Source: a virus
Taxonomy: Duplodnaviria > Heunggongvirae > Uroviricota > Caudoviricetes
Direction: 5' to 3' (one strand)
IMG/VR virus record: IMGVR_UViG_3300033070_001123
Length of the DNA: 64,000 nucleotides
Shown here in pieces: positions 1 to 64,000 of the stretch (position 1 is its first letter; each line of letters starts with the position of its first letter). Below the pieces are notes generated by a model, which saw nothing but the letters and a program-made list of their open reading frames with translations, was not told the origin of the DNA and ran no database searches. The position numbers and the translations under genes were made by a program.

Positions 1-652
1 CAAACTTGTCGGTCGGATAAATCTCAACAGTTCCAGAAACCCTACAACGAGATTCTAGATACTTTTCAACCCTTGTTATGTAAACATTCCCATTATCATG
101 ATAATAGTAATCCCTATCAAAAAGCTCTTGCCTCATTGGTCTATTGAGTACGTCATAAGTTGGAGTATAAGCATGACCAACTCCTGTTTTCTTCCAAAAG
201 AAAGGAGTTGAAGCGGTAACTGTTAATAAGCTATCAGCATTCGTATCAATAAGCTTATCAAAGCATTTATCTATCAATCCATTTCTTCTTGCAGGAGACG
301 TTGCCTGCAACATAACTAAATAGCTAAAATCAGAATAATACGGATAGTTGTTAAACAAATGACTAATAGCTTGCTCAGTCTTACTTGTCGCAGAGCAAAG
401 TTCTGCCGGTCTTTCAATCGCCCTAAATACCTTCTCTGTATGTTCAGAAGCAAACTTGTTAAATACTTCAAAAACCAAAGGGTCAATTGCTGAAACAACT
501 ATTTCATCTATGTACTTACTTTGTGTTGCAGCAAGTAATGTCCACTCTAAAAGAGAGTGTTGACCAATCTTTTTGAACATCTTTCCGGGAAGACCAATAG
601 AAGCCGTCTTGCCAGGAATGAACGCTATTACTTTTGATTTGTCGGGGAGCAT
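1..652 (-). CDS. neuA: Acylneuraminate (CMP-nonulosonate) cytidylyltransferase, NeuA/PseF-like; 3' end runs off the window
   Basis: Not in the ORF track. Manual translation from ATG at 652 gives MLPDKSKVIAFIPGKTASIGLPGKMFKKIGQHSLLEWTLLAATQSKYIDEIVVS...ERPAELCS...LQATSPARR...RPMRQE...DNGNVY, which carries the family motifs. Confidence 0.85.
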   Translation of the reverse strand, partial: MLPDKSKVIAFIPGKTASIGLPGKMFKKIGQHSLLEWTLLAATQSKYIDEIVVSAIDPLVFEVFNKFASEHTEKVFRAIERPAELCSATSKTEQAISHLFNNYPYYSDFSYLVMLQATSPARRNGLIDKCFDKLIDTNADSLLTVTASTPFFWKKTGVGHAYTPTYDVLNRPMRQELFDRDYYYHDNGNVYITRVEKYLESRCRVSGTVEIYPTDKF

Positions 653-1086
653 ACTTCAATCAACATATTGGGAACAAATTCAGGTAAAGGGCTAAAGCAA
701 TCTTCCAAATACTCATACGCCTTATTCAGTCTAATCGAGGGAGGCTCTTGTGATGTAATAATTTCCAACAACTTATGAATACAAGCTTCGGCTCTATTCT
801 CGCAAACTGAACTCTTAGGCTTTTCTTTTTCCTTTTCCTTTTTAGGACAAGCTTCGGTTAGACGCCTTCTTTGCTCTTCCCAAGCCTCCTTATTCAAGGC
901 CTCAAACTCTTTCTTCTTATCATGTAACCTTCTCGAAAACTCTTCTGCGTCTTCGAACATTTTAGCAAACTTATCAAACTGAAGTTTGACAATTTGCTCT
1001 CTCAATTTCTTTTTTGATAACTTCTTAGAATTCTTTTTTCGACTAGAAGTTTTCCTTACTGACTTTTTGTTTTGCGTCTTCTTCAT
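628..1086 (-). CDS. Hypothetical protein with Lys-rich N-terminus and coiled coil
   Basis: 152-aa ORF overlapping both neighbours. Confidence 0.7.
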   Translation of the reverse strand: MKKTQNKKSVRKTSSRKKNSKKLSKKKLREQIVKLQFDKFAKMFEDAEEFSRRLHDKKKEFEALNKEAWEEQRRRLTEACPKKEKEKEKPKSSVCENRAEACIHKLLEIITSQEPPSIRLNKAYEYLEDCFSPLPEFVPNMLIEVCSPTNQK

Positions 1087-1838
1087 TTCTTTCTATCTCC
1101 ATATGTTTTAAGAACTTCGGACAAACTAATTCTTGGAAAAACCTCAACAATTCCACCCGAGGCATTAAGAATTCTTCCTTGCATCAGACTTGGGTTCATT
1201 TCAGCAAAATGATTCCAATACAAGTCATATGCAACACAGTGATTATCGACAGGTTTATCTCTGAGCAACCCTCGATTCGGTGTTGAAAATATACGATTGT
1301 TATACTCTATAGCCTTGGGTTGATTAGGAAACTGCCAGTAATACCTATTTCTTCCTTCATAACAACCATCCATACCAAGAAGAACAATAGGATCGCATCC
1401 CATAATATAAGCAATATGCATCGCTGAAGCAGCAGACGTTCTTGCTCCCATAATTGGCTTTTCTGGATCGTCCGTCATAACAACATTCTCTTTATGGTAA
1501 ATCAACCCGTTTGGACCTGAAGAGGCCCATCCTACATGATCATAAAAGAGAACTTCTTCTGGCCTAAAAATAGACTCATGACCTTGAAGCTTTTCCCTAT
1601 AAAGAAGCTTCATGCACTTGCTTTGCTTAGCCGTTACTTGCCAATAGTTCCAACTACAAACGCCATTATCATCGGTTACAAAATAATCGCAGTTAGGAAA
1701 CTTCAACAAACCAGAGTTAGACGTAAAAACAACATAATCTTTTAGGCTGTCTGTTTCAACATGCCGCAAAGAAGGGCCTGCGCCAACGATAAAACCAAGC
1801 TTACCTTTGTGTTTGTCCTTAAAGTCCCTTAGATGCAT
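1083..1838 (-). CDS. DUF115/Maf-like (sialyltransferase-type fold) glycosyltransferase
   Basis: FIVGAGPSL, VFTSN, DYFVTDD and AYIMGCDPIVLLGMDG motifs; close to the NeuA-like gene. Confidence 0.7.
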   Translation of the reverse strand: MHLRDFKDKHKGKLGFIVGAGPSLRHVETDSLKDYVVFTSNSGLLKFPNCDYFVTDDNGVCSWNYWQVTAKQSKCMKLLYREKLQGHESIFRPEEVLFYDHVGWASSGPNGLIYHKENVVMTDDPEKPIMGARTSAASAMHIAYIMGCDPIVLLGMDGCYEGRNRYYWQFPNQPKAIEYNNRIFSTPNRGLLRDKPVDNHCVAYDLYWNHFAEMNPSLMQGRILNASGGIVEVFPRISLSEVLKTYGDRKK

Positions 1839-2819
1839 TCAAAACTCCTATTACTTCTTCTTCTCTTATAAGGCGGTTCTTCGCCATATTCAAATACTCT
1901 TGTTTACCATCTATTCCAATGAACTTCCGCCCATTTTGCAAGGCTATAACACCTGTCGTACCTGAACCACAGAAAATATCAAGAACCACGCTTTTGTCAA
2001 CTTCATTTGTTTCGCAACTACAAGTTTTCAACCATCCGACAGTCTTTGTATCAGTTAGATGCCTTCCCGAATCCCTATTTGCAAAACCCTTCTTATCAAC
2101 CTTATTATGTATGCCAGGGCGAGTTGAATAGCGATTTTTCTGAACTTGTCTCTCATAAGGAGAACCGCATACTTTACAACAACCATGACCGCTAGTTGAA
2201 GCCAAAATACAAGGCTCAACCAAGCCTTGAGGAAAAACAGCAAAATGAGCGCCCTTAAAAGACGCAACAGGGACAGTCCAAACGTCCCTCTTAATTCGTC
2301 TCTTAAAAGAACCATCAGAATTACGCTCAACAGCGTTTTCTTTTATAGACTCTTGATCATAATAATAGTTTTCAGACTTACCAAGAAGAAACAAATACTC
2401 ATGCGAAGAAACAGGTCTATCTGTGACTCCTCCAGGTAAAGGATTGGGTTTGGCCCAAATTATATCGCTTCTCAAAAACCAACCGTCTTTTCTCAAAGCA
2501 AAAGCAAGCATCCAGGGAATCCCTAAAAGATCTCCCTTCTTATATCCTTCGCCGGAAGTTCTTGCGTAAGTATCGCCTATATTAAGCCATACAGTTCCGT
2601 CATTTCTAAGAACACGTTTAGCGGCAGAAAACACGCTAACAAGCTTAGCTATATATTCGTCAGGAGTCTTTTCAAGACCAATCTGATCTTGAAAGTCATA
2701 ATCTCGCAACTGATAATAAGCTAATAGGGCGGAGAAGTCACAATAGCATGAACGCTATTGGGACTCATTCCGCCCAACACTCCTTCCGTATCACCGCATA
2801 ATAATTCATAGTTTGCCAT
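1819..2819 (-). CDS. Beta-class N4-C/N6-A DNA methyltransferase, interrupted by an 8-nt stop-containing gap right after SPPY (recoded gene or pseudogene)
   Basis: 2819-2724 encodes MANYELLCGDTEGVLGGMSPNSVHAIVTSPPY, then TAG. A different frame from 2715 continues YQLRDY...WLNIGDTY...IIWAKPNP...HFAVFP...VLDIFCGSGTTG. Confidence 0.85.
2716..2723 (-). other. 8-nt coding gap TAGCTTAT (TAT take-off, TAG stop, TAT landing)
   Basis: Minus strand reads CCG CCC TAT|TAG CT TAT|TAT CAG TTG CGA GAT TAT; removing 8 nt restores SPPYYQLRDY. Confidence 0.7.
2741..2760 (-). other. mRNA hairpin just upstream of the coding gap
   Basis: CAAUAGCG-UUCA-UGCUAUUG: 7 Watson-Crick pairs, one G-U pair, tetraloop. Confidence 0.45.
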
Positions 2820-2877
2820 AAAGGGATTATCGACCATATGAAAGAAATAGTAAAATATACTGTTATACGGAGGATGT

Positions 2878-3615
2878 ATGAAGAACGAAACCTTAGCCTA
2901 TCTGGCAGGAGCAATGGACTCTGATGGTTGGTTTTCAATAAAAAAATCAGATTACAAAACAAGAGTCATCAAAGACTGTTATTATCCTACTTATCAAGCA
3001 AAAGTTGGACTAAAACAAGTAACTCCTCAAATTCCAAATCTATTACACTCCATTTTTAGAGGTAGCCTGAGAAAAGAAAAAGGACAATCAGAAAACAGCA
3101 AAGAACTCTTTGTTTTTGAATGTAACAATCAGCAAGCTATTGCTTTCTGTAAAACCTTGCTTCCTTTTCTTGTTGTAAAGAAACAACAAGCCAAAATTAT
3201 TCTAGAATTAGAAGAGACCAGAAATCGCAAGTATCTAATGCACAGTTACTGGTTCAGTCAAAAATATCCAAACTGGAAAAATGACGAACTTCTTAGTAGC
3301 CAAGAAGTTTGTCATATCTTGGGGTACAAAAATCTAAGCTCAGTATCTCAAGCAGTAAAAAACGGCCTTTTACTTTCTGTGAAAGGAGCTTATCACTTAG
3401 CCAGTAAACCTCGTATACCTAAAAAACTTGTTGAAATAGTCTTAGAAGAGCAAAGAAAAGGGAAAGACGGGAGGGTTAGAACTTCTCCACAAGAAGTTGT
3501 AGAATGGAGGGAGCGATTATACAAACAAGTAAGAGAACTAAATAAAATAGGCATTCATGGTACGGAAGTTTACTTCCGTACAGGATATCATACCAGAAAA
3601 GATGGGGCTATTTAA
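2878..3615 (+). mobile_element. Free-standing single-motif LAGLIDADG homing endonuclease with an HTH-like insertion
   Basis: LAYLAGAMDSDG, LLPFLVVKKQQA, SQEVCHILG...SVSQAVKNG; GGAGG SD; opposite strand to all neighbours. Confidence 0.85.
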
Positions 3616-3635
3616 TTTCTTTGTCTTGTCAATAT

Positions 3636-6600
3636 TTATCTTGCGCGGATCGTTCTTATTGTATTAGCAAGCCCTGATTCTTGAAGAAAACGACTCTTTT
3701 TAGTCGGCTCGAAAGATATACCGCCATTCTTGAATCGCTGCATTCTCGTATCCGCAAAAGAAACAATCAATCTTTGTTGCGCTCTTGTCATTCCAACATA
3801 ACAAAGTCTTCGCTCTTCGTCTAAGCCGTCTCTTTCCATCAAGGCTCGCTTATGAGGAAGCTGACCTTCTTCAAGACCAGGCATAAATACGACAGGGAAC
3901 TCCAAGCCCTTTGAGGCGTGAAGAGACATTAGAGAAACAGTATTCTCTTCCGTATCCTTATCAGACGAGGTTTGCAAAGCTATGTTATTCAAGTATCCAG
4001 CAATATCGTTATTTCTCTTTTCTGTATACAAAGCGCAAGCATTGATAAGTTCTTGAACGTTATCCTTCCTGTCGTCAAGTTCTTTTGTTTCGTACTTAGA
4101 CTCAAGATAACGATAGTAACCCAATCGAACAACGATATTATCCAAAACATCGCCTATTGACATACCAGTTCTGTCAAACGAAAACGCTGCATGGATTTCT
4201 TCGCATCCCTGTATAACCCTTGCTTTATCATTGCCAGAGGCAAACTCTCTAACCCGCTTCATGGCCTCCATAAGATTGATACCTTGATCGTTAGCAAAAT
4301 TCTCAATCTTACCCAAAGATACTTCTCCGATTCGGCGAGAAGGCTTATTGATGAAACGAGATAAAGCAGTTCCATCAAGAGGATTAACAATGAACCGCAA
4401 CATTGCAAGACAGTCTCGGATCTCAGAACGGTCAAAGAAGCTAAAGCCTCCAATAACTTGATAAGTTACGCCAACAGCCATAAGACCCTGCTCAATAGCT
4501 CTCGACATCGCATTAATTCTATACAGAACCGCAAAATCATGCGGCTTATAACCTTCGTTGTCAATCATATGCTTAATACGATGAGCAATCCATGCCCCTT
4601 CCTGCTCTGGCGTTGGTAGACAAATGCATTCAACAGGCTGTCCGCTTTCATTACCCGTCTTGAATTCAAGAGTTTGCTGACGGTTCTTATTGTGCTTTAT
4701 AAGCGTTGAAGCAACTTTGACAATCTCTGGCGTTGATCGATAGTTATGAGGTAGGTTAACAACCTTCGCCTTGTTGATGTTGATGAAATCTTCTATGTTC
4801 TTGTAACGAGCGCCACGCCAAGAGTAGATACCTTGGTCCGGGTCTCCAACTATAAGAACATTATTATGAGCGCCAATTAACTGAACAATTCTAAACTGAG
4901 CAAAGTTTGTATCTTGAGCTTCGTCAACCTGAATAAAATCAAAACGAGTTTGTAACTTACAAAGAACAGAACCGTCCTTTTCAAGGAGTCTAATAGTTTC
5001 AGACAACAAACCACTGAAATCTATCTGGTTGTTCTTTCTCATACGAAGAACATACTCTCTGCAAACCTCGCCTTCGGCTTCGTGCTTGAAATGAGAAGGA
5101 AAATCGTCCTCAGAAATAAGGTTTTCTCGAAGTTCATTAGCCTTCCAAATAAGGCTCTTTATTTGCTGCGCATTCCATTCATGGCCCGCTTGTCTAGCGC
5201 ACTGAGCCATTAGGCCTTCTTGATCTTCGTCGTCAAGAATAGTGGTATTGAGTCCATAACCGATATAGGAGCCATACTTCCTGATAATGGTTGCGCAAAG
5301 AGCGTGGAAAGTGCTTATATAGACTTCTTGACCTTGCGTTTCGCCAAGCTGCTTACAAACTCTTTCCTTCATTTCGTTTGCAGCTTTATTGGTGAATGTT
5401 ATGCAAAGAATAGAACGGGGGCTATAACCCTTCTCAATAAGGCGAATAACTCTTTCAACAATAACACGAGTATTATGGTTTACAAACCCATTGGCAACAA
5501 AATTATGTGAACCCTCAATAAAATAGTCATAAACATGCTGAGGCCCACCATCAACCACAGATTCAACCGGACTAAATCCAAAATTGTCTACCAAAAACCT
5601 CAATTGATCCAAAGCAATACAATTAATATTGGCAACTTCACAAGCAGATATTAGTTTATAAGCTGCCGTTTCAGTTAAACCTCGTAATACAGCTTTGGAT
5701 TTTGAACAATATCTTATGAGCCTAACAAAATCTCCGTTGATATCATAAAAATTAGAAGTTTTAGGATCGTAGTTTTCCGGTTTTTGTAATTTTACTTTAC
5801 TATAAATTTGAGAAACCAAATAATCTGCAAAAGGTATAATTCTGTTGGGATTAGAAATCTTGCAACAAATTTCTCTGAGTTGTTTCTGTTTTCTAGGAAG
5901 TCTAAAACCTATATTCTTCTCAAATCTACGCATATCTTCGCCTGAAATATGTAAACGATAATATAAAGATCCATCAACTTCTTTTGTTTTTAGCGAAGAA
6001 AACACTCCAAATCTCAAAAGAATAGTTTGAAGCTGCTCTATAAGCTTTTGAGAACAAAGACATATTTCAACATTATTTCCGCTAACATACCCATCAGTAT
6101 CAAACAGCCCTTGTATAAAGCTGCCTATCTCTCCTCTTCCAGCAGATAGCATTTGCGATGTCATCCTCTTATCGCAAGCCAAACTAAAAAAATCACCAAA
6201 TATATCTTGTAATTGCTTTTTTATATCCTTAGAACAGATAACTAAAGATCTAAGACCGATTCGCCTCTTATCATAGTAAACATTTACAGTATAATCAAAT
6301 CGTTCTCTAAAGAACTGAGTAAACGAGGCTTGAATTTCATCATCATTAGTTGTTATGCTAAGTTCATTTTTTCTTACCAAATAACCATCACCAAACATCA
6401 ACCCAAGAACATACCAAACATCATAAAATTTTGGATGGCGTATTATAGGATTATCAGATTGCTTCTCCATTTGAAGAACCGCAATATCCCCAACTTGGAT
6501 ATCCTCAAGCTTTTTCCATTCTAGTTCACATTTCCTATTTAATATAGCAATAGGATGATGGTGAGTTCCCTGGATAGAATAACCTTGTTCAGTTGTAACT

Positions 6601-6896
6601 TTAAGAGTGGATTTAATGCCGGAGTCAACAAAATTTGTGATTTTTATAGAACGATAATTACTTTGATTCAAAGATTCTGAATCAAACGCTCTAATCCAAT
6701 CAACCTTGCTATTATCAATAGTAGAAAATCCGTCGTCAAGAACAACGATAGAATCTCCAGTTATGCACTTCCCAGAGCCAGGGCAGGCGCATACAAAACA
6801 CGGTCCCATGACATGCTCAACGGCTTCTAGCTGTTCAGGGTTTAGGCTGATTTTTCTTCGAACACCCTCCGCAGGGACGCTTTGATTGCTGCTCAT
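3636..6896 (-). CDS. uvrD: UvrD/PcrA SF1 DNA helicase containing an intein
   Basis: LNPEQ, ACPGSGK/T, ITFTNKAA, STFHAL, VDEAQDTN, VGDPDQGIYSWRGA, NYRS, HASKGLEF, EERRLCYVGMTRA. Confidence 0.95.
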   Translation of the reverse strand: MSSNQSVPAEGVRRKISLNPEQLEAVEHVMGPCFVCACPGSGKCITGDSIVVLDDGFSTIDNSKVDWIRAFDSESLNQSNYRSIKITNFVDSGIKSTLKVTTEQGYSIQGTHHHPIAILNRKCELEWKKLEDIQVGDIAVLQMEKQSDNPIIRHPKFYDVWYVLGLMFGDGYLVRKNELSITTNDDEIQASFTQFFRERFDYTVNVYYDKRRIGLRSLVICSKDIKKQLQDIFGDFFSLACDKRMTSQMLSAGRGEIGSFIQGLFDTDGYVSGNNVEICLCSQKLIEQLQTILLRFGVFSSLKTKEVDGSLYYRLHISGEDMRRFEKNIGFRLPRKQKQLREICCKISNPNRIIPFADYLVSQIYSKVKLQKPENYDPKTSNFYDINGDFVRLIRYCSKSKAVLRGLTETAAYKLISACEVANINCIALDQLRFLVDNFGFSPVESVVDGGPQHVYDYFIEGSHNFVANGFVNHNTRVIVERVIRLIEKGYSPRSILCITFTNKAANEMKERVCKQLGETQGQEVYISTFHALCATIIRKYGSYIGYGLNTTILDDEDQEGLMAQCARQAGHEWNAQQIKSLIWKANELRENLISEDDFPSHFKHEAEGEVCREYVLRMRKNNQIDFSGLLSETIRLLEKDGSVLCKLQTRFDFIQVDEAQDTNFAQFRIVQLIGAHNNVLIVGDPDQGIYSWRGARYKNIEDFININKAKVVNLPHNYRSTPEIVKVASTLIKHNKNRQQTLEFKTGNESGQPVECICLPTPEQEGAWIAHRIKHMIDNEGYKPHDFAVLYRINAMSRAIEQGLMAVGVTYQVIGGFSFFDRSEIRDCLAMLRFIVNPLDGTALSRFINKPSRRIGEVSLGKIENFANDQGINLMEAMKRVREFASGNDKARVIQGCEEIHAAFSFDRTGMSIGDVLDNIVVRLGYYRYLESKYETKELDDRKDNVQELINACALYTEKRNNDIAGYLNNIALQTSSDKDTEENTVSLMSLHASKGLEFPVVFMPGLEEGQLPHKRALMERDGLDEERRLCYVGMTRAQQRLIVSFADTRMQRFKNGGISFEPTKKSRFLQESGLANTIRTIRAR
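5472..6767 (-). mobile_element. Intein (432 aa) with LAGLIDADG endonuclease, in the UvrD Walker A motif
   Basis: GSGK|CITGDS...GTHHHP...LGLMFGDG...FIQGLFDTDG...HNFVANGFVNHN|T. Confidence 0.95.
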
Positions 6897-7239
6897 GAAC
6901 GGACCTCATTACTTCTTGATGACCTACAACCTTATTCGCAACGCTTGCGTTCATTTTGAAGAACTCTTCCAATTGTTTTGTATGCTCTCTAGCCTTCTCT
7001 ATAAAAGCAATTGGACTAGTGTAACCTATATGAGTATGAAAAACCTTTCCGCTTTCAGAATATCTTGCCTGTATATGCGGAAGTTCGTCTACATTATAGG
7101 TATCGCATAATGCTTCATTTTCAGCAGCATCAGCATCAACATACTCATACGCAATATCATGGTACTGGAAAGCCTTAACTAGAGCTTGGCATCGCTCGCA
7201 TTCTGGCGAACCAAAAATTCGTATAGTAAATGAACTCAT
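6835..7239 (-). CDS. Thioredoxin/glutaredoxin-fold protein
   Basis: IRIFGSPECERC, YVDAD, YNVDELP; likely start MSSFTI at 7239, right after the upstream stop. Confidence 0.7.
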   Translation of the reverse strand: MSSFTIRIFGSPECERCQALVKAFQYHDIAYEYVDADAAENEALCDTYNVDELPHIQARYSESGKVFHTHIGYTSPIAFIEKAREHTKQLEEFFKMNASVANKVVGHQEVMRSVHEQQSKRPCGGCSKKNQPKP

Positions 7240-7240
7240 G

Positions 7241-7591
7241 TTACCCTCTTTCGGCATTTTTTCTTGAAACCCCAAAGTATTCACGAAGGCCGTCACTAAG
7301 CCCTTGATATTCAGCAATAGCAGCAGGCTTTGGCAGGCTAGGTTCTTCGTCTATGACAAAATTAATGTCTTTACCAGTCATATCTGAACAAAACTTGTGA
7401 AGCATTTCTGTGGTTGCCTTGCCTTTGATATTAAGACAAGAAAGAAGATCTACACTAGGCCAAACATAAGTCTGCTCTACTCCTGAATCAGCAAACTTCA
7501 AAGTCCAGCTAATAAGATCGGCATGCTCAAGATACTTGCCTTCAATAACTTTAGCCTTCCTTGGAGGAAGCATCTTCTTTGGCTTGCTCAC
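7241..7591 (-). CDS. Hypothetical protein
   Basis: 116-aa ORF within the operon. Confidence 0.65.
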   Translation of the reverse strand: MSKPKKMLPPRKAKVIEGKYLEHADLISWTLKFADSGVEQTYVWPSVDLLSCLNIKGKATTEMLHKFCSDMTGKDINFVIDEEPSLPKPAAIAEYQGLSDGLREYFGVSRKNAERG

Positions 7592-8312
7592 GTTTCTGCT
7601 CCTTGAACTTCTTCAACATGCCCATCATTCTTTGAATGACTCGCTCCTTATCAATCTTAGAGCCGCCAACTCGTATTTCCGAAAGCTTATACAAATTCTC
7701 TTCGCCTAAAAGATGAATAAGGATATGATCGTGATAGGTTCTATAAGAACCTCCGTCGTCGTCAGAAATCAAATCAGGCTTCACGCCCATTTTCATTTCT
7801 ATCGACTTAAGTTCTAGCCACCAATTGTCCGTGTCTTTCTTTGTAACCTTTCTACCGTCAACAGTAGAAACAAGATTACATTGCTCTCGAACGTCAGGAT
7901 AAATGACTTTCAACCGCTCATATCTTGGCTTGAACTCTTCTTCTGGAATAATACCATAAACCCTACAGTTAAAAGGCCTTGTTTCATGTTGAGCGCACAT
8001 ATTCGTTTCTTTGTTCAAGAAAACGCAGCCCTTATCTTCATTTGGATAAAGATACTTTCTCAAGCATCTTTCTATCAACGATTCAAAATCACCATCAGAA
8101 AAAGAAGATGTTACATTCTTCCATGTATTCAAAAACTCTGAATACAAAACCTGTGGAGTCTGCATTCGGCAACACCAAGCGCCGCAACCGCCCTCTGACT
8201 CAGGCTTTCCTATATGCTCCATGCAGCCTTTTGTATCTGGAATTTTACTGTATAGAACATTTAAGGAAACTCTAGCTTCCTTTTCTTTTTTAGGTGTAAC
8301 CGAATAAAGCAT
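7551..8312 (-). CDS. YkgJ/CxxCxxCC family zinc- or iron-chelating protein
   Basis: GCGAWCC, CVFLN, CAQHETRPFNCRVYG. Confidence 0.75.
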   Translation of the reverse strand: MLYSVTPKKEKEARVSLNVLYSKIPDTKGCMEHIGKPESEGGCGAWCCRMQTPQVLYSEFLNTWKNVTSSFSDGDFESLIERCLRKYLYPNEDKGCVFLNKETNMCAQHETRPFNCRVYGIIPEEEFKPRYERLKVIYPDVREQCNLVSTVDGRKVTKKDTDNWWLELKSIEMKMGVKPDLISDDDGGSYRTYHDHILIHLLGEENLYKLSEIRVGGSKIDKERVIQRMMGMLKKFKEQKREQAKEDASSKEG

Positions 8313-8920
8313 TACTGAAGCTCCCTTTTGTGATTTAGGTTGGGATCAACAAAATCAATTGCAGCCTGAACATTAATACCTTGAGCGTCAATCCCTTCGC
8401 AACAAAAATCAATGATCTTAGGTATCATATCGCCAGGATTATCCGTTAGTTCATTGAAATTCACATCGAAATTGGGCAATCCATATTCTTCTATGAGATT
8501 CTTTCTATGAAGCCTTATAAGAGAATGTATATGCTCTATGAATTCCCTAGTTCTAAAATGACCATATTTTACGAGAGAACTCTTAATTGCGCCTTCTTCT
8601 GGCCTATCTATAGACAAAATTCTACAGTTAGTGTACGGAAGAACATACTTATAGCAAAAAGCTATCTGATACGACTTAAGACCCCAAAGAGGACTCTTAT
8701 TACGCTCCTCAAAGTATGCTCTAAACTCATGTTCTCTCTCAATCGCATCCTCTTTACTTGCTAAAAGTTCAAAAGGAAGGTCTTCAAAATGACCTTTTGG
8801 ATTAAGACGACTTGACCCTCTGAGATTAGACCCCATGTTTATACCAGCGACATGAAGCGCTCCGGCTAAACAAGAGGAACCAGATCCCTGAGGGCCAATT
8901 ATGAATATTGCGCGAGACAT
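8312..8920 (-). CDS. Sulfotransferase-family protein
   Basis: IFIIGPQGSGSSCLAGAL...G.NMG...NPKGHFED...WGLKS. Confidence 0.7.
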   Translation of the reverse strand: MSRAIFIIGPQGSGSSCLAGALHVAGINMGSNLRGSSRLNPKGHFEDLPFELLASKEDAIEREHEFRAYFEERNKSPLWGLKSYQIAFCYKYVLPYTNCRILSIDRPEEGAIKSSLVKYGHFRTREFIEHIHSLIRLHRKNLIEEYGLPNFDVNFNELTDNPGDMIPKIIDFCCEGIDAQGINVQAAIDFVDPNLNHKRELQ

Positions 8921-9504
8921 TAGATTGTTATATTTTGAGGCGCTCTAACAGCAGGAGCCGCAGGAACAACAGGAGCAATGGTTGTTTCTTCCTTGGGGAA
9001 AGAAACGCTGAGAGAAGTCTTATCTTGCTCTTTCTGAACGAAAGGAGAAGTATTATTATTCTCTAGCAACTGATCGAGAAGCTTATTCAAGTCCTTCTTC
9101 TTGAACTTCCAAGAAGTTTCGGAAACCTCGTCAAACTTACCAAGGGCCTGCAAATGGTCTCGAAGTCCTTCGTCGTCAACAATCGTCCATGTTCCCTTTG
9201 AAGAACGAACCTGAACCTTACCAACGCCAGGGAAATCTAAGGTCTTATCCTTATTGCGCTGCATACAAGTCTTGATTGCCTCTTCAAGCTTTTCAGCGTC
9301 AGACTCTTCTTTCTGAATTTGCTCGTCAATAGCAGCGACTCTGCGTTTCTTAAGTTCTTTGAGAAACTCAATCTTCTTTGTCATATTCTGCAAAACAAGT
9401 AGAACGTTTTCTATTTCATACTTGTCCTGAAGCTGCTCAGTACCATTGATGATACCTTCAACTTTCAAGTACGACATTCCTGGTGCTTCATCTTCATAAC
9501 TCAT
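8920..9504 (-). CDS. Gam/Gp157-like DNA-end-protecting protein
   Basis: Coiled coil followed by KTLDFPGVGKVQVRSS...VDDE; lies in the recombination cluster. Confidence 0.5.
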   Translation of the reverse strand: MSYEDEAPGMSYLKVEGIINGTEQLQDKYEIENVLLVLQNMTKKIEFLKELKKRRVAAIDEQIQKEESDAEKLEEAIKTCMQRNKDKTLDFPGVGKVQVRSSKGTWTIVDDEGLRDHLQALGKFDEVSETSWKFKKKDLNKLLDQLLENNNTSPFVQKEQDKTSLSVSFPKEETTIAPVVPAAPAVRAPQNITI

Positions 9505-9513
9505 AAAGGCTCC

Positions 9514-9825
9514 TTATCGTGGTACAACTTTCAAAACTATAGCAGTCTTATCCCCTCCATCGAACGAAGCGCTGTCAAAAGATGGCTCAACCACAAGGTC
9601 TAGTCCCTTTTTTGCCGCTTCACCGCGAGCGATAATGATTGCCTTCCAAGCATTATTGCCAGAAGACGCTCCAACTGTCTTGAGTTTGGCATGCCCGTGT
9701 TTTGATACAACAGTCAAAACAGCGGAAGCAAGACTCTTAACATATCCTTTTCTAAGTTCATCCGAAGTAAAAGAACCTTCTCCCTTTACTTTTAGCAGGG
9801 TTATATCCGGCTCAGTATTAGACAT
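9514..9825 (-). CDS. spoVS: SpoVS-family (Alba-like fold) protein
   Basis: LKV...SLASAV...VGASSGNNAWKAIIIARG...GLDLVVEPSF...DGGDKTAIVLKVVPR follows the SpoVS pattern; GAGGAG SD. Confidence 0.85.
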   Translation of the reverse strand: MSNTEPDITLLKVKGEGSFTSDELRKGYVKSLASAVLTVVSKHGHAKLKTVGASSGNNAWKAIIIARGEAAKKGLDLVVEPSFDSASFDGGDKTAIVLKVVPR

Positions 9826-9835
9826 AACTAACTCC

Positions 9836-10855
9836 TCATTCTATGATACCGTAAAACTTCAGTCGCTTTTGCATTAAGTCTGGATCGCTCCAAGCTTTAC
9901 TACTATGACATATCGACTGAAATTCACAATACCTACAGTCATAACTGTCCTTAGACAGCGGACGAGGAGGCGGAAGTAACTTATCCTTGGACATCTCGTT
10001 TAGCTTATAAGCCTGTTCTTTAATCTTTAGCCACATCTCTGGATTTCTCTCAACCTTGTAGATCTTGGTTGAAGAGTCGTCTTTGTTCTCGTAAATCAAT
10101 ATTCCATAATCAAGGTCAAGAATGTTGCTATAAATCACTAACTGCGTTTTATAGACCAATGAAGGGCCATTTTCAAGCTTTGATTTGAAACTGTAAGAGT
10201 TAATACTCTTCATATCCAAGACAATAGGCTTCTTGGGTAAGTCTTCTGCTCTAAAAAGAACATCAACAGCATTGCCTTGCGAGAACATTGCAGGATCAAA
10301 CTTAGAAAAATCGAGAATTTGATCGCAATGACCATAGAAGTTGAGTTCCTTATCTTGAACGGTAATTTCATGATAATGGAATTTGTCATTTCCGCAAACG
10401 CACTCTTTTGGCTTAAAGCAGCCAAGCTTATTGTCTAATCCATACATTCGCGGTTTGAAGTTTGCTACAACCTCAGGAACCTTAAGCCCATCTCTTTGAA
10501 GAATATCAGGATGATAATTGCCGTCATTATCCCAAAGATGGCAGCATTCATTTGCGCATTGCCAAATGCCTCGCAAAACTCCTATTTCCGCGAAATAATG
10601 AGACCAACGAGCATGCATGCTATGACCTGTATCAAAGATTCTTACGGTCTTTGGCTCTATGTCTCCCTTATCAGGCGTTATAAGGCCTTGGTCTGAGTAT
10701 CTTTGATACTGAACCTTTCGTAAGCAACCTCCAAATGAAGAAGGATGGTACGAAGAATATCCGCGAGGAGGCCCATTGAGATTCTTCCATTTCAGGAAGG
10801 TGTTTAATACATTCATTACATTCGTTACTTCAGGTGGTTGTGCAACAGGAGGCAT
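9836..10855 (-). CDS. Cas4-like PD-(D/E)xK exonuclease
   Basis: HPSS..GC.RK, FDTGHSMH, GHCD, LDMKS, QLVIY, C-terminal CRYCEFQSIC. Confidence 0.8.
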   Translation of the reverse strand: MPPVAQPPEVTNVMNVLNTFLKWKNLNGPPRGYSSYHPSSFGGCLRKVQYQRYSDQGLITPDKGDIEPKTVRIFDTGHSMHARWSHYFAEIGVLRGIWQCANECCHLWDNDGNYHPDILQRDGLKVPEVVANFKPRMYGLDNKLGCFKPKECVCGNDKFHYHEITVQDKELNFYGHCDQILDFSKFDPAMFSQGNAVDVLFRAEDLPKKPIVLDMKSINSYSFKSKLENGPSLVYKTQLVIYSNILDLDYGILIYENKDDSSTKIYKVERNPEMWLKIKEQAYKLNEMSKDKLLPPPRPLSKDSYDCRYCEFQSICHSSKAWSDPDLMQKRLKFYGIIE

Positions 10856-10863
10856 ACGTCTTC

Positions 10864-11640
10864 CTAATCTATCTCTAACTGAGAATGTTTATTACTAAGA
10901 CCTAAACAATACTTCTTCAATCCAAGTTCTTCAACTTTTGCTTTTGCTTCTCTAAGCAACTCTAGATAATCACTACTTGATTCTTTCTTTAGAAACTCGT
11001 CAGGATCTTTATGCTTTGGTAGAACAACAGGAATGAATCGGATTCCCGTTGATTCAAGACCATACTCTCTATACATTCTTACTGAGCGACTAAGGTTCTT
11101 GAAACCTGAATCGTCAGAATCAAAGCTAAGAAAGATATCTCTGCAATACCTAGAAATAATGCATAAATGGTAAGGGCTAAAGGCGCTTCCAAGCAATCCA
11201 ACAGTAACTCCAAAACCATATCTATGAGCGCATGCCGTATCAAACTGGCCTTCAACAACAATCGCCTTTTGATGCTTGATAATGTTAGCTTTTGCAACAT
11301 TCATACCAAACAAAAAGAACTTCTTATCAAACTGCTCATGCAAATGAGGCATCTTAGTCTTATCCTTACATCTAAAATCTCTTGATGTAAGAATGATCAA
11401 TTCATCATGCTGGTCATATAATGGCATGATGAGCCTTCCGGCCCAATCATGCCCTTGCTTCTTCAATCTTTGAGGATAATACCCAAAGCGAAACTTCTTT
11501 ATTACGTCGTCCGTAAGACCTCGTTCAACCCTTAGATAATTAAGGGTCTCTCGAACATCCTCGGTATCTTCCGTCCATAGAACTTCTTGCGAAAGATTGA
11601 CTATCGCCTTCCGCTCTACTTCTGGAAAATAAACCTTCAT
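10864..11640 (-). CDS. dnaG: DnaG primase catalytic core/TOPRIM, without zinc-binding domain
   Basis: YLRVERGL, GRLIMPL, IVVEGQFD, FDSDDSG, KDPDEFL. Confidence 0.85.
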   Translation of the reverse strand: MKVYFPEVERKAIVNLSQEVLWTEDTEDVRETLNYLRVERGLTDDVIKKFRFGYYPQRLKKQGHDWAGRLIMPLYDQHDELIILTSRDFRCKDKTKMPHLHEQFDKKFFLFGMNVAKANIIKHQKAIVVEGQFDTACAHRYGFGVTVGLLGSAFSPYHLCIISRYCRDIFLSFDSDDSGFKNLSRSVRMYREYGLESTGIRFIPVVLPKHKDPDEFLKKESSSDYLELLREAKAKVEELGLKKYCLGLSNKHSQLEID

Positions 11641-12875
11641 ACATCAGGATTTTCGACAACTTCTACTTCAGTTTCGCTCGATACACCGTCTTCTTCTTCC
11701 TCAAGGATTTCACTTAGTTCGTCTTTCTTCGACTTTTGCTTATTCGCTTTCTTCTTCGCATTCTCCAGCTTATCTTTGTTCTGCTCGATAAACGCAATAT
11801 GCTTATCGTAGTTCAAAATTGCAGCAGGGAGAACAACTTCAGCTTGCTTAGCAGCGCCCTTGATTGCGTTGATAAGTTCGCCAACCTTGTCTTGAGCAAC
11901 CAACTCAGCTATAAACGCCTTCTTTCCCTCAACCTTCAAGCCACCCCAAGAAAAGACGCCATTACGAACGCTAATAACCTTCGTCTGACGACCATACTCA
12001 AAAGCGTTTTCTTCAACTTGAGGGAAGTAGTGTTCATAGTAAATCGGAATACGAATACCACCAAAGTGAGGAGCAGCAAAGCGGTTCTTCTGAATGAAAA
12101 CATTCGCAGAACCTGAAATCATCCTTTCCTTACCGTCGTCATCTTCAATGTATCGGTATCCATCCTTTGCATTGACTTTGTTCAACTTAAGAATTACCGA
12201 GCAAGCATGGGCAATAGCCTTGCCGCCTGGATAACCCTCGGGGTCTTTGAACATTGCCGTTGGAGAAATACGAAGCTGATTAATGAAGATAACAAGCGTG
12301 TTGTTCGCTGCCGCAAGACTACAAATCTTGTTTACGGTCTTACCAAGCAAACGAGCGAGCGCTGCCATCGTATCCTTATCAGCAGGATTCTCCATGACAT
12401 AGCGAGGAACAAGCGAAGCAACCGAGTCAAGAACAACAACTCCTGCGCCTTTCTTGCAAGCCTCCATAACACAATCAAGAGCATACTCTCCGTCGAAAAC
12501 CTTGTCAGGATTGTTCTTGTCGAACATTGACCTGCGACCAATCTTTGCAAGGTCAACTCCGTTGATCTTTGCCAAAGACTCGCTAAAAGAGTTCTCAACG
12601 TCAACCCAAATCGGGATCTTTCCCATTCGCTGAGCATTGCCGCAAATTGAATAAGCAAGAGAAGACTTACCGCCGCCTTCGCCGCCATAAATCATAACAA
12701 GCTTACCAGTCGGTATACCGCCTGTTTTGACCGAATCACCATCATTATTCAATAAGCCGCTTGCAATAATGTAATCAAGCTCAGCATGTCCTGTTGGGAT
12801 AAACTCAGTCGGATTACCCTCAGAACCAAACTCAAAACCTTCAAAATTCGCTAATGCTGTACTTTTCTTTGCCAT
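11637..12875 (-). CDS. recA: RecA/UvsX recombinase
   Basis: IPTG..LD, GGIPTGK, YGGEGGGKSS, VDVEN, VVLDSVASL, IFINQLR, PGGKA, KNRFAAP. Confidence 0.93.
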   Translation of the reverse strand: MAKKSTALANFEGFEFGSEGNPTEFIPTGHAELDYIIASGLLNNDGDSVKTGGIPTGKLVMIYGGEGGGKSSLAYSICGNAQRMGKIPIWVDVENSFSESLAKINGVDLAKIGRRSMFDKNNPDKVFDGEYALDCVMEACKKGAGVVVLDSVASLVPRYVMENPADKDTMAALARLLGKTVNKICSLAAANNTLVIFINQLRISPTAMFKDPEGYPGGKAIAHACSVILKLNKVNAKDGYRYIEDDDGKERMISGSANVFIQKNRFAAPHFGGIRIPIYYEHYFPQVEENAFEYGRQTKVISVRNGVFSWGGLKVEGKKAFIAELVAQDKVGELINAIKGAAKQAEVVLPAAILNYDKHIAFIEQNKDKLENAKKKANKQKSKKDELSEILEEEEDGVSSETEVEVVENPDV

Positions 12876-12921
12876 TTTTCATCTCCGTTTCTCTGTTTGC
12901 GTACTGATAGCTCATCGTAAC

Positions 12922-12954
12922 AAAAAGGCCGTGGCTCATACAAAACCACGGCCT
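12922..12954 (-). terminator. Intrinsic terminator downstream of ssb
   Basis: Minus strand AGGCCGTGG-TTTTGTATGAG-CCACGGCCT followed by TTTT. Confidence 0.8.
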
Positions 12955-12977
12955 GTTCATTACAGACTTACTTACTT

Positions 12978-13655
12978 TTAGAATCCAAGATCAAGCTTGC
13001 TCGAAGCAGCCTTTGCAGGAGCAGCGGTCGGGGCCGAAGCAGCTTGCGCTGGGGCCTTTGACTTGCTCGGATAAAGCTTCTCTTCGATTTCGCTCTGAGG
13101 AGTTGGAGCAAACTCCTTACCAAGATCCCAAAGATCCTGTTCCTTCAACATCGCCTTCTCTTCATCAGTGAAAGGCGTTTGAACAACTGGAGTTGTGTTG
13201 TACTCAGTACGCCTCTTGTCGCCGTTTGCCGGAATCTTAACGGTGATTTCGAAATCTGCGCCGTTTCTATTACCGGGGTGCTGACCTGAAGCCTTTGCCC
13301 AGCGCTTGATTGCCTCAAATACGCTAGCAGGAGCCTCCATAATCTTCAACTTGCCATCGGCTCGATCAATGACATTTACCGCATAGCGAGGCTTGGCCTC
13401 AACATTGTACTTCTGACGAATAATGCAGTTCTGAGGGTCTTCTGTGATGGCCCTGTTGAACCTCTTAGGATCGTCTGGATTTGCAATGTAATAGGCGTAA
13501 AAACCGCATGGGTCGCCAACAGGACGGACTCTGTAAGTTGTACCCTGGATGCTTCCAGTCAACTTAAGATACTTGCTATCATTGCCTCCGCCCTTGCCGC
13601 CCTTCTTACCCGTCGAAGTCGTATCAATATCATCCCAATTAATTATCTTACTCAT
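12978..13655 (-). CDS. Phage single-stranded DNA-binding protein (gp32-like)
   Basis: YRVRPVG, RYAVNVIDRADGKLKIME, GADFEIT...TEY, flexible tail ending DLGF; next to recA; AAGGAG SD. Confidence 0.7.
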   Translation of the reverse strand: MSKIINWDDIDTTSTGKKGGKGGGNDSKYLKLTGSIQGTTYRVRPVGDPCGFYAYYIANPDDPKRFNRAITEDPQNCIIRQKYNVEAKPRYAVNVIDRADGKLKIMEAPASVFEAIKRWAKASGQHPGNRNGADFEITVKIPANGDKRRTEYNTTPVVQTPFTDEEKAMLKEQDLWDLGKEFAPTPQSEIEEKLYPSKSKAPAQAASAPTAAPAKAASSKLDLGF

Positions 13656-13925
13656 TTCAAAACTCCTTGTCTCTGATACTCTATTTGTTTGAGTTCAGCT
13701 TTTTATTCTACGTCTTCTCGAAACCCTGAAACGCTCAGAATCTCTTTTCTCTAGGTCTCTGTTTACTCTGTCTATAATAACAATAAAAACATAACCTAAA
13801 ACTAGCATTAACTTCTAACAATTTCAATATGATTTACTTGCATTTGTCGGTTACATCTCCTTTCTCTAATCTCTAGAACTCTAAAACTCGGATACTCTTA
13901 ATTCGACTAAATTCAACAAATTCCT
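13656..13925 (-). repeat. 270-bp intergenic region with clustered (A)GAG repeats flanking an AT-rich core
   Basis: AAGAGTATCC GAGTTTT AGAGTTCT AGAGATT AGAGAAA GGAG ... ACAGAGTAA ACAGAGACCT AGAGAAA AGAGATTCT GAGCGTTT ... AGAGTATC AGAGACA AGGAG. Confidence 0.65.
13799..13827 (-). promoter_or_regulatory. Sigma70-like promoter for ssb
   Basis: TTGAAA-N17-TAGTTT with an extended -10 TG. Confidence 0.45.
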
Positions 13926-13926
13926 T
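13899..13926 (-). promoter_or_regulatory. Alternative-sigma (sigmaH-like) promoter
   Basis: AAGGAATT-N11-GTCGAATTA; same spacing as the copy at 36779-36806. Confidence 0.5.
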
Positions 13927-15104
13927 TAGTCATCCAACCAACTTATTTTCCCTGTCTTTCCTGGACCACTCATCGACGTTTTTGCTGCCGAAGATTGAGC
14001 TTTCACAGCCTCTTGAACCTCTAATCTGTCAAAACCTTCTGCTGCAATTTCTGGCGAAACAGAGGAACGAGCAGAAACGTTCTCAACAACCTTCTTAGCC
14101 TTATCGGACAAGTTCGCATAGTTCTTTTCATGACTGTCCGTAATATTTTGCTGCTTAAGCAGTTCAAGCGTTATGCTAATCTTACGACTAAGAATCTCTT
14201 TCGACTCAAGCAAATTATGATAAACGTCTTTAGCTGCTTGTTCAAGAGCCTCAACTTCGCAAGCATACATTTCAACGTCTTTCATATGATCATGAATAAC
14301 GCCGTCTTGACGAGCAGCAGGCTTTTCGTAAGTAACCTTTGCAAGAACGCCCCTTAGTAACTCAACGCCTCTTTTAGAGGCGGAACATTGACCTGTTGCT
14401 TGAATCTTGATTTCAACAACTCTATCAAGAAGAGATTGAATCTTATTGAGCTTATCAGCCATTCCCTCCAGATCCATCAACTCTGTACTTGTACTAACAT
14501 GACAAGTCCTAAGCTCGGCCATAAGCTTATCAACAAGAAGAGGTTTTCCACCCCTTGTAAGCGACTTGATAAAGCTATGCTTTTCCGAATAGAAATGAGC
14601 AAACATTGGCGACGGAGGAACAAGAGTCCAGCCGTCTTCGTCTGCCTTACTCGCAACCGAAGGAGTCGTTACGGACTCCTCCTTTGTCTCCTCAGCTTCT
14701 TCTCCAGCGTCTGTATCTTCATTATGAGCGGTTTGTTTTTGCGCCACGGGTTTAGTCTCCTCGCTGACAGGCTTTCCAGGGAGAACTGACTGCTTGAGTA
14801 TCTTCTCAAACGAGTTCTTGCTGGGTTCTGCGATTGTGATTGGTTGCTGAACGACTGGTTCTTGTTTGATCTTCGCTTCATTGCCTTGCTCCTTTGCAAC
14901 ATAAGTAACCTCAATCGGAGGAGCATCTTTTGCTAAGACTTCATTCAGCTTTTTTGACTTCTGCTCAAAACCTTCAGCGCCTCCGGTCTTTATGACCTCA
15001 GCATAAGAAGTTTCCTGGCTTTCGTCGTCTTCTTCTCTGATATTCGATCCATCTTTGGGAATACCAAAAATGTCATCTAAAAGCTGTTCATTTATCGACG
15101 GCAT
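13926..15104 (-). CDS. Hypothetical protein: acidic disordered N-terminus, helical C-terminus
   Basis: 392-aa ORF with AAGGA SD. Confidence 0.75.
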   Translation of the reverse strand: MPSINEQLLDDIFGIPKDGSNIREEDDESQETSYAEVIKTGGAEGFEQKSKKLNEVLAKDAPPIEVTYVAKEQGNEAKIKQEPVVQQPITIAEPSKNSFEKILKQSVLPGKPVSEETKPVAQKQTAHNEDTDAGEEAEETKEESVTTPSVASKADEDGWTLVPPSPMFAHFYSEKHSFIKSLTRGGKPLLVDKLMAELRTCHVSTSTELMDLEGMADKLNKIQSLLDRVVEIKIQATGQCSASKRGVELLRGVLAKVTYEKPAARQDGVIHDHMKDVEMYACEVEALEQAAKDVYHNLLESKEILSRKISITLELLKQQNITDSHEKNYANLSDKAKKVVENVSARSSVSPEIAAEGFDRLEVQEAVKAQSSAAKTSMSGPGKTGKISWLDD

Positions 15105-15123
15105 TTATTGTCTTCCTTTAACT

Positions 15124-15450
15124 TCAATCAAGAGCGTCAAAATCTTTCTTTTCTTCTTCAGTTAGACCACGTTTATTATTATTGGTCGTAGAAGATACAA
15201 TCGCGGAGAATCCATTAAGGTTCAATTCCTCAAAAACCCTCTTCTGGGTATTCTCGAAATCCTCTCTCACAAGAGTTGTGATACCGTCGCTTTTGGCTCG
15301 CAACATATCAATGTTTTCCCATTCAATCTCAATCTGATGCTCTACAATAATGTCCATTGTCTCAAACTTTGCAGTATTATATTTCCTAATAATAGCTTTG
15401 CGTACAACGGACTTTCTCATATTTTGATCTTGTGACATATTTTTCTCCAA
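15124..15450 (-). CDS. Hypothetical protein
   Basis: ORF; the ATG at 15438, after GGAG, is the more likely start. Confidence 0.65.
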   Translation of the reverse strand: MEKNMSQDQNMRKSVVRKAIIRKYNTAKFETMDIIVEHQIEIEWENIDMLRAKSDGITTLVREDFENTQKRVFEELNLNGFSAIVSSTTNNNKRGLTEEEKKDFDALD

Positions 15451-15488
15451 ATGGTAATTCGTCTACTCTTATCGCTATTGAGTCTATT

Positions 15489-17465
15489 TCACCCAAAAAT
15501 GTTGCCTACAATGACGCCTTTCTTCTTGGCTCTCTTCAAGTCTTCTCTAATAATTTCGAAAGACTTAAGAACTTCTTCTCTATTTGCGCTTCGACCGCCA
15601 CCCTTTGCTGGCTTAAAGAAGCCTGCATTCAACAAAGACTCAAACGATTTCGCATCGACCATCTTCGTATCAGTCTTTTCCGCAAACTCTTGAAGACTAG
15701 CATAAGGCTGATGCTCTACAATATTAGTTGCAGCATTATGACTCAAGCCCTTGCACTTTATAGAAGGCATGATTTGCGACTTTGGAATACCATTTGCGGG
15801 ATCTGCCTTCTTAACAATGAAATACTCAAGCTTGCAATGATTGATTTGCCTTGGCAAAATCTCTATGTTCATCTCTTTAGACATCTTTTCAAGAGCGTCA
15901 ACCTTGTCATAGTTTGAGCGATTAATTTCGACATTGAGATAAGCTGTAAGGAACTCTTCTGGAAAGTTAGCCTTCAAATAAGCAGTAACATAAGAGTTGT
16001 AAGCATAGCAGCAAGCATGCGCCTTATTGAAGCCGTAATCAGCGAATGGCATGATTACTTTGTCCCAATAGTCTTGAGCAATCTTTTCGTCTACATTATT
16101 CTCTTTTGCGCCAGAGATAAACCTAGCTCTATACTTTGCCAAAAGCTCTGGTTTCTTCTTACCGATTGCCTTGATAACAACATAACCCTCAGGAATAGAG
16201 AATCCTGCAATTGAGTTACAAATCTGCATGACTTGCTCTTGATATACAAGCAATCCATACGTCTTCTTGAGATAAGGCTCAACATACTTCTTTAGAGAAG
16301 GATGGAAGTAGTTGATAGATTCTGAACCATGCTTACGAGCGCAATAGGTTGGAATCGAATCCATCGGACCAGGACGATACAACGCAATGCCTGCCATGAT
16401 GTCGTCAAGGGAGTCAACTCCCATGTTAATCATGGTCTTCTGCATTCCAGGCTCTTCGCATTGGAATACGCCAGTCAGTTTGCCGCTCTTGTATAAATCA
16501 AAGGTCTTCTTGTCTTCAAGAGGCAAGTCATAGATATTGATCTTCAAGCCGTAGTTTTGCTCAACAAGCTTACAGCATCGGCCAATAACCGAAAGCGTAC
16601 TAAGAGCAAGAATATCGAACTTGATCAGTCCAAGAAACTCTAAGTCATTGTACTCAAACTGAGTCGCAAAAGCATATTTAACTTCGCCGTCCTCGGCTGT
16701 ATCCGTAATCTTGCTTTGCTTAAGCGGAGCTATACGTCCAAGAGGCTCATTCGATATAACAATACCGGCAGCATGTACTCCGAATATAGATAAAAGTCCT
16801 TCAATACTCCTAGAGTGTTCAAGTATAGCAGGGTACTTCTCCATGTAATATGCAAACTTTGGACACCACTTATAAGCATCCTGAACGGTCTTGACTGGGT
16901 GTTCATTGCCTTGATCATCTGTTACTTTCAAAAAAGCGCCATATTGAGGCGGCAAAGCATTCAATATCTCGTCGCCGAGTTCATTCGTCTTTGTCTTCCA
17001 TTCATCATAACCCTTGAAAAAGGTATTCTCTGGATCTATAGCCTTGACCGCTCGACGAACAAACGATTTCATCTTAAGGCCAGAGTATGTTCCAATATTA
17101 CCAACATGCTCTCTTCCGTAGGTATCAATGATGTACTTGTACATCTCGTCTCTACGTTCGTAGTCGAAGTCCGAGTCAATATCGGGAAAACCTTTACGGG
17201 CAAAAGCGCGACGCTTTGGCAAGAATTCCGAACCTTCGTCAGGCTTTTTATCAGTCATACCAAGAGCATATGCGGTCCAGGAGTTGATATCATTACGATG
17301 ACCAACCTTACCATGAGAATGCTTCCAGATTGAATGGAACTTTTGTAGAACTGGTTTTTCGTCCAAGCCTTCTGTTTGCTCCATTTGAGCTAGTTCTTTC
17401 TCAATCAGAGGCAAAAGAGACTTATCCTTAACTGCCTCCAAGATTTCCTGCTTCATATCAGCCAT
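15489..17465 (-). CDS. dnaE: DNA polymerase III alpha, polymerase part (palm, thumb, fingers, HhH)
   Basis: FPDIDSDF, GVHAAGIVIS, GLIKFDILAL, GVFQCE, ALYRPGPM, TYGLLVYQEQVM, YGFNKAHA, YLKANFP. Confidence 0.93.
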   Translation of the reverse strand: MADMKQEILEAVKDKSLLPLIEKELAQMEQTEGLDEKPVLQKFHSIWKHSHGKVGHRNDINSWTAYALGMTDKKPDEGSEFLPKRRAFARKGFPDIDSDFDYERRDEMYKYIIDTYGREHVGNIGTYSGLKMKSFVRRAVKAIDPENTFFKGYDEWKTKTNELGDEILNALPPQYGAFLKVTDDQGNEHPVKTVQDAYKWCPKFAYYMEKYPAILEHSRSIEGLLSIFGVHAAGIVISNEPLGRIAPLKQSKITDTAEDGEVKYAFATQFEYNDLEFLGLIKFDILALSTLSVIGRCCKLVEQNYGLKINIYDLPLEDKKTFDLYKSGKLTGVFQCEEPGMQKTMINMGVDSLDDIMAGIALYRPGPMDSIPTYCARKHGSESINYFHPSLKKYVEPYLKKTYGLLVYQEQVMQICNSIAGFSIPEGYVVIKAIGKKKPELLAKYRARFISGAKENNVDEKIAQDYWDKVIMPFADYGFNKAHACCYAYNSYVTAYLKANFPEEFLTAYLNVEINRSNYDKVDALEKMSKEMNIEILPRQINHCKLEYFIVKKADPANGIPKSQIMPSIKCKGLSHNAATNIVEHQPYASLQEFAEKTDTKMVDAKSFESLLNAGFFKPAKGGGRSANREEVLKSFEIIREDLKRAKKKGVIVGNIFG

Positions 17466-18073
17466 TTATTGTCTCCAACAATAGTCAATCTCGGAAGAGC
17501 AACGCCTGTACCATAAATCCAAGAGCCAATTTGATCTGCCACTCTATAACCGTATGACCCTAACTCTATCTTCGTCATAGGCGTTACTATATCACAACAA
17601 AAAGAACTCTGACATCCAATTCTTTCGTCATCAATAATTGGCTCAATTGAAAGGTCTTTACCTAAGACATTTTCCATGAAAATTGCAGCCTTTTCAATCA
17701 TGGAATCAACCCTGCCCGCTACCTTTGTAACATCGCAAAGATCATCGCCTATATATTCTATCAGTTCAACTTTGAAAAAATTTGGGAAATGAAGACCGTC
17801 CTTAAGGTCATCATTCGGTCTAAAACAAGGAGTAGCGCAACAATATTTGCCCTTAGAAAGCTTCTTATCAATAGCCATTTGCAAAAACGATTGTTCTCCA
17901 GAGGCAACAAAGCCATTGGGATTAGCTTTCGCAACATCTTCCTTAGTCAAGAAACAAGGAGCCGTTACCATAAGAACATCAAGAGAGGCCTGCCACGGGA
18001 CATCAATATAAGCATATCCAGCACGCTCATAATAAGTAATAGCTTTTACAACAATATCGTATTCTACTCTCAT
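17453..18073 (-). CDS. Stand-alone class II aminoacyl-tRNA-synthetase-like catalytic domain
   Basis: Motif 1-like GYAYIDVP, ASGEQSF, motif 2 PCFRPND...HFPNFFKVEL, IELGSYG, motif 3 GTGVALPRL; no anticodon-binding domain. Confidence 0.75.
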   Translation of the reverse strand: MRVEYDIVVKAITYYERAGYAYIDVPWQASLDVLMVTAPCFLTKEDVAKANPNGFVASGEQSFLQMAIDKKLSKGKYCCATPCFRPNDDLKDGLHFPNFFKVELIEYIGDDLCDVTKVAGRVDSMIEKAAIFMENVLGKDLSIEPIIDDERIGCQSSFCCDIVTPMTKIELGSYGYRVADQIGSWIYGTGVALPRLTIVGDNKWLI

Positions 18074-18318
18074 GATCTTGTGCCGTCCATAAAAGCAGAC
18101 CGAGTTGCATTGGACATGATAATCAAGTCCTGCATGGTTATGCTTGGATGCTGTCTTTCTAAGTAGCCTTGAATAGCTCCAACGATATCAGAAAGCTCAA
18201 CAAGAGCCATTATCCTATTGCTCTGTCTTTCAGCATCCTGCAACTCTTCTATTTCCTCTTTTATCTTAGAAGATTCGCCATACTTGCCTTTTGCGATTTT
18301 AGATTTATGATATCCCAT
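18070..18318 (-). CDS. MazG/HisE-like all-alpha nucleotide pyrophosphohydrolase
   Basis: KIKEEIEEL...VELSDIVGA (EExxE...ExxD); likely start MGYHKS at 18318. Confidence 0.6.
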   Translation of the reverse strand: MGYHKSKIAKGKYGESSKIKEEIEELQDAERQSNRIMALVELSDIVGAIQGYLERQHPSITMQDLIIMSNATRSAFMDGTRS

Positions 18319-18322
18319 AATT

Positions 18323-19171
18323 TCACTCGAAACACATTGGTTGCTTTTCCCCAGCCATCGCATAAGAACTCTTCTTAACAATCAAGAGTTCTTCAACAGA
18401 ATCTTTTTCTTCTAAGGTCTGCATATGCTTGACAACGCTTTTCTTGTAGATAGTATAACCCTTACTTGCCGGGTAAAGATCTTTAATGTTCGGGCTGGAA
18501 TAGTAAGATATCGCAACAGACCCTTGAATCCCGTCTAAATACTTAGCCATGTCTTCATGAATAAATCCGTCAGTCATATTGACATGATAGAACATCTTTT
18601 CAACATGCTCATACGGAGGATCAATATAAAACAAGGCCTCTGGGCAATCCCACTTTTTGATACATTCCTTATAGTCAAGGTTTTCAATGTAAACACCCTT
18701 GAAAAACCTAGCACATCTATCAATAAAGGGAGGCAAACCAGCCCAAGACAAACATATATTCTCCCCTGTTCTCGAAACACACCATGTTCCGTCTTCTTTT
18801 CCAAACATGGATTGTCTATTGTAGATAAGATAGTTTCTTGCCCACTCAACAGGATCTTCTTTTAGAAAGTCTCGTTTAGACTCAATATATTCAACTGCTT
18901 TTTCAAACTCTTCCCTGGAGTACGGCGTTAATTCGACCTTCTCAATAAAGGCATCTTTATAATCTCTAAGAACTCTAAATAGATTCCAAACATGACTATC
19001 CAAGTCATTATAAACCAAACGGTACTTGCCGTCAGTTTTGGGTAAAACAAAACCCACAGCAAAGCTACCACCAAAAGGCTCGCAATATAGATTATGCTTT
19101 GGTAGCAGATCTTTAATCCACTCTCTCAGCTTAACTTTTCCGCCAACTCTTTTTATGATTGTGTCTGCCAT
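18323..19171 (-). CDS. Dam/D12-class N6-adenine DNA methyltransferase
   Basis: RVGGK, YCEPFGGS, VYNDLD, IENLDY, FYIDPPY. Confidence 0.9.
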   Translation of the reverse strand: MADTIIKRVGGKVKLREWIKDLLPKHNLYCEPFGGSFAVGFVLPKTDGKYRLVYNDLDSHVWNLFRVLRDYKDAFIEKVELTPYSREEFEKAVEYIESKRDFLKEDPVEWARNYLIYNRQSMFGKEDGTWCVSRTGENICLSWAGLPPFIDRCARFFKGVYIENLDYKECIKKWDCPEALFYIDPPYEHVEKMFYHVNMTDGFIHEDMAKYLDGIQGSVAISYYSSPNIKDLYPASKGYTIYKKSVVKHMQTLEEKDSVEELLIVKKSSYAMAGEKQPMCFE

Positions 19172-19696
19172 TTAGATTCCAATGCTCTTTTCCCAGATAT
19201 TGTTTTTGGCGTCTATTCGCCTATAAAAAATTACTTTATCAATAGGTATCTCTCGTCCCCAATCCAATCCTCTTGTTGTCATTACTTCATTAGGAACGAC
19301 ACTATCATAATCTTTTCGACTTATAACAGCTATACCATTTTTATCAACACTCGTAACAAAAAAGTCTGTGAATAGTGCATTTTTCTTATGGCAGTCCTCA
19401 CTTTTTCTATTCATAACACGAACAGTCTCATATGGAAATCTCCCTTTTCCATACATCCAAGCAGTTTTTACTTCTGTGCTAATTACTCGACGGACTCCAT
19501 TAACAATAACTTCTAGATCTCGATGATAAGGCTGTTCCAGTTCGTTTTCTACATTCATGTCCACATTTTTAGCAAAGCCTTTCTTTTCAAGAAACTTAAG
19601 AAGAGCATAAGCTGCGTTTTTAGCTGGTTCATCATATTTGTCAAAATCCTCTTGCACAAAGAACGAACCAACACCTTTCATTGATTTATAATTCAT
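19172..19696 (-). CDS. Putative PD-(D/E)xK nuclease
   Basis: RDLEV...STEVKT spacing; abuts the methyltransferase gene. Confidence 0.45.
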   Translation of the reverse strand: MNYKSMKGVGSFFVQEDFDKYDEPAKNAAYALLKFLEKKGFAKNVDMNVENELEQPYHRDLEVIVNGVRRVISTEVKTAWMYGKGRFPYETVRVMNRKSEDCHKKNALFTDFFVTSVDKNGIAVISRKDYDSVVPNEVMTTRGLDWGREIPIDKVIFYRRIDAKNNIWEKSIGI

Positions 19697-19725
19697 ATTT
19701 GAAGCTCAATATTTGCTATACTACC

Positions 19726-21114
19726 TTAATACCTATCAACTCCACCTGGATCATCTACAACGTCTCTGTCGTCTTCTTTTGCTTCTAAAATAGGCTTTTC
19801 ATCAGAAATTATGACATCTTCATCAAAGAAGTCTTTCTCTTGAATAAAATGTTTCCAGTCGAAGCCAAGGAACCGCTCCCAAATCAAGTCATACTTCAAT
19901 GGGTCTGGACCATAAGCGATACCAAGAACCCTAAGAAGAACGCTTGCATAACCCGAACCTCGACCACAACCAGTAAGAATTGACTTATTAGTAGCCTCTT
20001 GGATGTAATCTCGAACGATAAGAAAGTAAGTTGCAAAATCGTATTTGTTATTCTCCCATGCAACTCTAACGTCTTCAAGCTCTCTCTTGAGTCTTTCCTT
20101 ATGAGGCTCGCTACGGTCCCATCCAAGTTTCCTCATACCCTCCCATGCAATATGAGAAAGATAATCAAACGGAGAGGCAAAGCCTTCTGGAATCTTATAC
20201 CTAGGCAATCTCATGCCAGAAGTCATGTTCTCAAAAATATCCTTAGCATCTATCTTATCAGCAACCATGACTGTATTGAGAAGAAACTCTGGATGAGATC
20301 CAAACATTACAGACATCTCAAGAGCAGACTTGAGATAGAATTCATGGTACGGAAAATGCAATCTCTTTGGATCGTTAAGACAGCGACTCGTACTCATGCA
20401 CATGAGTATTTCTTGCGAAGAACCATGCTCTTTCTTGCAATAGTGACAATCATTTGTAGCAATGATTGGAACATTCATTTCATTACCAAGCTTTATGATG
20501 TCAGGAATAATTGCCGCTTCCGCTTCAATTCCATGATACATAACCTCTAAATGGAAGTCTTCCTTGAAGATATCCTTGAAAAGAGCAACAGACTTCTTAG
20601 CCTGGTCATAGCGGTCATGAAGCAAATTAGCATTGATGACGCTACTAAGACAAGCAGAATTGCAAATCAAACCTTCACTATGTTCAGCCAAAAGGTTGAT
20701 ATCAATTCTTGGGTCAATATAAACGCCTTCGGTCCATGACTTTTGAGATAAAGAGCAGAGGTTCTGCCAACCTTTCCAGTTCTTTGCAATAAGAACCAAG
20801 TGGCGATTACCTTTTCTTCCGTCAGGTTGACCCTTCACAATCTTGTTGCCGTCTTTCTTTTCGCCTCTCAAGTGACGGTCTTTAGACAAGTAGAATTCGC
20901 AACCAATAATAGGCTTTATACCCTCTTTATTGCATTCTTGAGTAAACTTGACCGCTCCACCCATATTACCGTGGTCAGTCAACGCTAAGGCCTTAAACCC
21001 CATTTCCTTAGCAGCCTTAGGAAACTGAGATATCTTATTCAAGCCGTCAAAAGACGAATACTCGGAATGATTGTGCAAATGCACAAAATCGCTATTGCTT
21101 ATGATTTTTGCCAT
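19726..21114 (-). CDS. dnaE: DNA polymerase III alpha, N-terminal part (PHP domain and start of the polymerase domain)
   Basis: FVHLHNHSEYSSFDG, ALTDHG, PIIGCEFY, HLVLIAKN, ATNDCHY, YFLIVRDYI, GRGSG, ERFL; no PDID motif; start at 21114 or 21120. Confidence 0.92.
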   Translation of the reverse strand: MAKIISNSDFVHLHNHSEYSSFDGLNKISQFPKAAKEMGFKALALTDHGNMGGAVKFTQECNKEGIKPIIGCEFYLSKDRHLRGEKKDGNKIVKGQPDGRKGNRHLVLIAKNWKGWQNLCSLSQKSWTEGVYIDPRIDINLLAEHSEGLICNSACLSSVINANLLHDRYDQAKKSVALFKDIFKEDFHLEVMYHGIEAEAAIIPDIIKLGNEMNVPIIATNDCHYCKKEHGSSQEILMCMSTSRCLNDPKRLHFPYHEFYLKSALEMSVMFGSHPEFLLNTVMVADKIDAKDIFENMTSGMRLPRYKIPEGFASPFDYLSHIAWEGMRKLGWDRSEPHKERLKRELEDVRVAWENNKYDFATYFLIVRDYIQEATNKSILTGCGRGSGYASVLLRVLGIAYGPDPLKYDLIWERFLGFDWKHFIQEKDFFDEDVIISDEKPILEAKEDDRDVVDDPGGVDRY

Positions 21115-21157
21115 AGTCATGTATCGACGCTACAGGACTCGGATTTAGAGTAAAACA

Positions 21158-21436
21158 CTAACCATGCTTCTTGGGGTCAAATCGCTCTCGAATGCCCTTT
21201 TCTTTATCATGAATCCACTTAGGCCGTGTTTTCCTAATATGATCACGAACATCAGAGCATCTGTCCCAAGCTGGTTTGCCGTCTCTAATGGCTGGCGCGC
21301 AAATAGCCCTACGGATTGGCTTGCCGCTTTCAGGATCAACAGTAAGAGCGTCGTCTTTCATGTTTTGAAAGATCTCAATAGTCTCACCTATTGGCTCGCC
21401 CTCTTTACTCAGTATCTGGTATATGTAGGTTGGAAT
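21158..21436 (-). CDS. FmdB-like small regulatory protein, probably with an ATT start
   Basis: (M)PTYIYQ...EIFQNMKDDALTVDPESGKPIRRAI; AAGGAG SD 7 nt before ATT CCA ACC TAC; alternative SD-less ATG at 21463. Confidence 0.7.
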   Translation of the reverse strand: MPTYIYQILSKEGEPIGETIEIFQNMKDDALTVDPESGKPIRRAICAPAIRDGKPAWDRCSDVRDHIRKTRPKWIHDKEKGIRERFDPKKHG

Positions 21437-21485
21437 TTTTGATCTCCTTGAAGGAATTTTCATGCCGCATAACTAATATAAATGT

Positions 21486-22256
21486 ATGAAAAAGATAATC
21501 ATATCAAAGCGTGAATTAGAAAAAACAATAAATAGTAGTAACTCTAGAAAAGAAATTTTAGACAAACTTCAAATATCTCAATCTACATTTTACAGCATAT
21601 GCTCTTCATATAAAATATCGGCAATAAAACCTAAATTTAACGAAAACTATTTCGAGAATATAGATTCAGAAAGAAAAGCTTATTGGCTTGGTTTTATTTT
21701 TGCAGATGGATGTGTTTCGGAAATAAAGGGTTGTTCAAAATTCTTATCCATTTGCCTATCAAGAAAAGACAGAGAACATCTTGAACTATTTAGTAAAGAT
21801 ATAAACTCTTCTATCAAAATACATGATTATCATAATAAGCACGATTTTTCTTATATTCGTTTGTATTCAGATAAGATAAGTAATGATTTAATCAAACTTG
21901 GATGCACTCCGAGAAAATCACTAATACTCCAATACCCAATCCTAAATAAGAATATGGATAGACACTTTATAAGAGGATATTTCGACGGAGATGGATGCGT
22001 TTCACATCATAATAACGGAGCAAGGGGAGGGCCAAGATTATCTATTATAGGAAGTGAAATATTTTTAGATGAAATGCAAAACAAATTACATGAACATTTA
22101 GGAATAAAAAAGAGACCAAAACTATTTAGATCAGGAAGTGCCTACAAATATGATAGTACCGCATACAGTTCTGTAAAAACAATAATGGATTGGCTATACA
22201 AAGATTCCAACGTCTTCCTGAGCAGAAAAAGAAATTCTTATTTATCTGCTATTTAA
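21486..22256 (+). mobile_element. Free-standing double-motif LAGLIDADG homing endonuclease with N-terminal HTH
   Basis: KAYWLGFIFADG and HFIRGYFDGDG; AT-rich; opposite strand to neighbours. Confidence 0.9.
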
Positions 22257-22489
22257 TTTACGTTGGCATTGTCTTTACTATGTCCTGCGCATTGAACAAC
22301 AATGGATGTTACAAAGTTCTTTTTGTATACCTTCCATTCAACCTGTCTTCCAAAGACAGTTATCTTTACAGGCTCAATGGGATTAGAGCAATCCACTGTT
22401 TCGCAATCATTGCATAAAGGGGAAACAACTCCAAGAGGCCCAACAGGAAGCCTTTCAAGAGGAACAAGTTTACACTTATATTGGCTCAC
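22253..22489 (-). CDS. Small Cys-rich hypothetical protein
   Basis: CNDC....C...C pattern; overlaps the upstream gene. Confidence 0.6.
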   Translation of the reverse strand: MSQYKCKLVPLERLPVGPLGVVSPLCNDCETVDCSNPIEPVKITVFGRQVEWKVYKKNFVTSIVVQCAGHSKDNANVN

Positions 22490-23091
22490 TCGTCGTCATC
22501 TCTCTTCTTAATCTTCTTCGCTGAGGTTTGCGCTCTCTTGAGAGCAGCTTGTCTTTCTTGCAAGATATTTTTTGCTTCTTCTTCAGGAAGATCGGTTTGC
22601 TCAGCCGCTGCTGACAAAGATACTGTTGGAGTAGCACCATCAATTGCATTTTGAATCTCATGCAACCTTGCTTGCTCTTGACGAATCTGCTCCCTGACTT
22701 CCTCAGGATACTCAGATAGGTCGTCGCCGCCGTCTTGCTCTAAATCAACAATAGTTGGACCGCTACTTGTTTTGGGCTTAGATATTGGTCTTGAAGAAAC
22801 CAATCTTGGCTTAGGCAACGAAGATGGTTTTTGAGTAACAGTCTTTTGTACCGGCAATGTAGCCGAAACGGTTCGCCTACCTTCAAGAACTCCTTGAGCA
22901 ATCAAGAAATCAGTTACCTCGGCAAACATTCCAATAGGAAAGCTAATAGCGATCTCGCCATTCTCGTCTAAAACGCCAATAGACATACCGCAATCAGCGG
23001 ACTCATAAAGCCTTAGCCAAATGGAAAAAACAGCCTCCCCATTGACATATTCATATTCAAAATCTATCTTCTTATTTGACTTGATTGCCAT
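22486..23091 (-). CDS. Hypothetical protein
   Basis: 201-aa ORF with AGGAG SD. Confidence 0.7.
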   Translation of the reverse strand: MAIKSNKKIDFEYEYVNGEAVFSIWLRLYESADCGMSIGVLDENGEIAISFPIGMFAEVTDFLIAQGVLEGRRTVSATLPVQKTVTQKPSSLPKPRLVSSRPISKPKTSSGPTIVDLEQDGGDDLSEYPEEVREQIRQEQARLHEIQNAIDGATPTVSLSAAAEQTDLPEEEAKNILQERQAALKRAQTSAKKIKKRDDDE

Positions 23092-23287
23092 TGCTATCTC
23101 CTAAAATCTTCTTCCTTAAAAACTGCCTTATCTGCTGTTGTTGCTGCGTCAATCGCTTCTTCATTTCCTTGTATATAGGGGCTGGAACTTCATTTTGTAT
23201 AAACGTTCCGCATTTAGAGCATACCGTTCCATATACATTCGATCTTGCCCCCAAACTTGAAAAACAATGAGGACAAACAAAACTCAT
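23072..23287 (-). CDS. Zinc-ribbon small protein
   Basis: CPHC...CSKC. Confidence 0.6.
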   Translation of the reverse strand: MSFVCPHCFSSLGARSNVYGTVCSKCGTFIQNEVPAPIYKEMKKRLTQQQQQIRQFLRKKILGDSNGNQVK

Positions 23288-23766
23288 TGCTCATCCTCGT
23301 CTAAAACAATATCGTCATTTTCGTCTTCGTCATCGTCTTTGCTAAATAGTATCTCTTTCCTATAGCCATACTTTTTGTCAAGATATTCTGAATCAACAAT
23401 GTAAGTTTCCCATTCTGACTTCCAAAAAGCCGGCCATGAATCAACAACATGAGGCAATGGCTCAGGAGTTTTCCAGCCAAACTCATTACACCAATAAGTC
23501 AAACTCTTTATATCCGCATTATGAGCGTCTTTACTTGACGGAAAATACTCAGCGATGTAAACCTTGCCTGTATTGTAAAAATGACAAATGAGAATCGCAA
23601 AACCAAAAGGACTCATAACAGTAACCTTTGAGCGGACCATCCACTCACCCTTATGGCTTGCAACACCAGACTCCTCAGCATCAGCAGCCATGATTTTACA
23701 AACCTTATCATAGTTGCCATTTGCCTCAAGCAATGTTACATCTGAAAATTGAATCTCAAATTCCAT
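23284..23766 (-). CDS. Hypothetical protein with acidic tail
   Basis: 160-aa ORF coupled to its neighbours. Confidence 0.65.
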   Translation of the reverse strand: MEFEIQFSDVTLLEANGNYDKVCKIMAADAEESGVASHKGEWMVRSKVTVMSPFGFAILICHFYNTGKVYIAEYFPSSKDAHNADIKSLTYWCNEFGWKTPEPLPHVVDSWPAFWKSEWETYIVDSEYLDKKYGYRKEILFSKDDDEDENDDIVLDEDEQ

Positions 23767-24615
23767 TTAACTAATCCTGTTTTCCTCAACAGTATTTACT
23801 GTCTTTTTATTTTCCTCAATTCTCTTGGATCTTGGAATATAATCGTCAAATATATTAGAAACAGCAGATATCCTTTGTCTTGCGTAATTAACATCGGATT
23901 CAGAATTGTCTATACCAATGTAGTTTCTGCCAAGAACTTTAGCCATCAAGCCTGTAGTACCAGTTCCCATAAACGGATCAACAACTGTATTCCCTCTGTA
24001 AGAAAATAGCTTAATGACCCTTCTTGCTAACTCTTCAGGAAATGGCGCTGGATGACCATTTAGATTCTGAGTTTCTGGTTGAATAAACCATGTTGAAAAA
24101 GTCCAGTTTTGGAACTCTTCATTTGTCATATCAGAAAGCTCAGGGTCTCCTTTGAGTTTCCAACTACCTTTAGACCAAACCATAATATACTCATGATTTC
24201 GTCTAATAGCAGGATTAGAGCAAGACATATAAGAACCAAAAGCAGTTGCCCTGCCTGACCAGTTCTGCTTATACCAGCAAATTTCGGTTCTATATTTAAG
24301 ACCTACCTCTCTACCTACATTGATAAGGTCACCCGCAATGGGTCTCATATATTCGTCGTCGTCTTGCCTATTTCTAACAGAATCAATATTGATTACAAGT
24401 CGGCCTCCGTCAACAAGTATTCTCTTGCATTCAATAAATATCTTCTTTAGCCAATCAACATATACCTTATATGGATCGTCGTCATTACGATTACGATACC
24501 CTTCAAGCTGAATATTATAAGGCGGAGAAGATAAAACAAGATGAACACTCTCGTCGGGTATCTTTTTGAGACCGTCCAAAACATCGTCCAACATAATTGT
24601 GTTCAACAAGCTCAT
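23767..24615 (-). CDS. Beta-class N4-C/N6-A DNA methyltransferase
   Basis: LVLSSPPYN, HEYI, HPAPFPEEL, VVDPFMGTGTT. Confidence 0.92.
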   Translation of the reverse strand: MSLLNTIMLDDVLDGLKKIPDESVHLVLSSPPYNIQLEGYRNRNDDDPYKVYVDWLKKIFIECKRILVDGGRLVINIDSVRNRQDDDEYMRPIAGDLINVGREVGLKYRTEICWYKQNWSGRATAFGSYMSCSNPAIRRNHEYIMVWSKGSWKLKGDPELSDMTNEEFQNWTFSTWFIQPETQNLNGHPAPFPEELARRVIKLFSYRGNTVVDPFMGTGTTGLMAKVLGRNYIGIDNSESDVNYARQRISAVSNIFDDYIPRSKRIEENKKTVNTVEENRIS

Positions 24616-24617
24616 GA

Positions 24618-25376
24618 TTACTCCGAGAATATATCTTTTACTACATCTAGTCTTTGCTTTGCTAAAGCAATCGCTTTAGGGTTCTTATCGCTTCCAACAG
24701 GGAATCTTTTAGCCGCTAACGCTGCTTCTAAAAAACTACCGCTACCGCAAAATGGGTCCAAAACTCTATCCCCAGGATTGCTCCATATAGTAACTACTCT
24801 CTCCATGAGCTTAAGAGGCTTTTGAGTTGCATACCCGTTCTTTTCCGGCTCATTCCTGCATATTGCAGGAATATCAACCCACCAATCCTCAAGAAGCTTA
24901 CCTCTCTGTTCGTAATGTTCCCAAGGAATTTTTTCTTTCGACCAAGCAGCAGCCCCTCCGACATTCATCTTGGTTTTATATGGAACCCTGGGTTGGTTAA
25001 ATACATACTCTCCGAGTCCATACCATAGGATCGTATGATGCTTCCTAGGGAGCCATCTCTTAGCGCTTGCAGGATTACTAAAGCCCCATATAATTTCGTT
25101 CCTGAAGCTATCCCTTCCAAAAATCTTATCCATTGAAACTTTGACATAATGTATCGCCTTGTAATCCATATGAACTACAATATTCGAATCTTTCTTCATT
25201 AGCTTCTTAATGGCATTCAGCCTGTCAGCCATATAAGAAACAAACTCGTCGAAAGACGAACCAACTCCATAGTATTCGTCTTCAGATTCACAGCTATAAG
25301 GCGGATCTAGATACACTAAATCAACAGGCTCCGTTACCAGGCCAAGACAGTCAGTATTATGAAGTTCATATTTCAT
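24618..25376 (-). CDS. Beta-class N6-adenine DNA methyltransferase
   Basis: DLVYLDPPY, FRNEIIW, YATQKPLKL, VLDPFCGSGS. Confidence 0.92.
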   Translation of the reverse strand: MKYELHNTDCLGLVTEPVDLVYLDPPYSCESEDEYYGVGSSFDEFVSYMADRLNAIKKLMKKDSNIVVHMDYKAIHYVKVSMDKIFGRDSFRNEIIWGFSNPASAKRWLPRKHHTILWYGLGEYVFNQPRVPYKTKMNVGGAAAWSKEKIPWEHYEQRGKLLEDWWVDIPAICRNEPEKNGYATQKPLKLMERVVTIWSNPGDRVLDPFCGSGSFLEAALAAKRFPVGSDKNPKAIALAKQRLDVVKDIFSE

Positions 25377-26001
25377 TCTTCTTGGGGCCTCTAAGTCTGT
25401 CTATCTCTTCTTGCTTCTTTTCAGCCATGTAAATCTCATACCTTGATTTTGTTCTCGCAGGAAGAGCCTTTACAAGCTTCTCTAGATCGTCTACTCTTTC
25501 AACAAGAATATAGGAATCCACAACCTTGTAGACCTTTTCCGCTATTTCTAGGTCTTTGGCGTTGAAACCAACCTTTGACAGGAAATTGTACATATGATTA
25601 CTGACAAATAGATCGGCGGCAATAATTGATTCCGTTTTATCAGTTTTACCTCCGCTTTCTGAGTATATAACAAGTTCTCTAACAATAGAGTCAACAATAT
25701 CGTCTAGGCTTATATTTAGTCCTGACGATAACTTTTCTATGCTTTCTCTAAGAGTTATCTGCTCATAAGCAGAAACCAACTGTATGATATTACCAGCGCT
25801 CTTGCATCCAAAGCAGTAATAGTCCTGTCCATTTGGCTTGTCAAATACAAAGAATGAGGGCGTGTTATCATTAGCATGCGTAGGCAAAGGGCAACGATAC
25901 TTGTACCTCTCAGCGTCATGACTTTGCCACTGTATGCCCTTAAGAGCAAGATAATCAGTTATCTTGACTGATTTTGAAATTGTATCAAGTATCGCATTCA
26001 T
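25366..26001 (-). CDS. Stand-alone CHC2 primase zinc-binding-domain protein
   Basis: CPLPTH..DNTPSF...YYCFGC..AGNII.LV...E.I...E.IEKL; immediately downstream of dnaB. Confidence 0.8.
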   Translation of the reverse strand: MNAILDTISKSVKITDYLALKGIQWQSHDAERYKYRCPLPTHANDNTPSFFVFDKPNGQDYYCFGCKSAGNIIQLVSAYEQITLRESIEKLSSGLNISLDDIVDSIVRELVIYSESGGKTDKTESIIAADLFVSNHMYNFLSKVGFNAKDLEIAEKVYKVVDSYILVERVDDLEKLVKALPARTKSRYEIYMAEKKQEEIDRLRGPKKNEI

Positions 26002-26002
26002 A

Positions 26003-27595
26003 TTAACTAAAATCCAAGTTTGCTACACTATTCAAAACACCCTTTGTTGCGCTCTTTGCGGGATTCTTTACTTCGCCCCTACTGAGCATGGGTTGAGGCG
26101 CTTCTGGTTCAAAGGAAAGGTCAAGGTCAGGATTCTTGATTACAGCATCTTCTGCTTTCTTAATCAAACCTGAAGCCTCTGGATCTCCAAAATCAAACGT
26201 AGCCTCAACAGTTGAATAGATCTTGCCAATATGAGGATTAACTTCAAGATCCGCCTTTGATTTGTCTTTGTATTGGCCGAACATCGTTGAACCGTAACGG
26301 GACTTTACGCATACAAGATAAAGCTTCTCTTTTGGCCTATCAGGATGAGGAAACTGAACAAAGATATTATCAGCGTCTGCTGAGAAATCATGAGAACCTC
26401 TAAGAGCGTCTGAGCCAACAGTTTGCTTGCCGTCCTTTTGATTGCGAAGAGACTTGATAGCCTCTCTATTCAACTGTACAGCAGACAAAACAGAGAAACC
26501 CATCTTCCTACCAAGCTGCCTAAGGTCTTTGCACATCTGACCATACCAGCTATGCTCGGCAAGTCTCTGATACCAAGGCTCAGGGCTAAGAATAGAAATG
26601 TAGTCAATTACAACAAGTCTTGGTCTGAAGAAATGCTTGCGCTTCTCAAGCTCCGCCCTAATCTTAGATACGGTCATTCTCTCTTGAGCGTCAAGAATGG
26701 CAAACTTAGAACTTATCTTCTTGAACTCTTCATTAGCCTTCTTGAGCCTTTCCTTTTCTGGCGGCGAAAGCAAACTAGGCTTGCCAATTTTCTCAGAATG
26801 AACATTAGCCTCCCTAGCCATGATTCTCTGCATCAATCTGGCTTTAGGCATTTCAAGCGAAACATAAAGAACATCTTCCTGAGAATCTCTACAGACATTC
26901 AATGCAATATTGATCATTGTTGCGGACTTAAATCCGCCAACGTCAGCAACAATGAGAGTAAGCGCGCCGATATCCAAACCCATCGGCATTGTCTCGTCAA
27001 AAGGCTTTATTCCAGTTTGCAGAACCTTCTTTGGATTCGTTATCTCGTTCTCTAGCTCCGCATACCAATCGTCTCCGTATTCAGCAACGGTATCCCAAGA
27101 GGCAGTCTTGCCATCAATTGAGTTCGAGGTTAGTATGGTAAGCTCTTCTGTAAGAGAAGAAAGCGAACCAATCCAATCTTGACCTTTGTTGGCGCTAAAC
27201 TTCTCTATAAACTTGACAGACTTTTGACGAATGAAGCTTTCTCTAACTCTCCTGCACATAAGAGGAAAGTCAGCCGAATCAGTCTTCTCAAAGTTCTTTA
27301 TACCAGTATATATGTCCTTTTCATTACCAACTGCAATTTTTTGACTCGAAACCTCGCTACCAGTCCACTTGTTGTAATCACCGTTTGCAACAGATTTCGA
27401 TATAAAATCGCTGTAATACTCTTCAGTAAACGCTTGAGAATCTTGATAAGACTGTTCTATGCCTCTAACAAAGGGTCTGTATTTCGTGTCAAAGTATTCA
27501 GTACCAATTTGTTCAGATAGAAAATCAGGTATAAACTCTTGTTTATTGACCACTATGTTGAGTAATTTTTGCTGAGCTTCTGCGTCTGTAATCAT
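26003..27595 (-). CDS. dnaB: DnaB-like replicative helicase
   Basis: TGIKPFD, ADVGGFKS (variant Walker A), YVSLEM, VVIDYI, AVQLNR, LRGS, DAD, KSRYG; ATGA overlap start at 27595. Confidence 0.88.
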   Translation of the reverse strand: MITDAEAQQKLLNIVVNKQEFIPDFLSEQIGTEYFDTKYRPFVRGIEQSYQDSQAFTEEYYSDFISKSVANGDYNKWTGSEVSSQKIAVGNEKDIYTGIKNFEKTDSADFPLMCRRVRESFIRQKSVKFIEKFSANKGQDWIGSLSSLTEELTILTSNSIDGKTASWDTVAEYGDDWYAELENEITNPKKVLQTGIKPFDETMPMGLDIGALTLIVADVGGFKSATMINIALNVCRDSQEDVLYVSLEMPKARLMQRIMAREANVHSEKIGKPSLLSPPEKERLKKANEEFKKISSKFAILDAQERMTVSKIRAELEKRKHFFRPRLVVIDYISILSPEPWYQRLAEHSWYGQMCKDLRQLGRKMGFSVLSAVQLNREAIKSLRNQKDGKQTVGSDALRGSHDFSADADNIFVQFPHPDRPKEKLYLVCVKSRYGSTMFGQYKDKSKADLEVNPHIGKIYSTVEATFDFGDPEASGLIKKAEDAVIKNPDLDLSFEPEAPQPMLSRGEVKNPAKSATKGVLNSVANLDFS

Positions 27596-28452
27596 CCTTG
27601 TCCCCCAACCTTTATCAGCCATGTATTATTCGCAGAAATGATTTTCTGAAATGCATAACCCATGAACTTGCTATAGTCCTGGGACTCAACATCAAAATCG
27701 CAAATCAGAATGGTTGGTAACTTATTTTCAAGTCTTGTTATCAAGAAACTTTCGAATAAAGCAACAAAGGACTGATAGTTGAAATCAAGCTCATTCGCAG
27801 GCAAAGTTATATCGTCGATAACAAGCCAATCGCATTCTTTCAAATCATTGGCTTTATCTGTCTTTTGCTTTAGATCTTGCTTGAGGGTATGAAACGATAC
27901 CATCGAATATGTGTCTGCTCGATTAGAAGCGTAAAGCCTTCTCCATATAGCTTCTTTTATGATAAGGCTCGCAATGAGCGTCTTACCAGCAGGCAACGAA
28001 CGAGAAGAAGCCCCAAGCTTCAAACGAATAGCGTCTCCGTGAATAACGACATTATCGCCGTCATTAAAACGGGTATCCATCTTAGAAGCTTTATTCATGG
28101 CCTCTCTGGTTGAGAGCCTAGCTATCTCTTCACCGTCAAACAGATACTTACGAAGATCGTTTTGTATCCTAACTCGGTCCTCGTTACTCCAAACGGATTG
28201 AAGGTTCTTATTTTTATCAACAACCATTCCGGTTAGATTTTGGATGCTTAGTTCTCTGTATTGCTCGGGTATCGTATACTCAATATTGCCTTTGATTTCT
28301 GCGAGTTTTCTACAAAGACAACCGTTAGGTCTACTACACTGGTCCGCTCCGATATAGTTCTTGCAAAAAGAAGGATTACCATTTGAATCTTCCCCTGCGG
28401 TTTGATACAAATAGAACCTGTACTTGCGTATGATTGCAGTTAAATCAGACAT
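27592..28452 (-). CDS. DnaC/IstB-like helicase loader ATPase
   Basis: N-terminal Cys cluster, IPEQY, AGKTLIAS, CDWLVIDDI, RLENKLPTI; coupled to dnaB. Confidence 0.7.
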   Translation of the reverse strand: MSDLTAIIRKYRFYLYQTAGEDSNGNPSFCKNYIGADQCSRPNGCLCRKLAEIKGNIEYTIPEQYRELSIQNLTGMVVDKNKNLQSVWSNEDRVRIQNDLRKYLFDGEEIARLSTREAMNKASKMDTRFNDGDNVVIHGDAIRLKLGASSRSLPAGKTLIASLIIKEAIWRRLYASNRADTYSMVSFHTLKQDLKQKTDKANDLKECDWLVIDDITLPANELDFNYQSFVALFESFLITRLENKLPTILICDFDVESQDYSKFMGYAFQKIISANNTWLIKVGGQG

Positions 28453-28498
28453 ATGGTATTCTCGACAAAAACAACCTAGCCGTTGCAGGAAATCACAA

Positions 28499-29824
28499 TC
28501 AGCAAGAGCAAAGAATGTTGTTCAAAAAGATACCACAACTATCGTCGCACGTTATTGTAAATGTCTTTTCTACTGGAGTGTTTTCTATGCTACAAACTTT
28601 GATTCCTACAACAGAGGATTCAACAAGTTTTGATAGAGAAGATTGCTTACTCTTTTTCTTGATATACTTGTTCAAATCAGCAGCCATGTCGTGATTCATA
28701 ACAACATTATCCTGTTCAAAGAGAGCGAGCTTTTCGTATTTCTCAGCAGCCATCCCTACGTCTTTCTTGATATTTGAAAGAGACTTACCGAATTTATAAC
28801 CCAACAAATCAACAGCAGGAATGGGTCTGCTTGTAAGCTCTGTCATATAATCATCAACCTTCATAACAAGGGATTTGATTAGATAAGGTATGGAGCTAAA
28901 GAAAGTTTCGATATGACCGCTATCAATGATTATGTAAGAAGAATTAGACATGAAAGGCACTACGCCAATCGTAAGCAAACACTTGCAAAGTCTATCAGAA
29001 GAAACTTCGCTGCCACGATGAAGAGAAATACAAGGCTTAAGTTTTGCCTTATCAATAAAGCCGAAAGTGTTACTTGCATGAAAATATCCAGCAAGATAGT
29101 TCGCTATAATCTCTTCATTCTGAGATGCAACCTCTTTCAAGAAAGAGTCAATCAACATGGCAACAACCTTATTTTGAACCCTGACCAAATTCCAATTGAT
29201 CTCTGGTTCAACAAGGAAGTTTGAAGATATAAGATGTGCAAATATGTTATTTACAATCTTGTTAGGCGTGCTGAAAAGAATATCGCCAGTCTCAATATTA
29301 TAAGTTCCTTTACAATCAATAAGGCCAGCAGCAAATGCAAGTCCCATCAAAAAAGTGATGGACATAGAAGCGTCCGCCTCATGAAGCTTACCTCCAACCC
29401 TTTGCTTTATAAGCGAACCCTTCCTTTTCTTTGGAAAGACGTTTTCAATTTGAAAGTTATTCTCTCGAAAAGAGAGAAACTTCGGCATCAAAAGCAAATC
29501 GCCTGCGACAAGCTCACCAGCAGACGCCTTATTCAACTCTCCATTTTCATTAACATAAACCATGCAATCCTGCTGTAGTTCAAGAAAAGAACCACAGCTT
29601 TGTATCTTGGTCAATTTAGAAGGCTTCCCTTCAACGCAAGACTGAATTCGAACAATCTTTGATTGCCAAGTTTCCTGGTCAAAACCAATTACTTGTAAAC
29701 TGCCTTTTTCAAGAATGGTTGGTAACTCGGAAACTCGATAACTGTTCCCGTAAATATCATGCAGAAAAGACTTGCCGCCAATTCCCGCAATACTAGAGCT
29801 TATCTTGACTTGACCCTTCGACAT
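28499..29824 (-). CDS. Extein-less, degenerate intein-derived protein (Hint + LAGLIDADG-like + HTH-like)
   Basis: GIGGKSFLHDIYG..YRVSEL, QVIGFD, AGELVAGDLLLMP, FLMGLAFAAG, NYLAGYF, LLTIGV, IKVCSIE...KTFTITC...IFLNNILCSC-stop. Confidence 0.7.
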   Translation of the reverse strand: MSKGQVKISSSIAGIGGKSFLHDIYGNSYRVSELPTILEKGSLQVIGFDQETWQSKIVRIQSCVEGKPSKLTKIQSCGSFLELQQDCMVYVNENGELNKASAGELVAGDLLLMPKFLSFRENNFQIENVFPKKRKGSLIKQRVGGKLHEADASMSITFLMGLAFAAGLIDCKGTYNIETGDILFSTPNKIVNNIFAHLISSNFLVEPEINWNLVRVQNKVVAMLIDSFLKEVASQNEEIIANYLAGYFHASNTFGFIDKAKLKPCISLHRGSEVSSDRLCKCLLTIGVVPFMSNSSYIIIDSGHIETFFSSIPYLIKSLVMKVDDYMTELTSRPIPAVDLLGYKFGKSLSNIKKDVGMAAEKYEKLALFEQDNVVMNHDMAADLNKYIKKKSKQSSLSKLVESSVVGIKVCSIENTPVEKTFTITCDDSCGIFLNNILCSC

Positions 29825-30329
29825 GAACATGCTCTCTTAGTGGTTTGAGTATTACAAAAACTATGTTGTCTGTGACCTTTAATTCGTCCCATTTTGCGAC
29901 ATCGCCAAGGTCAGACACCGCCTTATTGAGAAGTTCTTTCGCATTTGCGATAAATGCTCTTTCTCTTCCCTTTAGCTCGATTCCAAACTTAACAAGACAC
30001 TTCTTTTCAAGCATGCCTCTAATCTTCGTCTTTTTCACTTGAATATCGTGTTCTCCCGTTTTCAAGTGAAACATCATCTCTTTTGTTTCAGTAGGCTTAC
30101 TGTTATGCTTTTTCTTTGAAGCTTCGAACTTAAGCTTGCCAAGATCTGCAAACTTACAAACAGGAATGCCCTTATCATTCTTTGAAACCTGAACAAGATC
30201 GAAACCTCGTTCCTTCGCTTGGGAGATTGCAAATCTCTTGTTAGTCTCTCCCTTGCTGACCCCGTTTTCGTCAATAACAATTACGGAGTAACCAAAAATC
30301 TCTTCATTCGCAAAAATCCTGCCAGTCAC
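29793..30329 (-). CDS. infC: Translation initiation factor IF3
   Basis: NEEI...VIDENG...A.ERGFDLVQVS...PVCK..DLGK..FE...KEM.F...GEHD.QVK...KGRE; GTG start 6 nt after AAGGAG. Confidence 0.9.
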   Translation of the reverse strand: MTGRIFANEEIFGYSVIVIDENGVSKGETNKRFAISQAKERGFDLVQVSKNDKGIPVCKFADLGKLKFEASKKKHNSKPTETKEMMFHLKTGEHDIQVKKTKIRGMLEKKCLVKFGIELKGRERAFIANAKELLNKAVSDLGDVAKWDELKVTDNIVFVILKPLREHVHVEGSSQDKL

Positions 30330-30339
30330 AATAAGCTCC

Positions 30340-31203
30340 TTAATCCTTCGAAACAAAAGATATCCCGTTTATCGCCAAACTCTTGAGTAATGCGTCCAAC
30401 TGTGGGTCATAATGCTTCTCTGCATACGGAGACATTTTCTTTGTTATGTCTTTGATTCGCTCAACAAATGCTGGTCCTGACTTTGTTGCGTCTTGATAAA
30501 AGCTCTGTATTACTTCTCTGCTTTCTTTAGGAGACAAACCCCTATTCGAGAGCAACCATGAAAAACAAACAACAATCCCATAGTTCATAAGAAATGCGAC
30601 ACCGCCAGAGTTGTAATACTCTTCAATCTTCGATAGATCAATTCTGTTTCCAAGCGCAACGCCTTGAACTTCCTTATGCTTATTGAGACTTACAAACTTC
30701 TGAGAAGCCCTACGAGAACAGAAGTCATACAAATCAAAAGCCTCAACATTTAGCTCCTCTTCAATAAACCATTCTATGTAGGTCTTTACTATTGAATTTG
30801 ACGGCGGAGCGGATAACCTTCTTTCAAGCTCCTCTTTGATCCGCTTTGTAAAACGAGCATGAATCGCAGGGCCAATTGTAACAGTAATTTTATCTCCGAG
30901 GCGCTTGTCTTTCTTTATACAGAGATAGCGAAGATAATTAAACATCGCCTTATCAGTCCAGAGATCTGGATGAATAGTATTAAAGCCCTTTGAAGTCTTT
31001 ATATCTTTCCATTTACAAACGCCAGTCTTCTGACCGCTAGTGTTCTTAGTAGTAGTTGGTCCGTCTACAATTTCAAGCTCGTCTTCTCCAATGATATCAA
31101 GAAGGCTATTCTTCTTCTTAGCTTTAGGACTAATCCCCTTACTGGCGTCCTTTTGACTTTGCGCAAGAATATCACCCATAAAGTCTTTTGTTTCTGTCTG
31201 CAT
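30340..31203 (-). CDS. Hypothetical protein
   Basis: ORF; likely start MQTETK at 31203 after a GAGG SD. Confidence 0.7.
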   Translation of the reverse strand: MQTETKDFMGDILAQSQKDASKGISPKAKKKNSLLDIIGEDELEIVDGPTTTKNTSGQKTGVCKWKDIKTSKGFNTIHPDLWTDKAMFNYLRYLCIKKDKRLGDKITVTIGPAIHARFTKRIKEELERRLSAPPSNSIVKTYIEWFIEEELNVEAFDLYDFCSRRASQKFVSLNKHKEVQGVALGNRIDLSKIEEYYNSGGVAFLMNYGIVVCFSWLLSNRGLSPKESREVIQSFYQDATKSGPAFVERIKDITKKMSPYAEKHYDPQLDALLKSLAINGISFVSKD

Positions 31204-31207
31204 TTTC

Positions 31208-32332
31208 TTACCTCTTTTGGGCATCGCTTTGACCAATAATCAAATATTCTACACCTGACGAGTTTTCGGCTGAACGATACTTGTAATCGTACTGCATTGT
31301 CTTAACTATTACATTCTTCCTAAACTCGCTTACCAACTCTTTAATCGTCTCAATTTTGGCCCAGCTACTATCATTGTAACTAATTGCCAAAGTTGCATTT
31401 GAATCCAAACTATCTAGTAACCTTCGGAAATGATCCTCATAAGTTTTAGCTTTTGAAAAAGACTTCGAAGCAACCTTTAGGTATTCGATATCTTCGAAAG
31501 ATTTCCTAGCTAAGTATTCCTCTAAAAACTGGTACATAAAAGCGTAATCGCTTTGTTGTCCACCATATGGAGGATCAATGTAAATTAGATCAAAACTACG
31601 ACCGCTACCAACCGAGTTACAAAAATCAAAGACATCATTGTTGAAGAACATCGACGGAGGCCCTTCGCAAGGAAAATAGAAAGGCTTCATTGTCTTAAAG
31701 TTCATTTCACTGTTATCGTTTCTCTGATGCTGTAAACGATGTTCAAGAGACGCAATAATCTGCCCGCTATTAAGCCTACCGCCTACAAAACAATGAGACA
31801 TAATAAACTGCATCATTGTCGAATGAGCAATACAGGCTCTAACATGGTCATTTGCAAAGCACTCTTCTACGTTTGCGAAGTAATTGTCAATAAAGACGGC
31901 TTCCGCATTAGTCAAACGAGAACCTGCGTGAGTCTTTTCCATAAAGGAATCAGACTTCGAATTCTTATTAGATACTAGAAATTCCCAATCTTCGTCGGGA
32001 ATCCTGCTATTCCAGCCCTGCGTCAAAGAAACACCATTCATATAAGAAGAACGAAGCAACTCATTCGAGTAAACTTCTTTACCAAACTTCTTAAAGAACG
32101 CTCCAACGACAGCAGAACCAGCAAACAAATCAAGTACCGAGCTAAAAGAATCAAAAGAAACTTCGCTATTTAGCTCAATAGCAATATCTGCCAGAATTTT
32201 GCGTTTGTTACCGACGTATGGATTGCTCAAACTATTGAAATCAGCTTGAGTATTCAAAGCCTTTTCAACAAAAAGCTCTTCTTTGGTTTCGGCAAACAAG
32301 TTACCAAACTGTTCTCGATTTTTACGAGCCAT
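31208..32332 (-). CDS. D12-class (FokI/Dam-like) N6-adenine DNA methyltransferase
   Basis: PYVGNKRKIL, VLDLFAGSAVVG, IYIDPPY, ISYN. Confidence 0.88.
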   Translation of the reverse strand: MARKNREQFGNLFAETKEELFVEKALNTQADFNSLSNPYVGNKRKILADIAIELNSEVSFDSFSSVLDLFAGSAVVGAFFKKFGKEVYSNELLRSSYMNGVSLTQGWNSRIPDEDWEFLVSNKNSKSDSFMEKTHAGSRLTNAEAVFIDNYFANVEECFANDHVRACIAHSTMMQFIMSHCFVGGRLNSGQIIASLEHRLQHQRNDNSEMNFKTMKPFYFPCEGPPSMFFNNDVFDFCNSVGSGRSFDLIYIDPPYGGQQSDYAFMYQFLEEYLARKSFEDIEYLKVASKSFSKAKTYEDHFRRLLDSLDSNATLAISYNDSSWAKIETIKELVSEFRKNVIVKTMQYDYKYRSAENSSGVEYLIIGQSDAQKR

Positions 32333-35254
32333 TTAGGTTGTACCCTTGAAATCTTTGATTACGAATTCTGGTTCAGTTTCGTAGATTCTTCGACGCGCTC
32401 TACTATGGGCAAGCATGTACTTCATATTATCGTGAAAATCGACAATGTAAGCATCCTTTTTCACGAAGCCAGAAGCAGGATCTTCAAAAGTTCTGATTAC
32501 ACGCCCAATTCTTTGCAAAGCTCTGGTTTGAGATTTTCCAGAACCCGCAAGAATAAGACCATCAAGAGGCTTAACGTCAACGCCTTCGTCAAAGATTGAT
32601 GTGGCAATAGTAACAGGAACCTTTTTTAGTCTCATATCATCAATATGAGTTTGACGAACTTTATGACCCTTACTACCATGAACAAAGAAACTATCAGGAA
32701 TCATTGACTCCAAAAGCTCGCCATGCTCAATGTGGCGAACAAGAATCAAGACATGCCTGCCCTCTTTGACCATGTTCTGCGCAATATTACCAATCAGTAG
32801 GTTACGCTCTTCATTCTGAACAATGCCTTCTTTATAGGCTGTTGCATAGTTGATATCTTCGTCCATAGACTTTCGAGTATGAACAAAGTAAATAGTTGGC
32901 TTGACTAAGATTCCCTTACGAATAAGGAACGACGCATTAATCTCATGAATAAGCTTACCAAAACAAGAATCAATGAGCAAATCGTCGCCCATATCTCGCC
33001 AAGGTGTCGCCGAGAGTCCAAAACGGAATCTAGCATTAACAGAATGGTCAGCCAAGATCTGACAGGTTTCAGCAGCCCAGTGCTGAACTTCGTCGCAAAT
33101 GATTCCCTTCGCATTATGAATGAGAGACGCTATTGCTTCTCTCTTCTGCTGAAGCTCTTCCGAAATGTCTTCTACTTCGTCTTCCTCGTCAAACTTATGG
33201 TACTTTTCCCCGACCGCTCTAATAGCCGTTTGAACAGTAAGAACATTTACGTCTTTGATATCAAACTTACCACCACCAATACTACCAACCTTGAGCGAAC
33301 TTCCATTTTGGAGCAAGAACTTTTCTAGTTCGTCTTTTGCCTGTCTAAGCAAATCATTGGAAGTTACATAGAAGATAAAAGGAGCAGCGCTTAGTTTTTG
33401 GATAATACCAGCGCCAATAGCTGTATTATGATTTATAAAACCTTGAGCAACAAAACTATGAGTTTTAGGAACAACAAAATCATAATTATCAGTCCAATCA
33501 TCTTCTATTGATTCAATTTTATCATAAAAGAAATCTTCTCTACAAATATATTCAAAATATTCACAAAGTTTTATCGCTTCTTCTGCATACTTAAATATTG
33601 CATGATCTTTTTCATATTGATATTGTCTTTGAGGTGTTTCTTTTTTAACATATTGAATATATTTCATCAAAGAAGAACGAGAAGGAGACCTCCAGGACTT
33701 AGGCTGACTCCAGCTTCTTAATGTGGAATAAGTAACATCTTTGCAAAAAGACTCCATATGATCTCGAACATTTCTATATCCAATTATTTTAGCAAATAAC
33801 CACCTAAGACGAGCTATTTTTTCTTGCTGATTGGGAATAAGATCTGAATTTGAATTTTGTTCGATATCCTCACATTCTTTCATTATTTTCTGTAATTTTT
33901 GATACTTATGACCATTAGGATCAAATCCTATTTCTCTCATAAATACTGGTATATAATCTCTATATATGGTTAAAATATGAGAATCAGCATGGGTTGTCTT
34001 TTTTACTCTACGATGAGCAACAATACCATAATTCAAAAGCATAACGTGTAGTTGATCAATAAATTTCTTTGATGAAAAAGCTATACAAAGAGTTGGTTTT
34101 GATTTTTCATAACAACACCATCCATCTGTCTCAAAAAGACCTCTAATAAACATTGACATGGACTCTTTAGTGGATTGCCTAATACCTATTGATATTTCCT
34201 TATTTGTAGCATGTGAAGGTAAAATCTTCATATCATTTTTTAGTTTATCAATAAATGTTTTTGAATATATTCTCAAGTCTCTACATATTGTTGATGAATA
34301 AGATTGTTTATTTTTATAGCCTATATTTTTTTCAGATATAAATTTATCAACAAAATCAATTATGTGCTTATCTGAATTGCTTATTTGCAAATAATTCCAT
34401 TCACAAACTTTTGGAGTAAAACAACCATCACCGTATAATATTCCCAAAAAATATGCTTCTTTATTATCAATCTTTTTTGAACCAAATAATTTATTGCCCT
34501 TAACAAGTGCGACATAATCGCTATTGGCTAAATCAGAAACTTTTTTCCATTGTATACCGTCTTTTGTTAAGACTTTAATTTGATGATTATAAGTAGAAGA
34601 TGATTCAAAGCCTTTTACTGTTTTGTATTTTCTAGTAAAACCCCAACCATCTCGGTATATATGTGATGTTTTTTCCCTGCTATTCTCAACTAAGGGAGAA
34701 GAAACCAAAATTGATTTATTCTTATATTCACCTTCTTGCAAACCAAAACCTAATTCTCCAAAAGTTAATAAACCATCTTCTGTAAAACACAAATCGCTTT
34801 CACGGCTGCACTTTCCGCCTCCAGTAGCAACTTTAATAATGCCTCGTTGTTGATTGACGGCTTTATCAATAACCTCTTGCTGATAGTCTCTAACTTGAAA
34901 AGAAGGGCTAGGGGTTAAAACGATATTGTTTGTCTTTGCTTCTGTTCGCTCGTCAACAGTTGTAACATCAACGCCATAAGCTCTAAAAAACTCAAGCGCT
35001 CTGCTATACAAACCTGTTGGAAAATGAACGCCGTCTTTCTTGAGAGAACACTTGCAGTATGTCTTATTGAAACATACCGTCGTAACATATCCGTCCCAGT
35101 TTTTAGCGTTCTTGCCTCGCCAAATTGCGTTAGGGTCTTTATAACCAAGAGTCTTCTTAAACTCCTGATAAAGCTCTTTGGTCATTTTGCCAACGACAAA
35201 CGTTGAAGAGTCCTGGACTCTTAGCGTAATATACGATCCAATTGATGAACTCAT
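32333..35254 (-). CDS. SF2 (UvsW/XPB-like) DNA helicase containing an intein
   Basis: RDYQQE, ATGGGK/T, CDEVQH, GLSATPWR, IFDEGVDV, QRIGRVIR. Confidence 0.92.
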   Translation of the reverse strand: MSSSIGSYITLRVQDSSTFVVGKMTKELYQEFKKTLGYKDPNAIWRGKNAKNWDGYVTTVCFNKTYCKCSLKKDGVHFPTGLYSRALEFFRAYGVDVTTVDERTEAKTNNIVLTPSPSFQVRDYQQEVIDKAVNQQRGIIKVATGGGKCSRESDLCFTEDGLLTFGELGFGLQEGEYKNKSILVSSPLVENSREKTSHIYRDGWGFTRKYKTVKGFESSSTYNHQIKVLTKDGIQWKKVSDLANSDYVALVKGNKLFGSKKIDNKEAYFLGILYGDGCFTPKVCEWNYLQISNSDKHIIDFVDKFISEKNIGYKNKQSYSSTICRDLRIYSKTFIDKLKNDMKILPSHATNKEISIGIRQSTKESMSMFIRGLFETDGWCCYEKSKPTLCIAFSSKKFIDQLHVMLLNYGIVAHRRVKKTTHADSHILTIYRDYIPVFMREIGFDPNGHKYQKLQKIMKECEDIEQNSNSDLIPNQQEKIARLRWLFAKIIGYRNVRDHMESFCKDVTYSTLRSWSQPKSWRSPSRSSLMKYIQYVKKETPQRQYQYEKDHAIFKYAEEAIKLCEYFEYICREDFFYDKIESIEDDWTDNYDFVVPKTHSFVAQGFINHNTAIGAGIIQKLSAAPFIFYVTSNDLLRQAKDELEKFLLQNGSSLKVGSIGGGKFDIKDVNVLTVQTAIRAVGEKYHKFDEEDEVEDISEELQQKREAIASLIHNAKGIICDEVQHWAAETCQILADHSVNARFRFGLSATPWRDMGDDLLIDSCFGKLIHEINASFLIRKGILVKPTIYFVHTRKSMDEDINYATAYKEGIVQNEERNLLIGNIAQNMVKEGRHVLILVRHIEHGELLESMIPDSFFVHGSKGHKVRQTHIDDMRLKKVPVTIATSIFDEGVDVKPLDGLILAGSGKSQTRALQRIGRVIRTFEDPASGFVKKDAYIVDFHDNMKYMLAHSRARRRIYETEPEFVIKDFKGTT
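33425..34810 (-). mobile_element. Intein (462 aa) with LAGLIDADG endonuclease, in the SF2 helicase Walker A motif
   Basis: GGGK|CSRESD...STYNH...YFLGILYGDG...FIRGLFETDG...HSFVAQGFINHN|T; visibly AT-rich. Confidence 0.95.
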
Positions 35255-35475
35255 AACATTCCTGATTCGTTCGGTTTTGCGTCAGGCGTATCTACGCCAA
35301 GTTGGTAAATCTTACTCGAAGGAAGTCTGTTCTTTCTCTTCAACTTATCTTCGATACGGTCAGGCTTGTCAAAAAGAGACGATTGCCCAGAATCATTCTC
35401 TCCCGGGAAGGAACCTGGCTGCCTCTTAAAATCTGACGACAGCTTTTGAAAGCTATTTGTTTGGATTACTTTCAA
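35251..35475 (-). CDS. Small hypothetical protein
   Basis: 74-aa ORF overlapping both neighbours. Confidence 0.55.
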   Translation of the reverse strand: MKVIQTNSFQKLSSDFKRQPGSFPGENDSGQSSLFDKPDRIEDKLKRKNRLPSSKIYQLGVDTPDAKPNESGML

Positions 35476-35704
35476 CGTTGCTACCTTTCGCCATCAAATA
35501 CTGCAATCGCTCTCCTGCGACTACCCAAAGGTTATTGATACTCTCTTTCGTTCCTGTAATCCTATAGAAAGCGTCAATAAAATGGCCGTTCCTCATTAAG
35601 GGCAAAGTGTTCTCAAGATTTGAGTTTTGCTTCTGCATAGTAGCTACAACCTTCTTAAGGAACTCTATCTCTGACAAATCATTGTAATTCATCTCTTCTG
35701 GCAT
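35453..35704 (-). CDS. Small hypothetical protein
   Basis: 83-aa ORF with GGAG SD. Confidence 0.6.
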   Translation of the reverse strand: MPEEMNYNDLSEIEFLKKVVATMQKQNSNLENTLPLMRNGHFIDAFYRITGTKESINNLWVVAGERLQYLMAKGSNVESNPNK

Positions 35705-35716
35705 ATTTCTTCTCCA

Positions 35717-36772
35717 TTACCAAACTCTAGTCTTTGACAAAAGCTGTTGCAGCGTCAAGTTGGGAGACGTAACAAGTTCCTTACTTTGCACTCTAAGCAA
35801 AAGCTCAAAAGGAAGTTCGGACATTCCTCTCGCTCTTCTTTCGGATTCCACCTTCTCCCAGAGATCTTTGCTGAAATCTTTCAAGGTTTCTGTAGTTGAC
35901 CAATCTGGCCCTCTTACAGAATCGATCATTTTCTCGGTCAAACCCAAGAACCACCAGTTACCTGCATATGGATTAGCCGCCGACGAAGATTGCGCAGTCT
36001 TCAGGTTGTCCATTTTTCTTAAACCAAGCGAAGCCTCTTCCAAGTCCTTTGATTGACAAATAAGAGACAAAACTGCCAAGAAATTTGCGATTTCTTCGTC
36101 TTCTCCAAAAGCAAGACCCAAGAAATCTGTTATTCGCTCTCTCATAAAGAAGTTCGAAAACATTTCTCGAATCAAAGCTTCAGTAGAATCTCCTGGTTTC
36201 ATCATAATTCGCAAAGCTTCAACCAATAAGAAAGCAGAACGAACCGAGTTCTTCTCTATATCAAGATTGACAAACAAATAAGGTTCGCCATTATTATCAG
36301 CCTGAACAACTACATCTAGCTCTTGCGATTTCTTGGCGACAATTCTTATGTTTTGTAACTTCAATCCTTTATATGGACAGAAGACGTTCTTTATTAGCAT
36401 CCAAACAGCGTGAAACTGATCAAGCTTCATGCTAATTACTTCATTATCGTCGTCCTCATGAGATTTCCCATATTGGGTTTTGAAATCTGCAAGCATTGAA
36501 ATGAAGTATCGCATTAGAGTATAACGAGCGTCCATATTTCCTATATTTCTACCAGAAACTGAACCAAGAGCGTTTATGTAGACCGAATATATAGATGCCA
36601 TAGTGTCCAAGACAGACTTACCTTTAGGAAGAACAATTTGTCCGTCCCTCAAAGAGGGAGAATCAACTTCTTCAAAAACAACAGGCAAATCAACAAAATC
36701 ACAGTCAAGCCTCTTGCATAAAATCTGCAAGGCCTTAGTTACAAGCAAATAATTACTGATTCTTAGTGCCAT
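35717..36772 (-). CDS. Hypothetical protein
   Basis: 351-aa ORF. Confidence 0.75.
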   Translation of the reverse strand: MALRISNYLLVTKALQILCKRLDCDFVDLPVVFEEVDSPSLRDGQIVLPKGKSVLDTMASIYSVYINALGSVSGRNIGNMDARYTLMRYFISMLADFKTQYGKSHEDDDNEVISMKLDQFHAVWMLIKNVFCPYKGLKLQNIRIVAKKSQELDVVVQADNNGEPYLFVNLDIEKNSVRSAFLLVEALRIMMKPGDSTEALIREMFSNFFMRERITDFLGLAFGEDEEIANFLAVLSLICQSKDLEEASLGLRKMDNLKTAQSSSAANPYAGNWWFLGLTEKMIDSVRGPDWSTTETLKDFSKDLWEKVESERRARGMSELPFELLLRVQSKELVTSPNLTLQQLLSKTRVW

Positions 36773-36778
36773 GTCTAT

Positions 36779-36806
36779 ATATTCGAACTTTTATGACAAA
36801 TCCCTT
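36779..36806 (-). promoter_or_regulatory. Alternative-sigma (sigmaH-like) promoter, likely giving a leaderless transcript
   Basis: AAGGGATT-N11-TTCGAATAT; ATG 7 nt after CGAATA; no SD. Confidence 0.5.
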
Positions 36807-38002
36807 CACGATCTATCATGCTGGAGGTTGATATTGTAAGTCCAAGTTATACCTCTCTTAGGATGAATTCCAAAGAGTTTTTGCTCTGGCTTATTGCCTG
36901 GCATGTTATTGCTCAAAGAATAAACATCAGAACCGACAAAAGAACCGTTCATAAGAGCTTTACCGCCATGCGTAGTAAACTCAGAACAGTTATGAAAATG
37001 TCCGCAAAGAGTATAATCGGGATTAACTCCAATCATGGCTCCCATCTTCCTCTCAACTTCCAACAGAGAAGTAACAGGAGGGTTTTTGGCCTTTACGTCG
37101 TCGCCATGCATCATTAGAAACTTATGGTTTTGAATAGACTTCAACATCCACCAGCTTTTCGTTGTATGGAACTTTATCCTAGGTTCATCCTTGAACTCTT
37201 TCTGTATAAGCTCATAGCATAGCAAATCAAAGTTGTTATACTTTTTCTCTGCACCGTTTGGGGCTATTCGTCCATGATTTCCGTATATAGCATAGAACTC
37301 AACTTCCTCAAATAGAGTTAGCATGTAATAGAGGAAATCAGATATAGCCTTTTCACCAATCATAATTTGGTCAAATATTGGAGAATCAATCCAAACGTGA
37401 GACCAAGCACCTGCTGTATTTGCTCCCTCGACAATATCTCCTAGAGAGAAAACATGAAGCTTCTTAATAGGATATAGATTTGAATGAAGCTCATGAATGT
37501 CAGTAATGGCGAGCTTCAAGTTTTCAAGTCTTTGCAAGAAAATGTCTATGTTATACTCAGATAAGCCGCCAGTTTCCTCAGCCGTATGCTCATGACCTAT
37601 ATGCAGATCACTCAAGATAAGACCAATATCTTCTGGCGTTCTATCAGTCTTTGGCATTTTCGTATAAACGGGAGGCGGCGCAGGAGGCAACCTTCTCATC
37701 GCATTATACAACTTGTCTGCTATGATATCAGCCTGAAGCCTATACTTCTCAAGATTCTTCTTGACGCTAATATCTCTATTCACCAAACCTTGTTCTATTT
37801 CGGCATTCCTCTTCTCTTCAAGTTCAGGCTCATAAAAGTCATAACTTGTCCAGTCGGTATCTTTGTTGTACTTTGTTTCAAGAGCCTTTGGCGTGCGATT
37901 TAGCATCGCAGATAAAACCTTGTATGGAGTACCTTTCATTCTTTCCGTATAAAGAATTTTCAGGTCTTCTTCAGTCCATTTTCTAGCTTCAAAGTTTGAC
38001 AT
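36806..38002 (-). CDS. Calcineurin-like metallophosphoesterase/nuclease with N-terminal HTH-like region
   Basis: SDLHIG, LGDIVEG, GNHGR, MHGD, GHFH, NGSFVG. Confidence 0.85.
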   Translation of the reverse strand: MSNFEARKWTEEDLKILYTERMKGTPYKVLSAMLNRTPKALETKYNKDTDWTSYDFYEPELEEKRNAEIEQGLVNRDISVKKNLEKYRLQADIIADKLYNAMRRLPPAPPPVYTKMPKTDRTPEDIGLILSDLHIGHEHTAEETGGLSEYNIDIFLQRLENLKLAITDIHELHSNLYPIKKLHVFSLGDIVEGANTAGAWSHVWIDSPIFDQIMIGEKAISDFLYYMLTLFEEVEFYAIYGNHGRIAPNGAEKKYNNFDLLCYELIQKEFKDEPRIKFHTTKSWWMLKSIQNHKFLMMHGDDVKAKNPPVTSLLEVERKMGAMIGVNPDYTLCGHFHNCSEFTTHGGKALMNGSFVGSDVYSLSNNMPGNKPEQKLFGIHPKRGITWTYNINLQHDRS

Positions 38003-38714
38003 TTTTCATCCTTTTCTTAAGGGCAGATATTACAGCATTATGATCAGCTAGCTGCATTGCTCCGTTTTTTCTAGTCATACCATTTGGATTCACTCTGTAT
38101 TTGATCAGGTAATCTTGTAAGTTTGCAAACTTCTTACCATACAGAATCGCTCTACACCAAAAGTCCAAGTCATGCGCATACCTAATCTTGTTATCAGGAG
38201 AATACCCTCCAACCTCCCTATAGCCCGATAGCCTGTACATAGAGGCTGGATTGATAATCGGACATTTTGATTGAGACATGAGCATTCTCACGATTTCTTT
38301 GTGAGAAGCCGGGGGAAAATCCCAATCTCCAATAAAATTTCCCGTCAAATCAATCTTTTTAGCCCTACCTCCAACGCAAAAAATATCAGGATTCTCCTCA
38401 AGATAGTTAAACTGTAACTCAAGACGATTTGACATACTTACATCGTCAGCGTCATGAATGGCAATATAGTCTGTCACGGCTAAATCTATTGCCTCTTTAG
38501 ACCTAGCTAAAACCCCTCTATTTTCCTGGTAATCAACAAAGCGTATTCTTGAATCAGTAAAAGACTTGATTACTTCTGATGTTCCGTCTGTTGAACCGTC
38601 ATTGATAATGATGAACTCAAAATCCGAAAACGATTGCCCCAAAATAGACAAGATAGACTCTTTTACAAGTCTTTCGCAATTGTAAGCTGGAGTTATAACG
38701 CTTATCCTAGCCAT
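37989..38714 (-). CDS. Family 2 glycosyltransferase
   Basis: ISVITPAYN, IINDGSTD, HDADD, HDLDFW. Confidence 0.92.
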   Translation of the reverse strand: MARISVITPAYNCERLVKESILSILGQSFSDFEFIIINDGSTDGTSEVIKSFTDSRIRFVDYQENRGVLARSKEAIDLAVTDYIAIHDADDVSMSNRLELQFNYLEENPDIFCVGGRAKKIDLTGNFIGDWDFPPASHKEIVRMLMSQSKCPIINPASMYRLSGYREVGGYSPDNKIRYAHDLDFWCRAILYGKKFANLQDYLIKYRVNPNGMTRKNGAMQLADHNAVISALKKRMKNVKL

Positions 38715-39829
38715 GCCTTCTTTGAGTTGAAAAAGTCGCTATACCTTTCTTTAATCTCGTCCCAATTATAATCGGCAAGAACTTCTTGGTATCCGTCTTC
38801 TCCTAGGGAATCTACAAGAGACTTATCAGAAAGAAGCTCGTCTATATGTTTCTCAAAAGCCAAAGAAACAGCAGCGTCAAACTTCTTCATCTCTCTCGGT
38901 CCCGTCACCGAATCAACACAGAAGCCGCCCTTCAAATCAGCAACATGACCAACGTTCAAAGCAACCCACGGCTTCTTAGCAGCCATTGCTTCTAAAAGAA
39001 CTATCGGCCCGCATTCTTGCTGAGACGGAAAAACAAAAGCATCGCTTGCAAAATAAGACTGAACAACATGAGGCCTTGGAATGTCATTCAAAAACTTCAC
39101 AGGAAGACCTCGGCATTGATTTGCGATCATCTCCCTCAATCTATTGCCGGGCTGGAAAGCAAGCGTTGAAGATATAAAGACGAATGTAAAGTCCTTACGT
39201 TTTCTACTCAACCTGGCTATGATTGGCGTCAAAAACTCTTGACCCTTCCCAGGGAAGAAGTTAGAAACACAGAGCAGCATCTTTTCTGTGTTTATGCCGT
39301 AATGCAATTTGAAATCAAAATCAGACTTAACAAACTCGCTCATATCAACCGAATTGTGAATTATTCTAACAGGGATACCCCAGTCTTTACAAGTCTTAAC
39401 GTCAATATAAGACTCGGCATGAGCTAGAACCTTGAATTGTTGATGATTTCGCCTAAAAAGCTCAGCAATGGCCTTATTTTGAGGTATTTCGGACCTCATT
39501 CTATTCATGCCAACAAGAGCAATGCTTTTATCAGAATTGATTTTCTCAAGATTCTTCAGCATGGCTGGCCACATAAAGAACCAGTCGCTGTAAACCATAA
39601 TATGATCAGCACCTTCAGAAACAAGAAGTTCTATGAACTGTTGCTCATTCAAAAAGCCAACAGGAACAACTTTTACTCCGTTATGATATACAGAATGAGT
39701 GCCATGCTGACAGAAAACCGTACATAAGTTGCCTTTAGAAACGATATGTTCAGTTATTTGCTGAACTATTCGCTCGGCTCCACCCGTATGAAAAGGTTGG
39801 GCAAAATTTGTGCAAACAATAAGCTTCAT
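38702..39829 (-). CDS. Family 4 (GT-B) glycosyltransferase
   Basis: GGAERIV, IHNSVD, KGQEFL, FVFPSQQECGPIVLLEAMAA. Confidence 0.9.
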   Translation of the reverse strand: MKLIVCTNFAQPFHTGGAERIVQQITEHIVSKGNLCTVFCQHGTHSVYHNGVKVVPVGFLNEQQFIELLVSEGADHIMVYSDWFFMWPAMLKNLEKINSDKSIALVGMNRMRSEIPQNKAIAELFRRNHQQFKVLAHAESYIDVKTCKDWGIPVRIIHNSVDMSEFVKSDFDFKLHYGINTEKMLLCVSNFFPGKGQEFLTPIIARLSRKRKDFTFVFISSTLAFQPGNRLREMIANQCRGLPVKFLNDIPRPHVVQSYFASDAFVFPSQQECGPIVLLEAMAAKKPWVALNVGHVADLKGGFCVDSVTGPREMKKFDAAVSLAFEKHIDELLSDKSLVDSLGEDGYQEVLADYNWDEIKERYSDFFNSKKAWLG

Positions 39830-39830
39830 A

Positions 39831-40541
39831 TTATCTCATTGGCAAAAACGCCTTACCAGACCATTTCTTCTTAAACTTATCGTAACTCTGCGTGAAAAAC
39901 TTCATCCTATCCTTATCTTTACCTAGGGTCTGATGCGGTAAATGATCTATCTTCGCTAGACTATTCCAGCCTATTTTGAAACCAGCCTCTCTTGCTCTAA
40001 AGTTGAAATCAGGATCTTCAAAATAAGCGGGATTGAACTGCTCGTCAAAAAGCCCTAGCTTATCAACGACCTCTTTCTTTACCATCATTCCGCCGCAACC
40101 GACATAGGTATATGGATCGCCTTTCTTCTTGCAGTTATGTCTTGGCATGAAACTCGAATCCATAAGCCAAGCATCCGCTCCAACTAAATCATAACTACCG
40201 CTTTCCATAAACTCATGATACTGTTCAAGCCATCCCGCTCGAACAAACTGATCATTATCAAGAAAGCACAAAAGTTCTGTTGGGTCAGATTGATAAAGAG
40301 CATAACCCATGTTACGCCCGCCAATAACCCCAAGATTTCTGTCGTTGATAACGAGAGTATGGTTCTCGAACATTGAAAGAGCGTCTGTTAAATACTCTTT
40401 CGTTCCGTCCGTAGAACCATTGTCAATCATAATGAGATTGAAGGCCAAAGGTTCCGTGTATTTGAAAAGTAGCTCTATAAACTTCTCCGTTACAGCTTTA
40501 CCGTTATAGGAGAGAACTACTATAGTTGTTTGCTTCGTCAT
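39831..40541 (-). CDS. Family 2 glycosyltransferase
   Basis: IVVLSYN, IDNGSTDGT, NLG...GRN, FLDND, GLFDEQF..YFEDPDF. Confidence 0.92.
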   Translation of the reverse strand: MTKQTTIVVLSYNGKAVTEKFIELLFKYTEPLAFNLIMIDNGSTDGTKEYLTDALSMFENHTLVINDRNLGVIGGRNMGYALYQSDPTELLCFLDNDQFVRAGWLEQYHEFMESGSYDLVGADAWLMDSSFMPRHNCKKKGDPYTYVGCGGMMVKKEVVDKLGLFDEQFNPAYFEDPDFNFRAREAGFKIGWNSLAKIDHLPHQTLGKDKDRMKFFTQSYDKFKKKWSGKAFLPMR

Positions 40542-40553
40542 TTTACATTCGGT

Positions 40554-43500
40554 TTACACTATTTCAACGGTATTCGACTGGGTTGCCGTACCTACACTAA
40601 TGCCGTCAAACGGAATTACTTCGGCTTTCCATCTCTGTCCAGAAGCGGTATTCACAGCCGGAACAATTCGGACATTCTGTAGAGATGGAACCTCTTCAAA
40701 GGTTGAAGAGCCGCTCAAGGCCCTAAACCATCTAATCGAACTCTGGTCGTTCTGAGTGCTTCCCTGCTGCTGAGATTCAGCGTCAACATAGGTATATGTC
40801 AACTGTAAAGCAGACGCAGAAGAAGCCGTTGGGCTAGGCGATACGGTTACGTTTCTAACAGTAGGAGGATCATTCTCTACGGAAACAGCAGCGCTTGTTA
40901 CGGGATTTCCAATGATATTCTGAGAAGCAGGGAGTATTGTAACTTCTAAAACATTACCAATGGCAATGCCAACAATATTGTTCTTGACTTCGCCAGGTAT
41001 AATTTCGTTATTGGATATTCCGCCAACCGTAACACCAAGGTCTCCCCTCTTGAATTCGATTCCATTGACATACCAAATAATCTGAGAGCTAGTATTGCTG
41101 TCGCCATCTTGGAAGTAAGCGAAATCAGCAAACGCTCTTGTCGTTGTTATTACTGTATCTTGTACTGTTCCGTCATTCTTCTTGCCCTTAATTGTTATGG
41201 CTGTTATGAATGGAGGAGCCTCTATTGCAGTAACAGAAGGAGAGCGAACAATGTCGCTAAACAAAATTCCATCACTAGCTTTAATTGTTGCATAAACAAC
41301 ATCGCCAACTCTCAATATGCTTTCTCCCTTTTCTCTTGCATATTGCTCATAGCTTGTTCCTGCGGGAACATTTTCAGGTCTAAACGACAAAGCGTAAACC
41401 CATATTGGGTCATTAATGTCATTGATGTTATTCCAGGTTCTTAGATTACGCAAGTATTCTATTTCAACTCCATTGATATACCAGCGTATAACGGTTTGAT
41501 CTGTATCCTCGCTTCTCTGATTGATGTCAAAATACTTGTAAGACAAACTAATTGTCTGATAAATCGTCAATGTACTTGGGACAACTCTAAAGTCAGTAAT
41601 AGTCGGCGGTCTCTGCGACAATGGAGGCGGCAAGAAAACATTAGTGTTGTACATATACGCAACACCATCTATTTCAACAGGATTGTAAGAATCCATATTG
41701 AGGATTCTAACTCCAAGTCTTAGATTTCCTGCGTTCTCTATCGAAACAGAGAATGGTCCAAGCTGCTTAGAAGAGAATACGACAAGTCCCTCTTTAGGAT
41801 AAAGCTCATATCCATCAGAGGCAACAGTCTCTCCGTCCTTATCAAGAATGGTTACTCTTGAAGTAACGTCCCACTTGCCATATCTAGCCTTCCACATAAA
41901 ACCATTAACATTGTCAAGAGGCTCATTAAGGGTTGCGTCCTGCTCTTGATTGTAACGAATAGGTATGAATATCTTTCCGTACCTATCCGAGGCAGGTTGA
42001 GCGCCGCTATAGTAGTCAGACCAGTTATAAGACGAACTTGTTGTTGCGCCAACCTGTATGGTACTAAGATCTGGTTTATTTGCAGACACCGCAACAGCTA
42101 TTTGCTGAGGGCTAAAATCGGTTGTCTCTGGCTTCAAGTATATAAAGCTTTCAGTTGGTACACTATACTTAATGTTGATAGCAGTTAGAGCAGGAACGCC
42201 AGGCGTTGGGATAAGATCATACTCGTTCTCTATATAAGAACTCAATCCGCTCAAAAGTGTAACCTTGAACTTGATATATCTAGCATTGACATTTACAAGC
42301 GATATTTCCGTATTAGGATTGAACGAGTCGCTATAATCTGAATAGTTGAAGCCGTCTTCACTTGTTGCCATCCTCCAGCTACCATCTGTATTTGGGTATA
42401 GCTCGTAATCAAGAGATACAGTATTAATGATGCTGTTCTTACTCAAATCAATAACGCACTCATACAGTCCCCAACCAATTGAGCCTTCTACTCGACCCAA
42501 CGAGTTATTCAATATCTCGTCGATATAGGCTGCGTCCAAAATAGTCTGGCTTTGACCGCCGGTTTGATTAGCAATGGTATCCAAAGAATCCGTATCTGTT
42601 CTACTTACCAAAGCTGACAAAGTAACAGGAAAGACAACAGAGAAGTTGTTGATTACAACAGGAACTTTGCCAAAACCATCAATCGCTTGTACATCTTGTA
42701 TTGCAGTATCAAGCGTGTTAATTGAAAGATTCTCTTCATTGTCCGTATTGACATAGATAACCTTGGCATATCGATCAAAGTCTTCATCAAGCATAATCGC
42801 CGCGTTCTTAACAAGAGCGTCGTAGAGAGGTGAAGCTCCAAAAGGAATCTCATTCCTAAGTCTTGTCAAACCTTTTGCCATATCCTCAAACTCTCCGTTC
42901 TCAACATGAACGATAATTTGAGGTATCCATTCGATATCGCTAAAGTAGCTTACCTCAGGGCTTTCTAGCTGAGGAGTTTGCGGAGGATTAAGATCGAAAA
43001 CAGGATTATCGCTTTCCTTTAGAGATTGGTCAATGGTTTGATTATTTTCGGAATCTCTTCCTGGATCATAATCGTTTTGATTGGAGCTTTGTTCAACAGC
43101 TTGGCTTCCTTCAACGCTTCGGCATCCTTCAAACTCTGTAATGTCTCCGTTATTAGGAGATCCTGAGGAGCCTCCCGAACCGCCAGTGTCTGAGCCTGGC
43201 GTGTCTGAGCCTGACGAACCATCTGTTGTATTATTCGTTGTTGTGGAGTCTTCATTGTCTTTGATATCTATTACTGTTTGACCATAATAAAATTCATCAA
43301 GAACTGTTATACGAACCTTGATCGTATAAGGATTTCTAACTTCACCTTCTTTGATAACAAGAGTGTTGTTACCTTCGTCGCCACCTTCACCGGCAACAGA
43401 ATCTTGTATACCAAGCTTTTCTTTAATCTCAGATATCTTCTTCAAAATGTCATCGGCTCTTGGAAGCATAACAGTAGAAGCTACACCATCATAGATATAG

Positions 43501-46500
43501 AAATCATTTGAACTAAAGACAACAGGATAAACAAGAGCGTCTCTAAGCGCTTGATTATCAGATTGTTGCTGAGATTGATCTCCGCCAGCAGTTTGATCGT
43601 TTCCTGCTTGAGAATTCGGGAACAAAAGTATACCCTGAACCAAAACTCTAACTTCTTTGGTAGGATGCTCTCCTACATCATTAAGCAATTCAATAGAAAC
43701 AGTTGCAGACTGCTTACCGTCAAGACGGATAGAAGAAGGACTTACTCTTGCTTTGATTTGCAAAAATCCGGCTGGACGGCCACTTGTAAGTCCTCCGCAA
43801 GAATAGACATATCTCCAGTTATCGCTAGAGCAACCAAACGCGGTTTTAGCCGTAGGCATTCTTTCGCCTTCAGCATATGAGTAAACAGGAGAGCCTTCCG
43901 TAATAATATCAAGAAGATTGAGAATTTGAGACTTATCGCTTGTTCCACCCAAGAAATAATGCTGGTCCAAGATACTAACGCAAGCGCCTCTATACCTAGG
44001 AGAAGGAATCTGTCTATAAACATAGTCGTCAAGAGTAATTTCAAGCGTATCCAAATCTATTTCAAATGCGTCAGTAACAAACTGCAAAGGTTGCTCGCCT
44101 GTTTCCTCATTTCTTTCGCCTGGAATAGCTCCACCAACAACGTGAATCTTTGTTTGATTTGCTTCTGTGAATGCAAATGGAGAAACTCTATTGTAAAGAG
44201 CCAAATCTTCATCAACAAACTGATCACTCCAACTCCATGTTAGAGTTTCGAAATCAAACACAAGAATTCTATCATTAACAGCGTCAATGCTGCCTCTTGT
44301 TCCTATCTTTCTTATACCACCAATAATGTATGCTTTGCCATTTGAAACAACGCAAGCGCCCAAAGCAACTCCGTATGTATTCTGGTCAAACACAGGCATT
44401 GGAGCAAGCTCTTCCCAAGTATCATTAACAATATCATATCTTTCAACTGAACTAGAAATTACAAGCTCTGTTCCATTGGCTGTTATGCCGCCAAAGACAT
44501 ACACATAGCCATAGTCTTGAGCAGCCATATGATAAAATCTTGGCGTATTCATTGACTTTTTGACATACCATTTGTCTTCGCCAATATCATACATCTCATT
44601 ATAAGATAGAATAGACTTACCATTGAGACCGCCAATAGCAAACAGTCTTTCGCCATAGGCATCAAAATCCCAACTCGTTGTCAAGCAACCTCTTGGATAG
44701 TTCATGGACGCCTTTACTGTCCATTCATTAGAATAGGTATCATAAACGTCAAGAGCAGCGCTAAAGACGTTGCTAATCTCGCCTTCTGGTCTATCCTCAG
44801 GGCCTTCTTCTTTAGGTTGAGAAGGATCGTATTTGATAGTAACGCAACAAGTCATGCTGCGCTCAACATCGCCTCTCTTGTCATAGTTTGTTTCCGCTTG
44901 AACTTGAGCTTCAAACGCCGACTCAGGCCCAAAAGGAGCAACAAAGAATGAGGCAAAGCTTCTAACATTACCATCTGGATTCAATATTGAATCATTAAGC
45001 TTCTCTGTAAATACAGTATCATTCTGTAGTATAATCTTTTCTGGATTTTTGCCGCCAATAGTCAAAAAGACAGGAGTTCCATTAGGAACAGGACGGCCCT
45101 TAAATGTTACTTCAAGAACAAACTCATGAACAGCAACTCCGTCGCAAAGAAGTTTCTCGACAGACTGACCGCTTCTTCTAATATCAACAATAGATATATC
45201 AAGAGGTTCTTTCAAATCAATAGTCGTTGGAGGAATACCTGTCTTGAGATCTCCTCCACCGCGAAGATACCTTGTCTCTCCATTGAAGTTTACGGTTGTT
45301 CTGCCGTCAATAACAGACAGTCCCTTCTTCTTGGCTAAGCCCGGAGGAGCTTCTATACAATCGCAAGAGTTCGAAGATTGTCCAGAATCAACATTGTCGT
45401 CTCCTGAACCAGAATCCGGCTGAGGTCTTCCTATGAACTTGTTTATTCTCAAATAGAAAGTTGTTGTTCCGCCAGTTTGCGCAAGAGGAATTTGAGCAAA
45501 ACCTTCGGACTGATTCGCTTCATTAACAACATACTCTTCTATGTCCTCGTCATAAACAATTTCTAAGTTATCACCATATAATATTTCAAAGCTATCACCA
45601 GATTCTATTTCAACTATCTGTCCGTTATCGAGAACAAAAATTGGTCTATTTGCATTCTCTGCGCATTGTCTGAAGCAATCAGCAGTAGAGCCTCCAGTTA
45701 CATTTGGGTCATGATAAACAGTGCAACGAACAAGGCTATAACCGTCAGCGTAAAGCGTGTTTACATACTGAGGCATGTCCATAAGGAATCTTGAACCAAA
45801 ACCTCTTCCTCCAAAATTGGCAGGATATATAATGGCTGGTCTTTCTTCAAAGGCACTAAGACCATCATAAACAACCGAAGCTTTAATAGCATAAAGTTCA
45901 GGCAAATAAATGACGTTACCTGGACATGGTATATAAAGTTCCCATGTAACTCCGCAGGCGGGTCCGAAGAAGATTCTTCTTGCCATGCCACCTCTTGTGT
46001 AAGAGAAAACACCCGGTCCCGCTGGTACATTGTCTGTTGAATAGAATGGCCTATCCTTGGCGTTTCTTCCCTTTCTTAGATTCCAACGAACGACCTGCTG
46101 ATCTGTAACAGGAATCTTTCTTGGCCTATCAACATTTGGACTATCTGGATCAATGAGATAGATATTCGCCATCTGCTCAGAAACATCAATACAATTTGAT
46201 TCTGGCGGCTCAATTGTTGTTTCAACTCTTAAGATATTATCAAAAACTATGTATAACTTCTTACGAGCATAATAACCATTGAAACCAACCTTTGTAAACA
46301 GCATCACTGCTTGAGGTGTTCTTGGAGCGCGAAGAGGAATGTCTGTATATGTAACTTGTCTTGTTGTTCCGTCGCTCAATCTTTGCAATCCAACTCTAAG
46401 AGGAATTGAAGTTGCAGGAGGTTGAACTGAACGACTTCTTCTAGTTGAGAATGTCGGAACAAATGGCCTTCTTTTACCTGGTTCACCTGTTTGAGAACAA

Positions 46501-49500
46501 GGGTTTCCGCCAGATGGCTCTTCGTCACATTGAGGGTCAGAAGCTTCAAAAACAGCAACATTACAGTTTCCGCCGTCAGGCAAAGCCTGTCCTCTATAAG
46601 TAACAACAACCCTAGCCATAAAAGGCCTTGAACGACGAACCCAACAACCGTCAAACTCTGCAAACTTATCAGGATCAAAAAGAAGACCACCAGAAGATAT
46701 GAATTCCTGATCGTCAAGAGGAACAGTCTGCTTGCATAGTATCTTTACTATGTCAGCGCTACCTGAAGACTGATTATCTGGTAATGGATCGTTTGTTGAA
46801 CCCCCAGCAGACCTTCTCCTCTTTGACTTCTTTCTAGTTCCAGAGCTTGTTATAGTTCCAAAGTTTGCAGCGTTATCGCCTATATTGACAAGTTCCATTG
46901 CAAATGGATTTCTCATCTCTATGGTTACAGGTAATGATTCAAACTGGAAAACATTCTCAGAAGGATTGTCTCTATTAGGAATCTCATATGAAACAGTTAT
47001 TTGAGCAGAAAGAGAGTTTATAGCAGAAAGAGTATCAAGATCAGGCGTCATTCTAAATACGCCTCTTATAAAGCCGCTTCCAACAACTGTAGAAGAAAGT
47101 ATATAACAATCATCTGCTTCTGGAGTTAGAGTAGTTGTGTTGATAACTTCGCCAAATACATCTTCTGCAAGTTGAGCAGAACCAACGCTAGCTTTAGCAG
47201 AGAACTTAATCCTACTTGCGTCAGAAATAGGAGCGCCATATTCGTCTGTTATCTCAGCATACAAAGCAACTCGTTGGTCAAACCAAGCTTCAATCTCTTT
47301 CTGGAACTTAACAGGAGCGTCCCACCCAAGACTTATTGCATTTTCATTAACAACTTCATATCTAAACTGTTTAACCTCAAGCAACGGTATACCATCTTCG
47401 TCTGCATCATCAAGAGGAATTGCTGAAACATAAACAGGAGCAGACAGATTGCCGTATCTATCCGCTGCAACTACTGCATAGTAGTTTACAATCTCATTTT
47501 CAAGGTTCCTGTCAACAAACTCAACCTGACTTGGACTTCCGCTAAATACCAACAAAGCAGAAAAACTAACGCCTTCGTCATTGTTTATGATTGGTGGGCC
47601 TGTATCAGACCAATAAACAAAAATCTGCTCAACAGTATCATTATTGATTGCGTTCCATGTCAAATACGTTTTATGATTACCCGCTCTAATCTGAACGTTT
47701 TCAACAGGCTCAATAAGAGGCGTTGTTATAGCCTTATTTCTATCGTCTCTACTTTTGAAAGCAGGAATCTTAATAGACAAAATCGGAGAATCAGAATCTA
47801 AGCTAAAGTTTCCTATAGCATTTTGCGAATAAATACGGAAGTTGTAAATTCTGTCATGAACATAATCAAAAGGAAGCGTTACAACAAAGTCACCTGGTCC
47901 TGCGTTTGCTTCATAAACCAAATCACCATCTTCTTCATTTGAGGGATTTTCACCAAAGCCTTCAAAAACAAGAACAGGTTCGGCAGGAACGCCATTATTG
48001 TTTACAGGCGTTTGATAAGAAAACACGCCTGTACCAACTTCTGCTTTTCTTATGATACGAACCTTACCGCCTTCAAAGTTATAGTCGTCAGGAACAGAGT
48101 ATCTAACAGCAACAATTCTATCTCCATTATCCAATACTTTTTCAGAAACTCTTTCATAACGAACTGCGGCAGACGCAATATAGTTTGCAGATCGAATAGT
48201 ATCATGAACGCTTATCTCAGTAAGCTTACCAAAGAAATGAGAAGCCTTTCCGCCAAGGTATATATGCATTGGCTCTTGACTGTAGTAACCCAAAGCTGTC
48301 AAAGAACCGCTACCAGCTTCAACGCCATTAACATAGAACGTAGCCGTAAGAGCCAAGAAATCAACAGTAACAGCAACATGACTCCAAGCATTAGCTGTCA
48401 AAGCAATACTAGAAGAAGCAAACGTCAAATCGTCAAAGGTGAAAAACAACGTTCCGTCCGTATTTGTTCCAAACCTAAATGACATCTTATCTAAAGAAAT
48501 GGTCTCTCTAGATATAATACTTCTCTTGGCTGCAAAATTAAACGGGTAAGCCCAAGCCATGAAAGTGTATTTTGTCTTAATAAACTTACCGTCTTCGTCG
48601 TATCCTAAAAGCTTAGTATCAGTTCCGTCAAACCTAATGCCGCTAATGCCACTTGGAACATCGTTATTATTGAGCCAAACTACATCTTCGTTTGAAGACA
48701 AAAGCACAGGGCTATCGCTAAAATCATATGCGAATGTTCCTGTTGACTCATTAAGATGCCAAAGTCCAATAGTATTAGAATCTCTCTTAACACCTGAACC
48801 CGCAATCGTCCTATAAGTAAAACCGCCAACTCCATGAGGATAAATCTTGACTCTAGGAGAAGCCTTCAAAAATCTACCGCTACTAAAGATTCCGTTTGAA
48901 TCAAAAGTATATGCGGCGTAGTAATATTGTTCATTCTCTTCAAGCTCGTCGTCAAATGCTCTTTCAACAAAACCTTCTGTAACTATATCTCCGTCAAGAG
49001 GGCCTGTAGGATAAGCTCCAAGCTTTCTAATAATTCGAACACCAGCATATCCGCTTTCTTGATCGGCGAAGAAAGCAGAAGCAACGTCTGCTGTATTGTT
49101 TGTATTTACCTGATCTGTCTCTACAACCGCAAAGAAATTCAGCTTGATAGGAGTAGACCCAAGGCTTAGAAGATTATACTTCACTTCGCCGGGATAAGTC
49201 GCTTCGAGCCTATCAATCATTCGTCTTGTTATTTCGTGCCTTAGCCCGCTACTATCGTTCCAGCTAAGAGAACCGCTTTGGTCCATAACAACAGAAACCA
49301 ATCTATCAGGAAGATTCAAGGCAACCTTATTCGTAGTTGAATCAATATCAACTATTTTGGTTTGCAAAAATACAGGCTCTAAGTCGTCTATATCAAACTT
49401 CTGAACAACCTTTGTCGCAATAGCCGACGCCGGAACAATCAGCTTACAAGCATTCTCATTTATAGAATCTCTAAATGAGTAAAATCTAATAGCGTAGTTT

Positions 49501-50348
49501 CGAGTACAATCAAGATTCCAAACTCTTAGAGATGAATCATAAGATAGAGCGCAAGAAACGTTGTAAGGGTCAAAGACTGGCTCTTCATTTTCAGCATAAT
49601 CCCAAATAAGGTACAAGTTATCGCTTGAACCAGAAACAAACAAAGCCGCTGCGTAATGCAATGTAAAGCTTATGGAAGAATTTCCAGGCAAAGGGTCCAA
49701 AGCAAAATTGTACCAATTATCGTCTTTGATTTCTTCTATTGTTGTCTTGTAACTATATATTGGTATCGCGTCGCCAGGAGATATGTTATCATTGACTTCG
49801 TACATTCTAAAATGCAAAGTCAAAAACTTACTCTGATACTCTATAGAATCAGGCATTGTTTCAGAAGAACTTATAATCACAGAGTCTATATAAGACTGCT
49901 GTGTTTTAGGCTTTATAGATAGCTCAAACTTCTTGTTATCTTTGATAACAATTGTTGTAGAGACCCAAGACCATGAGCCTGGGGTTACTGTGGCGGTATT
50001 ATCAGAACTCGAAAAGCCGTCAACAAGTAGTTCATAAGAAAACTGAGAAACATCTGTTTGAGTTCTCACTCTGATAAAGACATTATACTTTCCAGCTTTC
50101 GCTGCCGTAACAGGATAAGACAAGATAGGGTAGGAAGGCGTTCCAATAGCCTGAGAAATAGCCATAGAACCTGAACCATAAGAGCCATCCACAACAACGT
50201 CAAATACAGCCGATGGATCGCCTTGTTCAAGCCTTGAAAAATTAGAAGCGTCAAACGCAGCAAAACCGTCTTCAGGCACTAAGAAAGAGGCCGAAGAATC
50301 GGTCTTGCCAACGGTTCGAATAAAAACAGAAGCTTTGGTGAGTATCAT
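40554..50348 (-). CDS. Giant (3264 aa) putative virion/baseplate adhesin with vWA, FN3, LamG and Kelch domains
   Basis: MDQSGS MIDAS motif; LamG (GLWHLNE...WSHVAVT...FYVNG); Kelch repeats (FAIGG, VYVFGG, VERYD...WEELAPMP); C-terminal Ig-like repeats. Confidence 0.8.
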   Translation of the reverse strand: MILTKASVFIRTVGKTDSSASFLVPEDGFAAFDASNFSRLEQGDPSAVFDVVVDGSYGSGSMAISQAIGTPSYPILSYPVTAAKAGKYNVFIRVRTQTDVSQFSYELLVDGFSSSDNTATVTPGSWSWVSTTIVIKDNKKFELSIKPKTQQSYIDSVIISSSETMPDSIEYQSKFLTLHFRMYEVNDNISPGDAIPIYSYKTTIEEIKDDNWYNFALDPLPGNSSISFTLHYAAALFVSGSSDNLYLIWDYAENEEPVFDPYNVSCALSYDSSLRVWNLDCTRNYAIRFYSFRDSINENACKLIVPASAIATKVVQKFDIDDLEPVFLQTKIVDIDSTTNKVALNLPDRLVSVVMDQSGSLSWNDSSGLRHEITRRMIDRLEATYPGEVKYNLLSLGSTPIKLNFFAVVETDQVNTNNTADVASAFFADQESGYAGVRIIRKLGAYPTGPLDGDIVTEGFVERAFDDELEENEQYYYAAYTFDSNGIFSSGRFLKASPRVKIYPHGVGGFTYRTIAGSGVKRDSNTIGLWHLNESTGTFAYDFSDSPVLLSSNEDVVWLNNNDVPSGISGIRFDGTDTKLLGYDEDGKFIKTKYTFMAWAYPFNFAAKRSIISRETISLDKMSFRFGTNTDGTLFFTFDDLTFASSSIALTANAWSHVAVTVDFLALTATFYVNGVEAGSGSLTALGYYSQEPMHIYLGGKASHFFGKLTEISVHDTIRSANYIASAAVRYERVSEKVLDNGDRIVAVRYSVPDDYNFEGGKVRIIRKAEVGTGVFSYQTPVNNNGVPAEPVLVFEGFGENPSNEEDGDLVYEANAGPGDFVVTLPFDYVHDRIYNFRIYSQNAIGNFSLDSDSPILSIKIPAFKSRDDRNKAITTPLIEPVENVQIRAGNHKTYLTWNAINNDTVEQIFVYWSDTGPPIINNDEGVSFSALLVFSGSPSQVEFVDRNLENEIVNYYAVVAADRYGNLSAPVYVSAIPLDDADEDGIPLLEVKQFRYEVVNENAISLGWDAPVKFQKEIEAWFDQRVALYAEITDEYGAPISDASRIKFSAKASVGSAQLAEDVFGEVINTTTLTPEADDCYILSSTVVGSGFIRGVFRMTPDLDTLSAINSLSAQITVSYEIPNRDNPSENVFQFESLPVTIEMRNPFAMELVNIGDNAANFGTITSSGTRKKSKRRRSAGGSTNDPLPDNQSSGSADIVKILCKQTVPLDDQEFISSGGLLFDPDKFAEFDGCWVRRSRPFMARVVVTYRGQALPDGGNCNVAVFEASDPQCDEEPSGGNPCSQTGEPGKRRPFVPTFSTRRSRSVQPPATSIPLRVGLQRLSDGTTRQVTYTDIPLRAPRTPQAVMLFTKVGFNGYYARKKLYIVFDNILRVETTIEPPESNCIDVSEQMANIYLIDPDSPNVDRPRKIPVTDQQVVRWNLRKGRNAKDRPFYSTDNVPAGPGVFSYTRGGMARRIFFGPACGVTWELYIPCPGNVIYLPELYAIKASVVYDGLSAFEERPAIIYPANFGGRGFGSRFLMDMPQYVNTLYADGYSLVRCTVYHDPNVTGGSTADCFRQCAENANRPIFVLDNGQIVEIESGDSFEILYGDNLEIVYDEDIEEYVVNEANQSEGFAQIPLAQTGGTTTFYLRINKFIGRPQPDSGSGDDNVDSGQSSNSCDCIEAPPGLAKKKGLSVIDGRTTVNFNGETRYLRGGGDLKTGIPPTTIDLKEPLDISIVDIRRSGQSVEKLLCDGVAVHEFVLEVTFKGRPVPNGTPVFLTIGGKNPEKIILQNDTVFTEKLNDSILNPDGNVRSFASFFVAPFGPESAFEAQVQAETNYDKRGDVERSMTCCVTIKYDPSQPKEEGPEDRPEGEISNVFSAALDVYDTYSNEWTVKASMNYPRGCLTTSWDFDAYGERLFAIGGLNGKSILSYNEMYDIGEDKWYVKKSMNTPRFYHMAAQDYGYVYVFGGITANGTELVISSSVERYDIVNDTWEELAPMPVFDQNTYGVALGACVVSNGKAYIIGGIRKIGTRGSIDAVNDRILVFDFETLTWSWSDQFVDEDLALYNRVSPFAFTEANQTKIHVVGGAIPGERNEETGEQPLQFVTDAFEIDLDTLEITLDDYVYRQIPSPRYRGACVSILDQHYFLGGTSDKSQILNLLDIITEGSPVYSYAEGERMPTAKTAFGCSSDNWRYVYSCGGLTSGRPAGFLQIKARVSPSSIRLDGKQSATVSIELLNDVGEHPTKEVRVLVQGILLFPNSQAGNDQTAGGDQSQQQSDNQALRDALVYPVVFSSNDFYIYDGVASTVMLPRADDILKKISEIKEKLGIQDSVAGEGGDEGNNTLVIKEGEVRNPYTIKVRITVLDEFYYGQTVIDIKDNEDSTTTNNTTDGSSGSDTPGSDTGGSGGSSGSPNNGDITEFEGCRSVEGSQAVEQSSNQNDYDPGRDSENNQTIDQSLKESDNPVFDLNPPQTPQLESPEVSYFSDIEWIPQIIVHVENGEFEDMAKGLTRLRNEIPFGASPLYDALVKNAAIMLDEDFDRYAKVIYVNTDNEENLSINTLDTAIQDVQAIDGFGKVPVVINNFSVVFPVTLSALVSRTDTDSLDTIANQTGGQSQTILDAAYIDEILNNSLGRVEGSIGWGLYECVIDLSKNSIINTVSLDYELYPNTDGSWRMATSEDGFNYSDYSDSFNPNTEISLVNVNARYIKFKVTLLSGLSSYIENEYDLIPTPGVPALTAINIKYSVPTESFIYLKPETTDFSPQQIAVAVSANKPDLSTIQVGATTSSSYNWSDYYSGAQPASDRYGKIFIPIRYNQEQDATLNEPLDNVNGFMWKARYGKWDVTSRVTILDKDGETVASDGYELYPKEGLVVFSSKQLGPFSVSIENAGNLRLGVRILNMDSYNPVEIDGVAYMYNTNVFLPPPLSQRPPTITDFRVVPSTLTIYQTISLSYKYFDINQRSEDTDQTVIRWYINGVEIEYLRNLRTWNNINDINDPIWVYALSFRPENVPAGTSYEQYAREKGESILRVGDVVYATIKASDGILFSDIVRSPSVTAIEAPPFITAITIKGKKNDGTVQDTVITTTRAFADFAYFQDGDSNTSSQIIWYVNGIEFKRGDLGVTVGGISNNEIIPGEVKNNIVGIAIGNVLEVTILPASQNIIGNPVTSAAVSVENDPPTVRNVTVSPSPTASSASALQLTYTYVDAESQQQGSTQNDQSSIRWFRALSGSSTFEEVPSLQNVRIVPAVNTASGQRWKAEVIPFDGISVGTATQSNTVEIV

Positions 50349-52021
50349 GTATATATGCTTATTTGTTTCTTAAAGACATTATCGTACCAATCTTTAACTT
50401 CAATCAGTACGTCACTCCAGAACGAGGTTGTCGGAGCATCCCAAGCCCCTTCCCAAACGCCAAAATTCCTAATGCCTATTGATATTGCATACTTAATAGT
50501 TTCGATCCAAACCTTTCTAAACTGTACTGTATTTGTATCGTTTGAATTGTAGGGAGAGGAAACAGAACTCTGTACGGAACCGTCATTTCGGACGCTCCAA
50601 GCCGAGAACCAAGGACACATCGGGTTATCCAAACCTCCTGCAACAACGCCATTATAGAGTCCCCTTCTCATATGCTGCATTCTAAACCAATTCCAGTCTG
50701 AAAAATCAGCAGGATAATAGTTGGAAAAATCATAAGTCATGTAGTTTCTAAAAGTTGACAATCTTGGATCTATTGCCGAAAAACCTTGATTAAAGAAATT
50801 GTTAAGGTCTTCTGAAACATACAAAGAGAAATCAGACTGATCAAAACAATACATACTAGCAGATTGCATCCAGTTAGTAAACGTAGGCATTGTATCAAAA
50901 ATGGCGTAACCATTCATCGCTCTTAGACTTGTATTCTGAACGCCAATTCTTGTTGTTTTATGATATTTTGTATACAGACTCTGTTGCGCATTTGAAAATA
51001 TCATGTTTGGAAAATGCTGCAAAGCAGGCTCGCAAGACGCCTTCCATATGCAATAATCTCTAGAAGTATGATACAAAACAGCAGCCCTCCAAAAGCCTTC
51101 AAAAGCCTTTGGAGTTCTTACATATCCATCGGTAGCGAAATCAAGACAAGGCCAAGAACCTCCGTCTCTATGATTCGCCTGACTCCAAAACTGCTGAAAA
51201 GTTCTTTGCCCATCAACTAAAAAATCTGTATCCGACGAACGTGAATCTTGTAAAGAACAGCTTATATATCCAATATCATTAAGACCAAACTGATCTACAC
51301 AAGCAAACTGAGCATGAGTTCCTGATATTGGATAAACAGCGACTCCTGGATAAAAATCCAATCCAGTTGATTCAACATTGAAATTGCAAAAATATGGATC
51401 TTTATAACCTATATTAGCAAGGCCAAGTTTAAGTTTTGTCCAAAACTCCGTATCCCAACTACTGTTATTATCTATACCGTTCTTTGACCACATACCATAG
51501 TTCAATCCGTTCAATATGGAAGGTCTCTCTTCCGGTCTATTCATAAATAAGAAAGTATTGGGTCCGTCTGGAGTTCCATTAATATCAGGAGGAAATCCAG
51601 GCGGATATCCCCATGTAAAGTTTCTGATTGAATACTCAAAATCAGTCCTTCCGACAGACTGCATTTGAGAATTCATATAAGGAATAACCTCTTGACAAAT
51701 TTGATTAACAAAATAGTCAACATTCCTTACGGCAAGCCCTGAATCTCTCGGATTGTACCTAATATGAGGCATAACCCAAGGATGGCTCCACAAAGATTGA
51801 TTTTGAACATCTGGTCCTTGCAAAGTTCCATTGAATACGCTTTTCTGAAAAGCTTGTTCAAAAAGGAAATATGGTTCTCTATCAAACTGAGGACGGCCAA
51901 TTGGTAAGCTTAGATCAGGAACAAAATCGGGAAGTTCAGGCCAATTCCTTTTTGACTGAAAACCAGAACCAACCCTAACTATTTGTCCTTTTCCGCTAGG
52001 TTTTCTTCCTATATATTCCAT
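50345..52021 (-). CDS. Hypothetical aromatic-rich protein, possibly carbohydrate-active; the true start may lie upstream, across the repeat
   Basis: 558-aa ORF in the structural cluster. Confidence 0.7.
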   Translation of the reverse strand: MEYIGRKPSGKGQIVRVGSGFQSKRNWPELPDFVPDLSLPIGRPQFDREPYFLFEQAFQKSVFNGTLQGPDVQNQSLWSHPWVMPHIRYNPRDSGLAVRNVDYFVNQICQEVIPYMNSQMQSVGRTDFEYSIRNFTWGYPPGFPPDINGTPDGPNTFLFMNRPEERPSILNGLNYGMWSKNGIDNNSSWDTEFWTKLKLGLANIGYKDPYFCNFNVESTGLDFYPGVAVYPISGTHAQFACVDQFGLNDIGYISCSLQDSRSSDTDFLVDGQRTFQQFWSQANHRDGGSWPCLDFATDGYVRTPKAFEGFWRAAVLYHTSRDYCIWKASCEPALQHFPNMIFSNAQQSLYTKYHKTTRIGVQNTSLRAMNGYAIFDTMPTFTNWMQSASMYCFDQSDFSLYVSEDLNNFFNQGFSAIDPRLSTFRNYMTYDFSNYYPADFSDWNWFRMQHMRRGLYNGVVAGGLDNPMCPWFSAWSVRNDGSVQSSVSSPYNSNDTNTVQFRKVWIETIKYAISIGIRNFGVWEGAWDAPTTSFWSDVLIEVKDWYDNVFKKQISIYT

Positions 52022-52056
52022 GTTTGACTCTTTAGTTACTCTGTAGTTACTCTGTA
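52022..52056 (-). repeat. 11-nt tandem repeat: two perfect copies and one degenerate copy
   Basis: ACAGAGTAACT ACAGAGTAACT AAAGAGTCAAAC, then ATG. Confidence 0.85.
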
Positions 52057-52095
52057 ATACCAGGGATCTCCGCAGCCATTCATTTTACTCCCCTA

Positions 52096-55000
52096 TTAGT
52101 TTATTGTTGAGCCTGTAGCAAGTTTTCTAATGAAGCTCTCGGAAGCAAGTTTGAAGTAGGCATTTCCGAAGAGCCATATGTCTGAATTCACTATCAAAAC
52201 CTTATGTATAGTTGGAAGTTTTGAAGTTGTATGAACTACAAAATCATCGGCATAAACAACGTAACGACCGTCAGATAGTCCTATTAGCGACTTGGTAAAA
52301 TCATAATCTATGTCATTAACACCAATAGCAGCAGAGTCTTCAATATCTCCAAGAATATCAAGAAGTTGCAACGAAAGGTTTCCGCTATAGAAAGAACCTC
52401 CATCTTGGAAAAGCCCCTTCGTTGTTCCGAACAGCATTTGAGAACGGTGCTTTTGAAGCTTATTGACAATTTGATTGTTTAGAACACCAACCCTATTCCA
52501 GTTAAATCCATCAGTTGAATAATAGCTCTCTCCGCTATCAGAAACAGCCATTGCAGCGTCAGGGGAAGACATAACATTAACAGGTAAAGAAGTTGAAACA
52601 ACCTTTGTCCAGGTTGACGAAGAGTTTTTCCTTGCGTAAACACCGTCTTCTGCTCCAATAACAAGGTTACTTCCAAATATGCTTACAAAACTATGCAGCT
52701 TTTTTGGCAAACCAGAAGCAGTATCCTTAGTTATCTTCTGCGTATTTACGTCAAAGAAGTACAACTTAGATTCATCAAGGATGTAGACTGTATTTTGATA
52801 CTTTCTGATATCCTTAACTAAAAGGGTTCTATCAGATTTGAAAGAAAGTCTATTTACTTCCTTTGTTACTGTACTTATTGTTAAAACTCCTCCATAACCA
52901 CCAACAAAAACAGAACCAAGCTCAGGAACGCTTAGTACAGCATTAGCGCATGGAAGGGACAGATTTCTATTACTAAGGTCTGTAAATACTTCATAATCAA
53001 CGGTTGAGTTTTCCTTATCATACCAATCAGAATTACATGGAATGCAATATTTAGCTTGATATGGGGGAGCAACGGAATCTTGCAAACCTGGACTGATTCT
53101 CTCACCTGCAAGTCCACCAGATAGTATGTTAGAATGATGAACTTGGCTCAAGTGAGACGGAGCGCCAGAGTTTACCCATTCAAAGGTATCTTCTATAGTC
53201 CAGTGCGGCATTCCAATGTTTACCAAAGAAGGATTGACTATATCAAGCTCAACTCTATTGTACTTAGCCAGAGCCTTAGGAAGTTCAATGATTCCGTCAA
53301 TAGAATTTGCTACTGCAACAATTTCAAAACCTGAATAGTCTTCTGGGAACTGATCGCCAACGCCACCAGAGGGGGTATTCTTATATCTTTGAACACCAAA
53401 TCCTTCTATCTGGTCTCTCTTTTCAGTTCCTCCCAAAGAAACAATACCATACTTTCCGTACTTCGCAATGAAAGAAGAACTGCCTGAAAGGTCGCCTCCA
53501 ACACCAAACGATATTGGCGGCGGCGGGTCAACGTCTATGTTGTATGTAAAGTTCCTTTGTTCTATAAACCTTGAAACAGGATACCAATTTTGCTGCATAT
53601 CTCCTGTTGTTGCTACAGCATCATTATGAGTATAAACAGTTGCCCACCAAATAACTCCCTGGCATCCGCTCATATATAATGATCTGTATGTAAAGTCCGA
53701 TATATTTGGGTTTATATATCCACTTGCGCGAAGATATCCATTCCATATGAAAGGGCAAAGAGGCTTATTGGCTATTCTTGCAATATCATGAAAATTCCTA
53801 AGAGACATTAAGTAAAAGATTCTTTGCTGTATAGGATCTGCTTGCTTTCTGCCTGTTTGAGAATAATACAAATTAGCATCGTAATTGGCTGTCCTGTCCC
53901 AAAGATACATTGCTGGTGAAATGAAGTCAAACGCCTGCATCCATTCCTTCCAGTAATAGACTTCCAAATCTCTTAGAGAATTTGTTGCGTCAGGATTCTG
54001 AGAACCAAAATCCAAGCCGTCTATAGACCATATACCACGAGTCGGAACGGCTCCAAAAAAGCCTATCTTTTGAACATTTGGCCTTAACTGCCTAATAACA
54101 TCATTCAGTTCATTTATCCAAACAATCCAACGTTCAGCCCATTTCTTCTGCAAATAATCATCTTGCTGTTCAAGAGTCTTACCTGAGGACCACCCTGGCT
54201 CTGATTGATCGACCGCCCAAATCCACCAATCTCTCAAGGTTCTCGCAGCCAAACCCGAAGAAGGCGAAGAACGAATAAGAGTCGAGCTTGCATACTGGCT
54301 CATCATAATAAGACCGTTTCCAACCTGAACGGCTACTTGATTATTTGAGGTATTATAAGCTCTTAGTTCAAAGTTATGAAAAATGCTTCCAGTAAACGTA
54401 GCTGGTATATACGGAACTCCACCAGACCTACCAAAACCAGTTATATTCTGATATAGGGTTGCTTTTGCTTTATCAAGCTTATCCTGTTGAAACAACCAAA
54501 GTAAAGAATCACCAGATCCTGAAATAAAATCATTTGTAATACCAGAAACAGGAACCCAAGAATGCTGACTTCCGCCTGGCAAAGTCCAATCATAATAAGC
54601 ATCAAACTGATACAGTCCTATCATTTCCTGTATATCTGGAACATTTGAACTGTAGGTTATATGAATATCTTTTGGCAAACAAACTTTTCTACCTCCAAGT
54701 AAAGCGTCTCCAACTTGACAGATCGAAGAGCCTCCGCCGAGAGCAAATATAGAAGAATATGTTACAAACGACTCTTTCCAACTTAGCTTGTTAGGAAGAA
54801 GACATTCTCTTCTAACAATATAGTCAATCGTTACAGGAATCGCCTGATGCACGCTTTCTATATACAGAACATAATCCTCATATGCTGTGTTTGTTGTTGA
54901 AGACGGTCCATAATCGGCATACCAAGAAGCGATTGGCATGTATACCCAAGGGTCCAAACCAGAAAGCAACAAATCAAGGAACCAATCTCTTCCGCCTTTA

Positions 55001-56490
55001 GAATAGTCTTTGGTTAAAAACTCTGACCTATCAACATATCCAGGAGCAACATAGAGATATAATGAGTTTTCATTTCTTGCACCAGAAGCCATAGAAACAG
55101 ACGGATAAGAAGCTCTCCATCCTTGAACATACTGTGTAACATAAGAACTTGTAATATTCTCTGGCAAACCAAGAAGAGACAATCCGCTAGCAGACCTCAA
55201 GCCGCCCTCAAAGAAGTTATCAGTTTCAAACTGATCATGAAGAACTTCGTCTTCTTGGAAATCAACTGCTGGCTCGGTAAAATCACCAAGATTAACCTTG
55301 CTCAATGTATTATCTGCGGCAAAAATAACTCTAAACTGGTTTTCTTCTTCCCATTCCTTAATTTCAGCAAGAGAGTTTCTTAGAGACTGAGGAAGATTAG
55401 TAAAGAATGCAGGATTCTCTCCTCGGTCATTATTCCCCCAACCGGCAATATTCAAAAACATGACAGCTTGATAGCCATATGTTTTAAGCAAAGAAACATC
55501 AACCGTCGAATCAAGAAGTTCTCTCCATCCGCTTACTGTTTGAGGATTGATATATTCTTGTCCAGGCAGAGGAAGACGACCCTGCAAACTTTGCTTATCT
55601 TGCGTACTAAAAAGGTAATATCTTCTCTGATTGTCTCTTGCGGTAAAATATGCCTTCGGAGCATTAGGCCCTGCAAGATTAATACCATATATCCTGCCAC
55701 TAATTCTTGGTCCAACATTAGAATCTGAATGGTTAGCCCAGAACCAAACAAAGTAAGGCTCATAAGATCTCAGAGCGGCAGTCCTTCTATAAGAAGCGCT
55801 GCCATTATATGAAGTGAAAGAGTTGTACTCTTCATATCTTAGCCAAACTTTCCAGGTTCTAGTTTCACCCGCCTGAAACTTATCAACAATACCTTTATCC
55901 GTATTGACATTTCCCTCTATTCGGAAATAAGCCTTAAGAGTTGAAGCGTCAAAATCTCCATAAATCTTGAATGGATACGAATAGTTAGTCGAAACGCTTG
56001 TCATCTGGCAAGCGGCGCTTGCTAAACCTGTTTTCCAGTTTTCAATAGCCAAGCAAGGAGCAAACCAATTAACGCCATATATAGCGTTTGGATTTCCAAA
56101 CTTGTCTGTTGATGGATTCTTGACTGCCGGATAAGCAACAGCCTCAGGTCTCATGCCGTATGAATCATGATTCATATGATTGAGAACGTGCCTATAAAAA
56201 GAGTTCGCTCCAGCGCCAACCCAATTGGGATGATACATTCCTGAATTAATGCGAACAAATGGAGCAGACTGCTGCACCTGTGTCTTGTTCTTGACTGTAA
56301 TGGTTAGATTTACACCTCTTGATTCAACAAGCTCTCTATTAACAGTGACTTCCCAGGTTGCTCCATTATTTACAAGCGGAGTACCATTGGAACTATCTCT
56401 TACAATAGAAGAGTCATAATCATTTGGGTCAAACCATACGAGTTTCTGGCTATTAGGGCTACCAGCTTCTCTTGGCGAAAATAGTGACAT
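52096..56490 (-). CDS. Large putative virion protein with a hyaluronidase (GH56)-like barrel and C-terminal beta-propeller
   Basis: IPATFTGSIFHNFE, RQLRPNVQKIGFFG, FDFISPAMYL, KPLCPFIW, GCQGVIWW; YSTDGFNW propeller repeats. Confidence 0.7.
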   Translation of the reverse strand: MSLFSPREAGSPNSQKLVWFDPNDYDSSIVRDSSNGTPLVNNGATWEVTVNRELVESRGVNLTITVKNKTQVQQSAPFVRINSGMYHPNWVGAGANSFYRHVLNHMNHDSYGMRPEAVAYPAVKNPSTDKFGNPNAIYGVNWFAPCLAIENWKTGLASAACQMTSVSTNYSYPFKIYGDFDASTLKAYFRIEGNVNTDKGIVDKFQAGETRTWKVWLRYEEYNSFTSYNGSASYRRTAALRSYEPYFVWFWANHSDSNVGPRISGRIYGINLAGPNAPKAYFTARDNQRRYYLFSTQDKQSLQGRLPLPGQEYINPQTVSGWRELLDSTVDVSLLKTYGYQAVMFLNIAGWGNNDRGENPAFFTNLPQSLRNSLAEIKEWEEENQFRVIFAADNTLSKVNLGDFTEPAVDFQEDEVLHDQFETDNFFEGGLRSASGLSLLGLPENITSSYVTQYVQGWRASYPSVSMASGARNENSLYLYVAPGYVDRSEFLTKDYSKGGRDWFLDLLLSGLDPWVYMPIASWYADYGPSSTTNTAYEDYVLYIESVHQAIPVTIDYIVRRECLLPNKLSWKESFVTYSSIFALGGGSSICQVGDALLGGRKVCLPKDIHITYSSNVPDIQEMIGLYQFDAYYDWTLPGGSQHSWVPVSGITNDFISGSGDSLLWLFQQDKLDKAKATLYQNITGFGRSGGVPYIPATFTGSIFHNFELRAYNTSNNQVAVQVGNGLIMMSQYASSTLIRSSPSSGLAARTLRDWWIWAVDQSEPGWSSGKTLEQQDDYLQKKWAERWIVWINELNDVIRQLRPNVQKIGFFGAVPTRGIWSIDGLDFGSQNPDATNSLRDLEVYYWKEWMQAFDFISPAMYLWDRTANYDANLYYSQTGRKQADPIQQRIFYLMSLRNFHDIARIANKPLCPFIWNGYLRASGYINPNISDFTYRSLYMSGCQGVIWWATVYTHNDAVATTGDMQQNWYPVSRFIEQRNFTYNIDVDPPPPISFGVGGDLSGSSSFIAKYGKYGIVSLGGTEKRDQIEGFGVQRYKNTPSGGVGDQFPEDYSGFEIVAVANSIDGIIELPKALAKYNRVELDIVNPSLVNIGMPHWTIEDTFEWVNSGAPSHLSQVHHSNILSGGLAGERISPGLQDSVAPPYQAKYCIPCNSDWYDKENSTVDYEVFTDLSNRNLSLPCANAVLSVPELGSVFVGGYGGVLTISTVTKEVNRLSFKSDRTLLVKDIRKYQNTVYILDESKLYFFDVNTQKITKDTASGLPKKLHSFVSIFGSNLVIGAEDGVYARKNSSSTWTKVVSTSLPVNVMSSPDAAMAVSDSGESYYSTDGFNWNRVGVLNNQIVNKLQKHRSQMLFGTTKGLFQDGGSFYSGNLSLQLLDILGDIEDSAAIGVNDIDYDFTKSLIGLSDGRYVVYADDFVVHTTSKLPTIHKVLIVNSDIWLFGNAYFKLASESFIRKLATGSTIN

Positions 56491-56492
56491 AC

Positions 56493-59400
56493 TTAGCCTC
56501 CGCCTCCATCATTTGTTCCTGAAGTAGTATCGTCGTTAGACACAGAAGATCCACCACCAATCGAACCTCCGCCTCCATTAGAGCCAAGAGATCCTGAGCC
56601 TCCAATAAGAGACTCTGGCAAGATACCGTCTGTGTTTAGCTCGCTACCAAAAGAACCGATGTTTGAAGACGTAGAGTTATCTGCGTCTCTTGCCCAATCC
56701 TTGTAAGAACCAAAGCTACCAAAAACAGCCTTGTTAACCAACTCGGTTGGATTCAAAAGGATAACCCTAAAGGCAGGAACAGTAAACGGCTGCTCGCTCG
56801 TTGTACCGTCAGCATTCGTTACCTGAACAACTCTTGCGCCCTCATAAATCTGGGACAAAAATCTCTCTATACCATACAAGGTTGAAACAACATTATCCTT
56901 TGAAAAGCCCGTAAGAGCGGTTATCTGACCGTCTGAATTTCTTTCAACCGCAAGCAATTTTGTTCTACTATCTTCAAACTTAGCCTTAGCCAAATCTGCT
57001 CCAACCTTATGAGCATTTCTGTCATTATATGATGGCAAAACAAGAGAGGCTATGGCAACTGCCGGCTTCTCCGAAACGCTCATCTTATTCATTCTCTTAC
57101 CGTCAATAAAAAGAGAAACAGCAGATATGTAGTTTGTGTCAGCCCAGCCGCCATACTTTGCCTTATACTTCTTGTATTGATTTGCAACAGTAATAACTGA
57201 ATTAAGCTTTTGCTTAACATCAAAGCACACAAACTTCCTGAGTCTATCTTGGCTCGTACTAAATCTATATCCTATGAACTGTTTTTCGCCATTTACATAA
57301 ACTGTTGGTATGACTTCGCTTTCGTTTTCCCAATGCAAAGACAACTTACCAGGCCTATCTGATATGAAAAGCTTATCCTCAGAACCAACAAAAAGCCTGT
57401 TGTCTATAACATCAAGAGATGTCGCTGGCAATATTTCGTCATTTACTCTAAGTTGAGAGAAAGCCTGCTCAAAAGTAACAGTAAGGTCTGTATAAATGTC
57501 GCTATCAGAAATAGTTGCCATTAAGCCAGAATCAGTTGTTATGTAAATTCTATTATTCCATATAACCATCTTCCTTGATATCGAAGCGTTTTCCATAACG
57601 CCAATACGCTCAAAGAACTGAGAACTAGGGGACTTCCTCCATAGCATGTAATCCGTTATCGCAAAGAGATAGCCATTCGAAGCAACAAGAGCGAATATTG
57701 GTCTCTGCTCTGTAAACTCATCGCTAAAAGTCCAAGCAACGCCGCTATTGTAAGTTTCGAAAATACCAAGTTCATTGCTAACAATGATTCTTGATCTATC
57801 TTCGTCTCTAAGCATGGCATACGCTTCAGTGCTTCTTGGGCCAAAAATAGGAGTCTGCTGGAAAAAGAATGAACCTTGTCCAATATCCCTTCTTAACTTA
57901 TATACGCCTAAATCGCTACTACAAAAAACATTTCCGTCTTCGTCTTCGCAAATGTCTCGAATAATCTTCGCATTTTCTGCGCCAGCAACTTCAGTCCAAA
58001 TACTAAAATCACCAGCCTGACCGCCTCGACCAAACAGAATGCCTCTATTTGTTGCCGCAAAATACGTCTGGTACTTCTCCGAGTAGAAGAACCTAAGAAC
58101 AGGAGTTATTGTTTCAAATCTTCTGTCCCAAGAAACACCAAAATTCTCGCTTGTATAAATACCATCACTCGTTCCTGCAATCAAAACATCAGAATCGCCA
58201 TGAGCCTGCATAATACAATAGAAAACAATTCCGTCTCCAAGGTCTTCTTCTCCATCAACAGGAGCATAGCGATAACCGTCGTCAATAGTTAGAGTGCTTA
58301 TTTGAACAGGCTCAAGTCTTTCCTTAATTCTTCCACCATGATTTATAGAAGGAATCTGAACCTTCTCAAAAACTCCAACACCAACCTGCTGAGCGCTAAC
58401 GCCGTTTATTCTACTCTTAGGAAGAATATTCTGAACTTCTTCAAGATTTGAAAACCTAACTTCAACAGTTGGAGGTTCAGAGAAAGGAAAGGTTTGTTCC
58501 GTTAACTCAAAACCTGTAGCAGCAAGACGAATCTCAAAAGTTAAAGACCCCTCAGCCTTGTTGAGAGAAAACAAAACGCCATAGCTTGACGCTTCTTCTC
58601 CATTTAGATAAACCGAATACACTGTTGTTTCTGAAATATCAGTTTCAGTAGTATGTGTTTGATTGTCCGAAGTCTGCCAGTCAGAAACGGTAATAATGTC
58701 GCTAAGGTTTATTCTTCTGTCGTTTTCTTCGTCTATATATTCATGCTTATGAAGTGCAAGTCTATTTATTGTTTCTGTTCTTACAGGATCTTCTAGCTTA
58801 GCAATATTTCTAACATTAGAAAGATCAAACTCCGAAACACCATTTTCGGTTATAACCTTGCCAAGCAGAATTGCATTACTAACTTGTATATTACTTTCTG
58901 TAACAAACAAATCAGCTTCGTTCCTAAACTTACGAACAATGTAATACGCTTTACCCGTTTTTGTTAGAGCATTGGCGTCAACATAATAAGTTACAGCAGG
59001 CAAAACTGTAGCTATAAGCTGGAAAGAAAACTTGTTACCTATAGATCTGTATATCTCATAACCGTCAAATTGCCCTGCTGTTGGCTGCCAAGTTAGTTGA
59101 ACATTTTGTCCATTCAAAGAATAAGATAAAGCCGCTGGAGGGTTCAATGTTGTTGAAGACGTTGGCCTCAAAGTTATAAGAGCATAATTGATATAACTAT
59201 CATCAATTGGGTTCAAAGATTCTTGACCAAACAAATCAACTGTTGTTACAAAGTAGATATAGGTTGTTTCGTTTTCGACCTCATAATCTGTATACGAAAA
59301 TGTTGTTGCAGAAACGGTCTCAATCAGAGAAAAATCACCAGGCTCAATCGAGACGGTATCGAGCGCTCTATAAACTCGATAGCCCGCAACCGCTTCAGTT

Positions 59401-61088
59401 GGTGCGGCGCTCCATTGAATTGTATTTTGCCTATCCGCAGCGAAACCTATCTGTTGTCTTGGAGGAGGTGGCTTAGGAAGATCAACAAAATCGGCAAAAT
59501 CAAACGAAATTATCCTTGTCTGGCTTTGATTACCAAACTCGTCAACGCAGTATATATCAAAACGATACCTGCTATTTGCTACTGCATAAGACGAACTTAA
59601 ACTGTAAATAGTAGAACGACCAACATTGAGTTGGTCAATCAAGACCGTATCGGTAAGAGTTCCTAAATCTGTTCTTGTTATAGAGAGAACGTTATAGCTA
59701 AATATTGACTGAGAATTCTCCCATCTCAAAATAAGCGTTCTATCAGGCTTATCCGTTACAGAAAGAGACTGAACGGCTTCTGGCGCTTGAAAAGTTCTAG
59801 TAAAGTGCCGAACTCTTTTGCCTAAGCTCTTAAGACCATCGGCGTCAACATTTCTAACTGTGATATAATACAGAGTTCTGGGTTCTATAGACTTGTAAAA
59901 TGTTTGACCATTATTCTTGTAAGGAAAAACCTCAACAGAGCGATATGGAACACCCGCAAGCGTTGGAATCCAATCCGAAGTTACAACTGTTCCGTCCGAT
60001 CTATACTCTTCTATCAATATTTCAGCAGCGCCGGTAAAGTTTAGATATGGATCGGTATAAGAAATCCAAGATATATTGATACCATTCATTGAAGCTCCTG
60101 AATCAGAAGCATAATCAACTATTTTAACCTGAACAACGTCAGGAGGGCCATCTATTTCAACAGGTAAACCAAGTCTTGTAACTCCTTCAGATTCGATATC
60201 CCAACGAGTAACCGTTTTCAAAACGATTAAATATCTTTGACCATTCTCAAGACCATCAATACTAATGTCTGCTTTAGAAGAATCAACCTCATATACAGAC
60301 TGATCTCCTGTTGGCATTCTTTCCTCATTTACAGGAGTCATGTAAACTCTGTATGCAAAAACATTTCCATAAGGAGCGGAATTCCATGAAATATGCAAAA
60401 CATTACTTGAGTTACCAATTCTGACATTACTTGGATTAGCAGGAACGCTCAAGTCCTTTTCGGTTATCACAAGAACAGCGGATGAAAGCGAACTTGCATT
60501 CCCGCTAAAATCATACGCTTTCACCTTGTAATAGTATATTGAGTTTTCTTCTAAATCCGTATCGCTAAACTCATTTGAGGACGTTTCTGAAATAAGAGAA
60601 TAAGAGATGTTATCTCTACTCCTATATATCTCATAAACATCAAAATCAACATCTGAACTAGCTGTCCAACTTATTGTTACGGAATCAATAGACTTTGTAA
60701 CAATATAAAGTCCTGATGGTTGAGCAGGAGGAGTTGAATCAACATAATCAATTGAAAGGAAATTAGAAAAGGCGCTAATCTGCCCAATTACGCCAGGCCT
60801 CATTCTCATCCATACATATACTGTACTATTATCAAGCAATGATTTCTTGTAGTCTCCAAACGTTCTAATAATGTATCTGTCAATCATTCCCCAACCGCTC
60901 GAAACATTCAGAGTCAAAGATGACGGAGTTGACAATTCCCAGCCTTCTATGACACCAGGGCCAATAAGGTCTGAAATAAAAGCCATATGCGAATCTATAC
61001 TCATAAACCTACGAGTATCTACAATTTCAGAGTAGATATCGCCAGTTATGAATGCTTCAAGTCCAAAATGTGGTGTTCTAACAGGCAT
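56493..61088 (-). CDS. Large FN3-repeat and beta-propeller virion protein
   Basis: DSTPPAQPSGL...ISW...YEIYRS...YYYKVKAYDFSGNAS repeats; TSENFGVSW and TYNSGVAW Asp-box-like motifs. Confidence 0.8.
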   Translation of the reverse strand: MPVRTPHFGLEAFITGDIYSEIVDTRRFMSIDSHMAFISDLIGPGVIEGWELSTPSSLTLNVSSGWGMIDRYIIRTFGDYKKSLLDNSTVYVWMRMRPGVIGQISAFSNFLSIDYVDSTPPAQPSGLYIVTKSIDSVTISWTASSDVDFDVYEIYRSRDNISYSLISETSSNEFSDTDLEENSIYYYKVKAYDFSGNASSLSSAVLVITEKDLSVPANPSNVRIGNSSNVLHISWNSAPYGNVFAYRVYMTPVNEERMPTGDQSVYEVDSSKADISIDGLENGQRYLIVLKTVTRWDIESEGVTRLGLPVEIDGPPDVVQVKIVDYASDSGASMNGINISWISYTDPYLNFTGAAEILIEEYRSDGTVVTSDWIPTLAGVPYRSVEVFPYKNNGQTFYKSIEPRTLYYITVRNVDADGLKSLGKRVRHFTRTFQAPEAVQSLSVTDKPDRTLILRWENSQSIFSYNVLSITRTDLGTLTDTVLIDQLNVGRSTIYSLSSSYAVANSRYRFDIYCVDEFGNQSQTRIISFDFADFVDLPKPPPPRQQIGFAADRQNTIQWSAAPTEAVAGYRVYRALDTVSIEPGDFSLIETVSATTFSYTDYEVENETTYIYFVTTVDLFGQESLNPIDDSYINYALITLRPTSSTTLNPPAALSYSLNGQNVQLTWQPTAGQFDGYEIYRSIGNKFSFQLIATVLPAVTYYVDANALTKTGKAYYIVRKFRNEADLFVTESNIQVSNAILLGKVITENGVSEFDLSNVRNIAKLEDPVRTETINRLALHKHEYIDEENDRRINLSDIITVSDWQTSDNQTHTTETDISETTVYSVYLNGEEASSYGVLFSLNKAEGSLTFEIRLAATGFELTEQTFPFSEPPTVEVRFSNLEEVQNILPKSRINGVSAQQVGVGVFEKVQIPSINHGGRIKERLEPVQISTLTIDDGYRYAPVDGEEDLGDGIVFYCIMQAHGDSDVLIAGTSDGIYTSENFGVSWDRRFETITPVLRFFYSEKYQTYFAATNRGILFGRGGQAGDFSIWTEVAGAENAKIIRDICEDEDGNVFCSSDLGVYKLRRDIGQGSFFFQQTPIFGPRSTEAYAMLRDEDRSRIIVSNELGIFETYNSGVAWTFSDEFTEQRPIFALVASNGYLFAITDYMLWRKSPSSQFFERIGVMENASISRKMVIWNNRIYITTDSGLMATISDSDIYTDLTVTFEQAFSQLRVNDEILPATSLDVIDNRLFVGSEDKLFISDRPGKLSLHWENESEVIPTVYVNGEKQFIGYRFSTSQDRLRKFVCFDVKQKLNSVITVANQYKKYKAKYGGWADTNYISAVSLFIDGKRMNKMSVSEKPAVAIASLVLPSYNDRNAHKVGADLAKAKFEDSRTKLLAVERNSDGQITALTGFSKDNVVSTLYGIERFLSQIYEGARVVQVTNADGTTSEQPFTVPAFRVILLNPTELVNKAVFGSFGSYKDWARDADNSTSSNIGSFGSELNTDGILPESLIGGSGSLGSNGGGGSIGGGSSVSNDDTTSGTNDGGGG

Positions 61089-64000
61089 TTAGATCTTAAC
61101 TCTCATGCTGACAAATTCATTGTTCTCAAGCTCAAACATAATCGAGAAATTCTTTACTACAGGAACATCGGAATACGAACCGCAATAGACCTGAGAAGTA
61201 GCGTCATTAGCTTTGAATGTAAACGAGTTACTGTTATTTTCAAATACTTCTCCATTGAAAACGTCTATAGACAAGTAATAAGTCTTAGCGGCATCAATAT
61301 TTGAAAGTAAAGGCGTATAGTTTATCGTCGCTGTTTGTCCAGGATTTAACATCTTACCAGAAACTGGCAAAGCGAATTCGTCTGCAAACCAATTAGCGAT
61401 ATCATTTCCGCTAAATGCTGTATGCTTAAGATCCGTTCTTTCAGGGTCATTGTAGAACCTTACTCTGAAATGATAAGTCTCAATGTTGGCTGTTGTGTTG
61501 GTGAAATCAAAGCTTATTGTGTCAACATAAGTTGTTCCGCATGACTGAGTAAATGAGTAGTTGTCATAAACCGTCAAGTTTTCAACCTCATTCGTCATTT
61601 CTACTTTGACATAGTAGTATGTATTGCATCGAAGAGGAGTATTTCCTATTGGAGTAAAAGACATTGCTGTAGTATTGTTTGGTGGAAGGACTACTCCGCC
61701 GGTTGGGAATATGTCTCCATCAGAACTAAATCCAACATAAGAATCGTTACTATCAGCATAGTAAACAAGATTCGTTAGCTCTGGGTCTTCGTAGAAGCTA
61801 ACCTTGAAATTACAAGTTCTTTCAAGATTATCCTCGTTCTTGAATGACCACTCGACAGCATTTAACAAAAGAGGCAACCCATACGGGCTATACTCTTCAG
61901 GAACAAGACCAGAAGCCTCAGCCTTTGTTGGAGTAATAAGTCTTACACCAACCCTAAGGCCACTACCAACTTGAGAATCATCAGTTGTAAAGATTCTATT
62001 CTCATCAACTATCTGATACTCTGCAAAATCAGTAGAGTTATTCGTATTGATACCAAAAACAACGTCAGCGGAAACGGGAAGCAACTTGGTCGAAGTTACT
62101 ATTCCGCTCTTAACTCTGCTTGGAAGCACAAAGTTCGTAGTAAAGAAGTGCGTCGAATCGCTAGAAATGCTCTTGATTATAACATTTCTCAAAGACGGAC
62201 TCAAACCTCTAACTCTACTCTTCATGACTACCTTGAATTGTATAAACTGACCAGTCAAGAATGATATATCAGAACTCTGATCTTTACCGTCAACAGAGAA
62301 TTCAAAAGCTTTATCAAGCAACTCGTCCTTTGTTGCGGCTGTCTTAACATAAACAGTAACACTTGTATTATCTGGTATGGTTGCGTCCCAGGATATCTTA
62401 TCCCAAGCAACAAGATTATTTGTTCCATTGAAGATTTCGCTGAAGTATTCTCCGCTCTCCTCTTCAACTATATCAGCCGAGTAGAACCTATCATTTCCTT
62501 CTCTTATTGCAACTGCATTTCCGAATTCGTCTATTTTGAGAACTCTGTTGCGATTAATAAACGATGCAAGATCGGATATGGAAATTTCGTCAAAGAGATT
62601 CTCATTAAGCGTTGATTGTGCATCGTCAGTGTAAAGGTTGGTTTCATTACCAGCCCTATCAATGAGCTTCAAATAAATCCTCTTGACATTTTCAGCCCTT
62701 CCAATCTTATAGATGTAAGAGTCAGAAACAAACCAAACCGCACTATCAAGACCGCCAATAACATCTCTAACTTGCTCATTATGAGTGTATTTTGCATTCC
62801 ATACATTATCTAATGCATAAACTGTATTACCTATAGCGGCATAAAGCTTATCAGAAATAGTTCTGATAGAATGAACTGCTGAAGGAACGGTCTTGAATGA
62901 ATGAACAAATGGAGAATCAGGAACCTTAGACCTCTTAATCTGTCCATTTGCTGACATTCCCGCAAATATGTATCCTTGTCCGTTTACAGTTGCCTTGCCA
63001 ATACTCAAGACATTTCTATCAGCATTAACGTCAACAATCTGTTGAGTACGATTCTTAGGATCAAGCTTGTATATACGACCCTCATATCCTGTTGCCGCAT
63101 AAAGCTCTCTATCAGATTCAACAAGGGAATATATAGCTCCGCTTATGTTTCTGAAAACTTCAGTTGTTGTTGTACCGTCAAAGGAATACAAAGCACCATA
63201 CCCACCGCCACCGCCGCCAAAGTAGAGAACCTCGTCAAAGACAACGGCGCAGTAAGCATGAGTATTGGAAGGAAGAGTTCGAAGCAAATCAAACTTCATA
63301 GTTGACGAGTTCATAACCCATAGCTTTCCAGAACCGTTAGGGCTACCTGTTCCAGCGTATATTCTACCCTGATACTCAATAAGGAACTCAACAGAAGCGC
63401 TTGGATTTGCAACGCCGCCAACAACATCCAAAGTATCTATGAGATCCCATGTTTGGTCAACACCGTTGTAACGATAGACATTGGCTGGCTCGGCTGTGCC
63501 TGCCATCATTGCTTGATTTCCGCCAATAGGTTGATAGCTTAGAAGCCTACGACCCTTGCCGCTTTCAAAAGTAAACTGCCTACTTACGCTATCAAATATC
63601 TCTCCAACGTTATGAAGCAAGAATCTTGTAAAGACAATAGGCTCTAACGGAGTTTCTCCGTCTGAAGTAAAGTTAGTGAAATTGGAAACAATCATCTTGT
63701 CAATACCCGAAACGTCGTCAAAAACTCCTTCTACGTCGTCCTCAAGAGGCGATACATTAACCTCAAAGATACTTCTTTCTCTTCTTGTTCCAAGAGTAAT
63801 CTTTCCTCTTGGTGGAGTTCTGTCAAGAATGATCTTATCAAACGGAAGATCGCTAACAGAGTCATTTATCTGAAGAGTGTTTATGTCTCCGCCGGTCGAG
63901 GCAAAGATGCTTCCATTCGCCGATACAAGCCTTTCGAGTCTTGTTGCCTTATTACCAAGAGCAATTTGCTGAGCTTTATTCTGAGCAAAAGTTCCAATCT
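61089..64000 (-). CDS. Large virion protein (Ig-like and beta-propeller); 5' end lies beyond the window
   Basis: The frame is open from 63998 into the tracked ORF: ...DRTPPRGKI...DDVSGIDKMIVSN...; propeller repeats IYAGTG, LYFGGG, LYAATG. Confidence 0.8.
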   Translation of the reverse strand, partial: IGTFAQNKAQQIALGNKATRLERLVSANGSIFASTGGDINTLQINDSVSDLPFDKIILDRTPPRGKITLGTRRERSIFEVNVSPLEDDVEGVFDDVSGIDKMIVSNFTNFTSDGETPLEPIVFTRFLLHNVGEIFDSVSRQFTFESGKGRRLLSYQPIGGNQAMMAGTAEPANVYRYNGVDQTWDLIDTLDVVGGVANPSASVEFLIEYQGRIYAGTGSPNGSGKLWVMNSSTMKFDLLRTLPSNTHAYCAVVFDEVLYFGGGGGGYGALYSFDGTTTTEVFRNISGAIYSLVESDRELYAATGYEGRIYKLDPKNRTQQIVDVNADRNVLSIGKATVNGQGYIFAGMSANGQIKRSKVPDSPFVHSFKTVPSAVHSIRTISDKLYAAIGNTVYALDNVWNAKYTHNEQVRDVIGGLDSAVWFVSDSYIYKIGRAENVKRIYLKLIDRAGNETNLYTDDAQSTLNENLFDEISISDLASFINRNRVLKIDEFGNAVAIREGNDRFYSADIVEEESGEYFSEIFNGTNNLVAWDKISWDATIPDNTSVTVYVKTAATKDELLDKAFEFSVDGKDQSSDISFLTGQFIQFKVVMKSRVRGLSPSLRNVIIKSISSDSTHFFTTNFVLPSRVKSGIVTSTKLLPVSADVVFGINTNNSTDFAEYQIVDENRIFTTDDSQVGSGLRVGVRLITPTKAEASGLVPEEYSPYGLPLLLNAVEWSFKNEDNLERTCNFKVSFYEDPELTNLVYYADSNDSYVGFSSDGDIFPTGGVVLPPNNTTAMSFTPIGNTPLRCNTYYYVKVEMTNEVENLTVYDNYSFTQSCGTTYVDTISFDFTNTTANIETYHFRVRFYNDPERTDLKHTAFSGNDIANWFADEFALPVSGKMLNPGQTATINYTPLLSNIDAAKTYYLSIDVFNGEVFENNSNSFTFKANDATSQVYCGSYSDVPVVKNFSIMFELENNEFVSMRVKI

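Follow-up and report, generated by a model that had tools for sequence, protein, structure and literature searches.

Probable Short Bypassing of a Stop Codon in a Phage Methylase Gene

A DNA methylase gene in the 64,000-nt stretch of phage DNA analyzed here (the window) is interrupted by 8 nt within the codons for its catalytic motif, and sequence comparisons lead us to conclude, with a probability of roughly 0.8, that the interruption is crossed by programmed short translational bypassing and belongs to a homing-endonuclease cassette. The gene lies on the minus strand and starts with a replacement N-terminus of 32 codons (2724-2819; ATG at 2819-2817). Its codons 29-32 encode SPPY, which we take to be catalytic motif IV of the enzyme. 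The last of these codons, TAT (2724-2726), is the putative take-off codon. It is followed by an 8-nt coding gap, TAG CT TAT (2716-2723), whose TAG stop codon (2723-2721) would occupy the A site at take-off and whose last triplet (TAT, 2718-2716) would be the matched landing codon. The resumed frame (1819-2715) differs from that of the N-terminus, begins with TAT CAG TTG CGA GAT TAT (YQLRDY), contains SAM-binding motif I (DIFCGSGT), and stays open until a stop at 1819; it matches PF01555 with an E-value of 1e-37. From the domain match and its solved relatives, the nearest being M.CcrMI, the TTHA0409-type structure 2zie, M.PvuII, and M.RsrI, the enzyme is a DNA methyltransferase of the β-class N6-adenine/N4-cytosine type. 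Joined, the N-terminus and the resumed frame equal the product of the intact allele (L178/P0102), from which the gap is missing. Because the SPPY codons precede the break, the 296-aa ORF called in the window is devoid of the catalytic motif.

A preliminary description of this locus had proposed an 8-nt hop from one TAT to the next between two otherwise intact gene halves. All break coordinates (the ATG, the TAT of SPPY, the TAG, the CT, the second TAT, and the resumed frame) were re-read and are correct. The locus combines two discontinuous frames for one conserved protein with an A-site stop at take-off, both of which are features by which bypassing is recognized. An assembly error, which had also been considered, can be dismissed since the insert is found in contigs from three studies (run X1, which is probably the source run; run X4; and record 10 of X11); the X4 contig, representing a 2019 strain from a separate study, differs from the window by 63 substitutions and no gaps over 2101 nt.

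In the mechanism we propose, peptidyl-tRNA(Tyr) would reside on UAU with UAG in the A site, causing the ribosome to pause. A 19-bp hairpin would then form on the exiting mRNA, with its 3' arm extending to the take-off codon, and the message would be pulled through. The tRNA would re-pair on the UAU located 8 nt downstream and decoding would resume, yielding one protein with a native SPPY-YQLRDY sequence. The Pro-Pro ahead of the take-off codon may slow termination, as prolines can do.

The insert could in principle be removed at the RNA level, by a micro-intron or by transcriptional slippage, with ordinary translation to follow, and a hairpin beside a short insert could well be a processing signal. 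We consider this very improbable. The gaps found in related genes (3-11 nt, see below) share no ends except the stop codon and, to our knowledge, such gaps match no known splicing chemistry. There is no homopolymer on which slippage could occur, and the matching of take-off and landing codons is a signature of translation. Contigs from two RNA libraries, which may be DNA-derived, all retain the insert, with none carrying an 8-nt deletion. We rejected reassignment of TAG or a suppressor tRNA, as TAG terminates several genes in the window and its readthrough fails to restore the frame. ARAGORN at its default threshold found no tRNA in the 101-kb fragment of the larger genome that contains the window; a relaxed threshold returned 13 hits, which we treated as noise.

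Insert-bearing Orthologues Are under Purifying Selection

We compared the window with syntenic orthologues identified by protein searches. Three of them (L179, L238, and L239; 60-63% amino acid identity) carry an insert and have no endonuclease. The gap is 8 nt long in L179 (TAGCTTAC, reading TAT TAG CT TAC TTT) and 7 nt long in L238 and L239 (TAGTTAC, reading TAT TAG T TAC TTY), and at both lengths the stop is retained and the landing codon specifies Tyr. As the required change of frame is not the same for a 7-nt as for an 8-nt gap (+1 in some orthologues and +2 in others), no single fixed frameshift can serve. We also considered a 5-nt gap, which would add one more Tyr, and rejected it, as the orthologues show TAC followed by Phe, similar to the SPPY-F-Q of intact genes. 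Exact-pattern scans of viral contigs and of metagenome contigs with the window junction gave no match. The called N-terminus of P0113 (LLSLLHRIRYFQLRDY) implies a further orthologue with a 7-nt gap (TAG, a purine, TAY).

In the downstream halves of L179, L238, and L239, synonymous sites are saturated (pS 0.79-0.85), pN is 0.16-0.18, and no further break is found; dN/dS of their N-termini is ~0.15 where it can be estimated. These values indicate that purifying selection operated on both halves while the insert was present. They bear directly on a repair scar or pseudogene, an origin which the preliminary description had left open and by which imperfect repair after cutting would have killed a dispensable methylase and protected the site. 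The insert is indeed an imperfect duplication as reported (6/8 match), 7 of the 72 inserts in the family described below consist of an exact tandem duplication of 4 nt (ACTG or ATTG), and two further N6_N4 methylases of the phage are intact. A scar is nevertheless very unlikely, given orthologues in which both frames are intact at saturated synonymous sites and the hairpin covaries. Moreover, random scars would not always generate a stop after the last conserved codon together with a matching triplet, and inserts that break the frame but lack a stop were encountered just twice (L100 and L137). Duplication may thus be a route by which inserts originate rather than their present nature.

A Covarying Hairpin Precedes the Take-off Codon

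A stem-loop of 19 bp (2727-2775, minus strand) ends one base before the take-off codon. The preliminary description had recognized this UUCA hairpin correctly and underestimated its size. The UUCA tetraloop (2752-2749) starts 26 nt before the take-off codon, and the structure is more stable than expected, with z-scores of -3.2 relative to shuffled versions of the 141-nt region and of about -5 to -6 relative to synonymously recoded sequences. It is retained in 4/4 insert-bearing orthologues with 91% of the cells paired. In a covariation test limited to four sequences and to the structure taken from the window, eight pairs are changed on both sides, compared with at most one in slid controls. 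The four intact orthologues L178, L001, L003, and L004 do not have the hairpin.

Upstream hairpins are also enriched across the larger family, with a mean z-score of -1.9 for broken and -0.4 for intact genes (p = 2e-5; the p-values for the family are optimistic, because its members are not phylogenetically independent). A z-score below -1.5 is found in 37/72 broken and 11/54 intact genes, and about half of the broken genes lack a clear hairpin. In each of four take-off classes, the median position of the loop center relative to take-off is -22 to -25 nt. In T4 gene 60, a 5' stem-loop is spaced 26 nt from the take-off codon, and pairing of the exiting mRNA has been proposed to exert a forward drive on the ribosome (bioRxiv 10.1101/2024.12.09.627546). 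By analogy, the window hairpin may drive the hop.

The Interruption Is Part of a Homing Cassette

Next to the methylase gene and divergent from it lies a free-standing, single-motif LAGLIDADG homing endonuclease gene of 245 codons (2878-3615, plus strand), with a GGAGG ribosome-binding site at 2869-2873 (plus strand). The two start codons are 58 nt apart, as previously stated. Searched alone, the gene matches the Pfam LAGLIDADG family with an E-value of 0.004, and its family profile matches I-MsoI, I-CvuI, and I-CreI. Both Asp residues of the motif YLAGAMDSDG are invariant among 24 homologues. A scan of viral contigs with the window endonuclease returned a single weak match. We rejected a group I intron or an intein, as the endonuclease is encoded outside the coding frame on the opposite strand and the interruption measures 8 nt.

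The joint seen in runs X11/X12 and a BLAST comparison with L178 delimit a mobile cassette (2716-3635) that comprises the endonuclease, the replacement N-terminus, the hairpin, and the gap. It stands in place of ~131 nt of the empty allele, from the UvrD stop to the SPPY codons. Runs X11/X12 contain an allele in which 2718 is joined to 3635 via 131 different letters, and L178, which is ~90% identical on either side, is endonuclease-free and reads an uninterrupted CCG TAT TAT CAG. The 32-codon N-terminus of the window shares 45% amino acid identity with L178, compared with 95% for the C-terminal part, and 55-65% with the insert-bearing L179, L238, and L239. Being closer to a distant insert-bearing clade than to L178, this foreign, donor-derived N-terminus belongs to the cassette. 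The window and strain L165 show no difference over 1141 nt (2531-3671) and 63 differences in the remaining 960 nt compared (~6.5% of sites). With an empty allele in existence, this tract looks like the result of recent homing with co-conversion of the flanks, as judged from the single strain pair compared. The dN/dS of the resumed part is ~0.06 against both L165 and L178; the value for the window and L165 reflects the history of the recipients before homing, not selection in the presence of the insert.

All eight members of the window endonuclease family for which context is available adjoin an N6_N4 methylase gene at its 5' end. The preliminary description expected the methylase of endonuclease-bearing relatives to be interrupted; this holds for six of these eight genes and fails for two (L170 and L177), and the nuclease can therefore coexist with a gene that has no insert. 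Of the methylase genes, 29/60 broken and 0/49 intact ones are preceded by a LAGLIDADG or HNH gene upstream, a count that leaves out loci retrieved through the endonuclease and uses an HNH profile seeded from the broken set. The original N-terminus is preserved as an orphan upstream of 15/60 broken genes. The proposed link between break and endonuclease is thus supported by a homing signature and by co-occurrence, and the notion of a LAGLIDADG-linked cassette stands; what had been missed is that the N-terminus travels with it and that the gene belongs to a large family.

Taken together, a selfish jumbo-phage cassette would bring a LAGLIDADG endonuclease, a new methylase N-terminus, and a short non-coding insert, the latter placed within the conserved SPPY codons, where the enzyme presumably cuts. 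A protective effect of the insert against the nuclease is plausible. The insert has also survived for long where no nuclease is present, which would be compatible with simple persistence or a regulatory function. The seven exact tandem duplications have the size of a LAGLIDADG overhang, which suggests that repair of the cut may have produced some inserts as scars, which were then retained because they could be hopped.

Seventy-two Phage Methylase Genes Share the Arrangement

Through pattern scans and the neighbors of endonuclease homologues, we assembled a non-redundant set of 72 phage methylase genes that carry 3-11 additional nt in SPPY-x-x-LRDY. Three of the broken genes were contributed by a scan of genome contigs, in which most matches were unrelated. 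The take-off residue is Tyr in 40, Trp in 26, Leu in 4, and Pro in 2 genes. A stop directly follows the take-off codon in 72/72, including the 32 Trp, Leu, and Pro cases in which the search pattern did not demand it, and the gaps occupy all three frames (37/20/15). Among the 31 distinct gaps of at least 6 nt, 29 have a landing triplet that shares two or three positions with the take-off codon (5.0 expected), and in 16 the two are identical (0.8 expected). Trp take-off codons land on TGG, TGC, TGA, AGG, and once on AGT; Tyr codons land on TAY, GAY, AAY, TAG, and once on TTC. Matches are poor in a few cases (TGG to AGT, CCG to CTG). An SD-like 4-mer is found within 20 nt upstream of take-off in 0/72 genes. 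A complete downstream frame with motif I is present in 50/56 broken and 53/54 intact genes; some of the six broken genes without one are therefore decaying or further interrupted.

At eight loci the landing triplet is a stop codon of the resumed frame (for example TGG TAAA TGA), which excludes simple frameshifting. Stop readthrough mixed with +1/-1 frameshifting, adding one or a few residues after SPPY, could suit the 3-nt (TAG) and 4-nt (TGAC, a weak, prfB-like stop context) inserts that make up 29/72 of the family. As a general account it is extremely unlikely: it would encounter a second stop at the eight loci, readthrough alone leaves the frame of the window unrestored, the shift required varies among the orthologues, the 101-kb fragment has no detected tRNA gene, and in L172 and L175 the extra residues would separate SPP from Y in the catalytic motif. 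In these two genes (minus strand, ~3890-3910 and ~2860-2880, respectively) the hop would start from the second Pro of SPPY (CCT TGA CCT and CCG TGA CTG).

Alternatively, a 32-aa SPPY peptide and a separately started C-terminal protein may assemble into a split enzyme. An in-frame TTG is located 11 nt past the stop (at 2709), with an ATG in L179, L238, and L239, and complementing halves are known from endonuclease-split genes (phage Aeh1 NrdA and the T4 gene 39/60 split). However, ATG, GTG, or TTG occupies the restart position in only 14/72 broken genes, TTG/ATG at this position is commoner in intact ones (22/54), the restart would lack a Shine-Dalgarno sequence, no interaction tails have been added, and the conserved landing codon would be left unexplained. 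We thus regard a split enzyme as quite unlikely.

The 8-nt hop is strongly supported by the orthologues, the covarying hairpin, and the 72-member family, all of them lines of evidence drawn from comparative sequence analysis. For the family as a whole, it is reasonably likely that programmed stop-hops of 3-11 nt are natural and widespread, with unrelated LAGLIDADG and HNH nucleases repeatedly protecting an SPPY-codon target by means of micro-inserts. Skipping would then need a stop, a near-cognate landing triplet, a 5' driver hairpin, and ordinary bacterial ribosomes.

Nine further loci (L088, L111, L125, L134, L190, L202, L213, L232, and L298) contain an in-frame insertion of one Gly (SPPYWGGLRDY), possibly an alternative, hop-free escape from cleavage. 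In five broken methylases (L107, L183, L121, L192, and L171) the downstream frame is 700-1150 aa long, which points to inteins or fused domains within these genes. None of four records from cultured phages (Ailee, Keitabear, JA11, and Lagaffe) provides a stop-hop example; the methylase is annotated as a single gene in Dickeya JA11 and Faecalibacterium Lagaffe. In the Gordonia phages Ailee (L365) and Keitabear (L368), a distantly related LAGLIDADG gene is located within a C5 cytosine methylase gene, which is annotated as a joined CDS in the former and as two genes in the latter.

Comparison with Known Bypassing Systems

For bacterial systems, the known natural cases of bypassing are essentially T4 gene 60 with its homologues and a small number of terminases of Streptomyces phages. 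A mobile cassette with bypassing has been described for T4 mobA/gene 60 (Bonocora et al. 2011, as cited in PMC5009743; bioRxiv 10.1101/2022.08.31.505936). It is functionally similar to the window cassette and has no evident sequence relationship with it. The T4 target is the topoisomerase II large-subunit gene rather than an N6/N4 DNA methylase, and the nuclease next to the window methylase is a LAGLIDADG enzyme, with HNH enzymes beside other family members. Its gap of ~50 nt compares with 3-11 nt in the methylases (8 in the window). A 5' stem-loop before take-off is common to both. In contrast, the stem-loop at the take-off/A site and the mini Shine-Dalgarno within the gap of gene 60 have no counterpart in the 8-nt gap, and the methylase family uses four different take-off tRNAs and codon positions. 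The replacement N-terminus yields a whole enzyme here and half of a split one in T4.

The Streptomyces phage phiHau3 terminase resembles the window in that a short insert in a phage gene (7-10 nt) is bypassed with the help of flanking structure. There the trigger is the hungry codon UUA instead of a stop; the accessible text of that study proposes a regulatory role, counts three known genes, and reports no endonuclease link (PMC10732093). In artificial E. coli constructs, synthetic stop-hops span a few nt between matched codons around a stop (Weiss et al. 1987, reviewed in PMC5009743). L152 (TGG TAG TGG), L154, and L172 have exactly this form, with the difference that the methylase family would be natural, widespread, and hairpin-aided. 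According to a 2016 review, no natural in-frame stop hopping was known at that time (PMC5009743); short natural stop-hops had been anticipated. The same review describes the byps of Magnusiomyces capitatus mitochondria as many inserts, often with landing matches at two out of three positions. Numerous bypassed inserts and imperfect landing matches are shared with the methylase family, whereas byps depend on mitochondrial ribosomes and unused A-site codons independently of mRNA context, and the methylases on bacterial-type ribosomes and stop codons. In the literature searched, which left out most subscription journals, we found no published description of a methylase stop-hop system.

To these systems the locus adds empty, freshly homed, and endonuclease-free alleles, an orthologue gap of variable length, and a covarying hairpin. 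Its value as a model lies in the occurrence, within one phage clade, of filled and empty alleles as well as insert alleles that have no endonuclease. With ~70 natural variants differing in tRNA, gap length, and landing mismatches, the minimal signals for bypassing, the rules of landing-site pairing, and hairpin-driven forward motion of the ribosome would become directly testable. If our interpretation is correct, the arrangement would amount to a bypass module that is minimal and transferable, and selfish nucleases would have a third means, in addition to introns and inteins, of sparing a host gene. Gene callers truncate such methylases, with loss of the catalytic motif, and some apparent phage pseudogenes are probably functional.

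Genomic Setting

The 101-kb fragment on which the window sits derives from a large (jumbo) phage detected in activated sludge and wastewater runs; contigs of close relatives span 170-490 kb. The methylase gene is flanked by genes for a UvrD helicase and an MptE-like protein. The UvrD helicase (3636-6896, minus strand) comprises 1086 aa including a LAGLIDADG intein, a second mobile element that directly adjoins the cassette; its counterpart in L178 has 654 aa and is intein-free. A GTCGATA motif (2834-2828, minus strand) is conserved immediately upstream of the methylase start in L178, L179, L238, L239, L001, and L003, is present in the cassette as well, and occurs elsewhere in the window at mostly non-intergenic positions. 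It may represent a phage promoter or regulatory site. A promoter scan returned 4 matches versus 3.3 expected, which is chance level. The two additional N6_N4 methylase genes (23767-24615 and 24618-25376, both minus strand) are intact at their catalytic motifs (SPPYN and DPPYS). A 256-aa ORF on the plus strand (21486-22256) is found among minus-strand genes, in a window that otherwise contains few plus-strand ORFs.
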